In this document: piece after piece, positions 1 through 26,219 of the stretch | How the letters are laid out: each line of letters opens with the position of its first letter | Numbering within the stretch: position 1 is the stretch's first letter | From: Vitrella brassicaformis CCMP3155 | Lineage: Eukaryota; Protista; Chromerida | Reading direction: 5' to 3' | NCBI GenBank assembly: GCA_001179505.1 | Contig: CDMY01000733.1 | Location: 1 to 26,219, forward strand | Length of the DNA: 26,219 bases | Program-made: the position numbers and the translations under genes | The notes under the pieces: generated by a model | What the model saw: only the letters and a program-made list of their open reading frames with translations | The model's database searches: none | Told to the model about the DNA's origin: nothing

Positions 1-779
1 CCCTCAGACATTAATCGCTGCTGTGATGGCTCCCTCACTCACCCACTCACTAACTCACGGACGCGAGACAGACAAGAGACGATGAAACAAACGCACAGAT
101 TACAAATTAGACATACGTATAGACATGTGTTCAACGTTTTGTATACCGCCGTTTGCTGGGCGTGATTGATCCACTGTTTCCCTATCTGTGTCGGTATCAC
201 CTCACCTCATGGACACGACACAGGTGAGTGATTTTCGCTCGTCTGACGGGCCGCCAGAGGTATTGCTTCAAGCAAGTCTTCGTGCTACGCCACTCCACGC
301 ATACATACATACGGGTGTGCTATCACTTGCAAGAAAACCGTCTCATGCCATACACTCCCTTGTCTCTGCCCCGCCCGCCCCACCCTTGTCAGTCAGAGGG
401 AAAACTGCACTTGTCACGCATCCATCCATCCGTAGAGGCACCACATCAAAAAGGCCATACGCGGACACGTAAGAGTCTTAGAGAGCGCACTTATTACACT
501 TGGTTAATGTAATGTACATACATATTCAGCCATCTCTCTCGCTGGCTGCGCTGCGGACAGACGGGCATTCCCATGGCATGGCCCCTCTCTTCTTGGACAC
601 TACTGACTGCACAACCGCCACAACGACTTAGACTAGACTGAGTGCAGGCAGTCGGCCAGCCAATCGTTGGCCAGCTACAATGCGCACACACGTCAATCAC
701 TCCACTCTCTCCCCCGACCGAGAGACAGACAGACAGACAGACAGACAGCAGCCAGCGGTCCCTGCTGCCTGCCTGGTAG

Positions 780-1396
780 CTAGGGCAAGAACTTGTCCCA
801 TTTTGAGCCTGAGTATGAGTCACGCTCTGCAATACCACACACGCATACACACGCACCACACACGCACCACACAAGTGTCCATGTCGGCGCTCCTGTCGTG
901 TGTGTGTGCGTACTGATTGATCTGTCCATCAGCCATATATACCGCGCACTCCATTTCTTGTACCTGCATCGCATCATGTATGGCAGCATGACAGACCACT
1001 GCATCGCATGACCTGCGCCAGCCTGCCAGGTACCTGATGGCGGCAGCGACGAAGCGCGGCAGATTGATGATGAACTTGAAGGTCAGACCCAGGGTGAGGT
1101 CGGCATCGGGACCGCCTGTGATCTCCTCCATCTCGTCGCTCGCTTCCTCGGCCTCGCGGTAGGCCTCCTGGATCTCCTCTGCCAGCGTCCCCACCCGTAT
1201 CCCACCACTGGCCGCCTTGTCCTTGTCCTTCAGCTGAAGGCGCAAGAGAGCAGCAGGCGGCTGTCGTCGAGTGATGAGGTGCGGACGTAGGAAGGAGGCC
1301 CTCCGGTCGGCCCTGGCGGTCGGCGCGATACGACAAACAGCCAAAGCCGAGGAACACCGAGGCAACTATGACCGTCCACACCCGTTTCAGGAACAT
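780..1396 (-). CDS. Small hypothetical protein (~150 aa), probable bipartite signal + transit peptide, with an apparent 1-nt frameshift near 1299-1313
   Basis: The ATG at 1396 opens a signal-like MFLKRVWTVIVASVFLGFGCLS. A neighbouring frame reads ADRRASFLRPHLITRR...LKDKDKAASGGIRVGTLAEEIQEAYREAEEASDEMEEITGG...FIINLPRFVAAAIR. Phase-consistent GT-AG exons 963-914 and 826-780 continue YKKWSARYIWLMDRSIKRDSYSGSKWDKFLP*. The 5' structure is uncertain. Confidence 0.5.
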
Positions 1397-1758
1397 CGTA
1401 TGGCTTCACAATCATCACTTGCTATCTTGCACCTCGTCTGTCGTTCAAGGGTTAGAGTTCAAACCCAAACCCTGTTGAATGATTGCACCCACCATCATCG
1501 CCACACACAGGGGTACAGTGAGTCTTGCACTGGTCACGAACAACACAATGGGAACAACACACCCACACACGCATGGCACGTCATCAGAGAAGGCGCCTGA
1601 CTGGCTGGCTGGCTGGCTGGCTGGCCGGCTGGCTGAGACACGCAACACGTGCCTGCACCCTCTCAGCAAGACAAAGGGTTAAGCGTCAACACACAAGAGG
1701 GGCTGCCGTCTCTTGAAGACCGCTCGCAGACACACACACACACACGTGCGTCCGCTGG

Positions 1759-3767
1759 TCAGAACCTCATTGACGCCATGCCGGGCGATCGTGTTGGGAA
1801 CTGGCCGGGCAGTGCTGTCGAACCACCACCGGCGAACACACGGCCTGAGCACGCAGGACAACAGGCAAGCACAAAGTGGCGAGGCCGGCCTGCCTGCCTG
1901 CCTGTCTCAACACAGGAGCAGCTGCAGCGTGTCTCTTGCTTGCGTGACTGACCGATGCCCCTCCTCTGTTCGACTTTTTTGTCCTGTTCCTGTTTGTGTG
2001 CGCTGAACCGCCGGCCAATGTCGGCGTCGCCGCCGCCGAACTTCTCGATGAACGATCGCACGTCACCCGCGTCACTCCCCGCAGCTGACCAGTGGACCGA
2101 CGGATGCATGGAGGCACGCCAGACAGACAGACAGACAAGAGAATGGCCAGACTCTCTCTGTCTCGTGTTTGTGTCCCTGACTTTAGCGGCCCGCCCACGT
2201 GCGTACCCTTGAGGAAGTCGAGAAGGTAGAGCAGCTCGTGGTCGTCGGGGTCACCCGTGAACTCGCGAACCAACACGCCGTTGTCGGGCTGCAGCTGAAG
2301 AACGAGAAAAGATACGCGGACACACACCAGGGAGTGGGGGCGGTTTGCCCTGTGTGTGTGTGTGTGTGTCCTTGGTACTGACCGAGAAGGCGACGCGGTC
2401 GTGATCGAGGATGATCATCTTGTCGGCCCGACGACCCAGACGGGAGATGTCCTGATCAGTTAGTGGCCAGACACACACGCCAATCAACGACAGACAGACA
2501 GACCAGAACTTGCGATTGCGTGAGTGTCTGTTTGTTTGCACACCCACAGGCGCGTGCCTACCTTGATGTAACCGTATCTCCGCCTCTTGCAGAACTCCCG
2601 GTGCAGCACCCCAGTGACGGGGATCGCCCACTTGGCTATCACGTCCTGAGCCACCTGCAAATACACAGATATACATACAGACAGACAGCGGGCACAGTCG
2701 TCTACAGTATCATGCTTGCGGCTCTTGTTGCAGGCGAGCTTACAGGAAAGTTGTCGTCGGACCAGATGACAAGCTCGAAGTATCTGCTGAGCTCCTGCAG
2801 GAACTGATCCGCGTGCGGTCGCTTGATGCACCGCCAGCCTTGCAGACGCTACACAACCAACACACCACACCACCAGCCACACATAAACTAATGGGCGTCG
2901 GTCTGCCTGTGTGTGTGCTGCTTACATCATGCTCGAGGAAAGCCAGTGTTTTGTTGAGGTCGAGGATGAGTGTGGGCACAAAGTCGGGGATCTCGAGCTT
3001 CTCCTTCTCTATCAACAGAGGCTCGTTGCCCTCGGGAGCCAGCTGAACGAACACACACACAGCAAACACACACAGAGCACAGCAGCTGGCCGTGACGCAC
3101 ACCGCTGTGTCATGTTGGACACGTGACTGACCTTTTCGACGATGTACTTGTCGAACCAGTCCCTCGAGTAGTCATTCCACACCTCAAACCGATCGTTGAG
3201 ACGCCGACAAAACTCTGCACACACAATGCAGCGCAACACCCACCACACACACACACAGAGCCATGCGATCCGATGGTTGAATGATCCACCCACCCTCCCA
3301 CACACACGGACACAGGAGCCATGCCATGTGGGGAGGTGGGCGTGAGTGAAGTAACCACCAGGCTACCTACCTGTCCATGTGAGCTCCGTCGACAAGAAGT
3401 AGAGATAAAAGCCCGCCGCCGCCCCGGTCCCCGCCGCAGCCACCAGCACGCCCCGCAACAAAGTCGGACCCCATCCTGCCTTCCCTCCAACCTTCTTCCC
3501 TCCAGGTGGTACCGAAGGGCGAGGCTTCACAGGGGTGGCAGCGGCATCGGGAGCGGCTGCCGGCTGCTCTGGGGGGTCCGACTGAGCAGTGGAGGACGAG
3601 AAGGGCCTCATGCGGTGGGAGGGGAGGAGGGGGGATGCATGCCGCCCTGCGTGTGTGGCGAGGAGGGGCCTTGAGAAGGTCCTCAGAGATGTGGTGGGGA
3701 GCGTGGGATTGCAGCTGCAGCCGGTGAGCGGTGCTGCAAGGAGCCGAATCGCCTGCCGACGGCTCAT
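1759..3767 (-). CDS. TIM50: Mitochondrial import inner membrane translocase subunit Tim50 (FCP1-like/HAD-fold domain), 9 coding exons
   Basis: Exons 3767-3371, 3214-3132, 3042-2926, 2848-2744, 2654-2562, 2451-2383, 2294-2207, 2084-1953 and 1844-1759 splice in phase. The product has an Arg/Ser-rich presequence (MSRRQAIRLL...), a TM segment (GVLVAAAGTGAAAGFYLYF), then PTLILDLNKTL, GWRCIKRPHADQFLQELSRYFELVIWS, KDISRLGR..KMIILD and QPDNGVLVREFTGDPDDHELLYLLDFLK, all typical of Tim50. Confidence 0.92.
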
Positions 3768-3778
3768 CGCACCTGCAC

Positions 3779-3865
3779 CTGGGGAGTCACACACCAGGAG
3801 AGGATGCATCGATGGGTTTGAGCGAAGATCTATGAAAATGCAGCCCTCTCTGCCCATCCCATTAC
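3779..3865 (-). other. Probable 5'-UTR intron of TIM50
   Basis: Donor ACAG|GTAATG at 3865 and acceptor CCCCAG at 3779, just upstream of the ATG at 3767. An alternative AG lies at 3773. Confidence 0.55.
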
Positions 3866-3914
3866 CTGTCAGAGCGTTGCGTTAGGCCCAAGAGAGGAGG
3901 GATTTCGCTGCCTC

Positions 3915-3924
3915 TAAGCTCGCA
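3915..3924 (-). promoter_or_regulatory. TGCGAGCTTA motif upstream of TIM50
   Basis: Plus-strand TAAGCTCGCA lies about 50 nt upstream of the 5'-UTR intron donor, in the same sense orientation as at the other genes. Confidence 0.5.
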
Positions 3925-5483
3925 CAGGCTGAGGAGGCGAGGGCCGCTCGTCGCTAGTCGCCCCTTCCTGACGGACCCCTGCACGAGATTTGCTGTCCGT
4001 CCCACCCTGTGCCGAGATCTGTCCTCCGGCGTCTGCGTTGCCGTCTGAGTTGTGTGAGTGTGCGTGCGGCCGTGACGACAGGCAATGGTGCAGCTGCGGC
4101 GCCGACTGCACTTGAACACCGCAGTGGTACGCAGGCAGGCAGGGCTGCCTGTCTGCCTGTCTGTCTGCTCGTGGTTTGTGTGCCATGCAGGTGTGCTTGT
4201 CTGGTCGGTTGACGATTGGCTGCTTCTGTGAGATAGGTCGGCCGATGTGTCGACGACTGACAAGACTTAACTGAATGTCTTTGTCCCGGCCGGTTTATGG
4301 TCGCCCTTTTGTCGCGGGCGCGTCTGCATTGCAATTGGTCGGTCGGGCCGGTCTGTCTGGATGGATGGATGGATTTGTGCCCTGCACTGCCTGCTCATCC
4401 TGATCGACAAGACTACCCGCTGACCGACAAGACACTCGGTGGACAAGACACTAGTGTCCTGCCACCCGGCGCATCGGTGGGTGGACGCTGATGTTGTGCC
4501 TGTGTGCCACAGACTGTTCTTATGTGTGTGTAGCAAGGAGAGAGACAACTGAGAGAGAGGATGCCGCTTACCTTTCACGTGCATTTGTGTGTTTGTGTGT
4601 CAGTCTGTCTGTCTGCTCACTGCATCTCACCGCCACACACACCTGGATGGATGCAAAGTGAGCGGTATACTTATTGGCAACTTCAGCATTAACCGCCGTC
4701 TTCGTGAGTCTCTCACAGTCGTCACAAGCAGTCACACGGCATGCGTCCCGCGCAGCATCACAACACCTCACCACAGAGAAACCAGCCAGCCAGCCAGCCA
4801 CCCAGCCAGACAGTCCGATGCGGGCATCAAAGACAGCGTGGCGGTACGTACGATGTAAGCAACCCACACCGAGCTTCCCTCCAGTGCACACACACACCTT
4901 GGCACACTTCTGTCTGTGTATAAATACATCAGCACACCACACCAACACCATGAATGAATGAATGAATGAATGCATGCAGCCAGCGGCAGCACACGCTCAG
5001 CTATCGAATTCCACGCTCACTCCACTACGAATCCCAGATTGGTGTGCTTAGCACAGCAACAAGGGCGAGAGAGAGGGGTGGGAACACTGACACGTCCACA
5101 CGTGGTAGAATCCATCCATCCATTCATTCATCCAGTGAGGCATGCAGCGACGCGAGAAAAGAAACGCCATCAACAGAGAGTGGAGGGGGTCATGGTGAGA
5201 GGGCCGGGCTGGTTGGTTTGTGCGTGGAATGACACGGGGAGTGATTGCTTGATTGAGTGACGGACGGCTGGCTGACTGACTGACTGACTGACCATGAGGG
5301 AGGGAGGGAGGGAGGGCCCATCACACTCACCACGTCTTCAAAAGAAAACAGAACAAAACAATACAATACAATAAAATACGGGTACGAGAACCGCAGAAAA
5401 ACACAGGCGAGAGAAACCAAGAACCGCACGAAAGAGAAAGAAAAACAAACACGGCCACCAACGCAAAGACGAGAAGAAACACG

Positions 5484-5560
5484 GACGGCTGCAGAGCTCT
5501 GCAGCCGTCTGGATGAAAGCAAACAAAAACCAGACGCCTACAGAACAGAGAGGCGTCTGG
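5484..5560. repeat. Two adjacent inverted repeats: a perfect 26-bp palindrome and a 10-bp-stem hairpin
   Basis: GACGGCTGCAGAGCTCTGCAGCCGTC (5484-5509) is its own reverse complement. CCAGACGCCT (5530-5539) pairs with AGGCGTCTGG (5551-5560) around an 11-nt loop. Confidence 0.9.
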
Positions 5561-6938
5561 ATAAAAAGAAAAACCAAAGAGGGAGGCTACCAGCGCCCCG
5601 AGAAAACGGAAAGCAACCAGAAAGGTACCTACGTGTAGTGAGTGAGTGAGACTGCCCCGATGTCAGATCAGCCACTTACTTATGTGGCCAGTATGTATCA
5701 GCCCGTCAGCCATTGTCCTGTCATTCCTTCTCTCTCAGTGGTGCCCACCCCGCCTCAAAATGGCGGCCCTCCATTCTCAAGGCAGATACAGAGACAGACA
5801 GATACACACACAGACAGACAGGCAAACGGCCCACGCACCTTGAAAAAACACCGCACGGCCACGCAACGATGTGTGTATAGGCGCAGTGTGCTAAAAGCAA
5901 AGAGGTACGTATCTCTCCCATTCCTCGGTGCGGGCAGCCACCCACTGTACAACGGCACAAATGCATGACGGACGGACGGACGGACGGACAGACTGACAGA
6001 CCAAACGGCATACACGTTGAAAAAACGCCAATGCACTCCACGCAGCGATGCGGTATGGAGTCAGTCAGTCAGTCAAGTATGCAGCTAGCTAGCTAAGCAG
6101 GCCGGGCACCGCTCTCCCTTTACCCACACACGCGGCCCCGGCACTAAAACTTATCTGCCGCCACACACACTGCCCTCCCGCCCCGCCCCACCCCGAGACA
6201 CACACACCCCACCCCACCCCACAAACACAACACAACACAACACAGTGCGAGCAGCAAGCATGACATAATCACGACGCAAATGGGAGAGAGAGTTCACGGC
6301 AATAAATCACAGTAAAGGCACCCATTCTTGCAGCCATACCGCTATGTATCGTGGGAGAAATACAGGCAGTGCAACGGTAGGTAATACAGCCAGACTAAGG
6401 GTAAATTGCACGACAAACACACGCGCATAAATGAATGACATCGACCGACAAAGAGGCACAACTACACACAAAGGAACGCACCCACAACAAAGAGGGTCCA
6501 TGCGACAGCTATCTATGTAGACGCACGCTCCTCTGGTTGGACTGGACACCACACCATGCCATGGTGGGCGCGGTGCGTGTGTTTACTCTCAAGAGAGAGT
6601 GACCATGGCGACTGTGGGTGACCGCTTCTCTCCCTCTCTCTCTCGCCCGCTCTATCCCTCCGACGGGGCCGTCTGTCTGTCTGTCTCTTCGGTAAGTATC
6701 AGTCCACGGATGCAGTGAGGGAGCAAGGTAGTCAGTATCTATCGTCCGTCTATCTGTGTGTGCGGGGGAGGCAGGCAGGTACTGTACATGCAGCCAGCCG
6801 GACAGCCGGTAGTAAGGCAGCCACTCACATACGAGTGTCTGTATAGCTATCCCGGCACCCATCCATCCATCCATCCATATCATGTCCCTTTCCCTCTCTC
6901 CCTCCCACCACACACTCGCCTCTCATCCACTCAGCCAT

Positions 6939-8364
6939 TCACTGGGTAATTCGCACGCTCCTGACCGTCTTGGGCTTCCACGTGCTGATGGTGGCGTTGG
7001 CCGCACTCACATACGCCTCTGCCGCAGTGCACCGCCGCACCGTCTTGACCATGTTGTACCCCTCACACACCAACGAGTGGCCGTCGCCACGGACGAACGA
7101 AGTGGACGCCACTGCAGCGCCATCCTGGGGCTCGTCGGCAGGGGCCTCGTTCTGGCCGGGTGTGATGGGCTGCTCGTCCCCCTTGGGCTCGTCAACGATC
7201 TGACAGACCAAACAACGAAGGCAACCGCAGCCATCATCAATCCATCCCGGTGTTGTGTTATCATGTGTGTGGGTCGGCCTCACTCATTCCCTCACCTGTG
7301 CAGAGCCGTCGTTAGCCTCGTCAGCGATGCCCTCCACCTCACCCACCATGGCCACACCGTCGTCGACGGCATTGATGCCGTCGACCGCCATTGGCGTCGA
7401 CTCACACACACCGCTGTTGTGCTGGGAGGGGGCGGGGAGGGGGTAGGGAGCACCAACAGACACGTGGAGCGCCGCAGCGTCCGGCAGGTGAGCATGAGCG
7501 GCTTCTACGATGGCACACGAACGGCCCTCGTCAGCACAACGATACACCTGAAGACAGACAGACAGACAGACCCAAGGACCAACACAACACACACGTGCAC
7601 CCACCATATGCTAATCTCATGTGCGGAGTCGCCCTCGTTCATTCCCTCACCTGTGCAGAGCCGTCGTCAACCTCGTCAACAACACCCACTACGACAACGG
7701 CATCGATGGTCCCCAACCCATCGCCACCATCCCCCCCACACCCACCCTCGCCAGCAGCCCTGCTACCCTCCTGCACCACCCCTCGGCGGCTCGTGTCGTG
7801 CTGTGTCGTCAGGCGGGGGGCGGGGGACGGGGAGGGGGACACACGCACTGCCGACGACTGACGGTGCGAGGCTGACTTGTCCGCACCCCCCGCTACACGC
7901 CCCTTGGCGCCCACACGTGTGCCCTTCGTCACGCTGGCGCGGGTGGGCGGCTTGGCCGGCGGGGCCTTGCGGGCGACTGGACACAGTCGAGCTCCGCCGC
8001 CGCCGAGCTTGGGGTTCTTCTGCAACATCTCCCGATACCTCCTCAGATCCTCCTCCTTAGCCCTCTGGTGTGCCCTGGCCTTGGCCGCCGCCCTCTCCCT
8101 CTGGCGCACAGCCGCTGCCGCCATATGCTGATTGACGTCAGGTCGACTACTGGGCGGCTTGCTGCCGATGCATGCACCGCTGCCGAGTCCTGCAGGCCGC
8201 TGAGGACGGCACTGGTGGCCACTGCCGTGATGCTGCGCCTTGCTGCTGTTGCCGGGGGGTCCTGTGCGTGGGAAATACATGCCGCAGCCCATGTAGCTTG
8301 CGCGCCCCGACAGTCCATAGTCCGCCGGGAGACCGTTCTTCTTCACCGCCGGCGGCGGCGGCAT
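6939..8364 (-). CDS. Hypothetical protein (~382 aa), basic N-terminal half and acidic C-terminal half
   Basis: ATG at 8364 in a CCGCCACCATG context. In-phase exons 8364-7849, 7770-7651, 7547-7296 and 7199-6939 have GT-AG boundaries. I recognise no domain. Confidence 0.6.
7284..7667. repeat. Internal duplication of an exon 3' end plus splice donor
   Basis: The 29-mer TCATTCCCTCACCTGTGCAGAGCCGTCGT is identical at 7284-7312 and 7639-7667, and weaker similarity extends into both exons. Confidence 0.85.
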
Positions 8365-8490
8365 GGTGGCGGATACGCAAACCACGAAACGAAGAGAGAA
8401 CTTATCAAACGCTGGCAACGGCTGTGTTGCTGCCTGCCTGCTCTTGCCCCGATTTTCTCCTTTTTCTCGTCGTTTTCTCTCATCCGCAAG

Positions 8491-8510
8491 TGCGAGCTTC
8501 ATAGCTCGCA
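8491..8510. promoter_or_regulatory. Inverted pair of TGCGAGCT motifs in the divergent promoter between the hypothetical gene and RPS19
   Basis: TGCGAGCT (8491-8498) and AGCTCGCA (8503-8510) lie in the 253-bp gap between divergent ATGs at 8364 and 8618. The same 8-mer recurs upstream of other genes in the window. Confidence 0.6.
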
Positions 8511-8617
8511 TTGGATCGCGGCGGGGAGCGCACACCCTGAACGAAGGTGAGGGCGCGGTTCGCGCGAGAGGGTCAGTGCGATACACTCCTGAAAGATCGG
8601 TGAAAGATCCGTCGTAG

Positions 8618-8810
8618 ATGTCGGACATTGCGACGCTGAAGGCCATCGGCCTCAAGTGCAATGTGCACGGTGTCAAGGACGTGGCCGCCGAGACCTTCAT
8701 CCACGCCTACGCCAAACAGCTCAAGCGGTCCGGCAAGCTCGAGATCCCCGAGGTGGGTGCGTTGGGGAGGGAGGAGGGAGGGGTGGGAGGGAGGGAGTGG
8801 AGGCTGTGCA

Positions 8811-8841
<31 letters not shown>

Positions 8842-9375
8842 TGTGTTCAGTGGGCGGAGTACGTCAAGACGAGCCACGGGAGGGAGCTGGCGCCGTATGA
8901 CCCTGACTGGCTTTACGTCAGATGTGGTATGTATGGGCAAGGCAACGGAGGAGCGACTGACTACACCATGAGGATGCAAGGATGGGTGGAACCATGTGCC
9001 TCTTGTCGTGTGTGTGTGTGTGTGTGTGTGCAGCTGCCATCGCCCGTCGGGTGTACATCCGTCCGGGCATGGGTGTGGGTGCGTTCAAGAAGGTCTTCGG
9101 CGTCAAGAAGAGGCGGGGCGCGCAGCCCGGCATCTTCACCAAGGCATCCGGCAAGATCAACCGATACTGCCTACAGCAGCTCGAGAAAATGAACATCGTC
9201 GAAACGGACCAAAAGGGGTACGCCGAGCCCGACGCACACAGACATACATTCTGCGTGATGCCTGTGTGTGGTGATAATGTGTATGTGGTGTGTGTGCAGC
9301 GGTCGTCGGATAACAAAGGAGGGCATGCGGGAGCTCGACACCATCGCTGTGCAGACGGGCGGCGCCGACGAGTGA
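8618..9375 (+). CDS. RPS19: 40S ribosomal protein S19 (eS19), 4 exons
   Basis: Exons 8618-8752, 8851-8926, 9034-9217 and 9300-9375 give [61 protein letters not shown]...GGRRITKEGMRELDTIA, which matches the S19e signature. Confidence 0.97.
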
Positions 9376-10029
9376 TGGTGGCCAACGCGCAGTGGGGAGT
9401 GTTCGGCCTTTGTCATGCCGTGTGACCACGTGCCTGTGGTTAACAACCATGTGAGCCTGTTTGCGTCGATCGACTGATGGCTGCCTGCCGACCTACATGC
9501 GTGTGTTGATGTGGGACGACTTTCATCCATGTCATGTGTGCCTACATGGCCCCCATCAGTCATTCATTCAATGTGTGCGCTTTTGATCCACCACGTCGAG
9601 TAGCGGTGCGACAGATCGGTCACTCATGATGAGAGTGTCGACAGGACACCGACCGACACAGATGAATGGAAAACTCGACAGACAGCTCAAAGCCGACAGA
9701 CAGACCAGACGAAGACAGGAAGGCCCAAACCACATCGCACAACCAACTCGGTGCGCTGGCCCTCGATGGAGCGAACCAAGTGCGTTGCCTGACGCGCCTG
9801 AAGCCTTCTTGTGTTCCTAGCTGGATGAGAGAAACGCAGTTACATCCATGTCAAACTGCATGAAAGGGGGATCTCTACAGGTCAGGTGCGGCAAGGCAGG
9901 CAGTGTGTGTAAAACATCACTCAGTCGTTCCATGCAGTCAGTCGCTGTGAGTCGTTGTGAGCCAGCTGGCTGCAGCGACCAATCGACCAATCGATCAGTC
10001 GGCTCTCCCATTGCCTGCCCCTTCATCCA

Positions 10030-12984
10030 TCATTCGTCCTCCTCCTCGTCCTGCTGCTGCTGCGCCCTTTTCTTCTTTTTCTTCTTGGGCCGCTCCTCCG
10101 CCACCTCACCCTCTGCACACACCAGGCACACACACACGAGATGAGGCCATCCATCCATCCATCCACCACACACAAGATGATACACAGCGGCGTACCTTCT
10201 GCCCCCTCTTCAGTCTTCATGCCCTCCCCCCCGTCCTCCATGTCTCCCGCTGCAGCAGCAGCGGCAGGGCCGCCCGACATGGCCTTCCTTTTCTTGATCT
10301 TCTTGGGGGCGGGCACCTGATCGATCGCCGGAAGCGGACACACACGCGTGTGAGTGGAGTGGCTGTCAGTGGTGTTGACTGGGTGGGTGGGTGGCTGGCT
10401 GACCTCGTCTTGCTGCATCATCATGTCCTCGTCGGGCTCCTCCTCCTTGACGCGGGAGGGGGCCGACTTCTGCTGCACCTTCACCTGGTCAGCCGACGTG
10501 TCGTAGCCCTTCAGACCACTGAATGCGCACACACACAGACACGCAGTGGTGCTGCCGCCCGCCACCTCCCGTCTGTGCATCGTGTGTGAGTACCCTGCTC
10601 GCATGGGCGTGTATTTCTTGCCGCTCGGGGGGGCGAACTTGCCCATGCCTATTGATTGCAGCCAGCACATGAAGGACAGACAGATGAGTACAGTGCAGTG
10701 GCACTGCGTGTCACACAGGTGGGTGGGTGGCTTGGCTTGGCTTGGCTAGGGGGCGGCGCACCTTTGGTGGCATCACTCTCGAGTTCCATGAGGCGCTTCT
10801 CGACGTACTTTTTGTTCTCAATGCCCACAGTCGGCTCAGTCTGACACATAACGCAGCACACCACGGCAGGTGAGCAGGGCATGGATACGTGACGTGAGCG
10901 GTGTCATGTCGTCCCTCACTCACCTGATCTCCCAGTGCGTCGACTCGTATGGCCAGCGACAGCTTGGCAGCCAACACACGAGATATCTTCCCTGCACACA
11001 TCATCACACAACACGACACAACACAACAGACGCACTCTTTTTCCGTCTTTGCCGCGATGCCTCCCTCCCTGTCTGTCAATCGACCCGGCGCACCCTTGAA
11101 CTTTGGCGCCGACTGTCCCACGAGAGCCGCATGATAGATGAGGCCGTACTTGGGGGTGGCCTTCTTGGTCTTGAGCGCCCGGAACAACGCCTTCTCAGCA
11201 CCTACACACGCATTATACGCACAGAGTGTTCCTTCCGTGTGGTCAGCATGCTCGTTCGTCTCCTTTGCTCCCACACACACGTAGGTACCTACCGAGAATC
11301 TGTACGGTGGACGACGGGTGTTTGGCGAGGTTGATGAGGCTGCCGGCGTGTGCGATAAGTCGCGCCCCCACCAGCTCGCCCACCATGTGCGTTAGGTTGG
11401 GCGCGATGGCGCTCATCCGGTACTCAAGGTACTTGGCCAACGACCCCCTGCGCACCGCGCACACAAAACAGATGCATGACGTGGCACGCACGACAATGAC
11501 CCCACCGACCTGTATTCGCTGAGTTCGATGACCCTGTCGCAGAGTTCGAGGATGTTCTGGAGGTCCTCGTCGGTGATTTCCGTCCCCATCGATATCTCGG
11601 CCGCCTGCGCCACCTCCTTGGATATCTCCTCAGTCAGCAAATCGCTCAAGTCGATGTCCTTGGAGTGCGAACGCATCCCTACCATGGCCATATGTGCACA
11701 GCACACGCAAGGCAAGAGACAGTGTGGGCGGGGCGTGGGGGAGCAGATCCATGGGGCTGTGGATGGATGTGTGTGTGAATGGGATGCCCCCTCACCGAGT
11801 TCTTTGATGGTTTTGGCGTAGGTGACGTTGTCAGTGACGATCTTGGCGAGCTCGGGGAAGTGCCACCCGTACCACTCCCTGCTCGGACACACACAGGGAA
11901 GGGACAGACTCCGTCCGTGCAGCTTGCATGTAGGTGCCTGTGTGTACGCCATGCCTACTTGAGCCTCATAGCGAAGTTGTTGAGCTCGCGGTCCAAGTCA
12001 TCCAGCAATCCTGATTTGCACACACACACACACACCACACCAACAAGAGTCCTCGCACTTGTGTGAGTGACATGTGGTGGGTGGCGTGTGTCGTTTGCCT
12101 CGCTGCGTCCCTCCCTACCGATGGCCTGCACGATCATGGTGTCGACCTTCTCGGGGCTGAACTTGAGCTTGAACCGATTCAACGTGTGCGACAAACCCAA
12201 CGCCATCGTGCGCATGTCTGACGGAGGACGGAGGATGCCATGCCGACGGACAGATCATGCGATCGATGATGCACACACGAGCCACAGAAGGACCGTTCTT
12301 TGTCCATCCATCCAGATGGATTGAGGGCGGGCCGGTGCTGTGCTGGTGTACCAGGTACCTTTCTCTGAGATGTCGGCGATGAGTTCGGTGAGTTGGCTTC
12401 GGATGCCGCGGATGACCTCCTGCACCCCGGGGTTGTACACCACGTCGATCTCAAGCTTCTTCTGAATCAAACCGCCCAACGTCTTGTCAGCAACTGCAGC
12501 CGGTGCAGCCATCCATAACATCCATCATCAGCACACATCCGTCGCATCACACGAGGGAATGAACACACTCGCGGCCAGTTGAGTGAGCGGCCGACCGGCG
12601 AGTTTGTCGGTGAGTTGCTGGTCGTTGATGTTCTTCTTGAGGAACTTCCTGAGGCCCTTGTCGAGTTTGCTCTCCACCAAGGCCGTGGCGGCCGCCAAGG
12701 CGGCCTTGGTGTCCTTGAACCGAGAAAACGCCTCCAAACTCACTCTGACAGATAGATACGCCACAGATAGATATGCATACCCACCGAGGGAGAGAGACCA
12801 ACAAGCGAGTCTGTTCATGTGTGTGTGTGTCTGCATTCAGTCGTGCAGTGTGTGCGTACGCGCTTTGAGCTTTATCGGGTGTGGCGAACGCCTTGGCAAC
12901 GGAGGTGGCGTCCATCTCCTCCAGCCCACTCTTGAGCACCCGGAACAGCCCATAGCCAGCGGCGGTCTCCACAAGCACCAACAT
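10030..12984 (-). CDS. NOP58: Nucleolar protein 58 (box C/D snoRNP core, Nop domain), 15 exons
   Basis: Starts [14 protein letters not shown] and contains [118 protein letters not shown] and [10 protein letters not shown]. It ends in a K/E-rich tail, [21 protein letters not shown]. The N-terminus and the YGLIYH/GKISR motifs favour NOP58 over NOP56. Confidence 0.95.
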
Positions 12985-13152
12985 GACGATCGATGCGATG
13001 CTCACCCGGAAGGAGGCAGATGAGTCGGGTGAGTGAGTTCACTCAACAAACGCCCTCGATCTTGGTGTGATCCATCACCAGCACATCCTCGCAGACGCGC
13101 CACAGCCGCCAGAGAGGTGGAAAGGATCACTCCACACCTCGCCTCTGAGCTA

Positions 13153-13175
13153 AGCTCGCATACGCGTCGCGAGCT
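13153..13175. promoter_or_regulatory. Inverted motif pair (AGCTCGCA and CGCGAGCT) in the divergent promoter between NOP58 and the FAS1 gene
   Basis: AGCTCGCA at 13153-13160 and the 1-mismatch inverse CGCGAGCT at 13168-13175 lie between divergent ATGs at 12984 and 13622. Confidence 0.5.
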
Positions 13176-13621
13176 GTCAAGTTTGCTTTTCGCTGCTTTC
13201 CCTCTGCGAAAGCAGAATCACTTTGCTCTGACCTTTTGCCTGAGACCCCGCCGCGGCCGTGCGTGTCAAGATCTGCGACAGCAACCTTTTCTCAACACGT
13301 CCACGCGTCGGCCTGTTCGCCGCCATCTGCCGCACCGCCGCGCCCGCGCTTGCGTGACAGCGTCTGTCCAAGGAAGCCCGACGCCATTCGCGTTTTTGGA
13401 GGAATGAAGCTGCAGCAGCGCACGGCGCGGCCTGTCTCGCTCTGACTGACTCCTGACTGCCTGAGCGGCTTGCCTGCCTGCCTCTCAACGGTCACACACA
13501 GGAAAGCAGCATTCGAGTGCTTCCTACCGCCTCAAGCAAGCGACGTCTGACCTGATCTGGCCTTCTGCCCTGAGCTGTGTTCCTTTCTCTTTTCGCCCAA
13601 GTGAGTGAGTGAGTGGCTATC

Positions 13622-16600
13622 ATGATGGACCCATCGCCTCTGACGGCCATCCAAGGCGGCGGCGCCAACGCCCGTCCACCAGCCACAGCAGCCAGCAGCG
13701 CCACCACCCCCACCACAGCGCAGGTCGCCACCCCCACCACCGCACACGCCACCCCCCAGGCCAACGTGGCCAATTCACCCGGCGGCAGCTCGGCTGCCGT
13801 CCCCGAGAGCCCCATCAGCGTGGGCGAGAGTGATGCCGACTTCAGGCCTGGCCCGCGCTTCAAGGAGGGGTCTGGACCGGGTGGCGGTGGCCGGGGGAGG
13901 GGCGGCCGGAAGGGGTGCCCTCCTGGCGCCTGGAAGGCCATCCCTGCCGGCCTGGCCGTGGCCGCCGTCGGGGTTTTGATCGCACTGCTTGTGGTCTACT
14001 TGCGGGGCACCGAGTGCTCCTGGCATGTAAGTCAGCCCCTACACCCACACAGCAGCCAGCAACGGTTGGTTGATCGATGTGTTCGTCTGTGTGGTGTGGT
14101 GTGGTGTAGGAGGAGGGTGAGGCGTGTACGTTGAATTGGGAGACGAGTTCCAGCGGCAGCAGGAAAAGGTGCCTCGCACCGCTCACATGCGTCAGGAGCG
14201 ACACAGCCACCAACGACAACGAAGGTGGGAGGGAAACAAGCGAACCACCAACAGCTACCTCCTGCCATAGCTGACTGACTGATGTCTCTCTCTGTGTGCG
14301 TCATGCATGTGATGCATGTGATGACAGGCACGTGTGTGTTCCCGTATTCCCGTGGGCTGAACCAGCCCTGCGTGCCCGCGGATAATTCACAGCAGGAGCT
14401 GTGTGCCAACGGCCTTTTTTGTAATTCCTCCAACGTCTGCTCCCCCAGACACCTCATAGGTATACATGCTCATACCTGTCCACCAAAACACCACACAACA
14501 CACACGTGTCGTGAGGCATACACACTTGGTGCCCCTTCCTGTGTGTGTGTGTGTGTGTGTGTGTGTCAGGTTGCCCGTGTGACGCGAGTGAGAAGTCGCC
14601 GTGTGCGGCTGGGGGCCAGTGTCTTCGGATGGCCCTCAACGTGACCAACTTCGCCCCCTTCACCGAAGGATCCACCTCCCGTGCACGTTCGCTGCAGGGC
14701 ATCCCGTCCCGCAACAACATCGGCCACGACTGCCTGGCCGACATCCTCACCGACCCCGAGGTGGTCGACCCGCGGATCTCTATCGTGGAGCTGTCTCCGT
14801 CCTTCAACGCCTCCGTCAACGCCATCGCCAACCTCAACTCGAGCGTCGAAATCGACCGCAACGAGGGCTTCGTGTACGGCCACTTCTGCGTGCTGGAGGA
14901 GCTGCCCGTGGGCGGCAACTGCTCCACGCCATTTAGCTTCTGCTCCGACTGCGGGAGCTGCGACAACGGCACCTGTGTGGTGGGCAGGGATCCCGGCGGC
15001 AGGCCCTTCTCGGACGACACGACGGGCGTCATCGCCACTCGCGTCGACCGCAAAGAGGCGTCGTTCGCGGATGCACTCAGGACAAGACGGGGATGCATCG
15101 ACCAGTGCTGCCCAGAAGTACGCACACACACAAACACACACAAACACACGTGGTTATCCTTGTGTGTTGTTGGTCGATGGACCAGGGTTACTACTGTCCG
15201 GCAGCGAGCACGTCGCTGGTGGAGCCGGAGTGCCAGCCCCGGCAGGATGTGGACGCCCCCTGCGACGGGTCGAACCCCCAGCAGTGTGCCATAGGCCACG
15301 TCTGCCTCAACAACACATGCACCAAACAGTTCTCGAAGGCGCAGGGGCCTGTCGATGGGACAATCGGTGCGTGGGCACGTCGCACCCACCGGTGTCTCGC
15401 TGAGTGAGTGGCGTAGCTGTTTGTTTGACTTTGTGTGCAGGTATAGGTTTTGAGAATGCGACTTTGTGTGCGCCTTGGCTTAAGTGGGACGAGAACAGCC
15501 GGACCTGCCAGCGCGTCAACGGCACCACCTGTGACATCGACGCCGACTGCCAGGGCCTCGGCGGATTTGGGTACTGTGACTGTGAGACCTCCCTGTGCGT
15601 TTCGCCCGTCTTCGACGAATGCCTGGACGTCTTTCAGTCATATAAGGTCGGTCTACAGACAGCACAGGGCGTGGCGTCTCATTATCCCACCCGCCCTCAC
15701 GTGTGCTGTGCATGCGTAGGTGTCTGAGCAGCTGTACGCCACCCGTCGCGCAACTTTGGAGGAGTGGGAGCAAAGGTGGGCCGACCTGCTGTGCTGCCTC
15801 AACGCCACAGGCCGGGCACCCGTGACCCTCAAGGGCCTCACCCTCCCGCCCCAAGGCCTGTCCGACTCTGAGCTAGAGTTCCGCCCCTTCAAGTTCAACT
15901 GCACTGGCGGCCCAGCACAAGGCGTTCCAAGCCGCTCCTCGCCTGCCGAAGGCTCCCCTGCGGCGTCATTTGTGGACGAGTCACGAGGGACGCCCGTCGA
16001 GGATGCCCCATCGGGCACTGGCGACGGCGACGACTCCGCGCCCCGAGGCATCCCTGGCGCATCGGGTGTCGTCACCGACGAGTCATCTGCCGGTGCTGGG
16101 GCGGGCGGAGCCATCGACGAGCGTGACATCGGCGATGAGACGAGGTCGGAAAGGTTGGAGGCCCCCGACGGCCCCACCTCCGCACCCTCCTTTGCGGGTG
16201 ATGACTCCGAGGAGTCAGTGATCCGCAGCCCCGACAGTCAGCCGGTCGCCGAGGAGCCCGACACAGCAGAGGGCGGTGCTGGCGCAGGTGGCGCGCCGCC
16301 CTCCACTCCTCGCGACGTGGGCGATGACGTCGCGCCCGGTGTGAGTGAAGAGGATGCTGTTGGTGCTGAGCCGCCGAGTGAGGAGGGCTTCATTGAGGGC
16401 CAGACCACCAATGGGACCAACGGCACCGACGGCCAGCCATCCACCGGCGTTGGTGTGAGCGACGAGGAGGCCCCTGTGTCCGTCATTTCTGACCCCGATG
16501 GACCAGGAGCACCTGCCGAGGAGGAGGTCACCCTCCCGGATGAGGCCGACTTCTCCGACACCCCTCAGGAAGGCGTCGAGCCCGGTGCAGCTCCGCCCAC

Positions 16601-19600
16601 GGACGAGCAAGGACAACGTAAGTGAAGTGAGCACACGACACAGACAGACACCACACACCAATGACCAGAATGATGTCTCGTTTGTGTTTTGCCTGGCGCT
16701 CTGTCAGAGATCGGCAGCGGTCCCCTTGGTCCCTTCCCTGGTGGACGGCCAGCTGACGGCGGCGCCGGACCCGGAGAGGCTCCACCAGCTGGCGAGGCTC
16801 CATCTGCTGTCGAGGGTCCACCTGCCCCCGAGGGTCCACCTGCCCCTGGTGGTGACGGCGGCGCAGGAGCTCCGCCACCAGCTGCAGCTGGGCCAGAAGG
16901 GCCTCCCGACGGCGCACCAGCTCCCCCTCCCGGAGCGCCTGAAGTGGAGCCAGGCCAGAACCGCACCGGCGGTGAGGCGCCCCCCGACCAGCAAGACCAG
17001 CCTCAAGAGGGAGACCAGCCGCAAGAGGGCGACCAGCCCGGTGAGCAACCAGCAAGTGGCGAGGACGGCACGCAGCCGGATGGTGGAGAGGAACCCGGCT
17101 TGGGCGCAGGAGCGGGCGCAGGTGACGCAGAGGACGGGATGGGCGTCCCTCCCCCGCTCCCGAATGACACTGACGCGTCTCCCGGATCTCCAGCCCCTGG
17201 TGACGATATGTTCGTGCCACCAGCTGATGCCGGCGTTGGCCCCATCACTGGCGATGAAGGCGGCGCTGTCGCTGGACCACCGGCTGACCAACCGCGGGAA
17301 GGCGAGCCTCCTGCCGAGCAGCCGAGTGAAGGCGAGCCTCCTGCCGAGCAGCCGAGTGAGGGCGAGGCTCCAGCTCCCTCAGAAGGGGACGGTGACCGCA
17401 CTGCGCCTGGCGAGGCACCTGAGGAGGAGGTCGTCACTGCGCCAAGTGGGGCTGGTGGCACTGGGCCGAGCGGCGAGGCACCATCGGCAGAGGAGCCACC
17501 CGAAGGGCCCGCTGCTGCCCCGGAGGCTCCTGACCAGAACGACACGTCCGTCGACATTCCTGAAGGTCAGAATAATGGGACCATTACCGTCGAATTCGAC
17601 TTCCCAGACCAGACAGTGGCACCAGACGATGACCACACAGACACAGGACGAGACGAGGATGGGACAGTCAGCAGGGAGGATGGGACAGCCAGCAGGGAGG
17701 GGCCAGACAGTGACATTGAGAGTGATACAAATGAGCAACAGCCAGCAGCAGACGAGGAGGGAGGGGAGGGACAGCCGGCAGGCGGCGGAGGGGCCGTCAC
17801 TGTCGATGATGAATTTGACGTCTCTGATCGTGACGATGTGTCTCCCCCTGCAGAGTCCGACACAGCCGCCGAGGAGAGGGAGCCAGGTGCCGTGACACAG
17901 GTGGAGGACGCCGCCACGACGCCCACACCTCTCGATAGCGAAGAGGGAGAGGAAGAGCAAGAGGACCAGGGCCTGGTGGCGCCGCCCCCTCTGGACGAGG
18001 ATGACGACGACAGCGTGTTGATCATCATTGACGAGCCGGATGACGGTGACGCCATCGACGAGGGCGGGTCAGACGTCTCACCAGGTCAGAACATCACCTC
18101 GGGAGGAGGCGGGTCGCCAGGCCAGTCAGACGAGAGCGAGCCAGACCAGCCGGCCCCGGACAGCGGGGACGGCACCACACCAGACAGCAGGGATGGGACA
18201 AACAGCGGGCCGGTCCCGGATGATGAGGGCATGATCGCGCCTCCCGCACTCGAGCCTGATGTTCCCTCAGATGGTGACGGTGCCCCCGAAGGCGAGACCA
18301 CCCCTTCGCCGCTCGACGAGGAGGATGGCGTCGAAGCACCGCCCGTCAGCGATGAGGATGGAGACGGCGTCGACGACGTCGCGGCACCCCCCCGCACACA
18401 ACCTGGTGAAGAAGACGAGCTCCAGGTGGTCATGCCCCCTGATGTGACGGGCCCAGGCAGAGTGGGTGGCGAACCGGCTGACGGCCCACCAGGTCAGGAC
18501 ATAGCCCCGGGAGACGGGGCGGCTGTGCCAGGCCAGTCAGGCGAGGAAGAGCCAGACCAGCGAGACAGCCCAGCAGAGAGAGGGAATGGGACAGACAGCG
18601 ACAGCTCAGTGGGGGGCGGCGCGGTCGATCAGCCATCGGTCTCTAACGACACAGCCGACATGATCGTGCCTCCCCCACTCGAGCCTGATGACGGTGGCGC
18701 CTTCGATTCACGTGACGACGGCGCTGTGCCTGTCCTCTCAGATGTTGACGGCCCACGTGGCGAGCAGGAAGGCGTGACCACCCCCGCACCCCTCGACGAG
18801 CAGCAGCAGCGGCAGCCAGGGGAGGAGGGCGTGGCGTCGCCAGGCCCCGGTGAGGATGAGGATGAAGGTGACATGATCATCATCGATGAGCCCGAAGAAG
18901 GTCAGGAGAACAGAACTGCCGACGACGCACCCGGCCAGCCAGGCATAGACGAGATACGAGGTGGCGGGGGCCAGCCGACTGACAACTGGACAGACAGCCG
19001 AGATGAGGCGCCCAGCGAGGACAGTGGGAATGGGACAGTCAGCGAGCCAGACAGTGGGGAGGGGAATAACGGCACCAGACAGCAGCCCCCCGTCGCTGGA
19101 GGAGACACTAATGTCACTGACATCACTGTCCCCCGTCCCGGCCCCCCTGTGTCTGTTGATGGACCTACAGATCGCACCGAGCCCGGCCCGCCAGGAGATG
19201 ATGTCGAGGACGGCAGTGTCACGGCTCCTGATGGCGTCAGCGTGACCACTCCTGGCGATGAAGAAGATGGTGTGGCGCCGCCCCTGCTGGGAGGTGAAGG
19301 GCCGTCTGCGCCATCTGGGCCATCGGCGCCGTCTGGACCATCTGAAGAGGAGGGTGACGGTGATGGTGATGCAGGAGTGATCGACTCCAACCGCACTGTC
19401 GGTGACGCCCCGTTGCAGGCAGGACATGAGCGGTCGGGCGACGCTCTGTGCAAACTCATCTGCTCCTCACAGGTGAGTGAGGGAACACACAACACTCACT
19501 CACACAGACAGACGGGGGGGAGGCCGATAAATAAATGCGTCGCTCGCTCATTGTCTGGCCTCTTCCCTCCCTCGTGTGTGTTGTGGTGTGTCGTTCATGT

Positions 19601-20537
19601 GCAGGAGACCAGCACCTACTGCGCCCTGATCAAGAAGGCATCGGGCCTGCGGCTTCGGAGGAGCTTGCTCGGCTGGTCCTCCTCAGGAACGGGCCACTAC
19701 CAGTCCGGCTCACAATCGACAGGAGGCGAGTCGGAGAGGACGCCGTCGGACTCAGGTGGCGGCAGCGGCGAGATCGGCACTGCTTTCGGCCCTGCTGTCG
19801 ACGGCCGGAGTCGGCAACGGGTCAACATGGAGGCTGACAACCTCTACGACCTGCTCTGCTCGGGAGGGCCTTTCACTGGTACGCCTGCAGGCATGACGCG
19901 CTGCCCCTCCCTCCCTCCCTCCATCCACCCACCCACCCACGGGTGCATTGTGTGTGTGTTGGTCTGTGTGAACGACTGCAGTCTTCGCGCCCACGAACGC
20001 CGCTTTCGACGGCCTGGCGGACATCCTCATGAGGCGGCTCACCACATCAAGCGCCAATGACCTCGACACGGTGAGTGACGACGGACGGACGGAGGGAGAG
20101 GAAGGGCCTGCTTGACCCGGGAGCGATGTGTGTGCTTGTGTGTACATGTATGGGTGGTGCAGTTGTTGCGCAAGAGCATCTTCCAGGGTGAGTGGAACAC
20201 GGCCGACTTCAACAGCACCCGTCTGCACGTCAAGAACCTCAACGGCCACGGCGAGAGCCTCCGCTACTTCCAGATGGTCATGCCCAGACGCGTGGCCCTC
20301 GGCAGGTCCTACACCGCCGCAGAGGACCACACCGTCAACATCATCGCGTCAAACGGCGTCATCCACCTCATCTCCAACGCAGAGCACCTCAAGCTCGCCT
20401 ACCATCTCAGGGACAGGCGGAGCGGCTCCTTGCGGGGCAGCAGAGGGGCAGCTGGCCAACAGCGAGGGGGCCCGTGCCGACGGACGAGGGCGAGATCTCT
20501 CGAGGGCTCCTCAGCCTCAGCTGACGATGACTGCTAG
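13622..20537 (+). CDS. ~1995-aa type II membrane protein: cytoplasmic N-tail, TM, Cys-rich modules, acidic Pro/Gly/Asp/Glu stalk, C-terminal fasciclin (FAS1) domain; 11 exons
   Basis: In-phase exons 13622-14026, 14110-14224, 14328-14459, 14570-15117, 15186-15366, 15441-15646, 15720-16617, 16708-19472, 19605-19878, 19982-20070 and 20163-20537 total 5988 nt. The TM is AIPAGLAVAAVGVLIALLVVYL, preceded by basic residues. FAS1 motifs H1 (GPFTVFAPTNAAF) and H2 (NIIASNGVIHLIS) are present, along with many N-x-S/T sequons. Confidence 0.88.
16811..19345 (+). repeat. Coding tandem and degenerate repeats in the acidic stalk
   Basis: EGPPAP x2 (~16811), QPQEGD repeats (~16998), EGEPPAEQPS x2 plus a partial copy (~17298-17360), EDGT(V/A)SR x2 (~17655) and GPSAPS x2 plus a partial copy (~19298). 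Confidence 0.75.
19430..20390 (+). other. FAS1 (fasciclin) domain coding region of the large surface protein
   Basis: Reads TYCALIKKASG...NLYDLLCSGGPFT|VFAPTNAAFDGL...LLRKSIFQG...VNIIASNGVIHLIS. H1 is split by the 19879-19981 intron. Confidence 0.85.
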
Positions 20538-20902
20538 CACCGCCGCTCGACCGAATCAGTGGATGGATGAAACGGATAGATGGATGGATGGATGGCTGCT
20601 TCTCTGCCGGTCTGCGTGTCTGTGGCTGTGTCGCTGGCTGGCTGGCTGGTGCGTGCGGGGCGTTTAGTCGGTCGATGCATCCTTACATGCTGCTGGTGTG
20701 TGGTCGCCGTCCAAAGCTGAGGTCGAATGTGCGACAATGGATGTGGCTGTGGCTGCGGCTGTTGGGTGGGCGGGTGGGCGGCTGCTGCGCTGCTCTTGAG
20801 ACGCTGAGGAGGACAGGCAGGCTGCTGCTGGCTGGTGCTGGTGTGATGGTGTGTTGTAAGGGCGGTACGATGGGCGGGCGGGAGAGGGGCAGGGCGGGGC
20901 GA

Positions 20903-20952
20903 GGCGTTCTTTTTATTCAGTCATGGCGTGGCGTTCTTTTTATTCAGTCATG
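20903..20952. repeat. Direct duplication of a 23-bp unit
   Basis: GGCGTTCTTTTTATTCAGTCATG occurs at 20903-20925 and 20930-20952. Confidence 0.9.
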
Positions 20953-23214
20953 ATGATGGTTGTCTGTCTGTCTATCTTATAAAGGGGAGATCATGGCTGG
21001 GAACGTTGAACGGCCAGGGGTGCGGTGTGGATGGTTTCTGGCAGGCAGGCAGGGCAGGTCTTTTGTCATCGGTGGCTGTGCTGTGCGGTGGGGTGGGTGG
21101 AGTGAGGCCGGGGTAATTCGATGAGCGATCGAGCCTATAGGCGGGTCAGTCAAGTCAGTCAACGATTATCTGATTGCGTTTTTTCTCCCACCCATGCAGC
21201 CAGCCAGCCAGTCAGCCAGCCAGGCACAGCACAGCACAGCACGTGGGAGGTGAGGTCCATTTTGCATTTTGCATGTGTGTGAGATATCGCATCTATCCAG
21301 TCGGTCATTGATCGCATTAACTAACTGCATAGACAATCCTTTATCCATACATCCATCCCATCGACTGACTGACTTATTGATGGATTGATTCCGCGGTGTT
21401 AATTCTGTCTGTCGCTGGCTCACTCACTCACTGGCGAGGCGAGCGGGAGGTTTTCGTTGAAATCCTTTTCTCCATCCGTCCATGAGTCCATCAGTGAGTA
21501 CCAGTAGGCAGGAATGAGTGTGCACGCGCGGAGAGAGGTTCGAGCAGAGAGGCGGGAGGGCTGTCTTGATGGATACATAGGGCTGTGTGGTGGGTGGGGG
21601 GGGTACCATGGTATATTTAACTAGCACACAATATGTTGGCTGGTTTTGGCTGGCTGGCTGGATGGATGGATGGATTGGATGGGCTCTGTGGGTGGCTGGG
21701 GTGGATGGAATTGACGTGCGTGCGTCCGTTTGTGCGTGCGGCCTCTCGCCGCCCGCCTTGCCTGCCTGCCTGCATGAACGTGTGTACCTTATCTATCTAT
21801 CTGTCTCTGTGGGAGTGTGTGTGTGTGTGTGTATTTCGCCATGAAGGACGGCCCTCCCCTTCCCGTCTCTCCCTGATGGATGGACGGACGGACGGACGAG
21901 TGGGTGGAGGCATTTGTACGTGAGGGGGTGTTAGGTAGGGGGAAATTGGCAGAGGAGGGAGACATTTGTTGTCGTTTTATAACCCAACATGACTGACTGA
22001 CAAGAGTGCGAACGATGAGTAGCTGTCCGTCCGGAGGGTAGGTACATCACATGAGTGCTGTGTGTCTGTGAGTCTGTGAGTTGGATGTATGTGTGGGTGT
22101 CTGTATGTGTGTATGTGTGTATGTGTTTTATTGAGTCAATGGATGAATGCACGGGTGGGTATCCGGCCGGTGCGTAAGGAAGTAGGAAGAGAGGCCCCCC
22201 ATGTAGGCACATACGTGGCTCCACTGCGGGTCTGTCTGTCTGTATAGCCATCGGTGAACTGATTGATCCCGCCAGTCCGCCCGCCCAGCCCCACGTTGGC
22301 AAGATGCGTACCAACGCACTCACTCCCTCACTGCATAGACAGATAGCACCACACAATCGCTCCTGCTGCTGCTGCTGCTGCTGTGTTGTGTTGCTGGGCT
22401 GAGCTGAGCTGAGCTGAGCCGACAGAGAGACGCACATTCCGGTTTCCTGCCTGCCTCCCTAAGAGCATTTTTCTGTCTTGTTTACTTACTTACCGGCTGC
22501 ATGTATCTATCTGTCTATCGAGAAGGCGCGGCGATCGATGGGTGCTCTACTCCCGCCCTCCCGCGCCCGCCTGCCTGCCTGTCTGCCTGTCTGCCTGTCT
22601 GTCTGGCTGTCTGGCTGCCTGTCTGCCCGTCTGTCTGCGCCTGTGCATTGGATGAGGGCGCGGTGGCTGAGTGACTTTATACGTACCTTCGTAATAAAGT
22701 CAGCAGCACAAAAGTGGGAGGTAACTCCACTTTCTACTATTACACAGAGACCGAAAGCTCGCATGGTGGGGGTAGGGACGACGGTGTCAGCAAGCTGTGT
22801 TTGTCCTAATTAGCTGCGTACATGCGCACCTGCGTCCTCCTGACGTGCATTGCATGCCCGGGTTCTTCCTCCTCCTCTGTGTGTTGGTTCCTTTTCTCCC
22901 GATTGGCCTGCCTGCCTGCCTTTATCCGCTCGTCAGTCAGAGATCAATCCGTCCACTTATATGATGACATACATGCACACATGTGTGGCTGTCTGTCTGC
23001 CTGGCTGTCCGGCTGTTTGTCTCTCTGGCGAGTTGGGAAGCGGCATGGATGGATGGATGGATGGACAGAGAGGGACACTGATGTACACATGCAGTGCACC
23101 CACATGATGTGAGATGCTGAAATCGTGCTCGCGGGCAGAGACCTCCACAAATATGTACCTTCCTCCCCTCACACCCTGACACCCACGACCCACCCGCCCG
23201 CCCGCCTTGTCTGT

Positions 23215-25948
23215 TCACCCTTGTGTGTGCAGCAGCAAGCGCGAGTTGATGTCCTGCACACCAGCAGCACACCACAGCACAGCAAAACCACAGACACACA
23301 TTGCCACCTTTGACACGTTTCCTTCCCGCCCACTCTCTGACCCTCAGTTTCTGCAGCAGTGCTGCCTGCGGCAGCTGGTATGTCTCGGCTGCAGCGTTGC
23401 GCACGAAGCCGCCCAGGACGAGCAGCTCGATGGCTGTCGGGTGCCGCCCCACGGCTGCCATGAACCGCTCGTTGGCCATCCTGACGCTCCGGTACTTGTC
23501 GTCGGTGGCGTGGGCCAAGACGTTGGTGAACAGACGAGACACCGTCCTGCAGGAGGTTGGTAAATGGTGAAGTGAAAGAAACAAGGGCAGGGAGAGAGAG
23601 GTGATGGGAGAGGGTAGGGGTTGGATTGGGCTGGGTGTGGGGCTGATATACCTGATACACTCTTGGTATTCGTCTGGCGGCAGGGAGCTCTTGAGACGCA
23701 ATATCATGTCATCCACCTGTACACACCGAAACAAACTTCAGGCAATGTGCCCACTCTCTCTCTCTCTCCTTCTGTGTGTGTGTGTGTGTGTGACCTTTGA
23801 GTAGAGCCCCGCTGCCCCGCTGGACATGTCGGTGCCCAGCGACGACTGATGGTTCAGCGGAGGCGTACCATTCGGCCCTGCACACACAACACACACCACC
23901 CATCATGCCTGTGGGGGCGCGAAGCCATTTGCCCACTGACATCGATTGACGTCGTGCGTACTTGTGACGGCCTGTGTTGCTGCTCTTGGAGTGGAGTCCT
24001 GTGTGTGTGATGGTGGTGGTGGTGGTGGTGGCAGCTGCAGGGACGAGCCGGGCGGAGGTTGCGCTGTTTCGGGGGCAGGGGTGACCGTGCCTGCACAGAG
24101 AACAGCACAACACAACACAGCACAGAGGCGCATTGACGAACAGGAAACCGCACAATGCCGTGCAGTGCAGCATCCATTCATTACTTACCTTGGGTGAGTT
24201 GCGCCTGTGCGTCTCTCTGCAGCTGCGGGGCCACCATCTTGGGCCGCGTGGCCAGGCCATGGCCACCTTGCTTGACGGCCTCCTCCAGTCGTGTCAGTGT
24301 GGAGGTGACGTAACTGTCGAACTGCACCGAGCCGCGCTTGCGCTTGACGTGTGCCATGGCCGCGGACACCGACGTGCCCTGCTCTACCATGAACCACACT
24401 ACCACTGCGCGGCACATGACACAGACAGACAGACAGACAGGCGTTGAGTGTGCCCGTGTGTTTGCGGTTTTGTGTGTGTGTGTGTGTGTGTGTGCACCAG
24501 CGGCGCTGTGGACATCTCCTGAGTGGTCGTACACGAGCACGGCACGGTTCCTCTGCTGTGACGAACGAACCACACGGGCCGCCTGGTGGGTGATTGGATT
24601 GACACAACCAACACACATGGCCCCGTGGGCCCCCACGGGCTCTCCTGCGATGTGTGCGTGCACCGCAGCCACCTACTCACTCACCCACCTCATCGTAGGG
24701 CAGCTCAGCCTTGTCATAACACGATAAATGGACCACACGAGGCCTACACCCACACCGACAAAACACACACATTCATTCATTCATTCATCTAGGTGGTCGG
24801 GTCGGTGAGGCCGTACACCCACCACACTCACTTTCTGTCGAGTGGGCATGGCCGTTGCGTGAGGTTGACGACCGTCCTGACCCGCAGCAGCCGGACCGAC
24901 TGCGGGCTGTTCTTCAACACACCCTCGCCACACACATACAAGGCAAACCCACGACCACTCTGTCCCCACACACAGAGACATCCATCCATACATCCATCCA
25001 CCCACCCATCCATCCATCGGGCACCCACCCAGCCACCATCTGTCTGTCTGTCTTTCATCGTGTGTCTGGTCACCCTCTTGGGTGCGATGATCTCTGACGG
25101 CGTTGGCAGCGGCACCGACGGCTGTTTCCGCCTTCCCCGCCCCTTGCTGCCGCGGACCACGCAGAAGCCAAACCGACGGCTGAAGGCTTGCAGGCCACCT
25201 ACACAGAGGGAGGGGCAGCAAAAGGACAGACAAGGCAACAGACACACACAGCGTGTGTGTGTGTGTGTGTGTGCGTGTGTCCGTCTTTCTGTCTGTCTAT
25301 CTGTCGGCATTCTGCACACACGTGTCGGTGCATTGCACCTACCTACACATTTTACCTTTGACGATGAGGACTTCTTTCGGCCGCGCTTGCGATGAGGACA
25401 GCCAGTCCAGCAGCCCGCCTACACCACTGCTGCTGCCGCTGCCCTGACTGGCGGTGTCTGACGCATCAGAATAGATCACCACCTGCACACGCAACGCACA
25501 CAGCTCAGCCAGCCAGAGTTGTCTTATGCCGACGGATGGACACCGACATACATACCGTTCTCAGTCGGGTGACGTTCCTCAGCCATTCTCTGAATTTCGC
25601 CTCATCAGCGCCCTTGTGCGCCCACGGGTGGACGGCCTCCCGGATGTGATGCCGCTCATACGCGTCGCTAAAATCAGCGCACACCACCAGGTGGGCCCCA
25701 GAAAGACTCACATAAGTGCATGCAGAGCCGGCCGTCTCCCGCTGACTCATGTGTCACCTGTCGCGCGCGTCGAAAAAGATGACCGAGTGGGTGGGCACGT
25801 CCTGGAGCAGGCAGTAGGCCAGGGAGGGCGATATCAGCTGGTGCTTCTCGCGAGAACCGACGCCCTTTTCCTCTTTCTCGCCACCCAGCAGTGACGCCTG
25901 CCTCTGGTGATGACCATCGGATGATTCAGTGCTGCTGCCACAACCCAT
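23215..25948 (-). CDS. 526-aa N-myristoylated/palmitoylated rhodanese (CH2) + dual-specificity pseudophosphatase + PUB domain protein, 13 exons
   Basis: In-phase exons 25948-25758, 25667-25556, 25482-25356, 25198-25074, 24959-24832, 24743-24689, 24582-24498, 24404-24189, 24090-23941, 23877-23795, 23716-23652, 23546-23342 and 23253-23215 total 1581 nt. The protein starts MGCGSS. Rhodanese: FFDARDSDAYERHHIREAVHP, VVIYSD, LIVKGGLQAFSRRF. DSP: PSEII, LYVCG, VRTVVNLT, VLVYDHSGDVHSAAVVVWFM, AMAHVKRKR. PUB: TVSRLFTNVL...DDKYRSVRMANERF...AIELLVLGGF. Confidence 0.88.
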
Positions 25949-25969
25949 TTTCCTTCACTCTTAAAGCTG

Positions 25970-25996
25970 AGCTCGCATCATGAAGCTAAGCTCGCA
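25970..25996 (-). promoter_or_regulatory. Two tandem TGCGAGCT(T/C)AGCTT motifs immediately upstream of the pseudophosphatase-PUB gene
   Basis: The plus strand shows AAGCTGAGCTCGCA and AAGCTAAGCTCGCA, with core 8-mers at 25970-25977 and 25989-25996, 22 and 41 nt from the ATG at 25948. Confidence 0.55.
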
Positions 25997-26219
25997 CCTC
26001 GAAGCGGCGTATGGATGTGCGAAAAGGCCGGTGAGGACCTTTCCTGTAGTTAGCTCAATAGAGGATCTGCTGGGCGGTAAGTCCCAGAGTAAGAGTGCTT
26101 TTACTTTGGCCAATCAGTCAAAGTTGTTTCTGTCCATGTATGGCATCATGAAGGGTGGTCAACACAGATCTCACTTCGGTGATGGCTGTATCTCCTCAGA
26201 ATGCTTTCCTTGTCTTTCC

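What the first reader, a model, noticed from the sequence alone, without database searches (positions are those of the whole stretch)
23215..25948. Membrane-anchored MKP-like pseudophosphatase fused to a PUB (p97/Cdc48-binding) domain
Seen in sequence: the 13 spliced exons encode MGCGSS, a rhodanese/CH2 domain, a DSP domain, a Pro-rich linker and a PUB domain. Established: rhodanese+DSP is the MAPK-phosphatase/STYXL1 layout. MG-C-x-x-S is a typical myristoylation + palmitoylation signal. PUB domains (PNGase, HOIP, UBXD1) bind the C-terminal tail of p97/VCP, and phosphorylation of its penultimate tyrosine blocks that binding. I know of no described protein joining these modules. Inference: this may be a lipid-anchored adaptor that recruits p97/Cdc48 to membranes and links it to MAPK or phospho-signalling clients, forming an uncharacterised signalling-to-degradation module in this lineage.
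Basis: partly seen in the sequence, partly recalled or inferred. Interest (0 to 1): 0.85.

Follow-up and report, generated by a model that had tools for sequence, protein, structure and literature searches.

The report
Lipid-anchored dead MKP-like protein with PUB domain
A real, transcribed gene of the alga-like alveolate Vitrella brassicaformis encodes a probably membrane-anchored, catalytically dead MAPK-phosphatase-like protein ending in a Cdc48/p97-binding PUB domain. It belongs to an uncharacterised family also found in Chromera, gregarine-like apicomplexans and Toxoplasma, so it is interesting but not unique to this lineage.

Summary
Thirteen GT-AG exons on the minus strand (25948-23215) give a 519-aa protein identical to Vitrella brassicaformis CEM31657.1. 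One intron-free 1622-nt contig from a public run joins exons 1-12, so the PUB exons belong to the same gene.

- **Domains:** Pfam finds Rhodanese (5.7e-10) and PUB (8.4e-13) above threshold. DSPc is below threshold, but a family profile (DUSP10, 6e-6) and an AlphaFold2 model (Foldseek, TM about 0.8) confirm the fold.
- **Dead enzyme:** the phosphatase motif HCxxGxxR reads YDHSGDVH, with neither the cysteine nor the arginine.
- **PUB pocket:** five of the six residues compared in the partner-peptide (PIM) pocket match PNGase.

The reading is only partly supported. The architecture is not special to this lineage. Members occur in Chromera, Digyalum, Toxoplasma (TGME49_271380) and Besnoitia, with a C-terminal fragment from Ancora, and all seven full-length members start with MG. 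The Toxoplasma member is experimentally N-myristoylated, peripheral to the plasma membrane and dispensable in culture (Broncel 2020). No MAPK-docking motif is present, the dead pocket probably cannot hold phosphate, and Cdc48 binding is untested.

Best reading: an acylated membrane scaffold that docks Cdc48 through its PUB domain. It is a new variant of known kinds, of moderate interest. The scan also noted other PUB and UBX fusions elsewhere in this genome.

The parts
23215..25948 (-). Coding span of the 13-exon gene (519 aa; Vitrella brassicaformis CEM31657.1)
   Evidence: Splice model is identical to P0001. A spliced 1622-nt contig in run X7 covers exons 1-12.
25949..26044 (-). 5'UTR, at least 96 nt and unspliced. 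It holds a short uORF (25981-25961) and two in-frame stops ahead of the start codon.
   Evidence: X7 contig record 23 reaches 26044. Translation of the upstream sequence.
25928..25948 (-). N-terminal MGCGSST: predicted N-myristoylation (Gly2, Ser6) and palmitoylation (Cys3) signal
   Evidence: Read directly from the sequence. All 7 full-length family members start with MG, and six have Cys at position 3 or 5. The Toxoplasma member is experimentally myristoylated.
25149..25843 (-). Rhodanese / MKP CH2-like domain, aa 36-160 (exons 1-4). The catalytic Cys position is not conserved (VVIYSDAS).
   Evidence: Pfam PF00581 at 5.7e-10. Profile matches to DUSP16/DUSP10 MAPK-binding domains at 2e-4. Alignment to DUSP6 and DUSP10. 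pLDDT about 80-90.
24253..25106 (-). Dual-specificity-phosphatase fold, aa 175-325 (exons 4-8), catalytically dead
   Evidence: Family profile against DUSP10 at 6e-6. Foldseek gives TMt 0.77-0.82 and rmsd 2.2-2.8 A to DUSP10, DUSP19, DUSP8 and DUSP4. Pfam DSPc is sub-threshold.
24505..24540 (-). P-loop equivalent VLVYDHSGDVHS (aa 261-272). Asp265 replaces the nucleophile Cys and His271 replaces the phosphate-binding Arg.
   Evidence: HMM alignment to DUSP10 LLIHCQAGVSRS. No family member has the Cys or the Arg.
23810..24225 (-). Disordered Pro/Ser/Thr-rich linker, aa 335-412, with a run of seven Pro at 24031-24011
   Evidence: pLDDT below 50 across 335-412. The segment is not conserved in the family alignment.
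23224..23806 (-). PUB domain, aa 414-517 (exons 10-13). The core KYRSVRMANERF lies at 23497-23462 and Asn447 at 23524-23522.
   Evidence: Pfam PF09409 at 8.4e-13, above the gathering score. Exon 12 alone scores 6.5e-11. PNGase and UBXD1 PUB structures are matched. pLDDT about 90.

Best explanation
The gene encodes a peripheral membrane scaffold. The N-terminal MGCGSS is myristoylated on Gly2 and probably palmitoylated on Cys3. This would tether the protein to the cytosolic face of the plasma membrane or pellicle. A rhodanese + DSP module follows, built like a MAPK phosphatase or STYXL1 but without any catalytic residue in either domain. It most likely serves as a protein-binding surface, not as an enzyme or phosphate reader. 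A roughly 80-residue disordered Pro-rich linker then carries a C-terminal PUB domain whose PIM pocket is largely intact. That pocket most likely captures the C-terminal Leu-Tyr tail of cytosolic Cdc48/p97, bringing the unfoldase to whatever the dead-phosphatase module holds at the membrane.

Shown here: the gene model and its transcript, the three folds, loss of the catalytic residues, and conservation of the architecture and of the MG start from chromerids to coccidia. Shown elsewhere, for the Toxoplasma member only: N-myristoylation and a plasma-membrane-peripheral location. Inferred: palmitoylation, Cdc48 binding, the identity of the clients and any link to degradation.
For: - **Gene and transcript:**
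- **Domains:** Pfam PUB and Rhodanese are above threshold. The DSP fold is confirmed by profile and by structure. The best two-domain structural matches are STYXL1 clusters and two axonemal chains.
- **Dead site:** YD..G..H replaces HC..G..R. Neither the Cys nor the Arg is present in any of 7 members.
- **PUB pocket:** N447, Y457, R461, N464 and F467 align with PNGase Asn41, Tyr51, Arg55, Asn58 and Phe61. PMC4017264 describes Tyr51 as the pocket wall, Arg55 as the clamp on a C-terminal carboxylate, and a conserved 'cornerstone' Asn (Asn102 in HOIP) that I equate with Asn58. N447, R461, N464 and F467 are invariant in the four-member alignment.
- **p97 as a general PUB ligand:** PNGase, HOIP and UBXD1 PUB domains all bind the p97 tail at 3-12 uM.
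- **Membrane anchoring:** all 7 members start with MG, and 6 of 7 have Cys at position 3 or 5. TGGT1_271380 is a high-confidence myristoylated substrate that responds to an NMT inhibitor, is classed 'PM - peripheral 2', and is predicted palmitoylated by CSS-Palm.
Against: - No binding data exist for any family member.
- I could not check whether Vitrella Cdc48 ends in the Leu-Tyr motif.
- PUB domains can take other partners, as HOIP does with OTULIN.
- Pro46 of the PNGase pocket is Ala452 in Vitrella.
- The Toxoplasma member was absent from both published palmitoylomes.
- The Toxoplasma member has a fitness score of 0.05, so any Cdc48-linked role is non-essential in tachyzoite culture.
- The Toxoplasma protein may be orthologous to a paralogue rather than to this gene. 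AlphaFold DB shows a second, 873-aa look-alike with a chromerid-type accession (A0A0G4H387, organism not printed).
Confidence: 0.5

Rival explanations
1. It is the same acylated scaffold, but the PUB domain binds a different PIM-bearing partner, for example a deubiquitinase or another C-terminal Leu/Met-Tyr protein. The protein would then have nothing to do with Cdc48.
For: HOIP's PUB domain prefers OTULIN more than 40-fold over p97, and the authors expect further PIM partners (PMC4017264). PUB domains are fused to many different modules among the hits and in this genome: RING, PEX14 and tandem PUB proteins.
Against: The residue equivalent to PNGase Arg55 closes the pocket around a free C-terminus. 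It is Arg or Lys in all members, which favours a C-terminal ligand such as the p97 tail. All three characterised PUB domains bind p97.
Confidence: 0.25
2. It has a STYXL1-like role unrelated to membranes or Cdc48: a structural or chaperonin-linked component of the flagellar axoneme in zoospores or gametes.
For: The best two-domain matches among solved structures are chains of mouse radial spoke 3 and the bovine sperm axoneme (9d2f_H, 9fqr_Xs; E about 1e-10). The RS3 paper lists STYXL1 among the RS3 proteins. STYXL1 clusters top the Atlas structure search.
Against: Sequence identity is only about 16%. STYXL1 has neither an MG start nor a PUB domain. The Toxoplasma member is expressed in non-flagellated tachyzoites and fractionates with the plasma-membrane periphery.
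Confidence: 0.08
3. The DSP domain is not dead. The conserved Asp acts as a nucleophile, or the pocket still reads phosphorylated residues such as the phospho-Tyr tail of Cdc48 or a MAPK activation loop.
For: Asp at the Cys position is kept in 6 of 7 members, and the neighbouring Tyr in 6 of 7, which suggests constraint on the pocket.
Against: The phosphate-binding Arg is missing in every member (His, Leu, Ala or Thr), and one member has Gly at the Asp position. No kinase-interaction motif is present, and in coccidia a roughly 210-residue insertion splits the rhodanese domain at that site. An acidic residue in an Arg-less P-loop should repel phosphate (inference).
Confidence: 0.07
4. It is a gene-model artefact in which two neighbouring genes, a pseudo-MKP and a small PUB protein, are wrongly merged.
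For: None was found. The only gap is that the exon 12/13 joint was not listed in the read table.
Against: One intron-free contig joins exon 12 to exon 1. The same fusion is encoded by intron-free transcript ORFs in Digyalum and two other transcriptomes, and by Chromera, Toxoplasma and Besnoitia genes.
Confidence: 0.01

Closest known systems
STYXL1 / MK-STYX (rhodanese + DSP pseudophosphatase of animals)
   Same: Both have a two-domain rhodanese + DSP layout with no catalytic Cys. STYXL1 is the best two-domain structural match (Atlas TM by hit 0.62-0.75; PDB axonemal chains).
   Different: Identity is about 16%. STYXL1 has no MG acylation signal, no Pro-rich linker and no PUB domain. From my own knowledge, MK-STYX keeps the P-loop Arg, whereas this family has lost it. 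Orthology was not shown.
MAPK phosphatases DUSP10 (MKP5), DUSP16 (MKP7) and DUSP6 (MKP3)
   Same: They are the best sequence-profile matches among solved structures for both the catalytic domain (DUSP10, 6e-6) and the N-terminal MAPK-binding rhodanese domain (DUSP16/DUSP10, 2e-4). The MKP-like strings VVIYSDAS and GGLQAFSRRF align with DUSP6.
   Different: HCxxGxxR is replaced by YDxxGxxH. There is no Arg-Arg kinase-interaction motif. This family also has an added lipid anchor and PUB domain.
PUB-domain p97 cofactors: PNGase, UBXD1/UBXN6, HOIP
   Same: The PUB domain is above Pfam's threshold. The KYRxxRxxNxxF core and the upstream Asn are conserved.
   Different: The PUB domain is C-terminal and is joined to a dead MKP module and a lipid anchor, not to a glycanase, UBX/VIM or RBR ligase. 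Binding to Cdc48 has not been shown.
Toxoplasma gondii TGME49_271380 / TGGT1_271380 'PUB domain-containing protein'
   Same: It belongs to the same family. A Rhod+DSP family HMM scores about 1e-33 (8.3e-34 for ME49, 3.7e-34 for GT1), Pfam finds a PUB domain, and the protein starts MGQSCT. It is experimentally N-myristoylated and plasma-membrane peripheral.
   Different: It is 1011 aa, with a roughly 210-residue insertion splitting the rhodanese domain and a long low-complexity tail. Pfam sees only its PUB domain. No paper text mentions it by ID. One-to-one orthology with the Vitrella gene is unresolved.

Membership tests
MAPK phosphatase (MKP-type DUSP) | N-terminal rhodanese/CH2 (MAPK-binding) domain | tested here: met
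   Pfam Rhodanese at 5.7e-10, above the cut-off. The best solved matches are the DUSP16, DUSP10 and DUSP6 MAPK-binding domains.
MAPK phosphatase (MKP-type DUSP) | DSP catalytic fold | tested here: met
   Profile against DUSP10 at 6e-6 over nearly the whole domain. Foldseek TMt 0.77-0.82. Pfam DSPc alone is below threshold.
MAPK phosphatase (MKP-type DUSP) | Active-site signature HCxxGxxR(S/T) with nucleophile Cys and phosphate-binding Arg | tested here: not met
   YDHSGDVHS aligns with HCQAGVSRS of DUSP10. Cys and Arg are absent in all 7 family members.
MAPK phosphatase (MKP-type DUSP) | Kinase-interaction motif (basic Arg-Arg cluster) in the rhodanese domain | tested here: not met
   The segment between the two blocks aligned with DUSP6 (aa about 79-98) has no Arg-Arg motif (inspection). 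It is variable in the family alignment and carries a large insertion in coccidia.
STYXL1/MK-STYX pseudophosphatases | Rhodanese + DSP with a substituted catalytic Cys | tested here: met
STYXL1/MK-STYX pseudophosphatases | Orthology (shared descent to the exclusion of active MKPs) | not tested
   No phylogeny was made. Identity is about 16%. Sequence profiles hit active DUSP10 best.
PUB-domain p97/Cdc48 cofactors | PUB domain above the curated threshold | tested here: met
   PF09409 scores 48.5 bits against a cut-off of 34.3. Exon 12 alone scores 42.4 bits.
PUB-domain p97/Cdc48 cofactors | Intact PIM pocket (PNGase Asn41, Pro46, Tyr51, Arg55, Asn58, Phe61) | tested here: met
   By alignment to 2HPL/2HPJ, N447, Y457, R461, N464 and F467 are conserved. 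Pro46 is Ala452 in Vitrella and, by inspection of the core strings, Pro in the other members. Residue roles come from PMC4017264.
PUB-domain p97/Cdc48 cofactors | Binding to the C-terminal Leu-Tyr tail of Cdc48/p97 | not testable with these tools
   No Cdc48 sequence of this organism could be handed to the tools, and there is no binding assay.
Dually acylated (N-myristoyl + S-palmitoyl) peripheral membrane proteins | Met-Gly start that is the true N-terminus, with Ser/Thr at position 6 | tested here: met
   The protein starts MGCGSS. Two in-frame stops lie upstream in an unspliced 5'UTR. All 7 members start with MG.
Dually acylated (N-myristoyl + S-palmitoyl) peripheral membrane proteins | Experimental acylation and membrane location | tested here: inconclusive
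   This is shown only for the Toxoplasma member: YnMyr capture, NMT-inhibitor response and 'PM - peripheral 2' (PMC7373427). That protein is not in the two palmitoylomes. There are no data for Vitrella.

The most novel reading that the evidence does not exclude
A family found across the Myzozoa (chromerids, apicomplexans, probably dinoflagellates) forms a dedicated, lipid-anchored docking site for Cdc48/p97 at the plasma membrane or pellicle. Its degenerate MKP module, with Asp in place of Cys, selects clients such as a MAPK or the tyrosine-regulated Cdc48 tail itself. Kinase signalling would then gate membrane-protein extraction.
Probability: 0.15. Interest if true: 0.7.

Novelty: new variant of a known kind. 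Interest (0 to 1): 0.45.

Why it matters
Cdc48/p97 is steered by its adaptors, and very few PUB-domain adaptors are known (PNGase, UBXD1, HOIP). This would be one aimed at the inner face of the plasma membrane. It is conserved from free-living chromerids to Toxoplasma, where the member has so far been named only for its PUB domain. Recognising that TGME49_271380 and its relatives carry a dead MKP module gives a concrete hypothesis for an N-myristoylated, plasma-membrane-peripheral protein of unknown function. It also adds a second, independently degenerate rhodanese-DSP pseudophosphatase lineage beside animal STYXL1. The Toxoplasma member is dispensable in culture, so the immediate biological stakes are moderate.

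Tried and rejected
- **Exon-by-exon Pfam:** only the PUB exon scored. The rhodanese and DSP domains are split over too many exons, so the whole protein had to be recovered through the representative search.
- **The search for homologous proteins, three searches:** each was saturated at 8000 word-sharing candidates. In two of them, rows of the query alignment itself were not returned, so their blanks say nothing about distribution.
- **Rfam and tRNA scans:** nothing was found in or near the gene, including the high-depth element at 26015-26107.
- **Kinase-interaction motif:** I looked for one in the rhodanese domain and found none.
- **Literature:** no paper joins PUB with DSP and rhodanese, and no paper text mentions TGME49_271380. 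Only supplementary tables of Broncel 2020 list it.
- **Origin of transcript P0050:** I tried to show a dinoflagellate origin from a spliced-leader remnant. Only six bases (CTCAAG) follow the adapter in one contig, which is inconclusive.
- **Repeat-driven joints:** joints such as 23009/24421 and 23286/24421 have sides of only 18-21 nt lying in (CAGA)n and (CA)n microsatellites. I rejected them as splice events.
- **Gene-fusion artefact:** considered and rejected (and the orthologues).
Full report
**1. The observation**

The minus strand of 23215-25948 reads as 13 exons, all flanked by GT..AG. They give a 1560-nt CDS and a 519-aa protein starting MGCGSS. A library-wide phmmer search with exon 12 alone returned a 519-aa protein, P0001, at 100% identity. 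P0001 is letter-for-letter my model. It is CEM31657.1 / UniProt A0A0G4GN88 of Vitrella brassicaformis CCMP3155, named only 'unnamed protein product' or 'Rhodanese domain-containing protein'.

**2. Transcript evidence**

Logan contigs of four public runs were laid on 22300-26219.
- Run X7 holds one 1622-nt contig whose pieces fall on exon 12, exons 9, 8, 5, 4 and 3, and exon 1 plus 96 nt of 5'UTR.
- The unlisted stretches between those pieces are 148, 134 and 114 nt. These match exons 11+10, 7+6 and 2, so the contig is the fully spliced mRNA from exon 12 to the 5'UTR.
- Six listed joints equal the model's introns exactly, and run X1 shows five of them independently.
- Run X6 is colinear across introns, so it looks like DNA, and it lacks the spliced form.
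- The apparent 5-nt shift at the exon 7/8 joint is an aligner ambiguity (CGCAG against CGCTG, one mismatch).

The exon 12/13 joint was not displayed. It rests on the annotation and on the motif LRD[IV]xxRL, which is conserved across the family and only splicing creates. Two in-frame stops precede the ATG within the colinear 5'UTR, so MGCGSS is the true N-terminus.

**3. Domains**

Single exons gave only a PUB hit. The whole protein gives the following:

| Pfam family | E-value | Bits (cut-off) | Residues |
|---|---|---|---|
| PUB | 8.4e-13 | 48.5 (34.3) | 432-509 |
| Rhodanese | 5.7e-10 | 40 (22.2) | 53-150 |
| DSPc | 4.6e-4 | 20.4 (33.5, below) | 242-303 |

A profile of four family members was searched against PDB sequences. 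It hits the DUSP10 catalytic domain (6e-6, nearly full length), the DUSP16 and DUSP10 MAPK-binding rhodanese domains (2e-4), and the PNGase and UBXD1 PUB domains (1e-4).

An AlphaFold2 model built on that alignment has mean pLDDT 72.9. It shows three confident domains (about 36-160, 175-325 and 412-519) and disordered stretches at 1-33 and 335-412. Foldseek superposes the middle domain on DUSP10, DUSP19, DUSP8 and DUSP4 at TMt 0.77-0.82 and rmsd 2.2-2.8 A.

The two best PDB hits cover both N-terminal domains (about 314 columns). They are chains of mouse radial spoke 3 and the bovine sperm axoneme. The RS3 paper lists STYXL1 among its proteins, and STYXL1 clusters top the ESM Atlas structure search. 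The chain identity itself was not printed by the tool. The 'MKP/STYXL1 layout' is therefore correct.

**4. Dead enzyme**

In the HMM alignment to DUSP10, LLIHCQAGVSRS faces VLVYDHSGDVHS. His becomes Tyr, the nucleophile Cys becomes Asp265, and the phosphate-binding Arg becomes His271.

Across seven family members the Cys and the Arg are never present. Asp is kept in six, and one has Gly. The rhodanese domain has VVIYSDAS where MKP3 has VVLYDESS, so it too lacks a conserved catalytic Cys.

The segment corresponding to the MKP kinase-interaction motif has no Arg-Arg cluster. It is variable in the family, and in coccidia it holds an insertion of about 210 residues.

So this is a pseudophosphatase. 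I infer it is not a phosphate reader either, and nothing supports a specific MAPK link.

**5. PUB domain**

Alignment to the PNGase PUB structures 2HPL and 2HPJ pairs the residues as follows:

| This protein | PNGase | Role (PMC4017264) |
|---|---|---|
| N447 | Asn41 | not described for PNGase in the passages read; I equate it with HOIP Asn85, which H-bonds the PIM Tyr |
| Y457 | Tyr51 | side wall of the PIM pocket |
| R461 | Arg55 | binds the free C-terminus and closes the pocket |
| N464 | Asn58 | the conserved 'cornerstone' Asn (Asn102 in HOIP); the PNGase number is my mapping |
| F467 | Phe61 | not described in the passages read |

N447, R461, N464 and F467 are invariant in the four-member alignment. 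The Arg55 position is Arg or Lys in all seven members. Only Pro46 differs, being Ala452 in Vitrella.

PNGase, HOIP and UBXD1 PUB domains all bind the p97 tail at 3-12 uM. [quoted passage not shown] Cdc48 binding is therefore plausible, but I did not test it. I could not obtain the organism's Cdc48 sequence or run a complex prediction.

**6. The family**

The following also carry a C-terminal PUB domain:

| Organism or source | Protein | Length | N-terminus |
|---|---|---|---|
| Chromera velia | Cvel_740 | 564 aa | MGCASS |
| Digyalum oweni | P0011 | 473 aa | MGDNYK, with an internal MGNSIKC at Met17 |
| Unidentified transcriptome | P0047 | 629 aa | MGCQTS |
| Unidentified transcriptome | P0050 | 471 aa | MGCCTS |
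| Toxoplasma gondii | TGME49_271380 | 1011 aa | MGQSCT |
| Besnoitia besnoiti | P0006 | 1119 aa | MGQACT |
| Ancora sagittata | P0033 (fragment holding only the end of the DSP domain plus PUB) | 235 aa | not informative |

Pfam sees PUB, and at best a marginal rhodanese hit, in the coccidian proteins. That explains their name.

Foldseek against AlphaFold DB clusters adds A0A2P4YZN4 ('PUB domain protein', aligned over query 1-513), A0A1Q9EQZ0, A0A7S0DJE0 and an 873-aa look-alike, A0A0G4H387, that I take to be a chromerid paralogue from its accession. Organisms were not printed. The ESM Atlas holds a 113-member PUB cluster at score 0.91.

The architecture is thus conserved across chromerids and apicomplexans, and probably more widely in Myzozoa.

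**7. Membrane anchoring**

All seven full-length members start with MG, and six have Cys at position 3 or 5. In Broncel et al. 2020 (PMC7373427, supplementary file 4), TGGT1_271380 (UniProt S7WKB5, the 1011-aa GT1 member of the same 90% cluster) has these properties:
- It is a high-confidence N-myristoylated substrate.
- It was captured by two of the three capture reagents and responds significantly to an NMT inhibitor.
- Its hyperLOPIT class is 'PM - peripheral 2'.
- CSS-Palm predicts palmitoylation, but it is absent from the two palmitoylomes.
- Its fitness score is 0.05, so it is dispensable in culture.
- EuPathDB lists orthologues in Eimeria, Hammondia and Neospora, but not in Plasmodium, Babesia, Cryptosporidium or Cyclospora.

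No paper text mentions the gene ID. No paper joins PUB with DSP and rhodanese, and no paper treats apicomplexan DSP pseudophosphatases.

**8. Verdict**

It overreaches on lineage specificity and on the MAPK or phospho-client link.

My preferred mechanism is an acylated plasma-membrane or pellicle scaffold that docks Cdc48 through its PUB domain and holds an unknown client with the dead MKP module (confidence about 0.5). The main rival is a non-Cdc48 PUB partner (0.25).

It is a new variant of known kinds, combining a STYXL1-like pseudophosphatase with a PUB adaptor, and is of moderate interest. Elsewhere in this genome the scan also noted a PEX14-PUB fusion and a DUF72-UIM-UBX fusion. I did not test these. 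They suggest that Cdc48-adaptor domains are shuffled freely in Vitrella.

Noticed in passing
window 26015-26107 (just upstream of the 5'UTR, near the window's end): A stretch of about 93 nt has a summed contig depth of about 1,000 to 40,000 in all four runs, against roughly 5-110 for most of the gene. Loose ends on both sides are identical across runs, and position 26056 reads G instead of C in three of the four runs. It looks like a high-copy element found in other contexts: a dispersed repeat, an organelle-derived insert or an abundant small RNA. Rfam and ARAGORN find nothing there, and it is single-copy within the window.
   Followed up: partly
window 25961-25981, minus strand: A seven-codon upstream ORF (six residues, MMRAQL, then a stop) lies in the 5'UTR, in the same frame as the main ORF. 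A second in-frame stop sits three codons before the start ATG.
   Followed up: partly
window 22638-23139 (downstream of the stop codon): Unspliced contigs here have 3-20 times the depth of the coding exons in the RNA-like runs X1, X2 and X7. This could be a 3'UTR inflated by (CTGT)n and (GGAT)n repeats, or a separate, more abundant transcript. I did not resolve which.
   Followed up: no
window introns at 24412-24495, 25230-25300, 23745-23795, 24960-25070 and elsewhere: Nearly every intron carries (CA)n, (CAGA)n, (GGAT)n or (GAAT)n microsatellites. These produce false long-range joints in the read table, for example 23009/24421, with sides of only 18-21 nt.
   Followed up: yes
P0049 (Chromera velia Cvel_19054, 833 aa): A second Chromera protein has a PUB domain and C-terminal tail very like that of Cvel_740. 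Its N-terminal 700 residues are entirely different and have no Pfam hit, which suggests recent PUB-exon shuffling.
   Followed up: partly
P0060 / P0006 (Toxoplasma TGME49_271380, Besnoitia): In coccidia the rhodanese domain is split by a low-complexity insertion of about 210 residues, exactly where MKPs carry their kinase-interaction motif. The HMM matches aa 99-160 and 372-665 in the Toxoplasma protein.
   Followed up: partly
L003 1-20 (transcript contig encoding P0050): After an Illumina adapter remnant the contig starts CTCAAG. From memory, these are the last six bases of the dinoflagellate spliced leader, a weak hint that this family member is dinoflagellate.
   Followed up: partly
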